Of a DNA stretch of 64,000 bases, positions 1 to 64,000 are shown in pieces. The DNA comes from a virus (Duplodnaviria; Caudoviricetes). A program made the position numbers and the translations under genes. Below the pieces are notes generated by a model. That model ran no database searches. It was given only the letters and a program-made list of their open reading frames with translations, and was not told the DNA's origin. Location: positions 128,001 to 192,000 of the IMG/VR virus record IMGVR_UViG_3300020048_000007. The stretch is one strand, 5' to 3'. Position 1 is the stretch's first letter; each line of letters starts with the position of its first letter.

Positions 1-875
1 TTCATAGTATCAAGCACAAATGCACCAATCCGACCTCTCACACCACCGCCTTTACGATAAGTCACAGTAATAACAGAGCCAATCTTTGGAGAACGACCAG
101 TAATATCATCACCAAACTGAATGGTTATACCCGTCGAACTAACAGTAACCTCAGCGACAGAATCATTCGGACCATATCTCTCAATAGGATCAAAAATCGG
201 GGTGTAGAAAGAAGCGACATTACCATAAACCACCTTGATAGTGATAGGGCTATCAAGAATGTTAGTATCAGCAATGTTTAAAACCTGGTTTGGACCGCCA
301 GCACTAATAACCGAATCGCTAGTCCCAGTAACACCCTCAATACCATAAGCTATCACACCACGTTTACCAGCTGGTATGACTATATCACCAGTAAAATCAA
401 AAGGCGATTTGAAGACCTCATAATTAAGCAGGGTATTATTAGGGCCGTTGATGCTTAACATCAGACCACCCTGAATCTGAATATCAGTGAAAGACGGGTT
501 GTCTATAGATACTTCAACATCAGTTATAGCAGGAGTGGCATTTCTAATCTTCTGGTTTATCAGAGCAAGATGGTTTATAACTGCTTGCTCTGTCCTTGCA
601 GTTGGTAAGGTCGATTCATTTGCAAGCAAATCCGCCCGAAGTGAAAGCTTAGCCACTATAGACGCCACGATTTCAGTTATCATCACAATGCCGTTACTAG
701 CGACAAAGTCATTAAACTGATCAGGAAAATACGTAGCGATATACTCATATATCGCTTTGCGAGAAGTATCGAAATCTAAGCCACTAAAATCGATCTTCCG
801 AAGCGACGCTGGTGTTAATGCAACGCCAAACTGCTCTGGATTCGTGGGAAGATCAAAGTAAGTCATATCAGCCAT
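1..875 (-). CDS. Baseplate wedge protein, T4 gp6-like / baseplate J family (partial, runs off left edge)
   Basis: Not in the ORF track because it has no stop in the window. Hand translation from ATG at 875: MADMTYFDLPTNPEQFGVALTPASLRKIDFSGLDFDTSRKAIYEYIATYFPDQFNDFVASNGIVMITE..., the LDFD / FNDF N-terminus typical of gp6. Follows the gp25-like gene. Confidence 0.75.
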   Translation of the reverse strand, partial: MADMTYFDLPTNPEQFGVALTPASLRKIDFSGLDFDTSRKAIYEYIATYFPDQFNDFVASNGIVMITEIVASIVAKLSLRADLLANESTLPTARTEQAVINHLALINQKIRNATPAITDVEVSIDNPSFTDIQIQGGLMLSINGPNNTLLNYEVFKSPFDFTGDIVIPAGKRGVIAYGIEGVTGTSDSVISAGGPNQVLNIADTNILDSPITIKVVYGNVASFYTPIFDPIERYGPNDSVAEVTVSSTGITIQFGDDITGRSPKIGSVITVTYRKGGGVRGRIGAFVLDTM

Positions 876-878
876 CTA

Positions 879-1259
879 TCATCCCCCAGAAACAAGTCTA
901 TCAATTGTGATGTACAGATTCGGGCTAACCTTAATCTGAGCCACCAAAAAAATCCTGAGTTCATTTGTATTATCGGTGGCGGTCAGATTTAGCTTAACCA
1001 CATTGACACGAGGTTCATGAGTCTTAATGGACTCACTGATGCTATCTCTAATAGCCAAAATCTGACGGCTATCTAGCTGCTCAAAAATCGAAGACCTCAA
1101 TATCGTACCGAATGTTGGCCTGAAAACCCTCTCGCCAGGCACAGTCAGTAACAATTGAAGCAAGTCATTCTTAATTAGCTGCTGATCTTCTTGCCGAGAT
1201 AAAATACCATTAGGACCACCATAGAACGCTGGGTTAAACCCGTAGAGTATCGCACTCAT
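879..1259 (-). CDS. Baseplate wedge protein, gp25/GPW family
   Basis: 126 aa with LLLTVPGERVFRPTFGT and HEPRV motifs characteristic of gp25; baseplate context. Confidence 0.85.
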   Translation of the reverse strand: MSAILYGFNPAFYGGPNGILSRQEDQQLIKNDLLQLLLTVPGERVFRPTFGTILRSSIFEQLDSRQILAIRDSISESIKTHEPRVNVVKLNLTATDNTNELRIFLVAQIKVSPNLYITIDRLVSGG

Positions 1260-1960
1260 TTTAACAACGCTCCTAATGATCTCAAAGCATCGGTTTCGGA
1301 AGACACTTGTAACTGAAGCGCAGCAATCTCGCTGTTTAGATTTCCCGCAATGATTATATTAGCAGACAGATCTGATTTCAGTTTCTCAATGTAGCTGGTC
1401 AGCGCACCGGTGCTATTTGCCAGCTCCAAGGCAGCTATGGCCTTGGTTGTATCGCTATTCTGTTTTGTCAAATTCAATAATGCAACGTTTTTGTTTGCTG
1501 CTTGTCTCTTCAGATCATTGATAGCTGTTGTTTTAAGATCAAAGCTTGATTGGATCGCTTGATTTATGACAGTAACGTCTGTTTCTTCTAGGCCAAGTTT
1601 TATAAAATCAAGATAATACAGATTATGGCTGAGATCTGAAATGTCTGACGTTATCTTATCAGCGTAAATCGCCGTGTCAATATCGCCAAATTCTAATATC
1701 TGCCCAACTTCGTATATCTTCTGACCAGACTGAACATTATTACCTTTGGCAGTTGAAACAGTGAATACCAAATCACCCAACTTGGTTCTATTGATTTCTA
1801 AACCATCAATTTGCCTGATTTCTTCGCCAGTTGGTATGGTTATAAAAAAGATGCTTGATCTAGATGGCGCATTATTGCTTATGTTATACGTTATATTAGT
1901 GCTAGCCAAAAATGTCGGCAACTGATCATAATATAATCCTGTTGGATACTTGATGATCAT
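1256..1960 (-). CDS. Hypothetical baseplate-associated protein with C-terminal coiled coil
   Basis: 234 aa, ATGA-coupled to both neighbours; heptad-like Leu/Ala/Ile pattern in the C-terminal half. Confidence 0.55.
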   Translation of the reverse strand: MIIKYPTGLYYDQLPTFLASTNITYNISNNAPSRSSIFFITIPTGEEIRQIDGLEINRTKLGDLVFTVSTAKGNNVQSGQKIYEVGQILEFGDIDTAIYADKITSDISDLSHNLYYLDFIKLGLEETDVTVINQAIQSSFDLKTTAINDLKRQAANKNVALLNLTKQNSDTTKAIAALELANSTGALTSYIEKLKSDLSANIIIAGNLNSEIAALQLQVSSETDALRSLGALLK

Positions 1961-4077
1961 ATTGGGTGCTCTATATCTTCCCTTGGTGCTGTATCAAAAG
2001 GACTATTGTATGTTTTAGCACGATCACCAGGGGATAATTTAGTATACTCTGATTTACCCAGACCAAAGACATTGTTCGCACCGGGATCTCTTCGGAACAA
2101 TTCAGCATGAACCTCAGAATCAGTTCTTACAAAATCCTGTATAGTGACCCTGGCGCTGCTAGAAGACAGATTAATGGCAGCTCCAGACTTCAAATTAAGA
2201 TTGCCACCAGCCTGCAGATTTAGATCACCACCGGCAATAATGTTGATGGCATTAGCGCAAAAAATCTCGACAGTACCATCTACCTCATTGTTTTGTATGA
2301 CTATCTTATGAGAAGTATCATCCAGAATCTGAAACATACTGCTGGACCTACCAGATCGCCAAACGCCGAGAGAGAGCTTCTTGCTAAACCAAAAACCACG
2401 CTCCTGACAATCGACCAACTCAACCCACGGACCATCACCGCTACTACCATCCCTAGCCTCAAGACCCTGGTTCGCTTCACCAGCATCAACGCCAGAGATC
2501 TCCACGGGCTTGTACGGAGCATTCCCCTTACCAGCTCTAGTCTTAAGCCTAATGTACTCATTGTCAAGATCTAATTTTAGGTGGTGCGATCCAGTCTCAG
2601 CATCAGTGGACATGATCGGCTTTCCGATAAATTCATTTTCTTTTATGCCTTGGTGTGACATTGGCCATTCCTGTCCAAGCCTTGTCGACATCATCATATA
2701 TTGATGTCTATCATTGATCTCAATTGTTTGGCCTAGTGGAGAACCCCATGTGCTATGATTTGTGCTATCGTTTTCATTGAATTCGAAATAATACCCTATC
2801 TCTGTCGCATCGTCATTACCTCTTTGGCACCCAGCATATCTTCTGCCCTTCATTAGTATACCATTACCGGTAGGATCTGGCTTTAATTCAGATTCCTTAG
2901 AGTCGCTGCCACGGTCATCTAGGACTATTTTATAACCGTGTCTTGTGACGAGCCTCATGAATCTAGCATCTTTGGCCTTCCAATATTCATCTTCTCTTTC
3001 AGTTTTAGTCCCCACCTCATCCAGCAAGAATCTTTTGACATAATTGTCTTCTTGAGGATCAAAACCTTTATCATATGCTTGGAATAGCATACCGCCTTTG
3101 GTTCTTATTTTTATCCAACGCTGGTCCTGCTCGGTCTCTCGTGACACATAGGCAGCTTCACCATATTCTGGCCTGCATTTAGAGTCTACGGGGCCGGGTT
3201 GAGCCCAACCAACATCGCGGCATTCTATCTTGTGACCGTACCTTGTTAGGGACTCTATGCGACGCTGGTCTGTGCCTGGCTCTCCAGTCTTTGGGTGGTC
3301 TTCATTCAATAGCTTCTGCAAATACAAATATCGCTTAATCTCAGTTATTCTGTCTTTATCTTGATCGTTGGTGATTTCACCAAAGTCACCGTCTTTCTTC
3401 CAGGTGTATCCTTGGTCACCCATTATGTGAATATGACCGTACCGTGTGGCTCTCACAAGATACTTCTTGTCAGGGTCGTTTTCGATGGGTGCTGTGGTCG
3501 AAGTCGCTAATATTGATTTCGCACCTGGGTCTAATTCAATTGGCGGCGGGGATATTTCATGTTCTTTTGGGAAGTATCCGATGCTCGATGAGTAATCGAT
3601 ATTACCATATCTGTCTTGGTATCCATACGACATCGGCCTCCCGTCCTTAGGAAGATAGGCGACATCGTAGTCTTCAAAAGCCTTCCTCTGACCCCTACTA
3701 TCATATGATAATGGTGTTATACTTGAGACCCGTGCTAACGGGTAATAGCCTCTTAATGTTGGTGTTGCATGTCCGATCCATACAGGACCGTATGGGTGTT
3801 GCTTTTCAAATTCGATCCAAACCCAGTCGCCTATACAAGGCATTGCGAATTCGCCAGAGTTAACCCCACCAAGCCTGGAAGCTGATGAAGCCCATGGGCA
3901 TTCTTCTGGCTTTAAGTCAAAGTCATGCAGTTCTGGGCACTTGAATCTTATTCTGTTCATGCATAATGGATCGTTGGTCTCTGCTACCTGTGCTCTATAT
4001 ATGCCTGGGAATCTTACCCCTAGTGGCTTGTGTCTATCTTCGAAAAATCGACCCCAGACCACGCTTGCTACGTCCAT
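1957..4077 (-). CDS. Baseplate central spike, gp5/VgrG-like (OB-fold plus beta-helix repeats)
   Basis: N-terminal YRAQVAETNDPLCMNRIRFKCP...WAS...MPCIGDWVWIEFEKQHPYGPVWIG is the gp5/Vgr OB-fold signature; recurring TRxGxxI motifs; C-terminal AINIIAGGDLNLQAGGNLNLKSG beta-helix. Confidence 0.8.
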   Translation of the reverse strand: MDVASVVWGRFFEDRHKPLGVRFPGIYRAQVAETNDPLCMNRIRFKCPELHDFDLKPEECPWASSASRLGGVNSGEFAMPCIGDWVWIEFEKQHPYGPVWIGHATPTLRGYYPLARVSSITPLSYDSRGQRKAFEDYDVAYLPKDGRPMSYGYQDRYGNIDYSSSIGYFPKEHEISPPPIELDPGAKSILATSTTAPIENDPDKKYLVRATRYGHIHIMGDQGYTWKKDGDFGEITNDQDKDRITEIKRYLYLQKLLNEDHPKTGEPGTDQRRIESLTRYGHKIECRDVGWAQPGPVDSKCRPEYGEAAYVSRETEQDQRWIKIRTKGGMLFQAYDKGFDPQEDNYVKRFLLDEVGTKTEREDEYWKAKDARFMRLVTRHGYKIVLDDRGSDSKESELKPDPTGNGILMKGRRYAGCQRGNDDATEIGYYFEFNENDSTNHSTWGSPLGQTIEINDRHQYMMMSTRLGQEWPMSHQGIKENEFIGKPIMSTDAETGSHHLKLDLDNEYIRLKTRAGKGNAPYKPVEISGVDAGEANQGLEARDGSSGDGPWVELVDCQERGFWFSKKLSLGVWRSGRSSSMFQILDDTSHKIVIQNNEVDGTVEIFCANAINIIAGGDLNLQAGGNLNLKSGAAINLSSSSARVTIQDFVRTDSEVHAELFRRDPGANNVFGLGKSEYTKLSPGDRAKTYNSPFDTAPREDIEHPI

Positions 4078-4403
4078 CAGTCATTCTCTCCAGCAATGCC
4101 AGTCTGTACAACTGAGCGTATAGGGTACTTTAATTGCAGACCCGTAGGTGGCCAATTAAGTACGTCAGTCACGTTATTGAATGCAATCAGAACCCAATCA
4201 AAGTACGGTGTGCCGTATAGCATATTACTTATTAAATCCGGCCTCCCATTGTGATTGGATTGGACCACATATGTTTTTACATAGTCACTAGAAAGAGTCT
4301 TAGTCAAAAAACTCGGTGGTGTCCATGTATCAACTGTTTCTACGTTGTCAAATATGACTGTTTCTGTGCGCCTGAAGCGTGAATAGCTATTGAATTTCAT
4401 CAA
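4077..4403 (-). CDS. Baseplate wedge protein, gp53/LysM-like
   Basis: YVVQSNHNGRPDLISNMLYGTPYFDWVLIAFNNVTD matches the RPDxIS-LYG-W-I-N pattern of gp53-like proteins. Confidence 0.7.
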   Translation of the reverse strand: MMKFNSYSRFRRTETVIFDNVETVDTWTPPSFLTKTLSSDYVKTYVVQSNHNGRPDLISNMLYGTPYFDWVLIAFNNVTDVLNWPPTGLQLKYPIRSVVQTGIAGEND

Positions 4404-4960
4404 TACCAGCTTTCTTGTGTTCCTTCGTCACTCTCAAGACCGTTTTTGGGTTCGTTTCCTCCGGATAGCGGCATAAAGTTCCACCATAGTACCAAGTCGA
4501 AGGACACGTCAGTTCTTAGTGGATGTACGTCACTACCTTCCCCAACATATCTGTCGCTATGCTTTATATTCAGATTTCTCATAAAGAAAGTCGTTTCGCC
4601 GTCACCACCCATATTCCAAAATTTGGCCAAAATCCCAGCCTTTTCAGCAGAAATTAAATCTTTTAAATTAAAAAAATACGATCTGAAATATTGCACAGCT
4701 CTCCTAACAGACCCAACCGTCCACAAATCACCGTCCACAATATAGCTAGTTTCTATAGAATAGTATCTTTCATTTGGCCCAGCATACGTAAATGCTGGGT
4801 ATATTCCGATAACTTTCGCACCCTCATCTTTAAAATCACCAGACATTGAATTAGCAGTGATTTTAGGTGGAAACTGGAACTCCTGCTGAGGACCTTCTGG
4901 CCACTTCAATACAAAAGATGATGCTAGCTCAAGATCTTGTGATGCATATCGCATTGCCAT
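4400..4960 (-). CDS. Putative tail tube initiator / baseplate protein
   Basis: 186 aa between tape measure and gp53-like genes, the usual position of tube initiators; beta-rich sequence; assignment mostly from synteny. Confidence 0.45.
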   Translation of the reverse strand: MAMRYASQDLELASSFVLKWPEGPQQEFQFPPKITANSMSGDFKDEGAKVIGIYPAFTYAGPNERYYSIETSYIVDGDLWTVGSVRRAVQYFRSYFFNLKDLISAEKAGILAKFWNMGGDGETTFFMRNLNIKHSDRYVGEGSDVHPLRTDVSFDLVLWWNFMPLSGGNEPKNGLESDEGTQESWY

Positions 4961-4961
4961 G

Positions 4962-7900
4962 TTAGCTCACCCATGCGTTGTAACTGGTGGAGACACTTTG
5001 ACGGTTTCTCAGCTCGATTAATTGCTCATCCATTAAACTGATCATTTTGTCACCTAAGATACTACTTTGTTTCTTCATCTCTGATAACTCGTAAAGCATA
5101 GCAGCTAGAACGTCTTTCTCTCCAGAATTCTGAGAATCTGTCGTACCACCCTCAGTCCTGGTGGTCGTCTTAACATTCTTAATTGGCTCAGCTGCAGCAC
5201 CTAACTTAGGAGATAAGAAGCCAGCTAATATAGCTTTGAAAGGATTAGAAGACAAGTCGAAGATAGCTGTGTTCAGCCTCTCTACTGAAGCTGTTATCCT
5301 GTCAATCGGGTCTATTATTAGACTAGCGGAATCAGTAAGACTCGTACTCCCCTCTGCCAACACCTGCGATAACTGGCCAATAATGCTGGAGTCTACCGAT
5401 CCAAGGCTAGTGAACGCTGCAAATCCGGCAGTAATAGAGTCACCGGCGCTCTTTAATGCATCACCTATAGCACTCAGCACAAGAGACTGTTGAAGCATTA
5501 CATTCAAGTCGAACGCATTGAGGAAGCCATCCAATGCCGTTAGTACGCTCCTGCTCGTCACTACGGCTTCAGCCGCCCCAGCTATATCAGCAACAGCAGC
5601 GACCATGATCTTGCTGCCCTCTGATATATCAGTCATTAACTTTCTGTATTTCTCTCCGAATTCGACTGGCACATTAGTCGCTGACAAGACACCCATGTCG
5701 CCGCTTATCTTATTGACATCAAGTTCAGTATCGCCACCAAGGCCAAACCATCCAGCTATTGTTTTTGCTGCACTAGCTATTAGCTTTGTCACTGGGTTAT
5801 TCATAAATCCTTCATATAATCCACTTATGATATTACCACCTATTTCCATCATTTTAGTTGATGGTGAAGCGATACCAAACATGCTCAAGATTCTGCCAGC
5901 TGTATTGTCCCAAATCCACTGGCCAATATCAGCAAGACCATTGATAACACTCTTAACACCCTCGATAAGACCATATATCATATTCATACCAAGATCAGCC
6001 ATAACAGTGGACGGCGAAGCAACACCCAATAATCTGACAAGCCTTCCGAAGGTATTATCATATATCCAATAACCTATATCTATTAATTTAGATAATCCCC
6101 ATTTTATGCCCATAACGAGCCCTTCAATGAGCGCAACCCCAAGATCAGTGAATGCTTTTCCTAGACCATATGCCAAGTCAGTTGTCCACTTCCAAATATT
6201 TTTCTCAATGTACTCTATCGAACTCCACCAAAAATTAACGATATCAGCAAAAGAAAGTTTTGAGACGTCAGAGAAAAAATTCGAGATAGCCCTATAAACC
6301 CTATCAAACGCATCACTTATGCCATTTATCACCCATTGTACAGTCTCAAAACTCATAAGCCAATCATATATTAGGCCAAGACCTTCGATAAAAGGAGAGA
6401 CCAATTCATCAATTATCCATGACATCCATTCATAAACTTTGGTTAAAACAACCACAAAAGCTTTAAAAGCGATATTAGCCAAATAAAATATCACTTTAGC
6501 GATCTCCATAAATCCAATAACCATTCTCTTAACAATCAAGTACACTGGGACAATCACAACAGTAAGTGCAATCATAATAACCTTAGCCAAAGTCTTGAAC
6601 GCTGTCCATAATGCTTCTACGACCTTGCAAGCAGCATTAAAACCGACCATAATATACCCACCAAGTACCTTTAGCCCACCATACACATAATCGACCACAC
6701 TACGCACCGACTCAAACCGCTCATATAGCTTATAAACAGCAGCGGCAGCAAGAATCAACCATCCAATAGGTCCAAAAAGAATGCCAAGAGAAATAGCAAG
6801 AGCAGCCACAGCTACATCCATAATCTTCAAGTTACTCACGAACTGCTTAATGGCCGGAATAATCTTATCAATAATGAACCTTACAAAAGTCAAACTCTCA
6901 GCCCATTCGATCAACAGTTTTACCTGCTCCCAAACCTCCTGCCCATACGTGACCAGATAAGTCCCGAACACCTTTAACTTGTCATAAAGATATTGAACTG
7001 CATCCCCAACACTGTCGAACTTGTAATAAAGGATAGTAAGAGCAGCAACCACCGCTATGACCACCAAGACATATGGGCTTAATAATGCGCTACCAAAAGC
7101 TAACGCCGCATTAAAAGCACCCAATGCAATAGTACTCAGACTTGTAGCCCCTGTAAAAATACCCATCACTACACTAGCAGCCCCGACTATAACATTTCTA
7201 ACGAGCATGACTGCATTGTACAAAGCTGTTCTCACCGTTGCTAACCGTTCCGTTAATCCTAGCTCCACCATAGCTGCCCTAAACTTTGAAACCATAATGT
7301 ACGCTGAAGTTAAAACGCTTACCAGAGAAAGCAGAGCGACACCAGCCAGAACCACCCCCGCCACGAAAATCCGGACCATCTTGGCTGTGACACCATTGCT
7401 TTCACCAAATTTTCTTAATTGGTTCCCTAACCTCTCGACCACAGCAGTGATCGGTTTTAACACAAAACTTACAGCTTGGAATATATCATAAAGACCCTTG
7501 CCAAGAACACCATTAAGCAATCCAAAGAAAGCGTTAATCCTAGTTCTAAGCATACCGATTTGGCCAGTCAAAGTCCCCATGGATTCTGTGAAATCGCTAG
7601 CAGCCTGCTCGGCCTGCTTGATCTTCATGAAATCTTCAACCGCTTTTAAATCGTTCTTATTTAGTTTACCAGATTTCGCAGCCTTGTCTAATTCAGCGTT
7701 CAGTCTTAATTGTGCGTCAATTTGCTTTTCCGTTAAGCCAGTCATGCTGGCTACAGCTCTCATTTGCGCTTTGACACGGAGCGCTTCCATCGGGTCGTTT
7801 TTCGCTTTTTCTAAATCCTCAAGCGTCAGTCCAGCAGTCTTGGCCGCTTTAGCAATGAGCATAGGCATAGCAGTTAATCTATCTTCCGGCGTTTTCAGCG

Positions 7901-9035
7901 TTAAGCCTAATTGCTTTGCAAATGAGTCAAATAATACCATCTTTTGGGGGTCTAAAGCCACTTTTAATGACGCGGCCATTTCATCAGCATCAGCACCTAT
8001 ACTCTTGGCAAAGCCCTTAAAAATAAGCTGAGACTGTTTAAATATTTCCATCGATGTGACAAGGTTGCCATTGGAATCCCTTGTACGCCCAGCAAGTTTA
8101 CCAAAAGATATCTCTAAATCAACGACCGATACAGATGTGTCATTTAAAACACTAGCCACATCTTCCGAATTAAGCCCATACTTCCTCATAGCATCAGCGC
8201 TATAACCCATTATACGGTTAAATGATTGAGTATCACCGCCAGCGAATCTGTTTTGTCTGCTGAATTCTGCTAACTGTGTGATACCGACACCCAGATATTG
8301 ATTGGCCTTTAAAATAGAGTCACCAAGTTCGACCATCTGTTCCTTCGGCATCGCCAAGTTACCCAGCGCTTGAACTACTTCATATGCCTTCTCAGATGCG
8401 ATGCCAGTGGATAATGCTAACTGCCTTGAAGTGGCGACCAAGCCAGTTTGAGTGTCATATAGCCTAAAATTCGTAGTCACGAAATTCTGAGTCGCTTTAT
8501 CGGAATCTACAATATTTCTTAAAATTAACAGACCAACTTGGCGAAACCCGTCAAAAGCAGCTCGTAGACGCATAGCGCCTTCTATCTGATCATCGATAAC
8601 TTCAACAGCCGATTTTAGATTAGAATTTACTTCTTTTGATATATCAACGTCATTCTGTAAGAGTTTATTCTGCTCTAAGTGGCCTTTGTTCTTAGTCTTT
8701 ACAGCGTCGACTAAAATTACAGCTTCTTTGTTTATATCCTTAAATGTTTTTAAGTCTTTTTCTTCTAGCGATATGGGTTTTGACGTTTTCGCGATTTGGA
8801 GGTCTTTGGTCTGTTTACCGAATAGCGAAAATATCTTGTTAACATCTTTAAAAGTGGTAAGACTGTTACTGCCCAGGTTTGCAATAGTCCCAACAGCTTT
8901 TTTAACGCTGCTAGAAACCGTTCCTTCTAAATTTATGAACTTCTTTGATATATCGTCAATCGCGTTATCAGCCAAACCGCGTTCAAGATTGAGCTGCATT
9001 GTCAATGCAGCTACTGTCGGGTCAATCTCAGGCAT
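4962..9035 (-). CDS. Tail tape measure protein
   Basis: 1357 aa, Ala/Leu/Gly-rich helical, hydrophobic mid-section, two G(V/I)ASPST repeats typical of TMPs; RBS AGGAG upstream; position in tail module. Confidence 0.85.
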   Translation of the reverse strand: MPEIDPTVAALTMQLNLERGLADNAIDDISKKFINLEGTVSSSVKKAVGTIANLGSNSLTTFKDVNKIFSLFGKQTKDLQIAKTSKPISLEEKDLKTFKDINKEAVILVDAVKTKNKGHLEQNKLLQNDVDISKEVNSNLKSAVEVIDDQIEGAMRLRAAFDGFRQVGLLILRNIVDSDKATQNFVTTNFRLYDTQTGLVATSRQLALSTGIASEKAYEVVQALGNLAMPKEQMVELGDSILKANQYLGVGITQLAEFSRQNRFAGGDTQSFNRIMGYSADAMRKYGLNSEDVASVLNDTSVSVVDLEISFGKLAGRTRDSNGNLVTSMEIFKQSQLIFKGFAKSIGADADEMAASLKVALDPQKMVLFDSFAKQLGLTLKTPEDRLTAMPMLIAKAAKTAGLTLEDLEKAKNDPMEALRVKAQMRAVASMTGLTEKQIDAQLRLNAELDKAAKSGKLNKNDLKAVEDFMKIKQAEQAASDFTESMGTLTGQIGMLRTRINAFFGLLNGVLGKGLYDIFQAVSFVLKPITAVVERLGNQLRKFGESNGVTAKMVRIFVAGVVLAGVALLSLVSVLTSAYIMVSKFRAAMVELGLTERLATVRTALYNAVMLVRNVIVGAASVVMGIFTGATSLSTIALGAFNAALAFGSALLSPYVLVVIAVVAALTILYYKFDSVGDAVQYLYDKLKVFGTYLVTYGQEVWEQVKLLIEWAESLTFVRFIIDKIIPAIKQFVSNLKIMDVAVAALAISLGILFGPIGWLILAAAAVYKLYERFESVRSVVDYVYGGLKVLGGYIMVGFNAACKVVEALWTAFKTLAKVIMIALTVVIVPVYLIVKRMVIGFMEIAKVIFYLANIAFKAFVVVLTKVYEWMSWIIDELVSPFIEGLGLIYDWLMSFETVQWVINGISDAFDRVYRAISNFFSDVSKLSFADIVNFWWSSIEYIEKNIWKWTTDLAYGLGKAFTDLGVALIEGLVMGIKWGLSKLIDIGYWIYDNTFGRLVRLLGVASPSTVMADLGMNMIYGLIEGVKSVINGLADIGQWIWDNTAGRILSMFGIASPSTKMMEIGGNIISGLYEGFMNNPVTKLIASAAKTIAGWFGLGGDTELDVNKISGDMGVLSATNVPVEFGEKYRKLMTDISEGSKIMVAAVADIAGAAEAVVTSRSVLTALDGFLNAFDLNVMLQQSLVLSAIGDALKSAGDSITAGFAAFTSLGSVDSSIIGQLSQVLAEGSTSLTDSASLIIDPIDRITASVERLNTAIFDLSSNPFKAILAGFLSPKLGAAAEPIKNVKTTTRTEGGTTDSQNSGEKDVLAAMLYELSEMKKQSSILGDKMISLMDEQLIELRNRQSVSTSYNAWVS

Positions 9036-9085
9036 ATCTACAGTCTCCTAATAATATATTTAAGCTTGAATCACCATTTTGCCTT

Positions 9086-10405
9086 TCAGAACACGGGAGG
9101 ACCGGCTTTGACAGCACTAGCATCCTGGTCAGGCCGACTGATGAAGAGCTCCGTATACCATTTTCCGGCGTATAGTTTTTGTCGGAACCCATACACAGTC
9201 CAATAACCATACATCCAATATTCAGTATCGTCATCGCTCCTGGAAATAGTCCGCTGCCAGTTCATGAAGATAACATCAGTGCCAAGCCCATACGTATCGA
9301 TGTATTCTCCGTGGCCCATCACTTTAACTCTCATCTTTACAACGGAGTAAAGCATATTTAGATATTGATTTTTACCACGACCATCAATATAATCACGGTA
9401 ATCAAGCCCTAAATCACCAGAAGTGTAATATTCTGGGATCGGCATCACGTGAGTACCACCGTATATTGGAGGACCATCGGGTGGCCCATCTAGCGGCTTT
9501 TTAAAACTATGGTCGACTTCAATAACTGGAATAATTTTCTGGGTGGTAGTTGCGTCTTTTGCTACTGTATAGACTTCTTTAGGATCTGTGATCTTATCAA
9601 TATATTCACCGGTCGTAGCACTCGTACCGTATGAAAATATCTTCACAGCCGCAAGTTTTAGAGCATTATTAGTCTCTGTGACTGCTTCCATGACCATCTC
9701 GTATTTTTCATCAGTCTGCCTCTTGTAGAAACCACGCAGTCTTGGTTTGATACTACCTTGGTCACTGATCTTTAATTTTTTCCCATCTACCTGCACTATC
9801 CAGTTGGTCATTGTTTTATTCAGAGGTACAGACCATTCGAGGAGAGACATTATAAAGGTCTTGGCATCCTGCCTCATCATGTAGTGGCGGTTTGCTTCGC
9901 TGTCTTTGGTCTTGTCGATTTCTAATTTTATCTCTGGCGCGTATTTCTTAACGACTTGTTGAATTACTTGATCTACTCTTCCTTTGTATGATTTCCCGCT
10001 GGCATCACCGAGATTCAAGTAGTAAGACGCTGGATCTATTGCTACGACTTTACAGTATATTCTATCATCTACAGGAGTAGTGAACTCAAAGTGGGTTATA
10101 ATAGCTTCTTGTACTTTAGTCATTTCTTCTGGGACACGCCAAGAATCTCCCGGTCCAGATCTAAATCTAAAGTAGACATAAATCGGCTCTTTGCGAGCTG
10201 ATTGCATATATTCAGTCTTTTGAAAATTCGACAGCAATCTTTGCTCTGGGTCTGAGATGTTAGCTTCTAGAACATACCCAGAGTTCATCATCCCCATCAT
10301 TTCCATATTATTAACCGCGAACCCCCAATCTATGCCATCCGGATCGTTGCTAAATTTAAGATATACCGTTGGCATCGCTGCTGAATAAGGAACTGGTGCG
10401 GCCAT
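9086..10405 (-). CDS. Putative baseplate hub protein (gp27/gpD-like)
   Basis: 439 aa; SYKGRVDQVIQQVVKKY, MRQDAKTFIMSLLEW and a terminal beta-barrel pattern (VKVMGH...YWMYGYWTVYGFRQ) resemble gp27/late control D hubs. Confidence 0.55.
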   Translation of the reverse strand: MAAPVPYSAAMPTVYLKFSNDPDGIDWGFAVNNMEMMGMMNSGYVLEANISDPEQRLLSNFQKTEYMQSARKEPIYVYFRFRSGPGDSWRVPEEMTKVQEAIITHFEFTTPVDDRIYCKVVAIDPASYYLNLGDASGKSYKGRVDQVIQQVVKKYAPEIKLEIDKTKDSEANRHYMMRQDAKTFIMSLLEWSVPLNKTMTNWIVQVDGKKLKISDQGSIKPRLRGFYKRQTDEKYEMVMEAVTETNNALKLAAVKIFSYGTSATTGEYIDKITDPKEVYTVAKDATTTQKIIPVIEVDHSFKKPLDGPPDGPPIYGGTHVMPIPEYYTSGDLGLDYRDYIDGRGKNQYLNMLYSVVKMRVKVMGHGEYIDTYGLGTDVIFMNWQRTISRSDDDTEYWMYGYWTVYGFRQKLYAGKWYTELFISRPDQDASAVKAGPPVF

Positions 10406-10679
10406 GGAATTATTACACCTTAGATCGAATAGGGATCAAGTAGTTTTCCTATATTTATGCTTTAACGATTCAGCAACCAAAACATACGGACTAAAATCAG
10501 AGAAAGTGCCAGAAGATGAAGCTGATAAAATAAAACAATCATATAGCACATTAAGGAATATGAAAAAAGAATCACATATACTATGGCTTAAAGAAAACGC
10601 ACCAATAGCTTATAAGCAAGCATATAGAGAACTAGACTTAACTTCTTATACGCTTCTTGGAAGATATCAACTCAGATAA
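10404..10679 (+). CDS. Hypothetical protein
   Basis: 91 aa ORF fills the gap between hub and primase; A-rich coding-like composition; start uncertain. Confidence 0.5.
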   Translation: MELLHLRSNRDQVVFLYLCFNDSATKTYGLKSEKVPEDEADKIKQSYSTLRNMKKESHILWLKENAPIAYKQAYRELDLTSYTLLGRYQLR

Positions 10680-19831: not shown

Positions 19832-20435
19832 GAACCTGAATCTCTTCAGCCATCGGAGGTAGCTCAGCGGGCCTCACAGCAATATCAGCATTCAACGTCT
19901 CTACATTACAGGTGAAATAAATCCAAGTGTATCGAAAATTCCCAGAAGGAGAAGCGTTTATGACCCTATAATTGCTCGGTGATCTGTCCTGCATAGCAGC
20001 ATTGAATGGCAACTGGATCACATCTCCAGTACGCAGCATCCTGTCACCGAATAGACCATATATCTGTCGATGGCTAAAAACCACTTCTGCTTTATTGACA
20101 GAATCGGCACCCCACTTCTTCAATTCAGTCTCTATGGGAGAAGGCTTAAAGAACGCCTTGAGCAGCTCAGAAGTCCAATAAGTGGGATCAGCATCTTCAT
20201 CCCAAACCACATCATAATCAGCGTTATCAGTGCGGACGAATACTTTCACCTCTGCGCCACTGATATTGATCATCTCATCAGCTAAAGTTCTAGCTGTCTT
20301 TATCTCAGGAGCTTCAGAATTGAAAATCGATAGGGACGAATTTTGTTTTTCCGTGTCTGATCTAAAGTCAGGAGCGGCTTCGTCAAACGAGCCCTGTGAC
20401 CCAAGCATGTCAGATCCAAACTGATAAATAGACAT
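19800..20435 (-). CDS. Neck / head-closure protein, T4 gp14-like
   Basis: DEMINISGAEVKVF...VVWDEDADPTY...ELKKWG...RTGDVI pattern; neck position. Confidence 0.65.
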   Translation of the reverse strand: MSIYQFGSDMLGSQGSFDEAAPDFRSDTEKQNSSLSIFNSEAPEIKTARTLADEMINISGAEVKVFVRTDNADYDVVWDEDADPTYWTSELLKAFFKPSPIETELKKWGADSVNKAEVVFSHRQIYGLFGDRMLRTGDVIQLPFNAAMQDRSPSNYRVINASPSGNFRYTWIYFTCNVETLNADIAVRPAELPPMAEEIQVHANGAYRESI

Positions 20436-20463
20436 GAGAAACTCCCTCTGGAGTATCTTTAAA

Positions 20464-20961
20464 TTACGATTTTATCTGCCAAGGAGGGATTGGGGGCAAT
20501 ATGCCACCGAGAAGCAAGCCAGCCTGCACATCAGTTACGTAGGGACTTTGTTCCGGGCTTGGTATGTCTTTAAAATCAGGAGAAGGACAAAAACCTGTAT
20601 CATTCATTTTACAATAATCAAAGCTCTCAGTCACAGTCTGATCTTCTACAGCCAAACTACGCAAAATTGCATAATAATCAATAAGATTATTACAGGGACA
20701 ATCTCTAGATTGCTCTGGAAATACAAAGAACCTAGTTCTCCAGCCGCCCCTGCCCCAGTCTACCCCGTACTTAACATAAGACCCAGGTATCCCAGCAAGA
20801 GCGTCCTTTAAAACCACATAACCACTACCACATTTTAACTCATTTGCATAAGCATATGATAAAGTTCTGCTTGAAACATATGAAGTAGGCTCACACCCTG
20901 GCACAATCAGACGATTGCCCGGCAATATTTCGATTTGATGTGATTCAAAAACTTTTGACAT
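20464..20961 (-). CDS. Hypothetical protein
   Basis: 165 aa with RBS AGGAG between the two neck genes. Confidence 0.6.
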   Translation of the reverse strand: MSKVFESHQIEILPGNRLIVPGCEPTSYVSSRTLSYAYANELKCGSGYVVLKDALAGIPGSYVKYGVDWGRGGWRTRFFVFPEQSRDCPCNNLIDYYAILRSLAVEDQTVTESFDYCKMNDTGFCPSPDFKDIPSPEQSPYVTDVQAGLLLGGILPPIPPWQIKS

Positions 20962-20971
20962 CTCAGGCTCC

Positions 20972-21754
20972 TTACCACGTATGAACGCTTAGTGGTTCAC
21001 CTAAGAGAATGGCCTCATTAATGATTTCTTTTTTCTTTTCTTCACCCTCGGTTACCAGTTCACCACCATCATAACTAATGCTTCCACCATCTGGTGTTGG
21101 CATACCATTGATTTTGCGACGACCAGCGCCGAGAGCAATTCTGGCCTCTGCTGTCATCATTTCATAAGTGAGGTATCTTGCCTGCGGTGATCTAAAATGA
21201 GTCACAACTGGGATGTATTGGACAACCACCGGAAAGGCTCCCTTTGGAGTTGGGTATAACCTTATTTTTTGATCTTTTGAAGAGAGGCTATCACCGGTAC
21301 CAGTGCCTGTTCCTTCATTAATCACCTCCCAGTGACCCTCGGTGCCAAGCACTTTTTGGGAGAATTTTCTATAAGCGGCAAGAAGATGGTAATCGACAAG
21401 TATGTTTTGGATGCCAGATATATTACCTATATTGAAAAGAAATGACTCCGCCCCAAACACGTCATCTATTCTGGTTGTAAGTGGGTCCCAATTACAAGAT
21501 TGAATCCAATATGCATCTGCAGGCATTGGATACGTATTTTTCAAAGGCGTTGTATAAAACATAGCTAGCTTTTGTTCGCGTGGGAAGTATCCTGCGATAA
21601 AGTCGCCAGCGACCTTGAATATCGTTTCCCATTGATCTTCTTGGATTTCTACCGCGACATTTGGGTAGCCAAGCTTAGATAATACATATTTCTTACACGG
21701 ATCGCTATTTAATTTCAAAACAGAAGGTAAATCTTGAGGCCCGATAATAGCCAT
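20972..21754 (-). CDS. Neck / head-tail adaptor protein, T4 gp13-like
   Basis: YVLSKLGYPNVAVEIQEDQ, KIRLYPTP, C-terminal PTPDGGSISYDGGELVTEGEE, matching gp13-like adaptors. Confidence 0.75.
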   Translation of the reverse strand: MAIIGPQDLPSVLKLNSDPCKKYVLSKLGYPNVAVEIQEDQWETIFKVAGDFIAGYFPREQKLAMFYTTPLKNTYPMPADAYWIQSCNWDPLTTRIDDVFGAESFLFNIGNISGIQNILVDYHLLAAYRKFSQKVLGTEGHWEVINEGTGTGTGDSLSSKDQKIRLYPTPKGAFPVVVQYIPVVTHFRSPQARYLTYEMMTAEARIALGAGRRKINGMPTPDGGSISYDGGELVTEGEEKKKEIINEAILLGEPLSVHTW

Positions 21755-21822
21755 GGTTTTCTCCTTTTTATAATTTGAGTAGACATAATAACAGCTATCG
21801 GAGAATATATCATTTTGCGTTA

Positions 21823-22239
21823 TTATGTTTTAACGTTTTTGGGTGCTTTACCTTTTCCCTGACCACCACTTCTTTTCCGTTTAGCTGCACTTGCTTTTTC
21901 TTTGTCTGTCATATCTGCGGCTTTTGCTGATGGCACGCATTTTGGATACTTCCTGTCTGGGTTATCAGCATCTGGCCTCCCACATTCAGGGTGTTTGCCA
22001 TCTTTCTTTGCGCCGATGTCTACCCATTTTTCATTAAACCATGTGCTGAGATCTTCATTCCAGCTTGCCTGCTTCTTGCCTTTGGAGTCAGGCTGTGTGC
22101 CTTTGCATACTTGTACTGCATAACCATTAGCGTAGGCACTTGGGTATTTCTTGTATTTTCTTTTAGCGGCTTCTTTGCCACGCTTACACAGCTTCGTTTC
22201 TTCTATTAGCTTTTCATATTCAAGTGTAAAAGTTTTCAA
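21823..22239 (-). CDS. Basic hypothetical protein (PSAYA / WFxEKWVD motifs; DUF5872-like)
   Basis: Lys-rich 138 aa with YKKYPSAYANG and TWFNEKWVDI motifs, recalled from conserved phage/virus proteins of unknown function. Confidence 0.55.
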   Translation of the reverse strand: MKTFTLEYEKLIEETKLCKRGKEAAKRKYKKYPSAYANGYAVQVCKGTQPDSKGKKQASWNEDLSTWFNEKWVDIGAKKDGKHPECGRPDADNPDRKYPKCVPSAKAADMTDKEKASAAKRKRSGGQGKGKAPKNVKT

Positions 22240-22252
22240 ATCTCTGGCCTTT

Positions 22253-22780
22253 TTATCTTGGGAAATGAAAACCTCTGTTTCCGAAGATTATACCGCTGTA
22301 ATCCAGCCTGTGGACCTTTGCATTAGCGTATAACGGAAGGTTTGGTGATGCTATGACACTATCAAGCAAGGTCTTCAACGTCTTGACTTCTGCATTTATA
22401 TAAGACTTTGGAACATTAACATGTGGTGCAAATAACGAGCCAATGTTACCTTGATTAGCACTGAAGATATTAATATCTTCATTTGTAGCTAAGTTTTCAG
22501 ACGATGAGTGATAGAATCCAGTTATCATCAATTGGGCCGGGTAATCACCGAATTGTGGCTTTATTGCTGATCCAAATGCCATTTGGCTCATTGCAGAGTT
22601 ATGGAAACCTGTTGTACTATCGTATTGTCCACCGCCGGGAGCTGATATATTCAGATCATTTTCTTGGCTTAAAGCATCATAAAATTCGACGGCAAGTTTT
22701 TGCAGCGACCTTATGTGTACAAACCGCTTGCCTTGGATTGGTGTGACGCTGATATGTGCAGTAAACGGAGTCCACTTCAT
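22253..22780 (-). CDS. Hypothetical (probable virion) protein
   Basis: 175 aa with RBS GGAGG and AAAAATAC element upstream. Confidence 0.6.
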   Translation of the reverse strand: MKWTPFTAHISVTPIQGKRFVHIRSLQKLAVEFYDALSQENDLNISAPGGGQYDSTTGFHNSAMSQMAFGSAIKPQFGDYPAQLMITGFYHSSSENLATNEDINIFSANQGNIGSLFAPHVNVPKSYINAEVKTLKTLLDSVIASPNLPLYANAKVHRLDYSGIIFGNRGFHFPR

Positions 22781-22804
22781 CTTTCATTTCCTCCGTTTGT
22801 ATTT

Positions 22805-23185
22805 TTAATCCCAAGTTATTTCTACTAATTCTTCGGGAATAACCTCTACGACATCCGAAGGCAACTTAAAACCATCTAACTCTACGTGCCAGTCATCTTC
22901 TTTCACATAAGCCATTGTTCCTGAATCATTTGTCTTGCATTTATAGCCTATACAGTGCACTATCTGAGGTTCAGCACCTAATTGCATTGCGACTCTGCGT
23001 CTATAGAAGACGATCTGTCCCGGTTTTAGCTTTATTGTGAGTATTTTCTTAGTGGATGAGGCTACTAAAGATATTTCTGTTAGATTATGTCTGCTCATCT
23101 TCTCGAGTGGGACACCACCCATTTGTGTCACGTATTGCCCGTCTGCGTATCTCGCAAGCCATACTAGTCGCATCTTATACACCAC
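22805..23185 (-). CDS. Hypothetical protein
   Basis: 126 aa with RBS GAGG; beta-rich. Confidence 0.6.
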   Translation of the reverse strand: MVYKMRLVWLARYADGQYVTQMGGVPLEKMSRHNLTEISLVASSTKKILTIKLKPGQIVFYRRRVAMQLGAEPQIVHCIGYKCKTNDSGTMAYVKEDDWHVELDGFKLPSDVVEVIPEELVEITWD

Positions 23186-23771
23186 CTATCTCAGAAAGAC
23201 CAAGAGACTCCAAGACATCCCCAAAAGTGCATAACTCGCCAATCTTATCGAAACCCACAATATTACTGTTTACAGCAATGTTGCTTAAAAAATCACATCT
23301 CACATAATATAATAGAATCGCTCCGCCAGCCTCCGTGCCCCCCAGCAATTCCATGGCCGCTAGACTCTCCCTCATCCCCTCAGTAGCAGCCAAAGACAAA
23401 CCCCAATACAAGTCACCGTTACTTTTCGCAAGACTCACATTAAATACAGCACCAGGCAGCAGTTGCCCAGCAATCCCATCATACTGAGCCTTAACAGCAT
23501 CGACGCACACCATATGGTATTGATAAGGAGTAACTGTAGAAGCATCTTCCAAGTCAACGTGGCTACCAGCTATCGCAGCCGCCTCAGATGCTATCCTAGC
23601 TTGGGTTATCTCATAAGCAGTAACATGTTCCTGAAGAAAATTCCTTAAGATCTTATTAACGAACGCCTCGATTGTCTCGCCAGAATCACTAGACCAGCCG
23701 TGATTGGCAGCAACCGCGTTAAACACACGGTCAGTATCAGCATCAGAAATATACACAGAAAGAACAGCCAT
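23175..23771 (-). CDS. Hypothetical protein
   Basis: 198 aa ORF with consistent codon bias. Confidence 0.6.
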   Translation of the reverse strand: MAVLSVYISDADTDRVFNAVAANHGWSSDSGETIEAFVNKILRNFLQEHVTAYEITQARIASEAAAIAGSHVDLEDASTVTPYQYHMVCVDAVKAQYDGIAGQLLPGAVFNVSLAKSNGDLYWGLSLAATEGMRESLAAMELLGGTEAGGAILLYYVRCDFLSNIAVNSNIVGFDKIGELCTFGDVLESLGLSEIGGV

Positions 23772-23815
23772 TATTTCACAAGCCTTTCGACAAGAACTTC
23801 ATGCGTCGACCTCTT

Positions 23816-23842
23816 ATAAAAGTACCCCGCCATTTCTGGCGG
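23816..23842 (-). terminator. Possible intrinsic terminator
   Basis: 6-bp GC stem ccgcca/tggcgg with 4-nt loop; T run begins about 5 nt downstream on the minus strand. Confidence 0.35.
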
Positions 23843-23851
23843 AGCCATTTG

Positions 23852-24145
23852 TTAGAACGTATATTCTTCGAGATAATCGTGGCTGTTTATAGAGTTAAGA
23901 GCATTATCAGACGCTAATTTAGAGGCATATTCTTCGTCTGTCATCACATCCCAAGAACAAACCCAAAGACAATAACCTTGCTTGCCATGCCCATCGCAAC
24001 TGTGCACACCTACTGGTGTGTCGAATTCGATACCAACTTGCTTCGCAGCACTGCTGGTGAGAACTACGACCGTCGCTTGAACCGGCGTTGGTGTGCCTTG
24101 ACCAACAAGCCACATCCTATCACCTTTGCGAATCGTGCGTGCCAT
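23852..24145 (-). CDS. Small SH3-fold protein with CAP-Gly-like motif
   Basis: KGDRM...VGIEFDTPVGVHSCDG resembles the GVELDxPxGKNDG CAP-Gly signature. Confidence 0.5.
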   Translation of the reverse strand: MARTIRKGDRMWLVGQGTPTPVQATVVVLTSSAAKQVGIEFDTPVGVHSCDGHGKQGYCLWVCSWDVMTDEEYASKLASDNALNSINSHDYLEEYTF

Positions 24146-24162
24146 TGCTAATCCTCAGATTC

Positions 24163-24726
24163 TCAAGTTTCGTCGTAGAGCCACGTGAAGGTTGCAGATC
24201 CAGTAGCACCAGGTTGAGCAGTTGTTCCAACACTCAGCTGATAAACGACATAATTTCCGAACTGTGCGGGTGTAGCCGAACCAAAAGTGATCGATCCCGT
24301 CACCGGAAACGATGGCGAACCACCAACATTGTATACAAATGGGTCGACAGGAGCAGCCAACAATGCCGTATGATTAACAAGCGTTAATTGAGTCCCGCTT
24401 GTTCCTACTGTGCCCCCAGCTTGGTGATATGTTGTAGACTGATTAAAAATAGCGGCCACACCAGTGCCAAAGTTATTGGCCCCGTTCGTATACCATCGAA
24501 TATTGTTGATAGTACCTGCGGGATTTGTGTAAGCTATAAGGCGAGTTGAAACCCAGTAGCTGTAATTAGTGCCAGCTGCGGGAATACGAACCGGATTGCT
24601 ACTTGTTGTCGCCACAGAGTAATGGTTATCGTCAGCGTTAGCCACCGTATTGCCACCACTAATCTCAGCTGTAACCTGTGAGGCGCCTGTATTCGTGATC
24701 CTAACTATACCAATATTCGCGGCCAT
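24163..24726 (-). CDS. Probable virion structural protein
   Basis: 187 aa, Thr/Gly/Asn/Ala-rich beta protein (NPVRIPAAGTNYSYW); strong RBS AAGGAGG. Confidence 0.55.
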   Translation of the reverse strand: MAANIGIVRITNTGASQVTAEISGGNTVANADDNHYSVATTSSNPVRIPAAGTNYSYWVSTRLIAYTNPAGTINNIRWYTNGANNFGTGVAAIFNQSTTYHQAGGTVGTSGTQLTLVNHTALLAAPVDPFVYNVGGSPSFPVTGSITFGSATPAQFGNYVVYQLSVGTTAQPGATGSATFTWLYDET

Positions 24727-24748
24727 TCAATCCTCCTTTAGGCATATC

Positions 24749-24782
24749 AAAAAAGCAAGAAGGGGCACATTTGTGCCCCTTC
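24749..24782 (-). terminator. Intrinsic terminator
   Basis: Perfect 10-bp stem gaaggggcac/gtgccccttc with 4-nt loop, then TTGCTTTTTT on the minus strand. Confidence 0.8.
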
Positions 24783-24789
24783 ACTTTGA

Positions 24790-25203
24790 TTAGTCGACGT
24801 CAGCGTAGGCAGTCAGAGCTGTCTTGGCATCTTTGAACAGATCATTTGCCAGAACGGTGGCAGAAGTGTTCTTGAGGAACCTGTCGCTACCGATTTGGAA
24901 AGCGAAGTCTTCACCCGTCATGTTTTCGATGCCAGCAGTCAAGCTCAGTTGCTTGAACGTACCGACCACGATTGGAAATCCACGGCTGCTACCAGCTGCA
25001 GCCTGGCCCATGTATGGGCTGAAATCCTTAGTAGCTGTGTCGCGCGTCAAGACACCTGCCGTAATTTCCGAGCCAGGTATCACAAGAACCAACGGACGCA
25101 GGTTCTTAATGATGGCCGCTACGGAGTCGTAACGAGAAATGTTACGGCGAGTTCTTAGCGTACGAAAGACCGAAATGCTGGTGTTTAATGGTTGTGCGGA
25201 CAT
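24790..25203 (-). CDS. Probable abundant virion protein (137 aa)
   Basis: RBS GGAGG; C-ending codon bias similar to the sheath gene; bounded by terminators on both sides. Confidence 0.55.
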   Translation of the reverse strand: MSAQPLNTSISVFRTLRTRRNISRYDSVAAIIKNLRPLVLVIPGSEITAGVLTRDTATKDFSPYMGQAAAGSSRGFPIVVGTFKQLSLTAGIENMTGEDFAFQIGSDRFLKNTSATVLANDLFKDAKTALTAYADVD

Positions 25204-25250
25204 GATAAACCTCCGTTAGTTTGTACCCAACAGTCAATTTATTTTTGCAT

Positions 25251-25288
25251 AATAAAAATAAGACCCAGGTTCCTAAAAACCTGAGCCT
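25251..25288 (-). terminator. Intrinsic terminator
   Basis: Minus-strand AGGCTCAGGTT-loop-AACCTGGGTCT (11 bp with two G-U pairs that only work on this strand), followed by TATTTTTATT. Confidence 0.75.
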
Positions 25289-25317
25289 AGAACAATCAAT
25301 ATATCAGATATGTTTGC

Positions 25318-25614
25318 TCACTCGCAAGAAGTACAACCGACGTGTACCTTCTTCTTGAACAACCCACCAAGAAGACTTCGCTTAGCCTTATGAGGAACGG
25401 CCTCAACGACCTCTTCCTTATAACCAACCACTACAGTCTCCTTTACAGTGATTTGCTTTTCACGAACCTCAGTGACAGGAACCCGTTTGATCAAAACAGG
25501 CTTCTTAACCACCACAGTCTCTTCGACATATGCAACGGAATACTGGGGACAACAATCACCAGCTACAGCAGTCGAAGAACCAGCCAACAGCAGCAATGCA
25601 GCAAAACTCTTCAT
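25318..25614 (-). CDS. Small secreted Cys-flanked protein with signal peptide
   Basis: MKSFAALLLLAGSSTAVA is a classic Sec signal peptide; mature part GDCC...Val/Glu/Lys repeats...GCTSCE; RBS GGAG. Confidence 0.65.
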   Translation of the reverse strand: MKSFAALLLLAGSSTAVAGDCCPQYSVAYVEETVVVKKPVLIKRVPVTEVREKQITVKETVVVGYKEEVVEAVPHKAKRSLLGGLFKKKVHVGCTSCE

Positions 25615-25686
25615 GGGAATCTCCTAAAATGTCGTGAAACATCAATCAACTGGTCTCACTGAAAATATAATACTAGGAAGAAACAC

Positions 25687-26232
25687 ATGAAACTAATACA
25701 AATATCTGAAGCTAAAGATGCCCACATAATAAAACACCAAAGCGAAGCCATAGGAAAGTTAAAAACCTACATAACGAAATATAAAAACCAAAAAGCGATG
25801 AAAGCGATAGAGAAAATATTCAGTGATCCGGATATCAGCACTTGGAAACAAAACTCCTGGATTGTCACTGACACGATCAATAACCTAGAAAAAGATCAAA
25901 AACTAGACCAAACAGAAAAACAGAGTGCCATAGCACAGCTTAAAACTATACTGACAACACCACCAGCAATTGTAATATCATCGCTTTATAGCATTCCTAA
26001 AGAACAATTAAAAGATACCGCTCTTAAAAACTTAAATCTAAGCCCCTCCGAAAACAAAAGACTTAAAAAGGGCTTAGGACCTCAAGGATATATCGCAGCG
26101 TTATCCTCAGCAGACAATATGCGAAGTAGCACCTTAAAGAAAACGCTATTAGACATTTCCAAAAACAGCGACTCAACATCTCAATCAATAAGACAGTCAA
26201 TACCAGGCGTCAATATCGTTAAAGACTTCTAA
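25687..26232 (+). CDS. Hypothetical protein with MKLIQISE leader
   Basis: 181 aa Lys-rich ORF, RBS AGGA, strong A/C third-position bias. Confidence 0.65.
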   Translation: MKLIQISEAKDAHIIKHQSEAIGKLKTYITKYKNQKAMKAIEKIFSDPDISTWKQNSWIVTDTINNLEKDQKLDQTEKQSAIAQLKTILTTPPAIVISSLYSIPKEQLKDTALKNLNLSPSENKRLKKGLGPQGYIAALSSADNMRSSTLKKTLLDISKNSDSTSQSIRQSIPGVNIVKDF

Positions 26233-26770
26233 ATATTTCTCTAAGATCATCAATATTAATGCCTTCAAAATCTATATAAGCATGGTTATTGCATTTCATA
26301 AACAGAAAAAGCATATCAACCTCTTGTATCCTATCAGGCATCCCCACAATATCAAAACCGAGTACCTTACTGAAATCATGTAACGACTTACGGCGAGCAT
26401 CATCGAATATCTCATAAATGAAAGATTCTTCCTCATTCATAAAGCTGCGATAAATGCGGTATAATTTATAAGCACAAACTGGGTCGGGCCGGTTAGTATT
26501 AAAACTGCCATGAAATTCATACCTAGATCTGAATATCTCAAGATTTTTGTATAAATCATAGTCCTCAAGACACACTATCGGCTCGCATTCATATGCGATC
26601 GATAATTTAGATCTAAAATCAAAAGTCCGTCGCGCGATATAAGATTCACAATCATCCGCAAATCGTAATTTATCGCCAACAGCCAAAACATCATCGTGTT
26701 TTAAAGTGATGAAAAAACTGACGAAATCTTTGTTCGTCTCTATTGTTATACAAACACAGCTTTCATTCAT
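26219..26770 (-). CDS. Hypothetical protein
   Basis: ORF track 26219-26797; start moved to ATG 26770 behind GGAG. Confidence 0.6.
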   Translation of the reverse strand: MNESCVCITIETNKDFVSFFITLKHDDVLAVGDKLRFADDCESYIARRTFDFRSKLSIAYECEPIVCLEDYDLYKNLEIFRSRYEFHGSFNTNRPDPVCAYKLYRIYRSFMNEEESFIYEIFDDARRKSLHDFSKVLGFDIVGMPDRIQEVDMLFLFMKCNNHAYIDFEGINIDDLREIFRSL

Positions 26771-26835
26771 ACTTGTATCTCCATTTAGTGTTACCACGAT
26801 ATGTAATTAAAATACATCATCAAACGGCGAGAAAA

Positions 26836-27141
26836 ATGGAAGAAAATCAGACTATAACACTAAAAAGACGAGTCTCGACAGACTTCATAGAGTCACTGCC
26901 ACAAGATATACTGGACATTAACGTTAAAATGTATCTGGTGGTAAAAAGAAAGCAGACCCAAGACTGTGAATATGGCGTAGACGCTAGAATAGATCCATGC
27001 GAACTAAACCTCAAAAATAAAATCATTAGCTTCACCATCAATAAGAAATATAATCCAGGCATAGAGTCTTTTGATGATCTAGAGCCAACATTTTTTGAAT
27101 CAGCACAAGCAGCATTCACAATTTTTTGCTATTCATTGTGA
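26836..27141 (+). CDS. Hypothetical protein
   Basis: ORF track 26743-27141; start moved to MEENQ at 26836 so it does not overlap the divergent gene. Confidence 0.5.
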   Translation: MEENQTITLKRRVSTDFIESLPQDILDINVKMYLVVKRKQTQDCEYGVDARIDPCELNLKNKIISFTINKKYNPGIESFDDLEPTFFESAQAAFTIFCYSL

Positions 27142-27874
27142 TAACCTTTGGCTTCACATTCAAGAACCTGCTTGGTCTTACCGCGTGATCCTCAGATCTG
27201 CACCAAAAAGCGGTAGTGTAAACAGACACAGTAAGCTGAGCCAAATAAATACCCAATAACCTTTCCACAAATTTTTCCGTCCACATACCAGTATCTCGCA
27301 CTTTCATCTTCTCAACCACAAGCAATAATTTATAACCCAAAACATCCAACACCTGCCTAGTGCACATAAATTGACAATCGATAATCATCCTGGGCTTGGA
27401 ATCAAAAGCGTAATTATATGCTTCGGCATCGTATTTCCGAATCATTTCCCAAATGTGGGTATTCACATCAAAAGAATTCTCTGAATACAGATCAAAATAG
27501 CGAAAATCATCAGCCAGCACCAGGTCGTTATTAGACTTAAGACATGACGCTATACCAAGTGACGTGTCCTCATCAATGACCTCCAATAGCCCATCCCAAG
27601 TCTCGTTAGCGCTCCTCTGCATTATTGACCGACCATTCAAAAATGCAACATGGTTGTTTCCTATTAATTGATCAGCATGCTCCCAAACAGTGAGAATAGT
27701 GCTCGCGTTGCCTATCACAGAGCTCCATGCAGAATATGTTGGGTAAAAATCTGACTTGGCTATATAATCAGCATCTACGTTAAAGTCGTCAGATATTTTT
27801 ATATCTTCTACAGCGTCATGTCGTTCGATTTCTCGAAACCCTTCCGAATCCGAGAATCTTATAAGTTTTATCAT
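27116..27874 (-). CDS. Glycosyltransferase-like protein (DUF4422-like)
   Basis: C-terminal CQFMCTRQVLD...LL...KFVERLLGIYL resembles the FxxxxxxF...ERL pattern of DUF4422; end of GT operon. Confidence 0.4.
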   Translation of the reverse strand: MIKLIRFSDSEGFREIERHDAVEDIKISDDFNVDADYIAKSDFYPTYSAWSSVIGNASTILTVWEHADQLIGNNHVAFLNGRSIMQRSANETWDGLLEVIDEDTSLGIASCLKSNNDLVLADDFRYFDLYSENSFDVNTHIWEMIRKYDAEAYNYAFDSKPRMIIDCQFMCTRQVLDVLGYKLLLVVEKMKVRDTGMWTEKFVERLLGIYLAQLTVSVYTTAFWCRSEDHAVRPSRFLNVKPKVITMNSKKL

Positions 27875-28695
27875 TTTGATATCAGCCCTGAATATTTCAC
27901 ACCCAAAACTTGTACTTCTATCCCATCGTCCGATTTTAGCCTGAATCCTATTTGGCTAGACACCTCTCCAAATAGATTCCAATTCATGTGCGTTGTCAAT
28001 AGCTCTGGAAATGCGGCGCTCCATTTTGTATACAAGTATCTAAGAATCTTCCAATATTTGTTATTCTTTCCCATGCTAGTGGAATACTTACCATAGTGTA
28101 TAATAGGAATGTCTGCAGAATAAACATTATATCCAGCCTTCCTAGCCTGCAGACTGTAGTCAATACCATAAAAATGAAATCCATCTAAACTCTCATCGAA
28201 CTTTAATTTTATATCTTTTGATACAGCAAAAAAGCATTCGTCTATACAGTGTACTACTGTTGCCTCTTTTACCCCATTCCAATATGGCGCTTTGCCCACA
28301 AATTCATCATCATCATTATAAACAGTGCCAACAGCTAATCTTTGATTTATTTGTGTCTTGCCACCCCAGCTGCCTATATCAAGAGAACCATATTTTAGAT
28401 CAATCCCAGCTGCACCTATAATTTTAATATCCTTAGTGAATAATTTATCTAATTTTTCTAAGCTCCCGGGCAGCAACGCAATGTCTTGGTGGGCATATAT
28501 TATGTAGTCTCCTCTAGCCACTTCTCTACCAGCATTTAAAGCCTGGCTAGCATTATAAATTCCACTATAATTAAATATAGGAACGTATTCAATGTCTAGT
28601 CTTTTTTGCTTCTTTATCGACTTCAGAAGACAATCATTAAAAATCTCTTTGTCACTTATACAGCAAACCACCGAATATTTTATGCTCTTCTTCAA
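27871..28695 (-). CDS. GT-A fold glycosyltransferase (GT2-like)
   Basis: YNASQALNAGREVARGDYIIYAHQDI, IIGAAG, IDECFF, FHFYGIDYSLQA. Confidence 0.85.
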   Translation of the reverse strand: MKKSIKYSVVCCISDKEIFNDCLLKSIKKQKRLDIEYVPIFNYSGIYNASQALNAGREVARGDYIIYAHQDIALLPGSLEKLDKLFTKDIKIIGAAGIDLKYGSLDIGSWGGKTQINQRLAVGTVYNDDDEFVGKAPYWNGVKEATVVHCIDECFFAVSKDIKLKFDESLDGFHFYGIDYSLQARKAGYNVYSADIPIIHYGKYSTSMGKNNKYWKILRYLYTKWSAAFPELLTTHMNWNLFGEVSSQIGFRLKSDDGIEVQVLGVKYSGLISK

Positions 28696-29627
28696 TTGAT
28701 CATTCCATCAGCTTCTTGATGATACCCAAGACCGCGCAATAACGTAGCACACCTGTGGTGATAAGTATGATTATTTAACACTTCTTCTCTTTGTTTTCGA
28801 GCGACGTCTTTTGCAAGATCTGGATTACTCAAATATCGCCCGACTAAGTTTTTATAATCCTGAGCGTCTCTAGCCACCACCATTGATGGGATCATGGCTT
28901 TAATACTAGGAACAGGATCATGTATCGCTAGGACTCCTGATAAAGCTAACTTGAAAGCTCTCTCAGGTATGTCAAACCCAAATTGTTGAGTGTGTGCTTC
29001 CGATATGCATGGACCTATCTTACCGGTATTCAGAAATTGATTTGACTGATCTTCTGGTAGTCTTTCGACTTCGTGCTTCGAGGGCCATTCTCCCCAACCT
29101 TTAACAGAACATTGGTACGTGTCAAGAACCGGCATTAGGTACTCGTCTATCGTTTTGGCCTTATAGGGCCATCTGCCCCCAAGGTATACTATATCATTAT
29201 GCCGCCATAAACCAAGATCATGATATTGCAATCTATCACCAGCTACGGGCATCGGAACCCAAGGTATACAAAATACCGTTACCCAATACGACCAAATAAT
29301 CGCGTCATTTTTTGAACCATACCCAAACACTAAGTCAGCTTTGTTGCTGACCACCCATTCTTTGTCAGCATCACTCTCGTTAATATGGCCTATATCAATA
29401 GGCCCGTATGGATTAACATGTATGGCTACTTTCGCCCTTCTAATATTTGGTATAGGCTCTTTATGCCCAGAACAGCCAATATACACATCTGGATCAAAGC
29501 TTGACCACTGCGCTAGGTCACCAGTATATCTCTGTATTTCGTGCCCTTTATCGGCGAACGCACTCATGAGTGAGTCTGTTATGTAACCCCATGCACCACC
29601 CACTCTTTTATTCATTAAGATCTTCAA
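28692..29627 (-). CDS. GT-B glycosyltransferase (CgeB / Glyco_trans_1_2-like)
   Basis: DIVYLGG, VKGWGEW, GPCISE...ERAFKLALSG, EVLNNHTYHHR, typical of the CgeB-like family. Confidence 0.8.
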   Translation of the reverse strand: MKILMNKRVGGAWGYITDSLMSAFADKGHEIQRYTGDLAQWSSFDPDVYIGCSGHKEPIPNIRRAKVAIHVNPYGPIDIGHINESDADKEWVVSNKADLVFGYGSKNDAIIWSYWVTVFCIPWVPMPVAGDRLQYHDLGLWRHNDIVYLGGRWPYKAKTIDEYLMPVLDTYQCSVKGWGEWPSKHEVERLPEDQSNQFLNTGKIGPCISEAHTQQFGFDIPERAFKLALSGVLAIHDPVPSIKAMIPSMVVARDAQDYKNLVGRYLSNPDLAKDVARKQREEVLNNHTYHHRCATLLRGLGYHQEADGMIN

Positions 29628-31537
29628 CAGTTCACCATTCCTGTTACTTTGGAAATCTGTAACTCAATTCTCTGACGAATTGTAAGCTCTTTTAGTTTAT
29701 CATGTATTGCTTTGTTTTTATCATGATGCTGATACCATCCCTCAGATCTACCATGATGAAGATGCAGAAGATTGTACGTTCTGTTGTCTAAATATTTTGA
29801 CCCTCCCGACATTCTTTCATAGAAATCACAATCTTCACACCCGTAACCCCAAAAATCCTCGTTAAATCCGCCTATTTTCCAATAAGCATCCTTTGTACAT
29901 GCCAAAGAGCCTCCCTCATAGTATCCCACAACACGCTCAAACACAGGCTCTGATACTTCTTCAGAACTATTAATGCGATCGGTACTCGCCTTATCTGCGT
30001 ACACTACCGTAGACCCCAGATGACAAGACTCATAATTGTCCAGCACATCGCTTACTTCAGATGTATACCCATTGATAGCAAGCATGTCAGCATCATGTAA
30101 GATTATCTTATTGCTTGTAGCTTTGGAAACACCAAGATTAAACGCTTTGGCTTTATTGAAAGAATGCTCCTCTGCAACATTAACTTTATAATATCTTATT
30201 GGTTCATATTGCGATACATCTATTTTTTGAGTCTGGTCTTCTTCTACTAATATTATCTCTATGTCTGGGTATTTTTGGGCTCTTATATTATTCAGTACTG
30301 TGTTGAGAGAACCAGATCGTTCCTGCTCTCTAAAAGGAACTATAAATGTGACCTTTGGAATACACGAATCTTCAGTGAAATCATGCTTTAATTTCTTCAG
30401 ACTGTCGTATTTGTCACGAGCAGATTTTAGACACTCATTCTTGTCGTCTATGGAAGTACTTTCTTTATGCAATTTAATATATGATTCACTGCTATGGAGA
30501 TCATAGTAACCTTCTTTTTGCATTTTATTTGCATAGGCTCTAGAAGACCATTCTATATGTTCCAAACCATAATATCCAAAATCCTCGTTGAATGCTCCAA
30601 CAGCACGAAAATACTCGTTTGTAAAAGCCAACAGTGCACCATGCGGTCTGTCGTTGACTACATTTAACTGTACTCCATTTACAACAGTACTCATTCCTTT
30701 ATCTGCACCATATATTCCGGCCTGTCTAAAGACGAGATGGTGCATCATCGATTTTTTCAAACCATCAGCATAGAAATATTCCCAACCAGGCTTCAATATC
30801 TCTATATCGTCATTTAACAAAATACCGTATTGAAATCTGCTTAAAGCACGTAGTAATCTGTTCGAGTTTCCAGCCACCCCAAGTCTAACATTGTTTTTTA
30901 TGACCACAATGTTTGATTGTTCACGTAATTCTTCTAAGTATGCGATTAATTCCGGGTCCGTGCTGCAATCGTCACTAACAAATACAGTCGTAGAATTTAA
31001 GTTAGTGTTTTTGTTTATACTGTCAATGAGACGCTCTAACGAGTCTTTCCTGTTGTAAGATAATATACCCACTCCGATATTGTTGCTGATTGGATATAGA
31101 CCCTTACTGTTTTTAATCAAACCAACAGCTGTTCGTTGTATTTTGATTTTTTCATCTTCCGAAAGCTGCTTACCCACGATCTTATTGACTGATTTCTGGG
31201 CTGGTACTAGCTGTCGTGTATTCTGCCTGCTGCCAATGATTGTGCGTCGCTGAGGCTGAGGCTGAGGCTGAGGCTGCCTATGATGCTGCATTAATGGAGT
31301 TATTACTGGTTTTGTTGGCGTGTTGACTTTTTCGACTTTCTCGACTTTTTGGCTTATGATTGGTATGGACGGTTTTAATGTCTCATTGTTATTCAGGTTT
31401 ATTAAAAATCCCCTCTGCCGGTAAATCTCATAATATGCAGGAAGATTCACTATTTGCCTGCTCTTGATCTTAACTATTTGTCCTTCTGGACCAGTTATAT
31501 GCACTGTATGATGGTGCGGGTTTTGGTATTCTGGCAT
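29624..31537 (-). CDS. Two-domain GT2 glycosyltransferase with N-terminal extension
   Basis: First GT-A: VGILSYNR, VSDDCS, LLNDD, FGYYGLEHIE. Second GT-A: FIVPFRE, FNKAKAFNLG, LHDAD, GGFNEDFWGYGCEDCDF (GT7C-like). Start moved to ATG 31537 behind AGGAG. Confidence 0.88.
   Translation of the reverse strand: MPEYQNPHHHTVHITGPEGQIVKIKSRQIVNLPAYYEIYRQRGFLINLNNNETLKPSIPIISQKVEKVEKVNTPTKPVITPLMQHHRQPQPQPQPQRRTIIGSRQNTRQLVPAQKSVNKIVGKQLSEDEKIKIQRTAVGLIKNSKGLYPISNNIGVGILSYNRKDSLERLIDSINKNTNLNSTTVFVSDDCSTDPELIAYLEELREQSNIVVIKNNVRLGVAGNSNRLLRALSRFQYGILLNDDIEILKPGWEYFYADGLKKSMMHHLVFRQAGIYGADKGMSTVVNGVQLNVVNDRPHGALLAFTNEYFRAVGAFNEDFGYYGLEHIEWSSRAYANKMQKEGYYDLHSSESYIKLHKESTSIDDKNECLKSARDKYDSLKKLKHDFTEDSCIPKVTFIVPFREQERSGSLNTVLNNIRAQKYPDIEIILVEEDQTQKIDVSQYEPIRYYKVNVAEEHSFNKAKAFNLGVSKATSNKIILHDADMLAINGYTSEVSDVLDNYESCHLGSTVVYADKASTDRINSSEEVSEPVFERVVGYYEGGSLACTKDAYWKIGGFNEDFWGYGCEDCDFYERMSGGSKYLDNRTYNLLHLHHGRSEGWYQHHDKNKAIHDKLKELTIRQRIELQISKVTGMVNC
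31249..31276. repeat. In-frame 6-bp microsatellite (gctgag)x4.7 encoding a Gln-Pro linker
   Basis: Directly visible; encodes QPQPQPQ in the linker of the large GT. Confidence 0.9.
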
Positions 31538-31538
31538 A

Positions 31539-32171
31539 CTATCTCCTAATCTCCACGTACAATGGTGCAAAATTTATTGGATCGTCGTCATTCAGTCTGA
31601 ACCTACTTGGTCTTATTAATAGATTCCCCTCATAAGACCCTTGCCCCTGAATGATAGCGTCAATGACTGATGGGTTAAGTATCACTGTATTTTTTGTCTT
31701 TAAAGTATTCACGAGCTTTCCAAAGACATCTTCAATAAGCCCCGGGCTCACACATTTGTTTAAGGACGTCCTCACATCTACTAACGTCAGAATATCACCA
31801 GCAATACTAAAATGATATTGTGCTTGCTCTATTTTTATGACGTTCATTAATCTAACATAGTTGACTAACTCATCCTTCACGAATTTTCTGCTAGTAATTC
31901 CAAGCGGTGTCACGTCTGATTCTAATTCTATCAGATTGCCAGCAGCATCGGAAAAAACAGTGTAGACATCATCCTTCTGGGTGTCTCGATAAATCAGAAC
32001 AGTGAGATCAACATCGCCAGGGTGTTTTTGGACATAGCAATATATATGTTCTAATCTTTTTAGTTCTGTGTGGTCGTAGTACTTGGGGTAAGGCAGGACT
32101 TTTGGTACTTTAAATGTACCAGACTGTGACGTTATGGACGTAGTCGTGTTGGCTGATCGCAAAGACGCCAT
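31539..32171 (-). CDS. Hypothetical protein
   Basis: 210 aa ORF in operon. Confidence 0.6.
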   Translation of the reverse strand: MASLRSANTTTSITSQSGTFKVPKVLPYPKYYDHTELKRLEHIYCYVQKHPGDVDLTVLIYRDTQKDDVYTVFSDAAGNLIELESDVTPLGITSRKFVKDELVNYVRLMNVIKIEQAQYHFSIAGDILTLVDVRTSLNKCVSPGLIEDVFGKLVNTLKTKNTVILNPSVIDAIIQGQGSYEGNLLIRPSRFRLNDDDPINFAPLYVEIRR

Positions 32172-32466
32172 TGGCTGAATTCCTTATCTTATCCAAGTTT
32201 AATATCCGCGTGTTTTTCTTCTGCTCTTGTTCTGTCATTGTGAAAAGCAAAAATGACATTGTCGAGAAAATAATCGATATTCTCTCTTCTTCAGGCAACT
32301 TAGCGATCAGAGTGTTACTATCACCCATTCGCTCTCCAGGTGTATAATTAGACACAACTCCGCACCAAGTCACAAACCAACCAGTCCATATCACAAAATC
32401 ACCATACGCTGGAACGTAGTCTGATATGTTCTTGTAAACAGCTAGTGAAACCTCTGTTTTAGGCAT
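32110..32466 (-). CDS. Hypothetical protein
   Basis: 118 aa ORF in operon. Confidence 0.6.
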   Translation of the reverse strand: MPKTEVSLAVYKNISDYVPAYGDFVIWTGWFVTWCGVVSNYTPGERMGDSNTLIAKLPEEERISIIFSTMSFLLFTMTEQEQKKNTRILNLDKIRNSANGVFAISQHDYVHNVTVWYI

Positions 32467-32887
32467 TATCTTCTCTCTTCAGCTGATGTTCGAAGATATT
32501 ATAGACATATCTTCCAGATGGAAGTCTCCAAACAATATCAAGCCCAACACGTGTCGCACCGAGAGCATTCTCTATATCATCATCTATTGAATATCTCAAA
32601 TTCTCTAAACCAGAAAGCCTAATGGGGGATACTACTTTGCCATTAATTCTGGTTGCCTCAGGTACTATGCTCTCTGTCTTTAGAAGATCCCTAATGTGCT
32701 CCATGCCTGCTAGAATGATCTGCCTCTGAGACTTAGACTCAGTCCCGACAGACAATGACACATCCCCGAGCATAGCGTTTACAGTACTCTCTGGATTCTT
32801 CTTTAAATCATCTGGCGCAAAATTCTTTAATAAACCGACTATATCGTTCTTAGAATTGATTTTCGGTTTCTGAATCTGCTGTGTCAT
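32459..32887 (-). CDS. Hypothetical protein
   Basis: 142 aa ORF in operon. Confidence 0.55.
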   Translation of the reverse strand: MTQQIQKPKINSKNDIVGLLKNFAPDDLKKNPESTVNAMLGDVSLSVGTESKSQRQIILAGMEHIRDLLKTESIVPEATRINGKVVSPIRLSGLENLRYSIDDDIENALGATRVGLDIVWRLPSGRYVYNIFEHQLKREDNA

Positions 32888-33266
32888 AGGTATCTGCCAT
32901 GTTGATTTTGCAAGATAAGTTCACGTCGTATGTATGTACTCTGCCCCTCCGACAAAATTCGTAAATTATATGGAAAAAATTACTAAACCCATGCAGAGCA
33001 AGAATATTCAAAACAATATTATCAAAATACCGAGATTCTTCAAAAAAACTGAAGAACATTGATATCCAGACACTGCAGCAATACCCACAAGATGTGACTT
33101 TATCGATGAATTTAAATATGCCCATAAACTTCTTATCGTGACTATCTTCCGCATATAAATATGATCTGAGTCTATCTCTGAATATCATATCAGAAATAAC
33201 AGAAGTGGTGATGAGCTCTACAGCGCGTTCTATAGCAAATGCAGATATCAGAAAATTTAGCATCAT
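32850..33266 (-). CDS. Membrane protein, DUF1360-like
   Basis: Hydrophobic segments with ERAVELIT...FRDRLR and SCGYCCSVW, like the CxxCxSVW motif of DUF1360. Confidence 0.6.
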   Translation of the reverse strand: MMLNFLISAFAIERAVELITTSVISDMIFRDRLRSYLYAEDSHDKKFMGIFKFIDKVTSCGYCCSVWISMFFSFFEESRYFDNIVLNILALHGFSNFFHIIYEFCRRGRVHTYDVNLSCKINMADTYDTADSETENQF

Positions 33267-33478
33267 TTTATTTTTCTACATTCATGATTTGTACACTGTT
33301 GTCTCTCCCGCCCGGAAATTATAATTACCATCATTACGGACTCACATAAGCTGCAGTATGATAACCGTTGCAGGTCGTCTTTAACAGCTTCTTTGTGAGT
33401 CCTGATAATCGGCTGTGGTTTATTCTCCCTATTAGAAGGAGAAGGACCTCTTCCGGCTGGTTTTCCACAACATGACAT
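33263..33478 (-). CDS. Small Cys-rich protein with C-terminal zinc ribbon
   Basis: MSCCGKP start; CSLC...CTNHEC. Confidence 0.65.
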   Translation of the reverse strand: MSCCGKPAGRGPSPSNRENKPQPIIRTHKEAVKDDLQRLSYCSLCESVMMVIIISGRERQQCTNHECRKIK

Positions 33479-33639
33479 TATCTCTTGCCTGTTATATTGT
33501 ACCCATGAATAGGTCTAGTATCTAGAGCCTGTGTCCGAACAGGCTGTCGCAGGTCTTTGACAATCACACGCTTCGGCGGTTGTTCCGGTCTATTAATTTT
33601 CTGTGCAGTGACTTTATTACCATTACATCCACACGCCAT
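33478..33639 (-). CDS. Small protein MACGCNG... (53 aa)
   Basis: Below the ORF-track cutoff. Hand translation: MACGCNGNKVTAQKINRPEQPPKRVIVKDLRQPVRTQALDTRPIHGYNITGKR. Strong RBS GGAGGT; TAATG coupling to next gene. Confidence 0.7.
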   Translation of the reverse strand: MACGCNGNKVTAQKINRPEQPPKRVIVKDLRQPVRTQALDTRPIHGYNITGKR

Positions 33640-33640
33640 G

Positions 33641-34258
33641 TTACACCTCCAAGAATAATGATGCCGGTTCTACAAACTCAGCAAAGTCTTTCCATCTAAT
33701 AAAGCTTACATCAGGAAGTTCTAAATCAACCTCGATGTAATTTTTCCTCTTACTAGTGTGACTGATGTTCATCCGTACTGGATTCATAGTATATTTATAC
33801 CTAAGCTGCGGTAATATGCCCTTTAGCCTTATAGACAATTCACCATCTATACTATCAGAAGGTATGACTATCCAATCCTGTGTTGTAGAGAATTTAAAAA
33901 ACAACATCGGATGAATCTTACGGTTTAATACTTTTGTGAGAATCTCAGCATCATATGTCGCCTGGTGCCACCAAGTAGAAAACAGGTTCTTAGATGGATT
34001 ACCAAGAATAGCATCAAAGCTAAAGCCTTTACCTGACTTAGCTTCGATGCTGAATTTAATATCACCGGTTACTGGTATCACATCTGCTGTGCTCTCACGC
34101 TCAACAACGCTGAGGTCTCTTCCCTCTACTCTGCGTCGTCTGAACTGCACACCAGTGAATTCGCCTAACAGCGATGCTACCCGACGTTCGTATGTTTTAC
34201 CTTTACGAACGTTCGATTTGCCAATCTTAGATCTATCTGGCTCTACTTTGTCTACCAT
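33641..34258 (-). CDS. PD-(D/E)XK nuclease, putative Holliday junction resolvase
   Basis: SNVRKGKTYERRVA, ADVI, FSIEAK and WWHQA motifs of the Hjc-like phage resolvase family. Confidence 0.75.
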   Translation of the reverse strand: MVDKVEPDRSKIGKSNVRKGKTYERRVASLLGEFTGVQFRRRRVEGRDLSVVERESTADVIPVTGDIKFSIEAKSGKGFSFDAILGNPSKNLFSTWWHQATYDAEILTKVLNRKIHPMLFFKFSTTQDWIVIPSDSIDGELSIRLKGILPQLRYKYTMNPVRMNISHTSKRKNYIEVDLELPDVSFIRWKDFAEFVEPASLFLEV

Positions 34259-34518
34259 TATGTGATCTTATATGTTATGACTATGGATTGATCTAGATGA
34301 TACAATACATATCCATCATCCGCCTCTAAACCCAAATATGCCTTCAAATTCGGGTAATTAGCAGAATTAGGAACTGTGTTATCCGGTATGATCAGATGCT
34401 CTAGTCTAGTAGATCTCAAAACGTTCAACGCGGTGGTTGCATCAGTCTTGTCAATTCTAGCACCAGTAGCATCCACCGTGAATGGAGCAACCGTCACATA
34501 ATGCAATAATGTAGCCAT
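34258..34518 (-). CDS. Hypothetical protein
   Basis: ORF track 34258-34530; start moved to MATLL behind GAGG; TATAAATA upstream. Confidence 0.6.
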   Translation of the reverse strand: MATLLHYVTVAPFTVDATGARIDKTDATTALNVLRSTRLEHLIIPDNTVPNSANYPNLKAYLGLEADDGYVLYHLDQSIVITYKIT

Positions 34519-34553
34519 ACTGTACCTCATGCAGATTGGAGAAACTCATAATA

Positions 34554-34561
34554 TATTTATA
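34554..34561 (-). promoter_or_regulatory. T4 late-promoter consensus TATAAATA
   Basis: Exact minus-strand match about 35 nt upstream of ATG 34518. Confidence 0.45.
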
Positions 34562-35408
34562 CAAGATTCTTTAATGGGAAAACCAAATCATTAAACTCAT
34601 TCAAAAAACCATTAATCTTACAATCCTGAGCTAATGATAAAATCGTCTGTCTATCAAAAGTTACCTGCTCAGCCAACTTCCTTCTAACATAAATCGTATT
34701 ATTTAATATCTTCGGACACATGCTTAAGTCGATTAGCAGAAGATTCCTGTTATAAATGCTTTTATCATTTAGAGCTAGAAATTCAGCCAAGAGTTTATAA
34801 TCATCAGCTAATTTAACGGCTTTCTTTGGCCCGATCCCGCGATATCCTGGAATATTATCAGATTTATCACCCTGCAAAGCTTTAACCAATACAGGATTAC
34901 TCACCGGTACCGCTATCTCCTTTTCTTTTCGTGGTTCAAAAAGTATGTTACTAGAATACCTGTAAGGTATCTGTATCATATCACTGTCTGTCGAAATCAC
35001 AACCGTCTTAGTCGGATGTAAAACTGACACAGCGGAATAAATTAAATCATCGGCCTCCATGAACTTTCTTTGATATTGTCTAACACCCATGAATTTAAAC
35101 ATCTCCTCGCAGACAGCAGTCAACTTTTTTAAATCGTCAGATATATCCGTTACATAAGGGTTCTTTTCTCTGTCTTTATATGTCGTAAGTATCTTCCTAC
35201 GCCACACATCAGATCTTGGTGCATCCCAAAACATATGTATAGATGAAGGACTATAATTTCTGATCCATAAATTAAGCAAGCGCATGAATATAACAAAAGG
35301 GTGGACTGGATGTCCACCCCTCGTTTCTTCAGCCCTATGAGCATAGACTGCTCTATAAAGCGCATTCCTGACATCGACAAGCAGAGCTGGCCGAACCTGA
35401 TCAATCAT
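34557..35408 (-). CDS. 5'-3' exonuclease / flap endonuclease (T4 RNase H-like)
   Basis: LLVDVRNALYRA, FWDAP, YKDR, MEADDLI, ISTDSDMIQ, GDKSDNIPGYRGIGPKKA (H3TH). True start is ATG 35408, coupled to the SSB stop. Confidence 0.9.
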   Translation of the reverse strand: MIDQVRPALLVDVRNALYRAVYAHRAEETRGGHPVHPFVIFMRLLNLWIRNYSPSSIHMFWDAPRSDVWRRKILTTYKDREKNPYVTDISDDLKKLTAVCEEMFKFMGVRQYQRKFMEADDLIYSAVSVLHPTKTVVISTDSDMIQIPYRYSSNILFEPRKEKEIAVPVSNPVLVKALQGDKSDNIPGYRGIGPKKAVKLADDYKLLAEFLALNDKSIYNRNLLLIDLSMCPKILNNTIYVRRKLAEQVTFDRQTILSLAQDCKINGFLNEFNDLVFPLKNLV

Positions 35409-36459
35409 CGTCGTCATCCAGTTGGTCGAGCAGGGATTTAACATCGTCGTCATCATCGTCTTCTTCTTCGATGATTGGAGCTGGCTTTGGCTTAGCCTTT
35501 TGCTCTTCGACTTTGGCAGCTTTCTTAGGAGGAGTGACTGGAGTGTCGTCTTCGTCTTCCTCAACGATAGGAGCCTTAGCCGCCTTGGCTGGCTTCCGAA
35601 CTGGTTCTTCTTCTTCATCACTATCGAAACCAGAAGAATTCGCCATTTGAGGGTTACTCTCCTCAGCATCATCTCCATAGATCAGGGTGTTGCTGAGCTT
35701 TTTGATCTTTTCGCGATCTGGTGACTCAAGTCTATCCCAAATATTAATTCTTTGGGACAATAGTTGAGTAATCATTTTAGTATTGGGGGTCCCATCTTCA
35801 TTTTTAGCGATTGGGACCGGCTTTTTGTCATTACCAACAATGAACTTGCTGGTCTTATAACCATTCGTCTTACCGTTCATTTGAACTTGTAATTCAAATA
35901 GCCATGCGGAATTCTCATCAAAGAATACGCCGTACGGTTCCAGCTCTTCATCTGGATCAATCACATCCGGAGCATCACGATTGATGCAAGCAGTCCACAT
36001 ATCGAACAGCGTCTTAGGGGCCTTATAATACATGATGCGCCCACGAAGCTCTTCCGGATTCGCCTTAACGTTTGGGAAGAAGATATTGACTACATAGCTC
36101 GAATTAGGGAGCCAGTCAGTTCTGATCTTCTGACGCTCAGCGTCTCCCAAGCTCTTGTCGCGGAGTAGTTTAAGACCAAAATCACACAGAGCGCATTCTG
36201 AACCATCATAAACACGTGGGCAAGCGTGAGGATGGTTCTGAACCCAGTGTTGACCATAGTTCACGAAGAACAGGTCCATTGATTTTTCTACGATACCAGC
36301 TTTGAGCTTATCACCTTCCAGAAGGCCAGGTAGAACGTAGAACCTATATTTCAAGGTTTCTCCTGGCTTTGCTTTGGCTGGTCTGAATTCGTCTGGGTCA
36401 GACTTGCTGCCACCGAATTCTTTTAGTTTCTTCTTAATCGCGTTCAGATCATATGACAT
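35401..36459 (-). CDS. Single-stranded DNA-binding protein, T4 gp32-like
   Basis: RFYVLP, HACPRVYDGSECALC zinc site, strongly acidic C-terminal tail (LLDQLDDDDD). Confidence 0.8.
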   Translation of the reverse strand: MSYDLNAIKKKLKEFGGSKSDPDEFRPAKAKPGETLKYRFYVLPGLLEGDKLKAGIVEKSMDLFFVNYGQHWVQNHPHACPRVYDGSECALCDFGLKLLRDKSLGDAERQKIRTDWLPNSSYVVNIFFPNVKANPEELRGRIMYYKAPKTLFDMWTACINRDAPDVIDPDEELEPYGVFFDENSAWLFELQVQMNGKTNGYKTSKFIVGNDKKPVPIAKNEDGTPNTKMITQLLSQRINIWDRLESPDREKIKKLSNTLIYGDDAEESNPQMANSSGFDSDEEEEPVRKPAKAAKAPIVEEDEDDTPVTPPKKAAKVEEQKAKPKPAPIIEEEDDDDDDVKSLLDQLDDDDD

Positions 36460-36486
36460 TGCGTAGGTCCCTTTGGGAAAAGTGCA

Positions 36487-37029
36487 TTAGCTTCGTTCTT
36501 GTTCTTGCCTTTTGAAGCCCGCTAGACTGCGAGCTAATTCTGCTTTAATTCGGAGCGCCTCAATCGTGTGGTAAATCTTACCACATGTCATCTGCGCCTT
36601 CTCATATTTTAACTCCGCATCTCTTATCTCAGAGTCTGCTTCAGCTATGGCTTTGACCTGCTCAACGGTCAATCTGACCTTGGCAATCGAAGCCTCTGAA
36701 GTGATCCTCTCTATCACCCTCCCTTTTCTAGCCTTTAGCTTCCTCTCGGCAACAGCAACCGCAAGCTTCAATTCAGAGTATATCGCAGCCCAATAGGCAT
36801 ATTGAGCAGGAAGCCTCATCATCTGGTCTTCAAGCATGTCGTAATCAAGATCTAAATCTGGCAACATATCGACCTCAATAGTCTTATATGTTAACTTACC
36901 AGTTTCTTCACTCTTAGACTCAACGACCTGAAGCTGAACCATGAACTTAAACAAAGTAGAATTAGCCAGTTCTGCTGGTAAATTCTCTTCGATCCAGATC
37001 GGACGCTTTGATTTATTCTGCTTCGCCAT
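36487..37029 (-). CDS. Recombination mediator, UvsY-like
   Basis: Helical protein (LEDQMMRLPAQYAYWA...LTVEQVKAIAEAD...IEALRIK); next to SSB; start moved to MAKQN behind GGAG. Confidence 0.55.
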   Translation of the reverse strand: MAKQNKSKRPIWIEENLPAELANSTLFKFMVQLQVVESKSEETGKLTYKTIEVDMLPDLDLDYDMLEDQMMRLPAQYAYWAAIYSELKLAVAVAERKLKARKGRVIERITSEASIAKVRLTVEQVKAIAEADSEIRDAELKYEKAQMTCGKIYHTIEALRIKAELARSLAGFKRQEQERS

Positions 37030-37071
37030 TATTGTCTCCACGTCTTAAATACACAGCTAAAGGATATAACA

Positions 37072-38277
37072 TTATACGCTATAAAAATCTTTAAAATGAC
37101 GATAGGCACGCCATTTCTTCCCGATAGAAACCTTCACCGGGAAAATATATTCCTCCTCAAGCACCCCATCAAACGGTCTCAACATAATATTACAGACCTG
37201 CCTAATGGTACTATTTATCTCAGCCTTATCTGGAGGAGAAGCAACCACAATTGAGTCATGAATGTCACATACGATCCTTGAGCCCATCTTCTCCCATATC
37301 TTCCTAATAGCTATATGCATCGCATGAGCCACAGATCCTTGCATAACACCATTGAACGACGACAACCGATTCTTCTCATCTGTAACAGTGAACTTTCTTC
37401 CAAGAACGGTGCTCATAGAATCCCTAGCAGAAAGACGCATGATCCAATCACCAAGATCAGGATAAGCTTTATCGAAAACAATGCTGTTGTAATCCAAAGA
37501 ATTGATACATCGCAAAAGAATTAGCTTACATTCATCACGAGAAAAAGTCTGATCCAATTCTTTCTGCTTACTAGCATCATTAAGAATAGACGCGAGCTTG
37601 GTGTACGGGTCAGAATCGATGAAGGCAGATGTTAAAGCTTTATCATTAGACAACATAGAAGCCACCCTAATATCAGCACAAATCCAGTCGAAATGAATCA
37701 GTACATCATTCTCCGAGCCATAGATAGTAGTCACATGATCCTTAGTGGAGAGACCCTGGATATTGAATTCAAGGCTTTTGCTCCTGCCAGTATGTGTTCT
37801 CTGACTCCATATAGGCTGGATATGGGTATAATTATACAGCAACCCGCTATTCTCTAAGTCCGCGTATACTATCGAGGAATTAGCTAGATATTTCTGGTAA
37901 ACATTGACTTTATGTTTAGCCATTTCTTCGAATATCTCTTCGGTATACCTTTCATCAGATCTAACACAATCATCACTGTCTTTCCTGGCCATATGAAAAT
38001 CGAAAACATTATATTCGCGATAGTCTATCGGTAAATCCAGTACGGTGATTAGATCTCTAAAATCTTGGCAAACTATCTCGAAATTCTTGTCATTTAATTT
38101 TAGGAAACACTCTCTAGCTTTGAGTGTTTCCTTCTTAATTTGCTTGATAGTTTTTAGTGAGCCTTCTCTATAAAGATCGAATTTATATGTCTTGCCATCT
38201 ATGAGGAATGATATAAATCTCGGCAGTTTCTTGTTTTTATCTCTATTGAAGATAACTGCTATATATGCTCTTCGCAC
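37072..38277 (-). CDS. polA: Compact family A DNA polymerase domain (PolA-like)
   Basis: RTHTGRSKS, motif A HFDWICADIRVA, motif B RDECK, NGVMQGSVA, motif C IHDSIVV. Confidence 0.75.
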   Translation of the reverse strand: MRRAYIAVIFNRDKNKKLPRFISFLIDGKTYKFDLYREGSLKTIKQIKKETLKARECFLKLNDKNFEIVCQDFRDLITVLDLPIDYREYNVFDFHMARKDSDDCVRSDERYTEEIFEEMAKHKVNVYQKYLANSSIVYADLENSGLLYNYTHIQPIWSQRTHTGRSKSLEFNIQGLSTKDHVTTIYGSENDVLIHFDWICADIRVASMLSNDKALTSAFIDSDPYTKLASILNDASKQKELDQTFSRDECKLILLRCINSLDYNSIVFDKAYPDLGDWIMRLSARDSMSTVLGRKFTVTDEKNRLSSFNGVMQGSVAHAMHIAIRKIWEKMGSRIVCDIHDSIVVASPPDKAEINSTIRQVCNIMLRPFDGVLEEEYIFPVKVSIGKKWRAYRHFKDFYSV

Positions 38278-38314
38278 TATCGTACCTCATATTTCCTCTT
38301 TCTATAAAACATGA

Positions 38315-38770
38315 TCAGCTTGTTATACCCTTATTCACGGCCTGAGCCACATCAGCTTGTGTTACCTTCGGCCCAAAATATTGGGTACGGGGGTCAGTCT
38401 TACCTTTCTTAGCTAATGTCTCCTTGATTTGCTGGGTCTCTCCCGGTTGTCTATGCTCTTTGAACGGGTCATTGTTCATGAGAGTATAAGTGTGCATATC
38501 TCTATGCACACCGTTTTTGTCAAGCCAACCATATCCACGAACGTATGTTGTAAAATTATGACCATATAGTGTCTTCTCGACATCTGTTGATTTGCATCGA
38601 GGGCATACGCATGCTGCATCTTTTTCTCTTTGAGTCGGATTCATAGAATGCGATGTTTCAAATAGAACATATGATTCATAGTTTTCATCGGATGATTCAA
38701 CATCACCAGATTCTACCTGATTCATATAAGACTGTGAGCATGGAAGACACTTATAGATATAATTCGGCAT
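38315..38770 (-). CDS. FmdB-like zinc-ribbon protein
   Basis: MPNYIYKCLPC...CPRC pattern. Confidence 0.7.
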   Translation of the reverse strand: MPNYIYKCLPCSQSYMNQVESGDVESSDENYESYVLFETSHSMNPTQREKDAACVCPRCKSTDVEKTLYGHNFTTYVRGYGWLDKNGVHRDMHTYTLMNNDPFKEHRQPGETQQIKETLAKKGKTDPRTQYFGPKVTQADVAQAVNKGITS

Positions 38771-38771
38771 T

Positions 38772-39170
38772 TCACACCAGTTCGATTTTGATAGATCTGA
38801 GCTTCATCAAGAAATTTCGTTCCGACATAAGAATGATACGCTCACCCTTATAAAAACCACCTTCAGTATTAATAATGTGCATATTAGCCCTATCTGGGAA
38901 TAACACCACATCACCAATTGAAATCTGTGTTACGTTAGGCCCAACACCAATGACCACACCTTCATTCTTATACTTATCACGATCAGTCAACATGATAGAT
39001 GATGCTTCCGCTTCCTGCCAAAGCGCAACCATCTCATTAAGAGGGTATAACTGTTTGATAGCCCTCTCATCGCCATGCACCGCAGGCATTTCTGCATTAG
39101 TATACGCAGATGGTCCACTAACAGTAGCCACAGTAGATTCAGAAGCAAGCTTATCGGACTTAGGTATCAT
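38772..39170 (-). CDS. groES: Co-chaperonin GroES-like
   Basis: LYPLNEMV, EGVVIGVGP, IGDVVLF, IILMSERNFL match the Cpn10 fold. Confidence 0.75.
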   Translation of the reverse strand: MIPKSDKLASESTVATVSGPSAYTNAEMPAVHGDERAIKQLYPLNEMVALWQEAEASSIMLTDRDKYKNEGVVIGVGPNVTQISIGDVVLFPDRANMHIINTEGGFYKGERIILMSERNFLMKLRSIKIELV

Positions 39171-39188
39171 AGTATCCTCCTAACCTAA

Positions 39189-40523
39189 TTACACTTCTCT
39201 AACGACCATGCAATCATATTGGATCTCACAATTAATCGAGACAAGCTTAGGACCATTTCTATTCTTAGCCACATACATAGTAATCCGAGGTGGCTGTGCC
39301 TGCCTATCAGCCTCAGACTGATTTAAACTGACAACGTAGTCAAGAGAGAATTGCTTTGCGAAGCTCTCAGACGCTTTAGTAACATCAATCATGCTATCAC
39401 TACCAGCACCACTACGATTAGTCTGAGTAGCAGTGAATACCAAAACATTCTCATTTTTAGCCAAACCACGAATCTCATTAGCAACGTGCTTCTGCTGAGA
39501 ATAGTCATCCTTGTTATAGTTAGCATTCCTACTAATCATAAGATCCATATAGTCAAGAATCACAACATCAGGCTTCCAGCCCTCTTGACGTTTTAAACTA
39601 TCCATCAAAGCATAGACGTGTGCAACACTGCATTCATCAGGCGGCATCTCATGTATCAGCAGCCTCTTGTTATAAGTCTGTTTTGTGCTGGTCATTACTC
39701 TACGAACGAGCTCTTGGTGGTGATGGATGTCATCTAATCGGACACCAGTAAGCGTCCCCACAGCCCGCAGAGCAGTCTTTAAAACATCCATCTCGAAAGT
39801 AATGAAGAGAACATCCTGACCCGTTTTGCCGTTGGATGTGTGTCCTCTTAAAGAACTGATTGCGTTATTGACTAGAAACACAGATTTACCGACGTTCGTC
39901 GGAGCAAGCCAGCACACCACTTCTTTAGGCGATGGACCACCATTGTTCAAAATATGGTCTAACCTTTGGAACCCTGTGGTCCTGTGCTCGATAGCATCAG
40001 GCTCGAATAGTAATTCGAAATTCTCTAAAAACCAGAATCCCTTGTCGCCGACATCAGCAATCCTGTTGGCTTCGTTGACGATTTTCTCGATATACTCAAA
40101 GTTCTCGCTGTTATATGCTTCAATCGCTTCCTCGCTGTAAAGCATACCGAATGCTCTAACCTTTGCCCACTTAAGAAGCGTATCCTTTATTAAAGGAATA
40201 TCTCGCGGATTACTTTTCTTTTCTATGATCGGCAAAATGATGTCAAACGGGTCGCTAGATGTCAGAGTAGATTCAATGACATCTTTTAATATAGCTCTGG
40301 TAGGAACTACATTATATTTCTCATATAAGTTTAAGATCGTGGCAATGACGTAACGGCATTCCATTCTCTTAAACATATCAGGTTTTAAAAATCTGATCAC
40401 CCCGGTGATGAATTCAGGGTGATCTAGTGATAACGCTATTATAGCTTCTTCTTGATACGGGCCAAACGGTTTGCTAGCGTTATCTTCTTGATCTAGATTG
40501 CTCAATATATCCAGCGTGCTCAT
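39189..40523 (-). CDS. dnaB: Replicative helicase, DnaB/gp41-like
   Basis: Walker A APTNVGKS, FITFEM, VILDYMDL, TATQTNR, KNRNG. Start moved to ATG 40523 (ATGA coupling). Confidence 0.9.
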   Translation of the reverse strand: MSTLDILSNLDQEDNASKPFGPYQEEAIIALSLDHPEFITGVIRFLKPDMFKRMECRYVIATILNLYEKYNVVPTRAILKDVIESTLTSSDPFDIILPIIEKKSNPRDIPLIKDTLLKWAKVRAFGMLYSEEAIEAYNSENFEYIEKIVNEANRIADVGDKGFWFLENFELLFEPDAIEHRTTGFQRLDHILNNGGPSPKEVVCWLAPTNVGKSVFLVNNAISSLRGHTSNGKTGQDVLFITFEMDVLKTALRAVGTLTGVRLDDIHHHQELVRRVMTSTKQTYNKRLLIHEMPPDECSVAHVYALMDSLKRQEGWKPDVVILDYMDLMISRNANYNKDDYSQQKHVANEIRGLAKNENVLVFTATQTNRSGAGSDSMIDVTKASESFAKQFSLDYVVSLNQSEADRQAQPPRITMYVAKNRNGPKLVSINCEIQYDCMVVREV

Positions 40524-40834
40524 GTGCAATATTTCTGCTTCTTGGTCTGTATAGCAAGTAGAACCGCTTGTGCTCTCATCTCCGCAAGAGTCAACGCCGT
40601 GCATTGATCTATCATCTCATCTTCTGTGAAATACAACACAGCACCATTAATGAGAGATGTCCTGTCGCCATATAGTGATGGGGCCAATGGCTGACTTGCA
40701 GACGCTTGAATTGTATAAACCCAAACATTATTGATGAACGACATTGACGATACTTTTACTGGCTCTAGGAAACCAAGAGCTGCAGACTCGCGAAGGTAAA
40801 CGACATCACCTGGATTGTATTTTGGGCCTGTCAT
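40520..40834 (-). CDS. Hypothetical protein (KOW/SH3-like start, C-terminal helix)
   Basis: 104 aa, KYNPGDVVYL; coupled to recA and dnaB. Confidence 0.6.
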   Translation of the reverse strand: MTGPKYNPGDVVYLRESAALGFLEPVKVSSMSFINNVWVYTIQASASQPLAPSLYGDRTSLINGAVLYFTEDEMIDQCTALTLAEMRAQAVLLAIQTKKQKYCT

Positions 40835-41964
40835 TCTGAACCTCCATCAAGGATTCCATCGTCTAAACCATCTTCATCTAATGTTTCTTCGATATTAATA
40901 GCGAAGTTTTGACGTTTCTGTATATCGCCAAACATCGCTTTATACGTTCGATCTTTAATCTCATTCATAATGGCTTCATTAGAACGGACATTTTGAATAG
41001 TATTATTGATGCCATTACCAACGTGGGTTTCCCCAAAATAGTAGTTGCTTCCACGTTTAGTAAAGACTTTTGCTACCTTCTCTGAAATTTCAATCAGGCT
41101 AGCTACTTCGTCGATACCGAATATCGGTCTAACATCTTTTCCTACGCATATATCGTATTCAGCTTCCAGAAATGGCGCTGCGACCTTGTTTTTTACGACC
41201 TTCGATCTCGTCCTAAATGCGATTATATCGTCTTTATCTTTAATGGGCGCGACCTTTTTGATTTCCATGCGAATTGAAGCATAGAATTTTAGAGCACGAC
41301 CACCAGGCGTATGCTCTGGATTACCAAACATTTGACCGACTTTTTCACGCAACTGATTGATGAAGATAATGGTAGTCTTTGTATTATTGCACTTTCCTCT
41401 GATCTTTCCGAGACCTTTGCCCATCAGCTGAGCTAAGGCACCCATATTAGCGTCGCTTATATCACCCTCAAGAATAGATCTCGGTACTAAAGCAGCGACA
41501 GAATCGACGACCACTAGATCCACAAGCCCAGAATCAACGATGCGTTCTATGATTTGGAAGCCTTCTTCGCCACTATCCGGCTGCGAAATTATGAGGTTAT
41601 CCGTGTTGACACCTATCTTTTTAGCCCATTGGATATCAAGGGCATGCTCAGCATCTATGAAGGCTACAACGCCGTTTCTTTTTTTGTCTTTAAAATAGTA
41701 GTTTTGGCATGCTTTCGTAATCTGCAAGCATGTTGTGGTTTTTCCACCTGACTCTGGCCCATATATTTCTATTATTCTACCTAGCGGCAAGCCACCGCAT
41801 CCTAACGCGTAGTCTATTGATGCTACTTGCGTTGAGAACACTTGTACGTTGACTATTGATCCGTTTCCCTGTGCAATAGAGCCACTACCGAAGTCTTTTT
41901 CAATTGATTGCAGCAAATCATTTAGATTTGTGCTCTTTATTATCGTCTTCTTTTCCTTGGCCAT
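40831..41964 (-). CDS. recA: Recombinase RecA
   Basis: GRIIEIYGPESGGKTT, FIDAEHALD, SQPDSGE, VVDSVAAL, FINQLREKVG, GGRALKFYASIR, KNKVAAPF. Confidence 0.97.
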   Translation of the reverse strand: MAKEKKTIIKSTNLNDLLQSIEKDFGSGSIAQGNGSIVNVQVFSTQVASIDYALGCGGLPLGRIIEIYGPESGGKTTTCLQITKACQNYYFKDKKRNGVVAFIDAEHALDIQWAKKIGVNTDNLIISQPDSGEEGFQIIERIVDSGLVDLVVVDSVAALVPRSILEGDISDANMGALAQLMGKGLGKIRGKCNNTKTTIIFINQLREKVGQMFGNPEHTPGGRALKFYASIRMEIKKVAPIKDKDDIIAFRTRSKVVKNKVAAPFLEAEYDICVGKDVRPIFGIDEVASLIEISEKVAKVFTKRGSNYYFGETHVGNGINNTIQNVRSNEAIMNEIKDRTYKAMFGDIQKRQNFAINIEETLDEDGLDDGILDGGSE

Positions 41965-42223
41965 CTCTTAGGTTTCCTAGCATTGAGTATATTTGTGACA
42001 TGGTTTTGTCATAGTCTAAGACCTTTAACACATCTTTTGCTGGTAATCGTATTGTTATGGGGCCTTTGGTCAATACAAGATCGTGCTCCACAACTCCAGC
42101 GACCAGCCAATCACCATCTGTTGTGGGCTTGTCTATAGGGGATGAAATATAAGATAGGTTCTTAATAGTAAGTAACCTGACTCTATCAAGTCTTCCTATA
42201 CGTTCTAGTGACTCTTGTGCCAT
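41918..42223 (-). CDS. Hypothetical protein
   Basis: ORF track 41918-42277; likely start MAQES at 42223. Confidence 0.5.
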   Translation of the reverse strand: MAQESLERIGRLDRVRLLTIKNLSYISSPIDKPTTDGDWLVAGVVEHDLVLTKGPITIRLPAKDVLKVLDYDKTMSQIYSMLGNLRDGQGKEDDNKEHKSK

Positions 42224-42258
42224 GGCAAATTTATCTTTAGATGGAGGGTTCAATGCCG

Positions 42259-42801
42259 ATGAGCAGTAAACTGACAAAGAATGAGAAAATGCTTGTTGAA
42301 GCTATCAACAGCATGTTTGATCTGGACGCGCAAGTAGGTCTCGCCTTCCATGACAAAAAAGATCTCGAACCGCATAATGAAGAACGCGGATACGAATACT
42401 TACACAACCAAATAGATGATATGTTCGCACTCAAAGCAGCAGAGCTCATCCATGCCGATAGCGTGAATCAGGCATTCCACAAAGTACACAGCTACAAATA
42501 TCTAGATGACCCCACATTTCCAACTGCAATGGAAAAAGAATTGGTTGCACAAGCCGTGCCAGCAGAAGAACGAGCCAAAGCAGTTGCCGCCATAACCAGC
42601 ATCATCAAAGAGCTAAGGAAAGAACAAAAAAACTGGGCTGAAAAAGACTACGGTTTCAACCCACACATGGACGAAATCGAAAAAGTATCAAAACCAGAAC
42701 AACCACTAGATTTTAAAATCCATGATAAAGATGGATATAACGAAGCCAACGTGGACTGGGACAAAGAAGACTTTAAACCGGGTCGAACCCCAGACGCATG
42801 A
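42259..42801 (+). CDS. Hypothetical protein
   Basis: RBS GGAGG; strong A/C third-position bias. Confidence 0.65.
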   Translation: MSSKLTKNEKMLVEAINSMFDLDAQVGLAFHDKKDLEPHNEERGYEYLHNQIDDMFALKAAELIHADSVNQAFHKVHSYKYLDDPTFPTAMEKELVAQAVPAEERAKAVAAITSIIKELRKEQKNWAEKDYGFNPHMDEIEKVSKPEQPLDFKIHDKDGYNEANVDWDKEDFKPGRTPDA

Positions 42802-43040
42802 AAATCAGGCAGATATACGAAAACCTCCTGAACCAAAAATTGCGAGAACTATCGCAAGATACCGGCTTCTTCCAAAGACCAGCCGTTAACAGCATACCAT
42901 TATACGATGCCGAACGTGGCTTTGATTCCGACTCAAGAGCCACATCCAACACGACCGGCAAAAAAGGTATTCCCACATCTAAACGGCACAGAAAATTCTT
43001 CAATATAAGCATCGGGCCAGAAGAAATGTCTGTTCAGTAA
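42798..43040 (+). CDS. Small protein with MKIRQIYE leader
   Basis: 80 aa; ATGA-coupled to previous gene. Confidence 0.55.
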   Translation: MKIRQIYENLLNQKLRELSQDTGFFQRPAVNSIPLYDAERGFDSDSRATSNTTGKKGIPTSKRHRKFFNISIGPEEMSVQ

Positions 43041-43795
43041 ACAGAAATAATACCTGAACCCTGACACTTAGGACAAACAATATCCTGATTCATGTTCCTA
43101 ATACTGCCAGCTTCATGGCAGAGAGGACATGATTTCATAGAATCCTTATAACCAGATTTAAAATCTGGACTCTTACCACTAATAGAATCCTCAGCCATAC
43201 GTTTAAACCGATTCTGCAAATGCTGATCATTCTCGCGCTTCGAAATCTTAATCCTTGTAGTGCCGGTGCCGTCTACCCTTCTCTCCGGAATCGCAATCGG
43301 AACGCCCTCCCGCCCCTCCATCATCGTGATTTTAGCCTGTCCCTTAAGTAAACTAGGGTCAAGCTTATCCTTAGAAGAGCTAGCCTGAAAGCTAGAAAAA
43401 GACTCAACTCCGCCACCACCAACAGACTGCATCATCTTATTATCAATGAAATCAGTCGTAACGATATCATCACCTTCCATAGGCAAAAAAGCCTGATTCT
43501 GAGGAGCATTATATTGTGGTTGAGGCTGCTGAACCACCGGTGCTGCAGGAGCATGAACTACCGACAAATTATTACCAGGATTTACTGAAATATTCAATCC
43601 CAACAACTTAGCTTGAGCCAAAAACTCATCGATCTGCTTCTGTCGATTAGTATATGCAATACGAGCACTCTTGATAGTCGCATCTTCCGCATGCTCATCA
43701 CATATAACGACGGTTGTCCTCTCACCACCATCTAATGTGATTTGAAGCGTAGTATTTAAATTTTCAGAAGCGCCACAGTAAACACAAGTGCTCAT
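43034..43795 (-). CDS. Zinc-finger protein with low-complexity linker
   Basis: N-terminal CVYC...CDEH; C-terminal CPLC...CPKC (DnaJ-like CxxCxGxG). Confidence 0.7.
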   Translation of the reverse strand: MSTCVYCGASENLNTTLQITLDGGERTTVVICDEHAEDATIKSARIAYTNRQKQIDEFLAQAKLLGLNISVNPGNNLSVVHAPAAPVVQQPQPQYNAPQNQAFLPMEGDDIVTTDFIDNKMMQSVGGGGVESFSSFQASSSKDKLDPSLLKGQAKITMMEGREGVPIAIPERRVDGTGTTRIKISKRENDQHLQNRFKRMAEDSISGKSPDFKSGYKDSMKSCPLCHEAGSIRNMNQDIVCPKCQGSGIISVY

Positions 43796-43809
43796 AGAAG
43801 ATCCTCATC

Positions 43810-44211
43810 ATGAAAACGCGATTCATCGTTATACCCGTCAACCTAGGCATCAATATTGATGATATTATAAGTACAGATCTAACTGATCTGACAACAGAAT
43901 CGAGATCCGAATTAGATAAAGCACTCAACATAGCAAAAGCAGTACAAAGCGTCAAAATAGAAAAAACCAAACAAAAAGAAGAAAAAACCACCAAGCTACA
44001 AAAAAACATAATAGCCCTATACGAAGCAATTAAAAACGCAAACACAACAGGCGTATCATCAAAAGACATAAAAACAATACTAAACGACGAATCAGCAAAC
44101 CTAAGCACACTGACACCAAAGCTACGGACATACCTGAAAGAACAAGACCCTGAATATGAATTAGAAAAAGTAACAAGAGCAGGAACAGTATACTATCGCT
44201 TCTCTAAATAG
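43810..44211 (+). CDS. Hypothetical protein, possible C-terminal winged helix
   Basis: Lys-rich; GVSSKDIKTIL...LSTLTPKLRTYL...RAGTVYYRF resembles wHTH. Confidence 0.55.
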   Translation: MKTRFIVIPVNLGINIDDIISTDLTDLTTESRSELDKALNIAKAVQSVKIEKTKQKEEKTTKLQKNIIALYEAIKNANTTGVSSKDIKTILNDESANLSTLTPKLRTYLKEQDPEYELEKVTRAGTVYYRFSK

Positions 44212-45133
44212 GCTTTTTCTCGACAAACCCCCGCTGAGCATACTTAATTAGCCTCAAAACGCAACTGCTAACATCCATGCAGTGATCCCACTGGGCATAA
44301 CTTCCAACGCAATGGATACCTAATTTTTCGACGATATCGAGAATAGGCATTTCACCCAACACAAGGTAATCCTTAATGCTCGTACCATCCAAAATGTCAA
44401 AGTCCTTCAAAAAAGACATAAAATACTGACCTGGATAAGGAATTTCCTCATTAAAATAAAACAAATACCTATTTTTCGCAATATTAGAAACCTTAAAAAA
44501 TGAAAACATCTTATCGACCACCATCACCTGATTACTACCCTCAAAATCCAAGTGCTCAGTATAAACATGCATAAAATGAACAGGTTTAGCCTTAAGATCA
44601 TGAGAAACGCCACAAAGATCAAAAAGAACATTCAATGGAATAGTGCTTACAATGTTCTCATAGTCCACCCTTTTGCCTCCCTCAAAAACTAAAGTCTTAT
44701 CCTTAATAGCTGTTAGCCTCCCCAGCTCAGAGCCCTTTGAAATATCAGTGGTTTCTAGGTACTTTGAATACAGCTCATTTACTCTTAAATCGTAGACCTC
44801 AAGTTCCATATTGTGTTTCATATAAGCACTAATATGAGAAGGCGTGTTTACTCCAAACAAATTACTAGCCCAATCCATACAGATTCCATCATCATGATTC
44901 TGGTACAGTAATCCTCTGATGGAATAAGCCCTGTTATATTGAAACTTCTGAACTTTACCGAATTTATCAGACACAAAGCAATCTACTTCTTTATTGGCCA
45001 CCATGAAGTTGTCGTCGAGACTTGGGTTAAAGGAAAAAAACCTACTCTTATAAAACGGAATTATTGTCCAATCTGGCCCTAAAATATCTCTTGCAAGCAT
45101 CGCTACGACACCAGATCCTAATATGTATTTCAT
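44204..45133 (-). CDS. FAD-dependent oxidoreductase-like protein (divergent)
   Basis: N-terminal YILGSGVVAMLA Rossmann start, DYENIVSTIPL, C-terminal VGSYAQWDHCMD, as in UDP-galactopyranose mutase / amine oxidase-like folds. Confidence 0.55.
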   Translation of the reverse strand: MKYILGSGVVAMLARDILGPDWTIIPFYKSRFFSFNPSLDDNFMVANKEVDCFVSDKFGKVQKFQYNRAYSIRGLLYQNHDDGICMDWASNLFGVNTPSHISAYMKHNMELEVYDLRVNELYSKYLETTDISKGSELGRLTAIKDKTLVFEGGKRVDYENIVSTIPLNVLFDLCGVSHDLKAKPVHFMHVYTEHLDFEGSNQVMVVDKMFSFFKVSNIAKNRYLFYFNEEIPYPGQYFMSFLKDFDILDGTSIKDYLVLGEMPILDIVEKLGIHCVGSYAQWDHCMDVSSCVLRLIKYAQRGFVEKKPI

Positions 45134-45582
45134 TCTTCCACCAAATCCTCATCAAAATTGATACCAAGGTCACTCTTCGGAAGCTTCTTACCAGAACCAT
45201 AATCTATGAAGTCACCGCCAAACACAGCCTTCCTCTTATCAACATCAACCGGCTTATTGAAGCCAACCAAAGGATTAAAAGCATGATCTATGAGATCAGA
45301 CAAGCTCATAATATTGGCTCTAATAGGATCTATAAAAGGAAAAACTGGTTTCGGTCTCAGACTCTCACACTGCTCACAGACACATTCACCAGACATTCTA
45401 TACTCAATACCAGCACCGCACGCAGGACAAGTCAACAGTACCTTAGTAGGTCTTACAAGATCACCAAACGCATCTAAAGACTTTCGGTGATCCACTATGT
45501 TACCACTAAACTCAAAAGGTCTTGCATAGACCTTTACTCCATAGATATCGACTTCGACTAAATCGTACGGATTATAACTCAC
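45130..45582 (-). CDS. Zinc-ribbon hypothetical protein
   Basis: CPAC...CEQC. Confidence 0.6.
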   Translation of the reverse strand: MSYNPYDLVEVDIYGVKVYARPFEFSGNIVDHRKSLDAFGDLVRPTKVLLTCPACGAGIEYRMSGECVCEQCESLRPKPVFPFIDPIRANIMSLSDLIDHAFNPLVGFNKPVDVDKRKAVFGGDFIDYGSGKKLPKSDLGINFDEDLVEE

Positions 45583-46121
45583 GATGAACTAGACCAGGAT
45601 GATTCAACAGGTACGTTTTGTTTAGAAACCCAGTAATGATATCTATCTTGACAAATACTTATTTCAAGGTCTCTAGAAGATGCTTCGACTGAAGCATTCT
45701 TCCTAAAATCAACTCCACCACAAACGCACACATTCTTAGAAATGCTATTTCTCCCACATTTTAAGCACACATATGGCTGTTTAGACATATTTACAGAAAC
45801 TTTCCCGAAGACAGCATAATAATAAGCATCTGACAACACAAGATCTACACCTGTTAAACCACAAAAATGCTTCACAATGCCAGTCCTATTGTTCATACTA
45901 GAAGTATAAACATTAACGACTTCATCAGAAACACTTTCATAGCATGCGGCACAAAAGTCAAATGACTTCTCCGGTTTTTGCTGCAGTATATCTGTTATAG
46001 GTGGTCTCCTACCGCCATACTGCTTTACCTTCATCACATTCACACTATAATAATCAAAGTCTTCCTTATTCGTCGCTTTGCATATATCACATATTATTCC
46101 GGTTTGATCTTGCGTTTGCAT
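45579..46121 (-). CDS. Cys-rich hypothetical protein
   Basis: CDIC, CAAC, CLKC...CVCG motifs. Confidence 0.6.
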   Translation of the reverse strand: MQTQDQTGIICDICKATNKEDFDYYSVNVMKVKQYGGRRPPITDILQQKPEKSFDFCAACYESVSDEVVNVYTSSMNNRTGIVKHFCGLTGVDLVLSDAYYYAVFGKVSVNMSKQPYVCLKCGRNSISKNVCVCGGVDFRKNASVEASSRDLEISICQDRYHYWVSKQNVPVESSWSSSS

Positions 46122-48813
46122 CGGACTTTCTCTTAAGTTTCGATATCTTCTGACGTCTACTTACACAAAACATACCCCTAGCATCGAAATCAACAGGAAT
46201 ATGAATTCCAATGCCAGGTTCAAAACACGCCTCATCCTGCATCATTAATTCCTTCTCCCATACAAACACCATACAATCAGCAATCCCATCAGTACCAAAA
46301 ATCTTACCATAAGGTTTACCTGTCTTAGTCATATCCCTAACGAATTTGCTTGTATACAAATGTAAAAAATTGTTTCCTTCCTCCTTAGAAGCGCGATCCT
46401 TAGAAGCAGCTATGGTTCCATCACCGGTTATCTTATAAGAACCAAGCGGAGAATCAAGGTAATACCCAATATACTCCTGCTGGAAAGCTAATCTTTCTTC
46501 TAAAGTAAAATCGTCTAAAGTCACTTTATTAATATTTTCTAAAGTTACTTCGATTTTCGGCATCCATTTCGTTATCGCTGGTGGGATCTTATTACGTTTA
46601 GGATAGGCGCGGCGATACTCTTGCTCTTGGCGATCACGCTCCTTGGCAATCGTCTTCTCATCCCATCCTTCTAGAGCCATAAGGTCATTGTGAAGTTGCA
46701 CTTTCATCTCTCTAATGTCTTTATTCACAGAGCAGTAAAAATACTGATAATACTTCCATAAAGCACGGCTGTTCTGATGTCCAGGCAATTGCTGGAAAGC
46801 ATTTAACTTGATAAATCTTTCCAAAACAGGTTTACTCCTCCGGCCAGAATCTTCACCACCGACAAATTCATCAAGCGATTTATAATCACCCTTTCCAGTA
46901 AAAACCAAAGCGGCTGAATCACCAATGCCTTTAATACCAATCATGCCCTGATTAATACTGTCGCCAGATACCTTGAATCCACGCTGAAGATTATTTATAT
47001 CAATAGTACCGAAGTGAACACCCTCGGCTGGAATGGCTGGTTTATGGCTCCCACTGTATGTGATTACCGACGGCTTCCATTCTTCAGACCTAGCCATGCC
47101 CATATATCTAGGCAACTTCTTGGCGTGGCAATCACTCATAATAGCAGCCCAAAACTCAGGTGCAAAGTGCGCCTTCAACCACAAGCATCTCATAGTCAGC
47201 AGGCAGTAACTCACACTATGTGATTTATTAAATGCATACCTGCCGAATGTTTCCATCTTCTCCCACCAGTACGCAGCAGCTTCCTCACCAATAGACTTAC
47301 CAGCACCTTCAAGCCATTTGGTCTTAATCGGCTTTAATTTGTGTGTCCACTTCTTAGCCACGGCCTTCCGAGCATCCTGTGATTCAGGACTAGTGAAAGC
47401 AGCAAGCCTCTGCCATAGTGCCTGTAACTGTTCTTGGTAAACAATAACCCCATAGGTGGACTCAAGAACAGATAAAAACTCTGGGTGCAACTTCTCTTTC
47501 CATTTATTAAGACTATCATCGCGGTTAGCCATAGCCTCAGGAATTGATTGCATAGGACCTGGGTGGCCCATGGCATTTAAAAGCATTAAGTCTTCGAAAG
47601 ACTTCACACCATGTTCTAAGATCCCTTTGCCATTATCTGTATCAAATTGAAATATGCCATCAGTCTTCTTATCGTTCGCAAGCTTCAAAGCTGCTGGATC
47701 ATCCATGTTTATAAAATGTTTTTCCCCGCTCTGATCGAAATAAAAGCCGATTATCCTTTGCTCTGGATCATTATAATCCATTCCCTCCAGATTATCACCA
47801 AACGAAATCCCGCGATTTTCTTCGATAAACTTGCATGCCTCGAATAGGTACTTCACAGTCTTTAAACCAAGTAGATCCCATTTGACATAACCGAATTTGC
47901 TCAGCTGAGTGGTTCTTCCCTCGGTCCACATGCTTACCCAAAAGCCCTTCTTACCACTTTTCGCCATTGGAACGTTCCCAAACAATGGCCTGTCAGTAAT
48001 AATCAGAGCTCCCGCGTGCATCCCCTGATTCCTAATGCGGCCAACTAGCTGCTTGGCGTAGTCAACGACATTCGGGTGTATACGATATAATTCAGCAAGC
48101 TCTTTTACTTCTGCTAAGAGCTTACCAATGGTCGGGGCCTCAGTATCTGTCTGATTACAAAAAGGGCATATTTTCGCATCATGCACCTTTCCGCAATCTT
48201 GTTCAGCCCCTTCAATGATGATTCTACTTTTACAAACGGAAAACCCGCCTTCTCTCAGATCGTCGACTTCATCAGGCATCTCAGTGGTGAAACGCTCTGC
48301 CTCATATCGTGTCATAACACCAAGTGCCGTAGACACGTCTAAAATCGCACTTCTTAACTTGTAGGTCTGCCAGGTCCCAACAGAGCAAACACTGCCATAA
48401 ACATCATCGACGTTACTCCCATAACGCTGAATCGCATATTCCTTCAAAGGATCTCTAGATTCTGGGATACAATCGATATCGATATCTGGCATGTCAGTAT
48501 CTTTAGTGATATCTTCAGGATAATACCCATACTTGTTCTTGTAACTCATAACACTAGAAGCCGCAATGGAATTAAGCATCGGCGTGGTCCGCTCATAGAA
48601 CGGATCATCATCAGAAACACCCAACAGATACGCTATGAGAAGCCTATTTGGGTTTTTAAGCCCCTTTTGATCAGATTCAGCAACACGTATCCAGTATGCT
48701 TCTGTACCCTGTTTTTCAATCTCTGATATTTCAAACATCAATCTATCAACATACGTGCTGCCTAATGCTTTACCTTTAGGTATTAACGTTTCTTTCATAT
48801 CATTCCAGGTCAT
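46087..48813 (-). CDS. dnaE: DNA polymerase III alpha (DnaE), catalytic C-terminal part
   Basis: DMPDIDIDC (two catalytic Asp), GMHAGALII, VKWDLLGL (third Asp), GIFQF, VIVYQEQL, FGRYAFNKSHS, IKGIG HhH, OB-fold end; no PHP domain. Confidence 0.92.
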   Translation of the reverse strand: MTWNDMKETLIPKGKALGSTYVDRLMFEISEIEKQGTEAYWIRVAESDQKGLKNPNRLLIAYLLGVSDDDPFYERTTPMLNSIAASSVMSYKNKYGYYPEDITKDTDMPDIDIDCIPESRDPLKEYAIQRYGSNVDDVYGSVCSVGTWQTYKLRSAILDVSTALGVMTRYEAERFTTEMPDEVDDLREGGFSVCKSRIIIEGAEQDCGKVHDAKICPFCNQTDTEAPTIGKLLAEVKELAELYRIHPNVVDYAKQLVGRIRNQGMHAGALIITDRPLFGNVPMAKSGKKGFWVSMWTEGRTTQLSKFGYVKWDLLGLKTVKYLFEACKFIEENRGISFGDNLEGMDYNDPEQRIIGFYFDQSGEKHFINMDDPAALKLANDKKTDGIFQFDTDNGKGILEHGVKSFEDLMLLNAMGHPGPMQSIPEAMANRDDSLNKWKEKLHPEFLSVLESTYGVIVYQEQLQALWQRLAAFTSPESQDARKAVAKKWTHKLKPIKTKWLEGAGKSIGEEAAAYWWEKMETFGRYAFNKSHSVSYCLLTMRCLWLKAHFAPEFWAAIMSDCHAKKLPRYMGMARSEEWKPSVITYSGSHKPAIPAEGVHFGTIDINNLQRGFKVSGDSINQGMIGIKGIGDSAALVFTGKGDYKSLDEFVGGEDSGRRSKPVLERFIKLNAFQQLPGHQNSRALWKYYQYFYCSVNKDIREMKVQLHNDLMALEGWDEKTIAKERDRQEQEYRRAYPKRNKIPPAITKWMPKIEVTLENINKVTLDDFTLEERLAFQQEYIGYYLDSPLGSYKITGDGTIAASKDRASKEEGNNFLHLYTSKFVRDMTKTGKPYGKIFGTDGIADCMVFVWEKELMMQDEACFEPGIGIHIPVDFDARGMFCVSRRQKISKLKRKSDANARSNRNNM

Positions 48814-49469
48814 ACATCTTCCTTTATCTGGATCTGATGGGCTGATTTGATGTGGTTTGTTAGGCCATAGCTGCTAATTGTCTTCTTACCACAGATGTGG
48901 CAAGCATATACAGTACCGTCAGTAGAAATCGGCTTAGCTTTGCAAGTTTTAGCATGCAAAGTATAACCAGACATGGAAGACATAATTTTTCCACAATTAG
49001 CACATTTCATGCCATCATTGCCTATAGCACACCCTATCATTTTCGATAATGGCTTTTCTCTATCCATTTCATAACAAAGATCTGGTGGTCGCCATTCTTT
49101 ATTCGATGGCCTGCCTGTAACCCAGCTCTCATGAATAGGAAGGCTCATTGAGTCTAAGTTAGCATCACTATCAGCGTATAGTATAGCATCAACTGCCCTT
49201 ATTTTAACGTAGTATAATGGTCTTCCGTCTTTCACACAAGCTTTTAAGACGTCTTTGTACGCTTTATCATCTAACTCTATAATTTTCGATATCGTGGTTT
49301 TGTGAAGTATCAAGCCTCTATATTCTTCATATTTAAAATCGCTTTTTGCCCAGTATGGCCTTAATGATAGTAAAATGAGTATCTCTTTTAGACTCTTTTC
49401 TTCTCCATTAACATAGGTCTTATTGTTTTCTTCAGTGATTTTATAACCTTTGGGGTTCAAGTCTCGCAT
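48810..49469 (-). CDS. Protein with two C-terminal C2HC/C2H2 zinc fingers
   Basis: CANC-x12-H-x3-C and CHIC-x12-H-x4-H. Confidence 0.7.
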   Translation of the reverse strand: MRDLNPKGYKITEENNKTYVNGEEKSLKEILILLSLRPYWAKSDFKYEEYRGLILHKTTISKIIELDDKAYKDVLKACVKDGRPLYYVKIRAVDAILYADSDANLDSMSLPIHESWVTGRPSNKEWRPPDLCYEMDREKPLSKMIGCAIGNDGMKCANCGKIMSSMSGYTLHAKTCKAKPISTDGTVYACHICGKKTISSYGLTNHIKSAHQIQIKEDV

Positions 49470-49797
49470 TGTATTTGTATTCTTGGTTTAGAGCAGCTGT
49501 TTTTGCCATATCTAACATTGAAATACAATCAGCACCCCACGTTATATCTGTTAAATCGATTCTTAGGTCGTTAGGATTATCAACGTTATATCTAATAGTA
49601 ATATATGCATCTTTGTGCTTTAAAGCAGATTTAGCTAATTTAAAGCTCTTATAAATGTAATCTCCAGAGCCTAAACCTGATGTTATTACACATTCATTTT
49701 GGCTCTGGAGATGTTTTAGTCTGATAGCACAGCCATAAGAAGGTATCTTATCTTCGATGCATGCTATGCAGATCTCGATATCATATAAATGAGCCAT
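49441..49797 (-). CDS. Hypothetical protein (possible degenerate RNase H-like fold)
   Basis: 118 aa; secondary-structure pattern only, no clear catalytic set. Confidence 0.5.
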   Translation of the reverse strand: MAHLYDIEICIACIEDKIPSYGCAIRLKHLQSQNECVITSGLGSGDYIYKSFKLAKSALKHKDAYITIRYNVDNPNDLRIDLTDITWGADCISMLDMAKTAALNQEYKYNARLEPQRL

Positions 49798-50305
49798 CGA
49801 CAGCCACTAGCTTAGGATATTGGGAGCCCGTCTCAACCGCGAATGCATCGAGAGTACGAGCCACAGCATTTAAGACATGGTTTTTTGCAGCTATCTTATC
49901 GCTAGAACTACGCCACTTACCTATTTCGACAAGAACATTATCAGCTAGTTGCTTAACATTCGAAGGAAATTCTTTTCCTTCTGATTGATAATTGCTGACA
50001 TAGCTATCGATGATTCCGGTCACGTATAATGCAGCTGATTCTGTGATATTGTAAGACAAATGGCTTATTTCTCTGTCTTTACGCTCTTGATTTGTATCTG
50101 TGATAAAGTCAATTAGCTTGAGCAAATAAGCACAAAGCTGATCACTAACGCCATTCATTATCACTATGTGCGTTCTGACAGCGTGCTTAAGCTCTTCGAC
50201 CTGAGCATTGCGCCTGTCGCTATAATCTTCTTCAATGCCAGTTCTTATATCCGCTGGTGCCAAAGCCGTTGGCATGCTAACAGACTGCATTCTTGGATCG
50301 TTCAT
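49781..50305 (-). CDS. Hypothetical helical protein
   Basis: 174 aa; RBS AGGAGG. Confidence 0.6.
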   Translation of the reverse strand: MNDPRMQSVSMPTALAPADIRTGIEEDYSDRRNAQVEELKHAVRTHIVIMNGVSDQLCAYLLKLIDFITDTNQERKDREISHLSYNITESAALYVTGIIDSYVSNYQSEGKEFPSNVKQLADNVLVEIGKWRSSSDKIAAKNHVLNAVARTLDAFAVETGSQYPKLVAVDGSFI

Positions 50306-50344
50306 AGGTACCTCCTGCCATATTTACTTGCTACCTGCAAAAAA

Positions 50345-51739
50345 TCACTTAAATTCGGGTAGTTTTACATTCAGCAAATAGCCACCACGACTCGGACTCA
50401 AGAATCTGTCGAATGACAAACCCCATTTAAGCGGGTCAATGCTAGAGATTCCAAGCAGATAGCAAACCAAACTCCCTGGAGCACTACCACGAGGATAAAA
50501 CGGAAATCCTAGAGACCTCCCATGATCTATTAGGTCATATGTTATTAAAAAATAACTGCTAAAACCCTTCTCGATGAACCGAGTAAGTTCTATTCTGGCT
50601 TGCTCTGCATACGTCACAAGCTTGCCATCAACCGGGAACTTAGTCTTCACCTTATCTAAACCAAGTTCTTTGAGTCTCTTCGTCGCAATACGAATCAATT
50701 CTTGGTCTGACTGATCGACAGACGGAATCTTGGGCGTGGAGTCTACATTTAATTTAGAACATCTATTAGCGATTTCTAGAGTATTATCACAAGCTTTCTG
50801 GAAAAACCCATCATCGATACCTTTGCTATAGCCATTATCAGTAAATCTCTCATGTAATTCCTCTCGGGTCTTCATGTACTGCTCATCACTATTAACGTGA
50901 AAAAGATCAGGGCTATCAACGGTTGTCTCCTGTGAAATAGCCATCATGATCTTCTGTAATATAAAATCCTTGCGGTGCATATAATGACAATCATTCGTGA
51001 TCACCGACGGTACCTTGTAATGATCAGCAAGTTCAACCTGCCACCGAAAGACCTTCTCATCATTCTCGACCCCAGGCATTTGTAACTCCATAAAATAATC
51101 TTCGCCAAATGCGTCTTTGAATTTTTTTATATAAGCTGCGGCATCCCTAAAACACTCCTTAGAGCTTCTCTCCCAGACCACATTGTCCTCTTTATCCTTA
51201 ATACTTCTGAATCTAAGCTCATGACTAACTGGTCCGTTTAAGCATCCAGAAAGAATGATTAATCCCTCTTTGTACTCACAAAGCTTCTCAAACCATATCC
51301 TGTTATACTGTGTAGTACCAAGTCCGAACAATCCTGTATCATAAGCCTGAGTAGTGAGCTTTATAAGGTTCTCGACACCAGTCTGATTCTTACATACGAC
51401 AGTTAAATGCCTGTTCCGGAACATCCTTGCAGCGAGCTCTTGATTTTCTTTGCGCCATTCTGGAGATCGATATTTAACACCATCCGCGTGCATTTTCTGT
51501 CTTAGCGGCTCATAATCATTATAATATATCTCACAACCGACTATACTCTTTAGACCGTATTGTTGAAACGCGATGTACATGTCAGGGACACTACCCATAT
51601 GACCATGCTCCGTAGCAGCCATAGCCGGATATCCAAGATTATGACACCTCTCGGCATATTGCTGCGGAGACGATACCCCATCAAGAAAGCTGAAAATAGT
51701 ATGAGCATGGAGATGGACAAAAGGAGCGTGCGATTGCAT
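50345..51739 (-). CDS. dnaE: DNA polymerase III alpha (DnaE), N-terminal PHP part
   Basis: FVHLHAH, ATEHG, GCEIY, RHLT, SGCLNG, ELQ, TNDCHY (intact PHP metal ligands); ends RGSAPGSLVCYLLGISSIDPLKWGLSFDRFLSPSR then stops. Confidence 0.92.
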   Translation of the reverse strand: MQSHAPFVHLHAHTIFSFLDGVSSPQQYAERCHNLGYPAMAATEHGHMGSVPDMYIAFQQYGLKSIVGCEIYYNDYEPLRQKMHADGVKYRSPEWRKENQELAARMFRNRHLTVVCKNQTGVENLIKLTTQAYDTGLFGLGTTQYNRIWFEKLCEYKEGLIILSGCLNGPVSHELRFRSIKDKEDNVVWERSSKECFRDAAAYIKKFKDAFGEDYFMELQMPGVENDEKVFRWQVELADHYKVPSVITNDCHYMHRKDFILQKIMMAISQETTVDSPDLFHVNSDEQYMKTREELHERFTDNGYSKGIDDGFFQKACDNTLEIANRCSKLNVDSTPKIPSVDQSDQELIRIATKRLKELGLDKVKTKFPVDGKLVTYAEQARIELTRFIEKGFSSYFLITYDLIDHGRSLGFPFYPRGSAPGSLVCYLLGISSIDPLKWGLSFDRFLSPSRGGYLLNVKLPEFK

Positions 51740-51819
51740 AGAAATGATCGTATCCCTAGTATCAATATTTTATGACTATCAGAAAAACACAGGTACGCAT
51801 AGATGAAATTCACCTATAT

Positions 51820-53520
51820 TCATTTTTTATCCCCGTCCTGTAAGGCATCCATAAACCATGATGGAAACAGCCTACCACTTCTCTTAATGAACCCGACAAA
51901 GCTCCCATCAATGATATAAGTGTCAGCGTAATCCTCAGGACCACGAATAGATCTACCGTACGATTGAACCAGCTTTAAAGCTGTTAGCCAAGGAATATAA
52001 GCCGGATCAAGCTGGTTACGCCTGTTAAGCTGCTTATTATCAAAAAAATTCGGAAAAGGCACCTTGCTAATGACCTGAAACCGACTCAAATCACCATTCA
52101 AGTCGACACCCTCATGCATAGCAGGAGCAACAAGAATACTGCCAGGTCTGCGAGCATGCAGCTCCAGTAACTCCTTCTTGTCAGGAAACATCCTCTGAGT
52201 GATAAATCTGTGCCTACTTTGGCAACCATCGTAGAGAGCATCAAGAATAGCAAAATTGTGTGTATGAATCATACCACGTTCATCCGGATATCGATCACAT
52301 ATCTCATCAACAACATCTATCACCTTAGGCATCCACTCATTCATGCGGCTCTTACCACCTGTAAGATTACCACAATCCTTGAAATAGATCGGACGATTCT
52401 CTACAGGGAACCTATTCTTCATCCTGTATGACGCAATCTGATCCTTTTCAAGACCCAAAGCATTACAAAAGACATTGATATCAAGAATTGTAGCGCTCAT
52501 AATAAGCACCTTGTCAGCGAACCTGAAAAGCATCTTATCAGCGTAATCCCGAATGAAAACAGGCTTAAATTCGACCGAAAATTCCTTGCTCCTCTCAGCA
52601 TACGTAGTCTGACATACCCACTCAGAATCTTCGAATGTCTCCAGGAACTGAATGACCCGTTTAACAAGCTTACTCAAATCGTCCTCAGTCTTGTGATCCT
52701 CTCTGCGTTTAGCATCTTCGATCGCAAGAGCAATGACTTCAGCGATACGTTCTTCTTTACACCATTCAAAATAATCTCGCGGATCTTCATACTTCGGCAA
52801 AATAACACCGAAATCCTTAAAAGTATCACTCGCAAACACAAACGACACAACGTCGAGCAAAACCTGCTCAATATTATGACCCTCATCGATAATCAACAGA
52901 TCTCTCGGCATATCAAACCTACGAGTCATCATAGTCTGATAAATGAAGCTATTGAAATTCATACAAACGACAGGACCATTAACAGACTTAAAGACCTGCT
53001 CGTAATAAGCACATGCGCTGTACACCTTACCAGCCGGAAGATGATTCAAGTCGCCCTTCGGGACACCCGGGATCTGATCCCTCAAGAAACACCCAGAGCA
53101 TTTGTGACCGTCTTTGCGTCCTACCTTCGATTTGCAATACCCAGCTGCACAATCCGGCTTCTCATCAATCTTCTCATCGAGCCTATCAAGCGGGATAATT
53201 TTTGCGAGCTTATCCCTGTTTCTCTCATAATAGTCGCAGTGATACGCATTCCTACCTTTGAGTTCTACAACCTTATCGCCAAAATCATTCATGAACTGAT
53301 CTTGAAGAATCTTCGTGATTGTGAGATAGTACGAGCTTTCAGCCATATTAGCCATCGTCATACCGATAGCTGATTTACCCGAGCCGGTAGGGCATTCGAG
53401 AATCACGACCTTCTTACCCTCATTGAACTGCTTACAAGCAAATTCAATGGCCTTCTTTTGGCCATCACGAAATTCAGCCTTGGGGAAACAGTCGTCAATT
53501 CTGTCTAGATCATATTGCAT
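51820..53520 (-). CDS. SF2 helicase, DinG/XPD (helicase C2) family
   Basis: Q motif FRDGQ, Walker A CPTGSGKS, IIDEGH, MSAT, HEGVD, QSYGRSIR; Cys cluster (HCDYY, CAAGYC, CSGC, CAYY) consistent with an Fe-S domain. Confidence 0.85.
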   Translation of the reverse strand: MQYDLDRIDDCFPKAEFRDGQKKAIEFACKQFNEGKKVVILECPTGSGKSAIGMTMANMAESSYYLTITKILQDQFMNDFGDKVVELKGRNAYHCDYYERNRDKLAKIIPLDRLDEKIDEKPDCAAGYCKSKVGRKDGHKCSGCFLRDQIPGVPKGDLNHLPAGKVYSACAYYEQVFKSVNGPVVCMNFNSFIYQTMMTRRFDMPRDLLIIDEGHNIEQVLLDVVSFVFASDTFKDFGVILPKYEDPRDYFEWCKEERIAEVIALAIEDAKRREDHKTEDDLSKLVKRVIQFLETFEDSEWVCQTTYAERSKEFSVEFKPVFIRDYADKMLFRFADKVLIMSATILDINVFCNALGLEKDQIASYRMKNRFPVENRPIYFKDCGNLTGGKSRMNEWMPKVIDVVDEICDRYPDERGMIHTHNFAILDALYDGCQSRHRFITQRMFPDKKELLELHARRPGSILVAPAMHEGVDLNGDLSRFQVISKVPFPNFFDNKQLNRRNQLDPAYIPWLTALKLVQSYGRSIRGPEDYADTYIIDGSFVGFIKRSGRLFPSWFMDALQDGDKK

Positions 53521-53613
53521 TATTGCGCTCTCTTTCTAATTAAACAATACACGATTTATAACGATATTACTTCAGTATTTGAGCATTGAAACCAGACCCC
53601 ATAGAAAGAACAT

Positions 53614-54702
53614 ATGAGCCAAGTACTAATCACAGCAGACATCCACTTTGGCGTACCCGGCAGACTTGACGATATCTTATACTCCTGCAGAGTAATGAGA
53701 GAATATTGTCGACTAGCGAACATCGACACAATACTCGTGCTGGGTGACCTATATCACGACCGCAGATACCTTGAAATAGACGTACTATCAGCGTCATATA
53801 AATTCTTCGAAGAATGCTACTCAAAATATAACCAACGCTGGGTGATATTCCCAGGCAATCATGATATGTTCCTCAGACATAGCTGGAGAATTAACAGCCT
53901 AACGCCGTTAGCACAAGTCACCACATTAATAGAGGACGTATGCAAAATAGAAATAGAACGACAAACATTCTGGATTTTACCATTCATATCATACGAAAAA
54001 TCATACATGACAGTGCTAAACAAAATAAATGAACAAGCAGATGAGAACGACATCCTGCTAACTCACATCGGTGTAAACGGCGCTACCATGAATACATGCT
54101 TCATGTTAAAAGACTGGGGCCTCGTCAATTTTAGTGATACGAAATTCAAGAGAGTCTACACAGGGCACTTCCACAGTAAACAATCAATTGGTGATAGAGT
54201 ATTCTATCCAGGCAGCCCAATACCATTTAAACACGACGAAGGCAATGTTCCTCACGGTTTCTACGTCTATAATCTAGAAACAAGCGAACACAAATTCATA
54301 AACATCTGGAAGGCCGGAAGACAATTTTTCCCTAACGAAACGCCACCACCACAATTCTGCAGCATACTGGATACAGACCTTGACAATCTAACACCAGAAG
54401 ATGTGAAACACAACAAAGTCAGAATAGCACTATCCGCTGACACCCCAGCAGATAAAAAAAGAGAAATAAAAGAAAGACTCGAAGCATTAGGGGCTGAAAA
54501 TGTAAGCTGGATGAACCTAAAAGAAGCAGCCCCAGACATACAAGAAATAAATCAAAATATCGAAAAATCAGACTTATTCGAACTGTTCATAGCCAATAAC
54601 GAAAAAAGCACAAAAGATCTAAACATAGACCTACTAAGAAGACTAAACGCTGAGATAATCCGCGAAGGAGATGAGCAGTATAGTCTCTCGTCAGATAATT
54701 GA
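53614..54702 (+). CDS. Mre11/SbcD/gp47-like metallophosphoesterase nuclease
   Basis: ADIHFG, LGDLYH, GNHD, TH, GHFH, YPGSP. Confidence 0.88.
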   Translation: MSQVLITADIHFGVPGRLDDILYSCRVMREYCRLANIDTILVLGDLYHDRRYLEIDVLSASYKFFEECYSKYNQRWVIFPGNHDMFLRHSWRINSLTPLAQVTTLIEDVCKIEIERQTFWILPFISYEKSYMTVLNKINEQADENDILLTHIGVNGATMNTCFMLKDWGLVNFSDTKFKRVYTGHFHSKQSIGDRVFYPGSPIPFKHDEGNVPHGFYVYNLETSEHKFINIWKAGRQFFPNETPPPQFCSILDTDLDNLTPEDVKHNKVRIALSADTPADKKREIKERLEALGAENVSWMNLKEAAPDIQEINQNIEKSDLFELFIANNEKSTKDLNIDLLRRLNAEIIREGDEQYSLSSDN

Positions 54703-54743
54703 GAACATAACACCGCACTGTCATATTAATTCAGGAGGCAATA

Positions 54744-55154
54744 ATGCTAAACGACCTAAAGACAGAGATGAAGAATGCGTTCTCAATACCAGCACCTGCA
54801 ATCGGCATTGACGTCGACGGTACAATCGACCAAGCACCTGAGTTTTTTGCTACGCTAACACAAAATTGGCCAGGCGATATTCACATCATCACGATGAGAA
54901 GCGACCCACAAGACATCGCTGATACACTGACGCATTACGGCCTTAAATGGACACATATCCACCCAGTGTATGGTGTGAAATGCAAGGCCGAAATTATTGC
55001 ACGGCACAAGCTTGTCATGTACTTTGATGATATGCCCGAAGTGTTGCAGACAGTCGAAGAGCCATATAACGTCTGCTTGATCAGAAATCCAGGTAACTTC
55101 GATCATGATACCAAGCAATATATTATGAGTAATAAAACCGCTTATCTCATATAA
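54744..55154 (+). CDS. HAD-superfamily phosphatase
   Basis: IGIDVDGT motif I, IITMR motif II, K...YFDD motifs III/IV; RBS AGGAGG. Confidence 0.8.
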   Translation: MLNDLKTEMKNAFSIPAPAIGIDVDGTIDQAPEFFATLTQNWPGDIHIITMRSDPQDIADTLTHYGLKWTHIHPVYGVKCKAEIIARHKLVMYFDDMPEVLQTVEEPYNVCLIRNPGNFDHDTKQYIMSNKTAYLI

Positions 55155-56517
55155 GCGGTTCATCCGGAAGTCCCAAAGCTCTTCTATTAGACTGAAGCCT
55201 ATCTAATTCCCGATCTGGATCATAATTTCCAGGCTGATTTGGCCCCAAATCGGGAATTACAACTTCGCCTTTATACATCCCAATATTCGTAGGGGTGGCA
55301 TCAGTGTGAATAAAGCCAGTATCATCATATAACTTTCGCAAGATCTTAAGCATATCCATCATGTAAGGCTTAAGACTTTCTTCCAGCCTATTATCCTTAA
55401 TGATATCATCACATATTTTCGATTGTACTGCTACATCAGAAGGAAAGCCATTAAAATCATCATCGTCAATCAGAAGAGTAAGATAATCACTTGCTTTTTT
55501 GTATTGCTTGTCGACATTTTGCATGTCCACTGCTGGCATCAAAATAGCATAGTAGCCACCATCCAGCTTCTTAATATCCATAGCCACAGTGTTGGTATTT
55601 TTTTGCTGCTTCGCAAGATATGCAACATTAGCCTCTACTCTGTTGTTTGTTATCTTAATCACAAGATTATCTATGAAATACGCCCTCGCTGTGCCCCCTT
55701 CACGAAAATAAGGCACTTTGCCAGGGACAAGTTCAACTCCGTGGGATTCAGCCCAGCTAATAAACTCTGGATCACTAAAATACCGGTCAGAAACAGCTAA
55801 TTTGCTTTCTGTAAGTTGAGCCCCGATATTAAATGTGCTCGATATAATATCAGATACCTCTCTGAGCCTGTATTTTAATAACGCTTTTTTGCGTCCCAAT
55901 TCTAATTTCTTCTCTTTCCCATCACCGATAGTGTACTTCCATCTGTCTTGATATTCTTGTTTTTCTTTTGGTTTTATAGATTTATGAGATTCTTTGATAT
56001 AAAATGGCTCGAATGTGAATTCTGTAGAATTATATGCAGGGTATACTATTGACGTTGGGGGTATACCACGCTTTAAAAGTGTTTGTGCCATCGAATCTAA
56101 ACTTCTTTTTGAGTCGCCGATTGCCCATACACAAACGAATGGAACGCCGTTTATTAGGTCATGATATCCGTCTTCTACATCCACTTTACAAAATGCTTTA
56201 AGATCGGTCTCGTCGATAGTCAAGTTTCCGAACCTGCCCCACACTGCTATCTTTTCAATGTTTAACGTAGCATATTCTTCTGCCCAGTCTAAATTGGGTG
56301 TCTTCTCTAACTGTTGTTGATGGTAGTAGAAAAAGTCTTTATCGTTAAACCAATCTTGATGTGATCTGTTTAAAACCCAGTCTATGAACACCACACCAGT
56401 CTGTATGTGGTATGCAAAGTTGTAAACATGGTCGACTTTTGCTACACCTATTCCCATGGCTTCGTCCATGGTCATGTTTTGAAATAAGCTAAGTGTTTCA
56501 GTCTCAATAGTATTCAT
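55147..56517 (-). CDS. Protein with C-terminal protein-kinase-like domain
   Basis: EGGTARAY (Gly loop), VIKIT (Lys), VEA (helix C Glu), HTDATPTNI (catalytic HxD..N), PDLG (DFG-like); about 230-aa unknown N-terminal domain. Confidence 0.75.
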   Translation of the reverse strand: MNTIETETLSLFQNMTMDEAMGIGVAKVDHVYNFAYHIQTGVVFIDWVLNRSHQDWFNDKDFFYYHQQQLEKTPNLDWAEEYATLNIEKIAVWGRFGNLTIDETDLKAFCKVDVEDGYHDLINGVPFVCVWAIGDSKRSLDSMAQTLLKRGIPPTSIVYPAYNSTEFTFEPFYIKESHKSIKPKEKQEYQDRWKYTIGDGKEKKLELGRKKALLKYRLREVSDIISSTFNIGAQLTESKLAVSDRYFSDPEFISWAESHGVELVPGKVPYFREGGTARAYFIDNLVIKITNNRVEANVAYLAKQQKNTNTVAMDIKKLDGGYYAILMPAVDMQNVDKQYKKASDYLTLLIDDDDFNGFPSDVAVQSKICDDIIKDNRLEESLKPYMMDMLKILRKLYDDTGFIHTDATPTNIGMYKGEVVIPDLGPNQPGNYDPDRELDRLQSNRRALGLPDEPLI

Positions 56518-56616
56518 TGCCTTATACCCTGTTTTAAATGGCAGCTCTCATAAGTTATATTTAAATATTGAGGAAGTCACAGAATGTTGTCACATGTTGC
56601 CAAGGGAGATAACACA

Positions 56617-56964
56617 ATGCAAGTGATAATCGCAGGTAGTAGATCGATTGATATCGGTGTCGACAAATTGTCAGCTATCGTACAAGCCAGCGGGTTTGAT
56701 ATTGATACAGTAATAAGCGGCGGCGCTAAAGGTGTTGATGCTGCAGGCGAAGCATACGCAATAGCGAAAGACCTTGGGCTTAAAGTCCTTAAAACCGATT
56801 GGAAAATGGGCAGAGGAGCCGGAATGATCAATAATCGGCGCATGGCTGATCAAGCAGATGCCCTAATTGCCGTATATGACGGTATTTCGAAAGGCACAAA
56901 GAACATGATAGAGCTGATGAAGCAGAAAGGAAAGCAGGTATATGTCTACAACGTACAAGCTTGA
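56617..56964 (+). CDS. SLOG-family protein (DUF2493/YspA-like)
   Basis: VIIAGSR, VISGGAKGVD, AGMINNRRM, DGISKGTKNM; start moved to MQVII behind GGGAG. Confidence 0.85.
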   Translation: MQVIIAGSRSIDIGVDKLSAIVQASGFDIDTVISGGAKGVDAAGEAYAIAKDLGLKVLKTDWKMGRGAGMINNRRMADQADALIAVYDGISKGTKNMIELMKQKGKQVYVYNVQA

Positions 56965-57325
56965 GACAGTACGAATAAAGCAAGCATTTGCAGAATCGAT
57001 CGACATAAGATATAAGCTCGATGACCATGGCGATATGCCGCCATGGTTAACTGTGTGGGGCTATGTAACCATCGTTAGATATGATCTCTGGCATGAGACC
57101 ACCGGAGAAGACGGAGATTCAGACGGTGAGTATTATGTAGGCAAATCTTCAGCTAAACCACCTAAGCAGAGGTTCCGAGTAGATTTTAGATTCCCTAGTC
57201 ATAGTCCCGATAAATGCACAATAAGACAGGCAGCTCTTAAGCTCAGCAACGAGTCTCAGATTTGCACGTACGTGTCTGAAATGCTGAAAGCTGAATTCGA
57301 AGGCAAGAAGATATTCCTACCTTAA
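56942..57325 (+). CDS. Hypothetical protein
   Basis: 127 aa, overlaps the SLOG stop in operon fashion. Confidence 0.55.
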   Translation: MSTTYKLETVRIKQAFAESIDIRYKLDDHGDMPPWLTVWGYVTIVRYDLWHETTGEDGDSDGEYYVGKSSAKPPKQRFRVDFRFPSHSPDKCTIRQAALKLSNESQICTYVSEMLKAEFEGKKIFLP

Positions 57326-58674
57326 ATCTCCATCGCTTCTAATGAGATGCTTTCCGTAGCAAACAAGGCAAATCCATCTACATTTGCCGATTGCAAACCA
57401 CTTGCTATTGATACCAGGGTGCTGCCTGTTTGGACAGTGTCATCAACCAATAATACATTGCTGTCACTCTGCGTGATGCCGGAGAGATCGTATAAAGTCA
57501 TGTATTTTCTTAAAGTAGGCAAAACATTCCGGATCTTAAATCCTTTCGCTTTGCCTTTATTTTTACCGACCTTATAAGGTGTAATGCCGTCTTGGAAGTA
57601 TTTTTCAAGACTGGCGTATTGACCTACCATAATTGTTTTGGGATCTACTGCACCAATATTTAATCCCTTGTCTTTTGCATATTCAGAGACGTCAAAAATG
57701 TCCGATACCTTTAAATTAGGCGTTACCGCTTTTTTAGGGATTGTAACATAATTATTAATACCAGCAGCCATTAGCAATAAATTAACTATAGCCTTCGGTG
57801 TGCCAGCTACAATAATAGCATCATAGCCATCTTTAATCTGAGCCAGGCGGTCGCCAGCTATTTTGACGAACTGCTGAACATCTGGATCAGTTGGATTTTT
57901 TTGGATATAATCAGAAAGATCGTTGGCGTTATCTTTACCAGTCTTCATGATACCTTGTTTTTGCTGGGCTATTGGTTTTTTGCTAGCCCTAGCACCAGCC
58001 ACTATTTCGAATTCAGCCGCTATCGCTTCAAGCCTACTTTGAACGTAATCATAAGAAGCCATTATTCTCTGCGCACCAATCGCCCTCTTCTGCCCTTCCG
58101 CGTTGTTTCGGGTCTTCTGAGTAGCAACATTAATTTTACTCTCACCAAAAAGCAGCCCATTTATCGTCTCATCCTCAAAGAACATAATATCATTTTTAAT
58201 CTCCGATACTTTCTTAAGAAATTCGGCAGAACCGATCCCAGTTAACTTCTCTACTACATTATCGACTAATTTTATGGTATCTTCTTGTACATAATCAAGA
58301 TTTTCATAATAATCTAAGCTATTATCTTGTGCTAGCTTATTTTTCCTTTTGTTTATCTCAGTATAAACACTTTTCAGCGCTGTTGCTGTTTTGTTTTTCC
58401 AGCTCAGACTTTCCTTGGTAGCATTTAATTGCCCTATCTGTGCTTGAGATGCTCCAGTCAATGATTGGATCTCATAAGCTAAATAATAGTCATGGCCAGC
58501 CACGTTCGCGATATAGACTGTATTCGCAATGTTAACAAGCTTAATAATGTCATCTGGATTATCAGCCGCAAAATCAAAAACCACATTTTTATCTTGGTCA
58601 AACTGCACACCCTCATTAAATGAATTAGGGTCCTCAGTTATAAGATTCGCTATAGACCGGACAGAATACCGCAT
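57322..58674 (-). CDS. Protein with C-terminal type I phosphoribosyltransferase motif
   Basis: VLLVDDTVQTGSTL PRPP-binding loop near C-terminus; N-terminal SIANLITED leader and long helical region; RBS GAGGAG. Confidence 0.7.
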   Translation of the reverse strand: MRYSVRSIANLITEDPNSFNEGVQFDQDKNVVFDFAADNPDDIIKLVNIANTVYIANVAGHDYYLAYEIQSLTGASQAQIGQLNATKESLSWKNKTATALKSVYTEINKRKNKLAQDNSLDYYENLDYVQEDTIKLVDNVVEKLTGIGSAEFLKKVSEIKNDIMFFEDETINGLLFGESKINVATQKTRNNAEGQKRAIGAQRIMASYDYVQSRLEAIAAEFEIVAGARASKKPIAQQKQGIMKTGKDNANDLSDYIQKNPTDPDVQQFVKIAGDRLAQIKDGYDAIIVAGTPKAIVNLLLMAAGINNYVTIPKKAVTPNLKVSDIFDVSEYAKDKGLNIGAVDPKTIMVGQYASLEKYFQDGITPYKVGKNKGKAKGFKIRNVLPTLRKYMTLYDLSGITQSDSNVLLVDDTVQTGSTLVSIASGLQSANVDGFALFATESISLEAMEI

Positions 58675-58790
58675 AGTCAAAATCTCCTCTTATACTATGA
58701 CTACTATATATTTTACTACTATTGAGAAGACCATGAAATGCTGCCATAAAAGCTATGGCCGCACAAATCTCATACCAAAAGGACCTAACA

Positions 58791-60095
58791 ATGCAAAACG
58801 CAATCGACACGATCAAAGCACTCGAAGCCACCAATAGCCGAAATGAAAAAGAAGCGATCCTAACAGAAGCAATCACACAATACCCAGAATTATCGCAAAT
58901 CTTCACAGCAGCACTAGACCCATACATCAACTACTATATCATCCAAATGCCGACCAAAGGCACAGGAACCGGACTGCCACTAAACGAATTTCTAGAGAAA
59001 GTCAGCTTCCTGTCGAACAGAACCATCACCGGCAACGACGCCAGAGACCTCGTCAGGACACTTAACCAACAAGCTACAGAAGAAGAATGGCACTACATCT
59101 ACAAACGCATCATCCTTAAAGACCTCAAATGTGGTGCGACTGAAAAGACGATTAACAAAGTCTACAAAGCAGTGACAGGCAAAGAACTCGTCCAAGTATT
59201 CTCATGCCAACTAGCTCACGATAGTGCCGACCACCTCACCAAAATGGTAGGACCAAAAATCATCCAAGCCAAATTAGATGGCGTCCGAATCGTAGCGATC
59301 AGAATTGGCAAAGCATGTACACTGTATAGCCGCACTGGCAAAATCATCTCAAATTTCCCGCAGATCCAAGATGCAATAAGCTCGCTAGAACTGCCGCAAG
59401 GATACGAAGAAGGAATTGTATTTGATGGCGAAATCATGAGTGCATCATTCCAAGACCTTATGAAGCAGCTCAACCGTAAAGACAACGTTAACACCAATGA
59501 TAGCAAATATTACATCTTCGATATGCTTCCATTGAACGAGTTTACTAAGGGGACTAGCACCCTCAGCCAGCTTGAAAGGATGGAAAAAATAACCGAAGTC
59601 ATCAAAGCTAGCAATAGCAGCGAACTGCTCGACACATTGCTTCATGATATAGTGGACCTCAGCACAGATGAAGGACAATCACAATACAAGGAAATCAACA
59701 GGAGAGCAATAGAATCAGGTTACGAGGGCATCATGATTAAAGACCCCGCAGCAATCTACCAATGCAAGAGAACGTCAGCATGGTTAAAAATGAAGCCATT
59801 CATCGAAGTGACTGTAGAGATAAAGGGCTATGAAGAAGGCACTGGCAAACACATTGGAATCCTGGGTGGTTTTCAATGTGATGGTTATGACAATGGCAAG
59901 AATTTTACGGTCAGCGTTGGTGGCGGGTACACCGATGAGCAACGCAAAAAATTCTGGGAATCAAGAGAAGATCTGATTGGTCAACTTATCGAAGTGAGAG
60001 CAGATGCTATCACTCAAAATCAGGATGGAACTTACAGCCTGAGGTTCCCTAGATTTCAACGATTTAGAAGCATGGCTGCTGGTGAGAAGATCTGA
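58791..60095 (+). CDS. ATP-dependent DNA ligase
   Basis: KLDGVR motif I, FDGEI, YIFD, EGIMIK, WLKMK, SLRFPRF; start moved to MQNAI behind AAGGA. Confidence 0.95.
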   Translation: MQNAIDTIKALEATNSRNEKEAILTEAITQYPELSQIFTAALDPYINYYIIQMPTKGTGTGLPLNEFLEKVSFLSNRTITGNDARDLVRTLNQQATEEEWHYIYKRIILKDLKCGATEKTINKVYKAVTGKELVQVFSCQLAHDSADHLTKMVGPKIIQAKLDGVRIVAIRIGKACTLYSRTGKIISNFPQIQDAISSLELPQGYEEGIVFDGEIMSASFQDLMKQLNRKDNVNTNDSKYYIFDMLPLNEFTKGTSTLSQLERMEKITEVIKASNSSELLDTLLHDIVDLSTDEGQSQYKEINRRAIESGYEGIMIKDPAAIYQCKRTSAWLKMKPFIEVTVEIKGYEEGTGKHIGILGGFQCDGYDNGKNFTVSVGGGYTDEQRKKFWESREDLIGQLIEVRADAITQNQDGTYSLRFPRFQRFRSMAAGEKI

Positions 60096-60099
60096 TAAT

Positions 60100-60147
60100 A
60101 GACAGCCAGCAAAACGAGGCATGTTAGTGTCGTTTTGCTGGCTGTCT
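60100..60147. terminator. 18-bp perfect inverted repeat between convergent genes (bidirectional terminator candidate)
   Basis: agacagccagcaaaacga (60100-60117) / tcgttttgctggctgtct (60130-60147). Confidence 0.7.
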
Positions 60148-60341
60148 TATTTTACTTCACCTGGCATACATTTACCAAGCTTCGTATAGTATTCTGGATC
60201 TTCTTCTAGGTGATCCATAGCTATCTTTTTGGCCATTTTCGGATCAGAAGTATGCTCAAATTCGGTTTTGATTCCTTTTTTGAGCTCTTCTGGATCGATT
60301 TTTGACAATGCTTCTTCGAGTCTAAGATTGAAAGCTGACAT
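60147..60341 (-). CDS. DUF5661-like small phage protein
   Basis: GIKTEFEHTSDPKMAKKIAMDHLEEDPEYYTKL matches the ExEHT...IAxDHLxE...YY pattern. Confidence 0.75.
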   Translation of the reverse strand: MSAFNLRLEEALSKIDPEELKKGIKTEFEHTSDPKMAKKIAMDHLEEDPEYYTKLGKCMPGEVK

Positions 60342-60362
60342 GTCTCTCTCCTGTAAATTATG

Positions 60363-62216
60363 TCAATCTTTTATAGCGACCGTATGGTTTTCGGCCATCG
60401 CTACTTGTAACCAGCTAGATCCACCCATAATTGTCTGCACTGGAGAAGATTTTGATTCTGTCGTGTTATCCCCTAACTGACCATACCCATTATCTCCCCA
60501 AGTCCACAGTGTGCCATCAGATTTAATACCAGCAGAACTAGTACCAGAAGTCGAAGAATACTTCCAATTCCCAGCGGTCATCACCTGGACCGGATTAGAC
60601 CTATTTTCAGTTGTGTTATCACCAAGACCTCCACCATTGTTATTGCCCCAAAGCCATAACGTACCGTCGGTTTTTATAGCAGACATGGATATATAATAAA
60701 TGGTATCTGCACCACCACACGCTACAGACTTCCAATTTGTACCACCAAGCGAGGTTTGAACTGGCGATGAGCGATTTCTGAAAGAGCCACCGCCAGAAGC
60801 CCTGTTATTGCCCAACTGCCCAGAAAAGTTCCCACCAACCGTCCACAATGTTCCATCAGCCTTAACTGCCGCCATATTATCAGTACAAGCAGCTACTTGA
60901 ACCCAGTCGCTACCTCCGCTGATCGTCTGAACAGGAGAACTTTTGTCAACAGTAGAATCATCACCAAGACTTCCAGAGCGATTATTGCCCCATGCCCATA
61001 ACGTACCATCAGTCTTGATAGCAGCAGTACCCCACCTGCCACAAGCTACCTGCGACCAATTACTGCCACCAGTAATGGTCTGGACGGGAGAGCTCCTATA
61101 CTCTGTTGTGCCATCGCCGATCTCACCATAATAATTCAAGCCCCAAGCCCACAAAGTGCCATCGGTCTTTATAGCCGCAGCATGAAAAGCATCTACTGAA
61201 ACTTGCTTCCAGCTAGAACCCATATCGTCAAAAATTCGTACTGGTTCTAAAACTACGCCTTCAAAAAATCCCTGTGCCCACATAGTTCCATCAGCTTTAA
61301 CAGCCAGGTCGCGAGCACCATAAATATCAAAATTACTAATGAAACCAGTAGAAGCCTGCTTCCAAGTATCGCCACCAAGCGAAATCTGGACCGGAGATGA
61401 ATTTGGATTGATCAATTCATAAGAATTCCGACCCCAATACCACAAAGAACCAGATTGCACCACCACAGTAATACTAAAAGCCTTCTCCGTAGTTGACCCA
61501 CCCTGATCAGTAGAACGCACACGAACCGTGTAACTGCTCTTAATAGCTAAACTAAAGACCTCATCAGCAAGCAGATTAGCACCATCAATAGTAAATGAAG
61601 CATTGTCAGTATCGCCAGTACCAGCCACCAGAGTGTACGTGAACGTATCACCAGCATCTGGGTCGGTAGTAGAAAGCGTTCCAACCACCGCACCAACTAA
61701 ATTGTTCTCAGCTATTGTTGCTGATGAAAGTAGAATATCGGTTGGAGAACTATTTAGAACTGCGACCTCGCTAACAGAGCTCACGGACTGTAAAGCATCT
61801 GTAATAGCACCGCTAGCTACAGGATCAGCAAGCAAAGCATAAAAATTTGTCTTCCCATCTAAATCATTAAAGCTTCCATTTCTATACTGAACACAATAGT
61901 AACCACTAGTCTCATCATCATAAGTAACAATACCACTAATATCCATCCACCAATCAGAAATCGTTTTATCTATAACAGGAGCAGATACAATAAAATTCAG
62001 ATACTTCCCATCTGGAGATCCAAGAGTGAGTAACTCCTGAAGAGAATCAACCACATCAGATTCGTCAGTATAAAGCTGACTAAAATTAATATTGCTTTCT
62101 GATTCAAATGGGCTAGAGATGACACCGTTTGAGTAAGTCGTTTCAAATGGACCACTTGTCCCATCTGTGTATGCCGCGACGCCAGAGATTTTGAACGTGA
62201 ACGATGTAACAGACAT
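60363..62216 (-). CDS. Adaptor domain + cadherin-like domain + RCC1-type 7-bladed propeller
   Basis: PTDILLS...DPDAGDTFTY...VRSTDQGG cadherin-like repeat; six KxDGTxW repeats plus QSGSLWYWG. Confidence 0.85.
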   Translation of the reverse strand: MSVTSFTFKISGVAAYTDGTSGPFETTYSNGVISSPFESESNINFSQLYTDESDVVDSLQELLTLGSPDGKYLNFIVSAPVIDKTISDWWMDISGIVTYDDETSGYYCVQYRNGSFNDLDGKTNFYALLADPVASGAITDALQSVSSVSEVAVLNSSPTDILLSSATIAENNLVGAVVGTLSTTDPDAGDTFTYTLVAGTGDTDNASFTIDGANLLADEVFSLAIKSSYTVRVRSTDQGGSTTEKAFSITVVVQSGSLWYWGRNSYELINPNSSPVQISLGGDTWKQASTGFISNFDIYGARDLAVKADGTMWAQGFFEGVVLEPVRIFDDMGSSWKQVSVDAFHAAAIKTDGTLWAWGLNYYGEIGDGTTEYRSSPVQTITGGSNWSQVACGRWGTAAIKTDGTLWAWGNNRSGSLGDDSTVDKSSPVQTISGGSDWVQVAACTDNMAAVKADGTLWTVGGNFSGQLGNNRASGGGSFRNRSSPVQTSLGGTNWKSVACGGADTIYYISMSAIKTDGTLWLWGNNNGGGLGDNTTENRSNPVQVMTAGNWKYSSTSGTSSAGIKSDGTLWTWGDNGYGQLGDNTTESKSSPVQTIMGGSSWLQVAMAENHTVAIKD

Positions 62217-62282
62217 TAGGTTTGTCCTCTGTATTTGCCTATAGTATTTTTCCTATAATGGACAATAGAGCTAATGTTAGCC

Positions 62283-64000: not shown

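Follow-up and report, generated by a model that had tools for sequence, protein, structure and literature searches.

In a large, so far uncultured group of giant phages from freshwater, the family C DNA polymerase appears to consist of two separate polypeptides that would bind each other non-covalently and share one composite active site, a reading to which we give a probability of about 65% on the strength of how the catalytic motifs are distributed and of a predicted interface. Almost every bacterial chromosome is copied by a family C polymerase, whose catalytic subunit is regarded as a single chain; here the single-polypeptide catalytic core is absent and two ORFs stand in its place, across which the features of a DnaE-type enzyme are distributed (PHP domain, palm with GS motif and three Asp residues, fingers, HhH and OB domains). 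The proposed Pol-beta-like nucleotidyltransferase centre would thus be assembled from two products of one operon.

The window analysed is a 64,000-nt stretch of a viral metagenomic record (IMGVR_UViG_3300020048_000007, positions 128,001 to 192,000), in which the split dnaE and all features given below lie on the minus strand. By ORF calls, the 464-aa N-half (50345..51739; PF02811 and PF07733) is followed by gene a (174 aa, 49781..50305), gene b (118 aa, 49441..49797), gene c (219 aa, 48810..49469) and the 908-aa C-half (46087..48813; PF07733, PF17657 and PF14579), the two dnaE ORFs being 1.5 kb apart; the two genes with three between them, reported in a preliminary description of this DNA, were recovered at exactly the same coordinates. 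A gap of 39 nt separates the N-half from gene a, and the remaining genes overlap (a and b by 17 nt, b and c by 29 nt, c and the C-half by 4 nt, with stop and start sharing ATGA). The three intervening genes have their own ribosome-binding sites (GGAGG upstream of gene a), and counts of terminator-like sites and promoters were the same as in shuffled sequence, with no enrichment. No RNA dataset was listed as containing the whole stretch; one lake metatranscriptome yielded three contigs of 151–251 nt at a depth of about 2, lying in the 5′ end of the C-half and in gene a and spanning no joints, too sparse to count as evidence for transcription or against splicing.

The layout is unusual, and this is all that would favour a decaying pseudogene or an assembly artefact, an explanation that the conservation data refute. 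Across hundreds of independent assemblies the two halves remain intact, with strong purifying selection on each, a 21.6-kb contig from an independent study is collinear with the window and differs by substitutions only, with no indels, and near-identical DNA is present in runs of about 18 freshwater studies. A survey of relatives for the same break point, proposed at the outset, found the split in all 31 IMG/VR loci and in five Logan loci. Homologues of the C-half formed more than 120 clusters (877–989 aa, 42–94% identity) and those of the N-half 120 clusters (444–502 aa), with N-half identity among split relatives reaching down to about 41%. In the tree, the core split clade of metagenomic jumbo phages was monophyletic (support 1.0); the DnaE of the group nearest to it is contiguous, about 1090 aa long and ~30% identical. 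These comparisons indicate that the two-piece arrangement is ancient, clade-wide and selected, and not a broken gene. No cultured relative was reachable, as megablast against phage records gave no match and tblastn returned only DnaEs at most 26% identical to the C-half. The 'split' DnaE of Corynebacterium phage P1201 was also considered and set aside as not comparable, consisting of overlapping ORFs of one gene region.

The N-half carries a PHP domain (PF02811 at aa 9–220, E 2.2e-34) followed by the start of the palm, and aligns to residues 8–417 of Mycobacterium tuberculosis DnaE1 (E 1.5e-50). Nine residues of the PHP region (aa 9–252; 50984..51715), H11, H13, D20, H45, E70, H111, C166, D250 and H252, all align to the metal ligands of DnaE1 and were invariant in 85 of 85 N-halves, so that the intact ligand set initially noted in one sequence extends to its relatives. 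The palm N-terminal subdomain (aa 356–451; 50387..50674) corresponds to PF07733 profile positions 3–98 and includes the R417-G418-S419 motif (50483–50491), upstream of F443-D-R445-F. Residues R417, G418, S419, G422, S423, F443, R445 and F446 were conserved in all 85 sequences, an invariance that is only mildly discriminating because the N-half is highly conserved overall (mean column identity 68%). Alignment to solved DnaEs ends at ..FLSPSR (aa 451), placing the break at positions 439/440 of phrog_405. The remaining 13 aa (452–464; 50348..50386) form a clade-specific tail, GGY(M/L)LNVxMP.., without counterpart in single-chain DnaE: G452, G453 and L456 are invariant, Y454 and N457 exceed 96%, and split-type N-halves match to aa 456–462 where full-length DnaEs match only to aa 451. 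A second group of short N-halves (P0274 and others) has an SRGG tail; the sole contig found for it is 3.8 kb long and lacks a C-half.

The C-half contains the rest of the enzyme. Its Pfam matches comprise PF07733 positions 8–260 at aa 3–316, the fingers domain (PF17657, E 1.7e-27; aa 367–505, 47299..47715) and the HhH DNA-binding domain (PF14579, E 2.3e-6; aa 599–680, 46774..47019), and it aligns to solved DnaEs from aa 106 (..MPDIDID) onwards with E values of 1e-31 to 1e-40. Together with the end of the N-half alignment, this start places the break before the catalytic PDxDxD motif, where it had first been located. The catalytic strand D-M-P-D-I-D-I-D-C (aa 107–115, with D110 and D112; 48469..48495) aligns to residues 459–467 of Thermus alpha, and D105, D107, P109, D110, D112 and D114 were conserved in 85 of 85 C-halves. 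The segment K311-W-D313-L-L-G-L (47863..47883), with the third catalytic Asp and a conserved Lys, aligns to LKMDFLGL of Thermus alpha, and K311, W312, D313, L315, G316 and L317 are invariant; both the PDIDID and the KWD motifs originally assigned to the 908-aa half are therefore secure. A Cys4 zinc-ribbon insert lies in the thumb region (C194, C207, C216 and C219, invariant in 85 sequences; 48157..48234), with beta hairpins at residues 192–206 in the AF2 model (pLDDT 87.2). The best structural matches of this model were DnaE1 (5lew; Z 22.1, rmsd 4.6, 487 aligned residues), Escherichia coli alpha (2hnh; Z 21.1, rmsd 4.5, 491 aligned) and Thermus alpha (4iqj). At the C-terminus, an OB fold (aa about 796–898; 46120..46428) was recognized by VIA-align through matches to the OB folds of RPA, Teb1 and PriB (Z 9–11, rmsd 2.3–5.5, 78–101 aligned residues).

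The first 105 residues of the C-half (48499..48813) had been described as a degenerate second copy of the palm segment that has lost the RGS motif, and the homology holds, although it is carried by alignments to third-party DnaEs, direct comparison being weak. BLASTP between the N-half and the copy gave a 13-aa match (E 0.001), hhalign of C-half residues 1–104 against the N-half C-terminal profile gave E 0.12, the palm-copy profile found no DnaE in the PDB, and the window's own segment alone had no Pfam match. By contrast with these direct comparisons, a single 240-nt stretch in a contiguous phage DnaE was matched by both halves, both halves matched the same ORFs in 49 sister loci, and C-half residues 59–135 are collinear with the stretch from the RGS helix to DxD of a contiguous mini-DnaE. 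The segment alone also matched PF07733 in relatives, in 10 of 70 close ones (positions 6–89) and in six of seven on deep branches (E 7.5e-4 to 0.04). Taken together, these matches identify the copy as a real but very diverged homologue of the N-half palm start. It is strongly conserved in its own right, with the family consensus Y..RL.FE..EIEKQGA..YW..(K)F.SNPN.L.LPWLLG....DP, in which the RGS loop is swapped for a conserved NPN (N54 in 82, P55 in 76 and L58 in all of 85 sequences). In the AF2 model of the C-half, the copy is helical and confidently predicted (pLDDT 83–93).

Removal of the N-half tail (aa 452–464) and of C-half residues 1–105 leaves ..SPSR-TDMPDIDID with canonical spacing, which is what would be expected if the halves were covalently rejoined, whether by an atypical split intein made of these two pieces, by RNA splicing or by translational bypass. 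The gene family is not free of natural split inteins. Sites under functional constraint are the ones to which inteins home, and in four relatives (L021, L029, L030 and L036) a split intein lies exactly at RG|S of the N-half, with Cys1, terminal Asn and Ser+1; in P0332 a contiguous intein interrupts this position. The presence of true split inteins elsewhere in the same gene makes their absence at the present break meaningful. No Hint or intein Pfam domain was found there; ..SPSR is followed by the invariant Gly-Gly and not by Cys, Ser or Ala at putative intein position 1, with only 13 aa remaining; and residue 106 of the C-half, the putative +1 position, is occupied by Ser or Thr in 32 of the 85 sequences and by Pro, Gln or Ala in the other 53. 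The 105-aa segment is confidently all-helical in the AF2 model and does not adopt a Hint fold. An Rfam search (evalue mode) of positions 44000–54000 gave no match to any family, group I and group II introns included, and the 1.5 kb between the halves is taken up by three conserved genes, each with a ribosome-binding site. The lack of intein residues at the break, remarked on from the start, thus stands, and we consider covalent rejoining by any of these routes highly improbable.

One argument for a two-chain active site is how its residues are partitioned. In single-chain DnaE, the RGS motif and the FDRF arginine hold the triphosphate of the incoming dNTP. Here both are confined to the N-half and do not vary, and the same holds in the C-half for the three Asp residues and Lys311. 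RGS and the FxRF arginine are missing from all C-halves examined and present in all N-halves, including those of only ~33% identity. Complex prediction of the N-half with C-half residues 1–530 gave an ipSAE of 0.87 (0.86–0.88 in three runs), the best of three controls reaching 0.02. Of 80 solved complexes, 58 attained that mark, as did two of 110 mismatched pairs, counts that hold only roughly because our own alignments were used here. The runs shared at least 94% of contacts, with partner pLDDT of at least 90, and the predicted interface comprises N-half residues 406–420 (RGS) and 444–464 and C-half residues 27–67, 83–98, 101–116 (the Asp strand) and 303–315. All N-half residues from 444 to 464 lie within it, touching E31 and I102 of the C-half. 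As the halves of a split gene resemble solved single-chain DnaE, the score may partly reflect the model's training on those structures, and the proximity of RGS to the Asp residues is read from interface lists, not measured. The halves are predicted to bind each other through the RGS and tail elements on one side and the Asp strand elements on the other. Motif partition and predicted interface both agree with the two-subunit, intein-free polymerase with active-site elements on two chains that was initially proposed.

In such an enzyme, the N-subunit would bring the PHP 3′–5′ exonuclease, the clade-specific tail, and the first palm subdomain, including a strand-loop-helix with the R417-G418-S419 motif and the FDRF arginine. 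The C-subunit would bring D110, D112, D313 and Lys311 together with the zinc-ribbon thumb, fingers, HhH and OB domains, and its first 105 residues, as a degenerate paralogue of the N-subunit palm piece that has lost the dNTP-binding residues, would most likely dock onto, or clasp, the tail and palm piece of the N-subunit.

A different division of labour, in which the C-subunit is self-sufficient, with its own palm piece in the canonical position, and the N-subunit is a detachable, epsilon-like PHP proofreader that docks by its vestigial palm, seems to us unlikely but deserves weight. The palm-N helices of the C-half are complete and in canonical order relative to the DxD strand, and PHP-less DnaE-like polymerases exist that start exactly at the palm-copy segment; one of them, of 559 aa, is encoded in the phage's own genome, so a polymerase core without the N-subunit is possible in principle, though this enzyme keeps its own RGS, which the C-halves do not. 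The copy is moreover encoded as a separate small gene in one sub-lineage, and is thus an autonomous module. Such self-sufficiency is difficult to reconcile with the strict retention of RGS and the FxRF arginine by N-halves alone, with the inteins at RG|S of the N-half, and with the predicted interface, which sets N-half residues 406–420 against the Asp strand. When the C-half model alone was superposed on DnaEs with VIA-align, eight of 11 superpositions started at residues 103–109 and three at 31–83, so that in most of them the confidently modelled N-terminal copy seems to lie outside the canonical palm position. On this balance, we retain the composite active site as the preferred reading.

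Two or three conserved genes stand between the halves throughout the clade: families a and b are almost always in the gap, and the zinc-finger gene c is present in a subset. Family a has 20 members (and six distant ones) at the same position in relatives, and its product is modelled as an orphan bundle of five helices (AF2 pLDDT 85.7) with no relative in Pfam, PHROGs, the PDB (best E 0.59) or AFDB clusters; Pfam searches with 24 members gave nothing consistent. Gene b of the window occupies the place of the widespread family b but could not be linked to it (hhalign E 0.47), and its only relative is the copy in locus L003 (33% identity). The gene c product, from a family of 15 members, has an N-terminal domain without assigned family and two C2H2-type zinc fingers (PF00096 at aa 188–211, E 1.5e-6). 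Atlas gave nothing informative for a and b, and for c only zinc-finger clusters. Around the contiguous dnaE of the sister group, genes a, b and c were never found within 6 kb. The intervening genes are, on this synteny, conserved partners of the polymerase and not an incidental insert, and we infer an accessory or assembly role for proteins a and b (and c); the two orphan families, given their fixed place beside the polymerase genes, are candidates for new parts of the replisome.

As to the origin of the split, the overlap between the halves and their complementary losses (RGS kept in the N-half, DxD in the C-half) fit duplication followed by reciprocal degeneration. To that extent, the duplication and subfunctionalization first suggested is consistent with the data, but it could not be told apart from two other routes, namely insertion of an a-b(-c) cassette with partial target duplication, or the joining of a truncated second dnaE to a PHP-less polymerase. 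These routes, which concern the origin only, are possible but on the whole less probable. The restriction of a, b and c to the split clade speaks for them, as does the existence of PHP-less DnaE enzymes that begin exactly at the present segment, and polymerase and NrdA genes of T4-type phages have been split by inserted DNA (PMC2988022). Searches of Pfam and PHROGs revealed no nuclease, HNH, GIY-YIG or LAGLIDADG domain in a, b or c, the zinc fingers of c being accompanied by no recognizable nuclease domain, which may speak against insertion. The overlap of about 100 aa is also far larger than any known target duplication, and the copy is too diverged for tree placement.

The split DnaE is likely to be the only replicase of the clade, judging from gene content. 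In five complete genomes (341–408 kb), the only PF07733 genes are the two halves, and a family B polymerase (PF00136) is absent. In the phage's own record, which is 64% complete, beta-clamp, DnaQ and PolB were not found, and the gp45 model used matched none of 14 control genomes. A PF00709 gene was present in 12 of 12 split-DnaE records and in none of five records of the contiguous-DnaE sister group; 11 of the 12 read Gly-Ser-x-Gly-Lys-Gly where PurA has Gly-Asp-Glu-Gly-Lys-Gly. PurZ-type genes across the clade raise the possibility of a Z-DNA replicase, although the records are relatives and co-occurrence alone is no proof of functional coupling. More speculatively, and with probability against it, the split DnaE with a, b and c could be a family C equivalent of DpoZ, dedicated to replicating the 2-aminoadenine (ZTGC) genomes of a large clade of jumbo phages not recognized before, in which a dNTP loop and PHP domain on a separate subunit are tied to selecting dZTP or excluding adenine. 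As the clade is abundant in lakes and PurZ-type genes are universal in it, this may be the first replicase of Z-DNA phages that is neither PolA nor PrimPol. The clade would supply an evolutionarily stable, intein-free enzyme cut through its nucleotidyltransferase core, of use for studying cooperation between the GS loop and the Asp triad, communication between PHP and polymerase sites, and the fission of an essential enzyme; a self-assembling split polymerase could also act as an engineering scaffold.

Compared with single-chain DnaEs that have a PHP proofreader (M. tuberculosis DnaE1, 5lew and 7pu7; Thermus aquaticus Pol III alpha, 2hpi), the present enzyme has the same domains in the same order, but its chain is interrupted within the catalytic fold, after ..FLSPSR and before MPDIDID, and two to three genes stand between the halves. 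A palm piece of ~100 aa occurs in both halves, a tail is added to the N-half, and the thumb contains a Cys4 ribbon. In cyanobacteria, dnaE is likewise in two pieces, with the Ssp and Npu DnaE split inteins, and 'fractured genes' form a comparable case (Dassa et al., 2009, PMC2677866). The likeness to fractured genes extends to the split inteins of that type inside the N-half of relatives; at the present break, however, which is at a different site, there is no Cys1, terminal Asn, nucleophilic +1 residue or Hint fold, and the product would stay two-chain. A further case is gp43 of Aeromonas phages 25 and 44RR, split into 43A and 43B that co-purify and are active, along with the NrdA of Aeh1, also in pieces (PMC2988022). 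These too are phage replication enzymes cut in a critical region and reassembled non-covalently, but gp43 belongs to another polymerase family, and these splits arose recently in single lineages, accompanied by either a homing endonuclease or an untranslated spacer and by no duplicated overlap, whereas the present one is old and clade-wide, has the overlap, and no endonuclease domain was detected in it. Another parallel is the minimal Pol III alpha found in jumbo phages of group 2.2, for which an intein-free division has been predicted, with NTP binding on the N-protein and Mg and template binding on the C-protein (Iyer et al., 2021, PMC7824862). The kind of break point is the same (between NTP- and Mg-binding subdomains, after RGS and before MPDIDID), but that version lacks PHP and other DnaE domains, its halves are encoded at distant loci, and it stands beside a family B polymerase, whereas the enzyme described here has no family B companion in five complete relatives, is full-size and is encoded in one operon, with conserved genes between its halves and a duplicated overlap.

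The window comes from a 231,672-bp IMG/VR virus record (bases 128001–192000) estimated to be 64% complete, and its minus strand carries five co-directional ORFs, i.e. the two dnaE halves and three small genes: the N-half (50345–51739; 464 aa), gene a (49781–50305; 174 aa), gene b (49441–49797; 118 aa), gene c (48810–49469; 219 aa) and the C-half (46087–48813; 908 aa). Gene a has a GGAGG ribosome-binding site and starts 39 nt after the N-half stop, and the other three junctions are overlaps of 17, 29 and 4 nt, with ATGA at the gene c/C-half one. Pfam assigned a PHP domain and PF07733 (profile positions 3–98) to the N-half, and PF07733 (positions 8–260), a fingers domain and HhH to the C-half. 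The nine PHP metal ligands of the N-half match those of DnaE1 in alignment and are invariant across 85 homologues. ORFs, Pfam and alignments bear out the coordinates and motifs of the preliminary description, including the absence of PDxDxD from the N-half. The thumb region of the C-half (48157–48234, minus strand) also holds a Cys4 zinc ribbon (C194, C207, C216 and C219, all invariant) that is absent from the solved DnaEs aligned to the C-half.

Alignment of both halves to solved DnaEs, as proposed earlier, placed the break between FLSPSR and MPDIDID: the N-half follows the solved M. tuberculosis DnaE1 unbroken as far as ..FLSPSR (aa 451), and the C-half alignment begins at aa 106 (..MPDIDID). 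On phrog_405, a profile of full-length phage DnaE, the cut falls exactly between positions 439 and 440. Full-length DnaEs cover the N-half to aa 451 only, while split-type N-halves reach aa 456–462 and end there; the tail (aa 452–464) contains the nearly invariant G452-G453-Y-(M/L)-L456-N-V-x-M-P. In run X5, 52 and 104 nt are missing or substituted in some contigs at the two borders of the N-half gene (50329–50382, with the tail and stop, and 51721–51826, in the intergenic region upstream), which is strain-level variation.

Covalent rejoining of the halves appears very unlikely. Rfam detected no intron (44000–54000 of the window), 53 of 85 sequences have Pro, Gln or Ala at the would-be +1 position, and the 105-aa N-terminal segment of the C-half is helical in the AF2 model. 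The lack of an intein at the break, claimed from the first reading, agrees with the absence of a Pfam Hint domain there and with the invariant Gly-Gly at would-be intein position 1. In contrast, real inteins are, to judge from the sequences, easily visible in the same family. A true split intein sits exactly at RG|S of the N-half in four relatives (L021:5875-8774; L029:5947-8738; L030:5956-8744; L036:5923-9899), where the first ORF runs ..PRG, then Cys1 and ~100 aa, and the second, ~0.85 kb away, has ~60 aa ending ..SSN, then SAGGSLVCYLLG (SAGGS). This spacing is that of the 'fractured gene' layout. A contiguous intein occupies the same RG|S site in metagenomic protein P0332. The C-half has insertion hot spots at aa 424 and 530; at codon ~530 (window 47223, motif FNK|SHS) a 1.9-kb insert is present in a lake strain (run X4, 55-kb contig). 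C-halves are interrupted at these two sites in relatives (L022, L023, L024, L030, L036 and L037), and some C-halves, 1290–1385 aa in length, carry intein and LAGLIDADG domains.

The survey of relatives suggested in the preliminary description recovered the same split in five Logan contigs and in 31/31 IMG/VR loci (N-half identity 41–68%; contigs up to 408 kb), with a gap of 734–2858 nt. The C-half has >120 homologous clusters (877–989 aa, 42–94% identity), all without a PHP domain, and the N-half 120 clusters (444–502 aa). In a PHP-palm tree the core split clade was monophyletic (support 1.0), and its neighbour, itself weakly supported, comprised contiguous DnaEs of ~1090 aa. Near-identical DNA occurs in runs of ~18 freshwater or lake studies, and an independent study yielded a 21.6-kb contig that follows 45900–51900 collinearly, with 66 substitutions and no indel. 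Judging by this distribution, the split arrangement is not a recent accident. Stand-alone N-halves of another, more distant group (~33% identity; P0274, P0289, P0335, P0332 and locus L091) also end ..RFLSPSRGG plus 8–10 aa and fall with other full-length DnaEs on the tree, which would mean that the split arose much earlier, or else that a gene was cut independently at this joint.

The C-half had been described as opening with a degenerate second copy of the palm segment (aa 1–105). Homology of this copy to the N-half palm piece is supported via third-party alignments, although direct comparison is weak (BLASTP, a 13-aa match, E 0.001; profile–profile, E 0.12), and a profile of the copy did not find DnaE in the PDB. 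Both halves match the same 240 nt of one contiguous phage DnaE. In 49 loci of the sister group a single ORF of ~1090 aa is matched by N-half 7–454, and in 25 of them also by the C-half from residue 14–20. C-half aa 59–135 are collinear (E 0.007) with the stretch from helix to DxD in another DnaE-like protein encoded by the phage's own genome, contiguous and 559 aa long. Alone, the copy hit PF07733, and essentially no other family, in 10/70 close relatives, and profile positions 6–89 of it in 6/7 deep-branch relatives (E 7.5e-4 to 0.04), where the likeness is plain (NGLVLPWLLGIT.IDPI vs GSLVCYLLGISSIDPL). The helix order is kept (AF2: H19–35, H38–46, H59–64, H85–95; pLDDT 83–93). A conserved NPN (N54 in 82/85 sequences, P55 in 76/85) stands in place of the strand-RGS loop, in line with the reported loss of RGS. 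In one sub-lineage (L027:8084-10942; L033:4864-7582, identical to L039:8611-11329; L035:8286-11806) the copy is a separate ORF of 132–153 aa, while the catalytic ORF opens immediately ahead of the Asp strand, giving a three-piece polymerase; the copy is thus an autonomous module, and this joint has been split twice. At the C-terminus of the separate ORF there are ~50 additional aa that appear beta-rich.

In single-chain DnaE, the triphosphate of the incoming dNTP is held by E. coli R362-G363-S364 and R390. Here the triphosphate-holding residues are found, and are invariant, in the N-half only, and by sequence comparison the metal-binding Asp triad and Lys are in the C-half only. The main rival reading, that the C-half is a self-sufficient subunit with a detachable PHP exonuclease, appears unlikely beside this partition. 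Prediction of a complex between the N-half and C-half 1–530 gave an ipSAE of 0.87 (best control 0.02), against a mark reached by 58/80 solved complexes and 2/110 mismatched pairs; contacts agreed between runs to at least 94%, with a partner pLDDT of at least 90. The prediction supports binding of the N-half to the C-half, but the high ipSAE may partly reflect the resemblance of the halves of a split gene to solved single-chain DnaE structures. The predicted interface comprises N-half 406–420 (RGS) and the whole tail 444–464, and C-half 27–67 and 83–98 (copy), 101–116 (Asp strand) and 303–315; confident pairs join N403/406 to C123–127, in the helix that follows the Asp strand, and N455/456 to C31 and C102. 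Modelling the pair, envisaged earlier as a way to place the two palm copies, would thus set the N-half RGS against the Asp strand. With the C-half modelled alone, 8/11 DnaE superpositions begin at residue 103–109, which fits a location of the copy away from the canonical palm position. On these grounds we favour a composite active site (probability about 0.65), in which the N-half would supply the triphosphate-holding residues and the C-half the Asp triad and Lys, the degenerate copy and the N-half tail forming an extra clasp.

All-against-all comparison grouped the gap ORFs of relatives into three families: a (20 members and 6 distant ones) and b (23 and 3), present in nearly every locus, and c (15 members, with zinc fingers), present in a subset. 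None lies within 6 kb of the contiguous dnaE of the sister group, and Pfam and PHROGs showed no nuclease or homing-endonuclease domain in a, b or c. The genes between the halves are most simply read as partners, not debris. Gene b of the window has a single relative, the L003 copy, and may be a replacement. Gene a is confidently predicted as a helical bundle, for which structure comparison found no relatives. In L036 and L037 one open frame of ~360 codons (stop to stop; e.g. L037:8382-9473) replaces separate a and b, and may represent a fusion or some other middle gene.

Neighbouring genes serve replication and recombination (XPD-like helicase, Mre11-type phosphoesterase, ATP-dependent ligase, RecA, DnaB, flap endonuclease, UvsY-like protein and a PolA-like fragment). 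The latter, a 401-aa ORF (37072–38277, minus strand) adjoining the flap endonuclease, UvsY-like, DnaB and RecA genes, matches the family A polymerase profile (E 8e-13) over just its last ~110 positions and could be a PolA that is truncated or very divergent. In five complete genomes of the clade (341–408 kb, four with terminal repeats) there was no family B polymerase, and their PF07733 genes were the two halves only, so the split enzyme is likely the replicase of the clade. The 559-aa protein is a third DnaE-like gene of the window's phage, outside the window (L007:487-2166, minus strand; G000:C1 ~85913-87592). This 'mini' polymerase has palm and fingers only, with intact RGS and PDIDLD and no PHP, shares its starting palm segment with the C-half, and was not found in the five complete relatives.

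A gene for a PurZ-type adenylosuccinate-synthetase homologue lies ~21.6 kb beyond the window end (L103:1477-2577). Its P-loop is G-S-T-G-K-G (G-D-E-G-K-G in archaeal PurA), and its PDB matches are archaeal PurA (9e-43) and PurZ 7ODX and 6FM1 (~2e-40). PF00709 genes occur in 10/10 further split-DnaE records and in L005 (L005:3486-4628), there two genes upstream of the N-half, and in none of 5 sister-group records with contiguous DnaE. The Ser signature (G-S-x-G-K-G) was found in 11/12 split-DnaE records, the twelfth having a PF00709 gene with the motif unmatched. Since the records are related to one another, co-occurrence does not prove a functional coupling. Papers on phages with Z (2-aminoadenine) genomes name only PolA-type DpoZ or PrimPol as polymerase; that the split enzyme is a family C replicase of Z-genome jumbo phages is a testable hypothesis.

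A full-text literature search for an intein-free split DnaE matched only split-intein papers. The closest published case is the predicted 'minimal' Pol III alpha of group 2.2 jumbo phages (Iyer et al. 2021, PMC7824862), which likewise consists of an NTP-binding and a Mg-binding protein but lacks PHP and other domains, and whose halves are encoded far apart. It also stands beside a family B polymerase, whereas the five complete split-DnaE relatives are without one. Functional precedent comes from T4-type phages (PMC2988022): the 43A and 43B parts of split gp43 purify together and are active, and the NrdA of Aeh1 comes from a gene in pieces.
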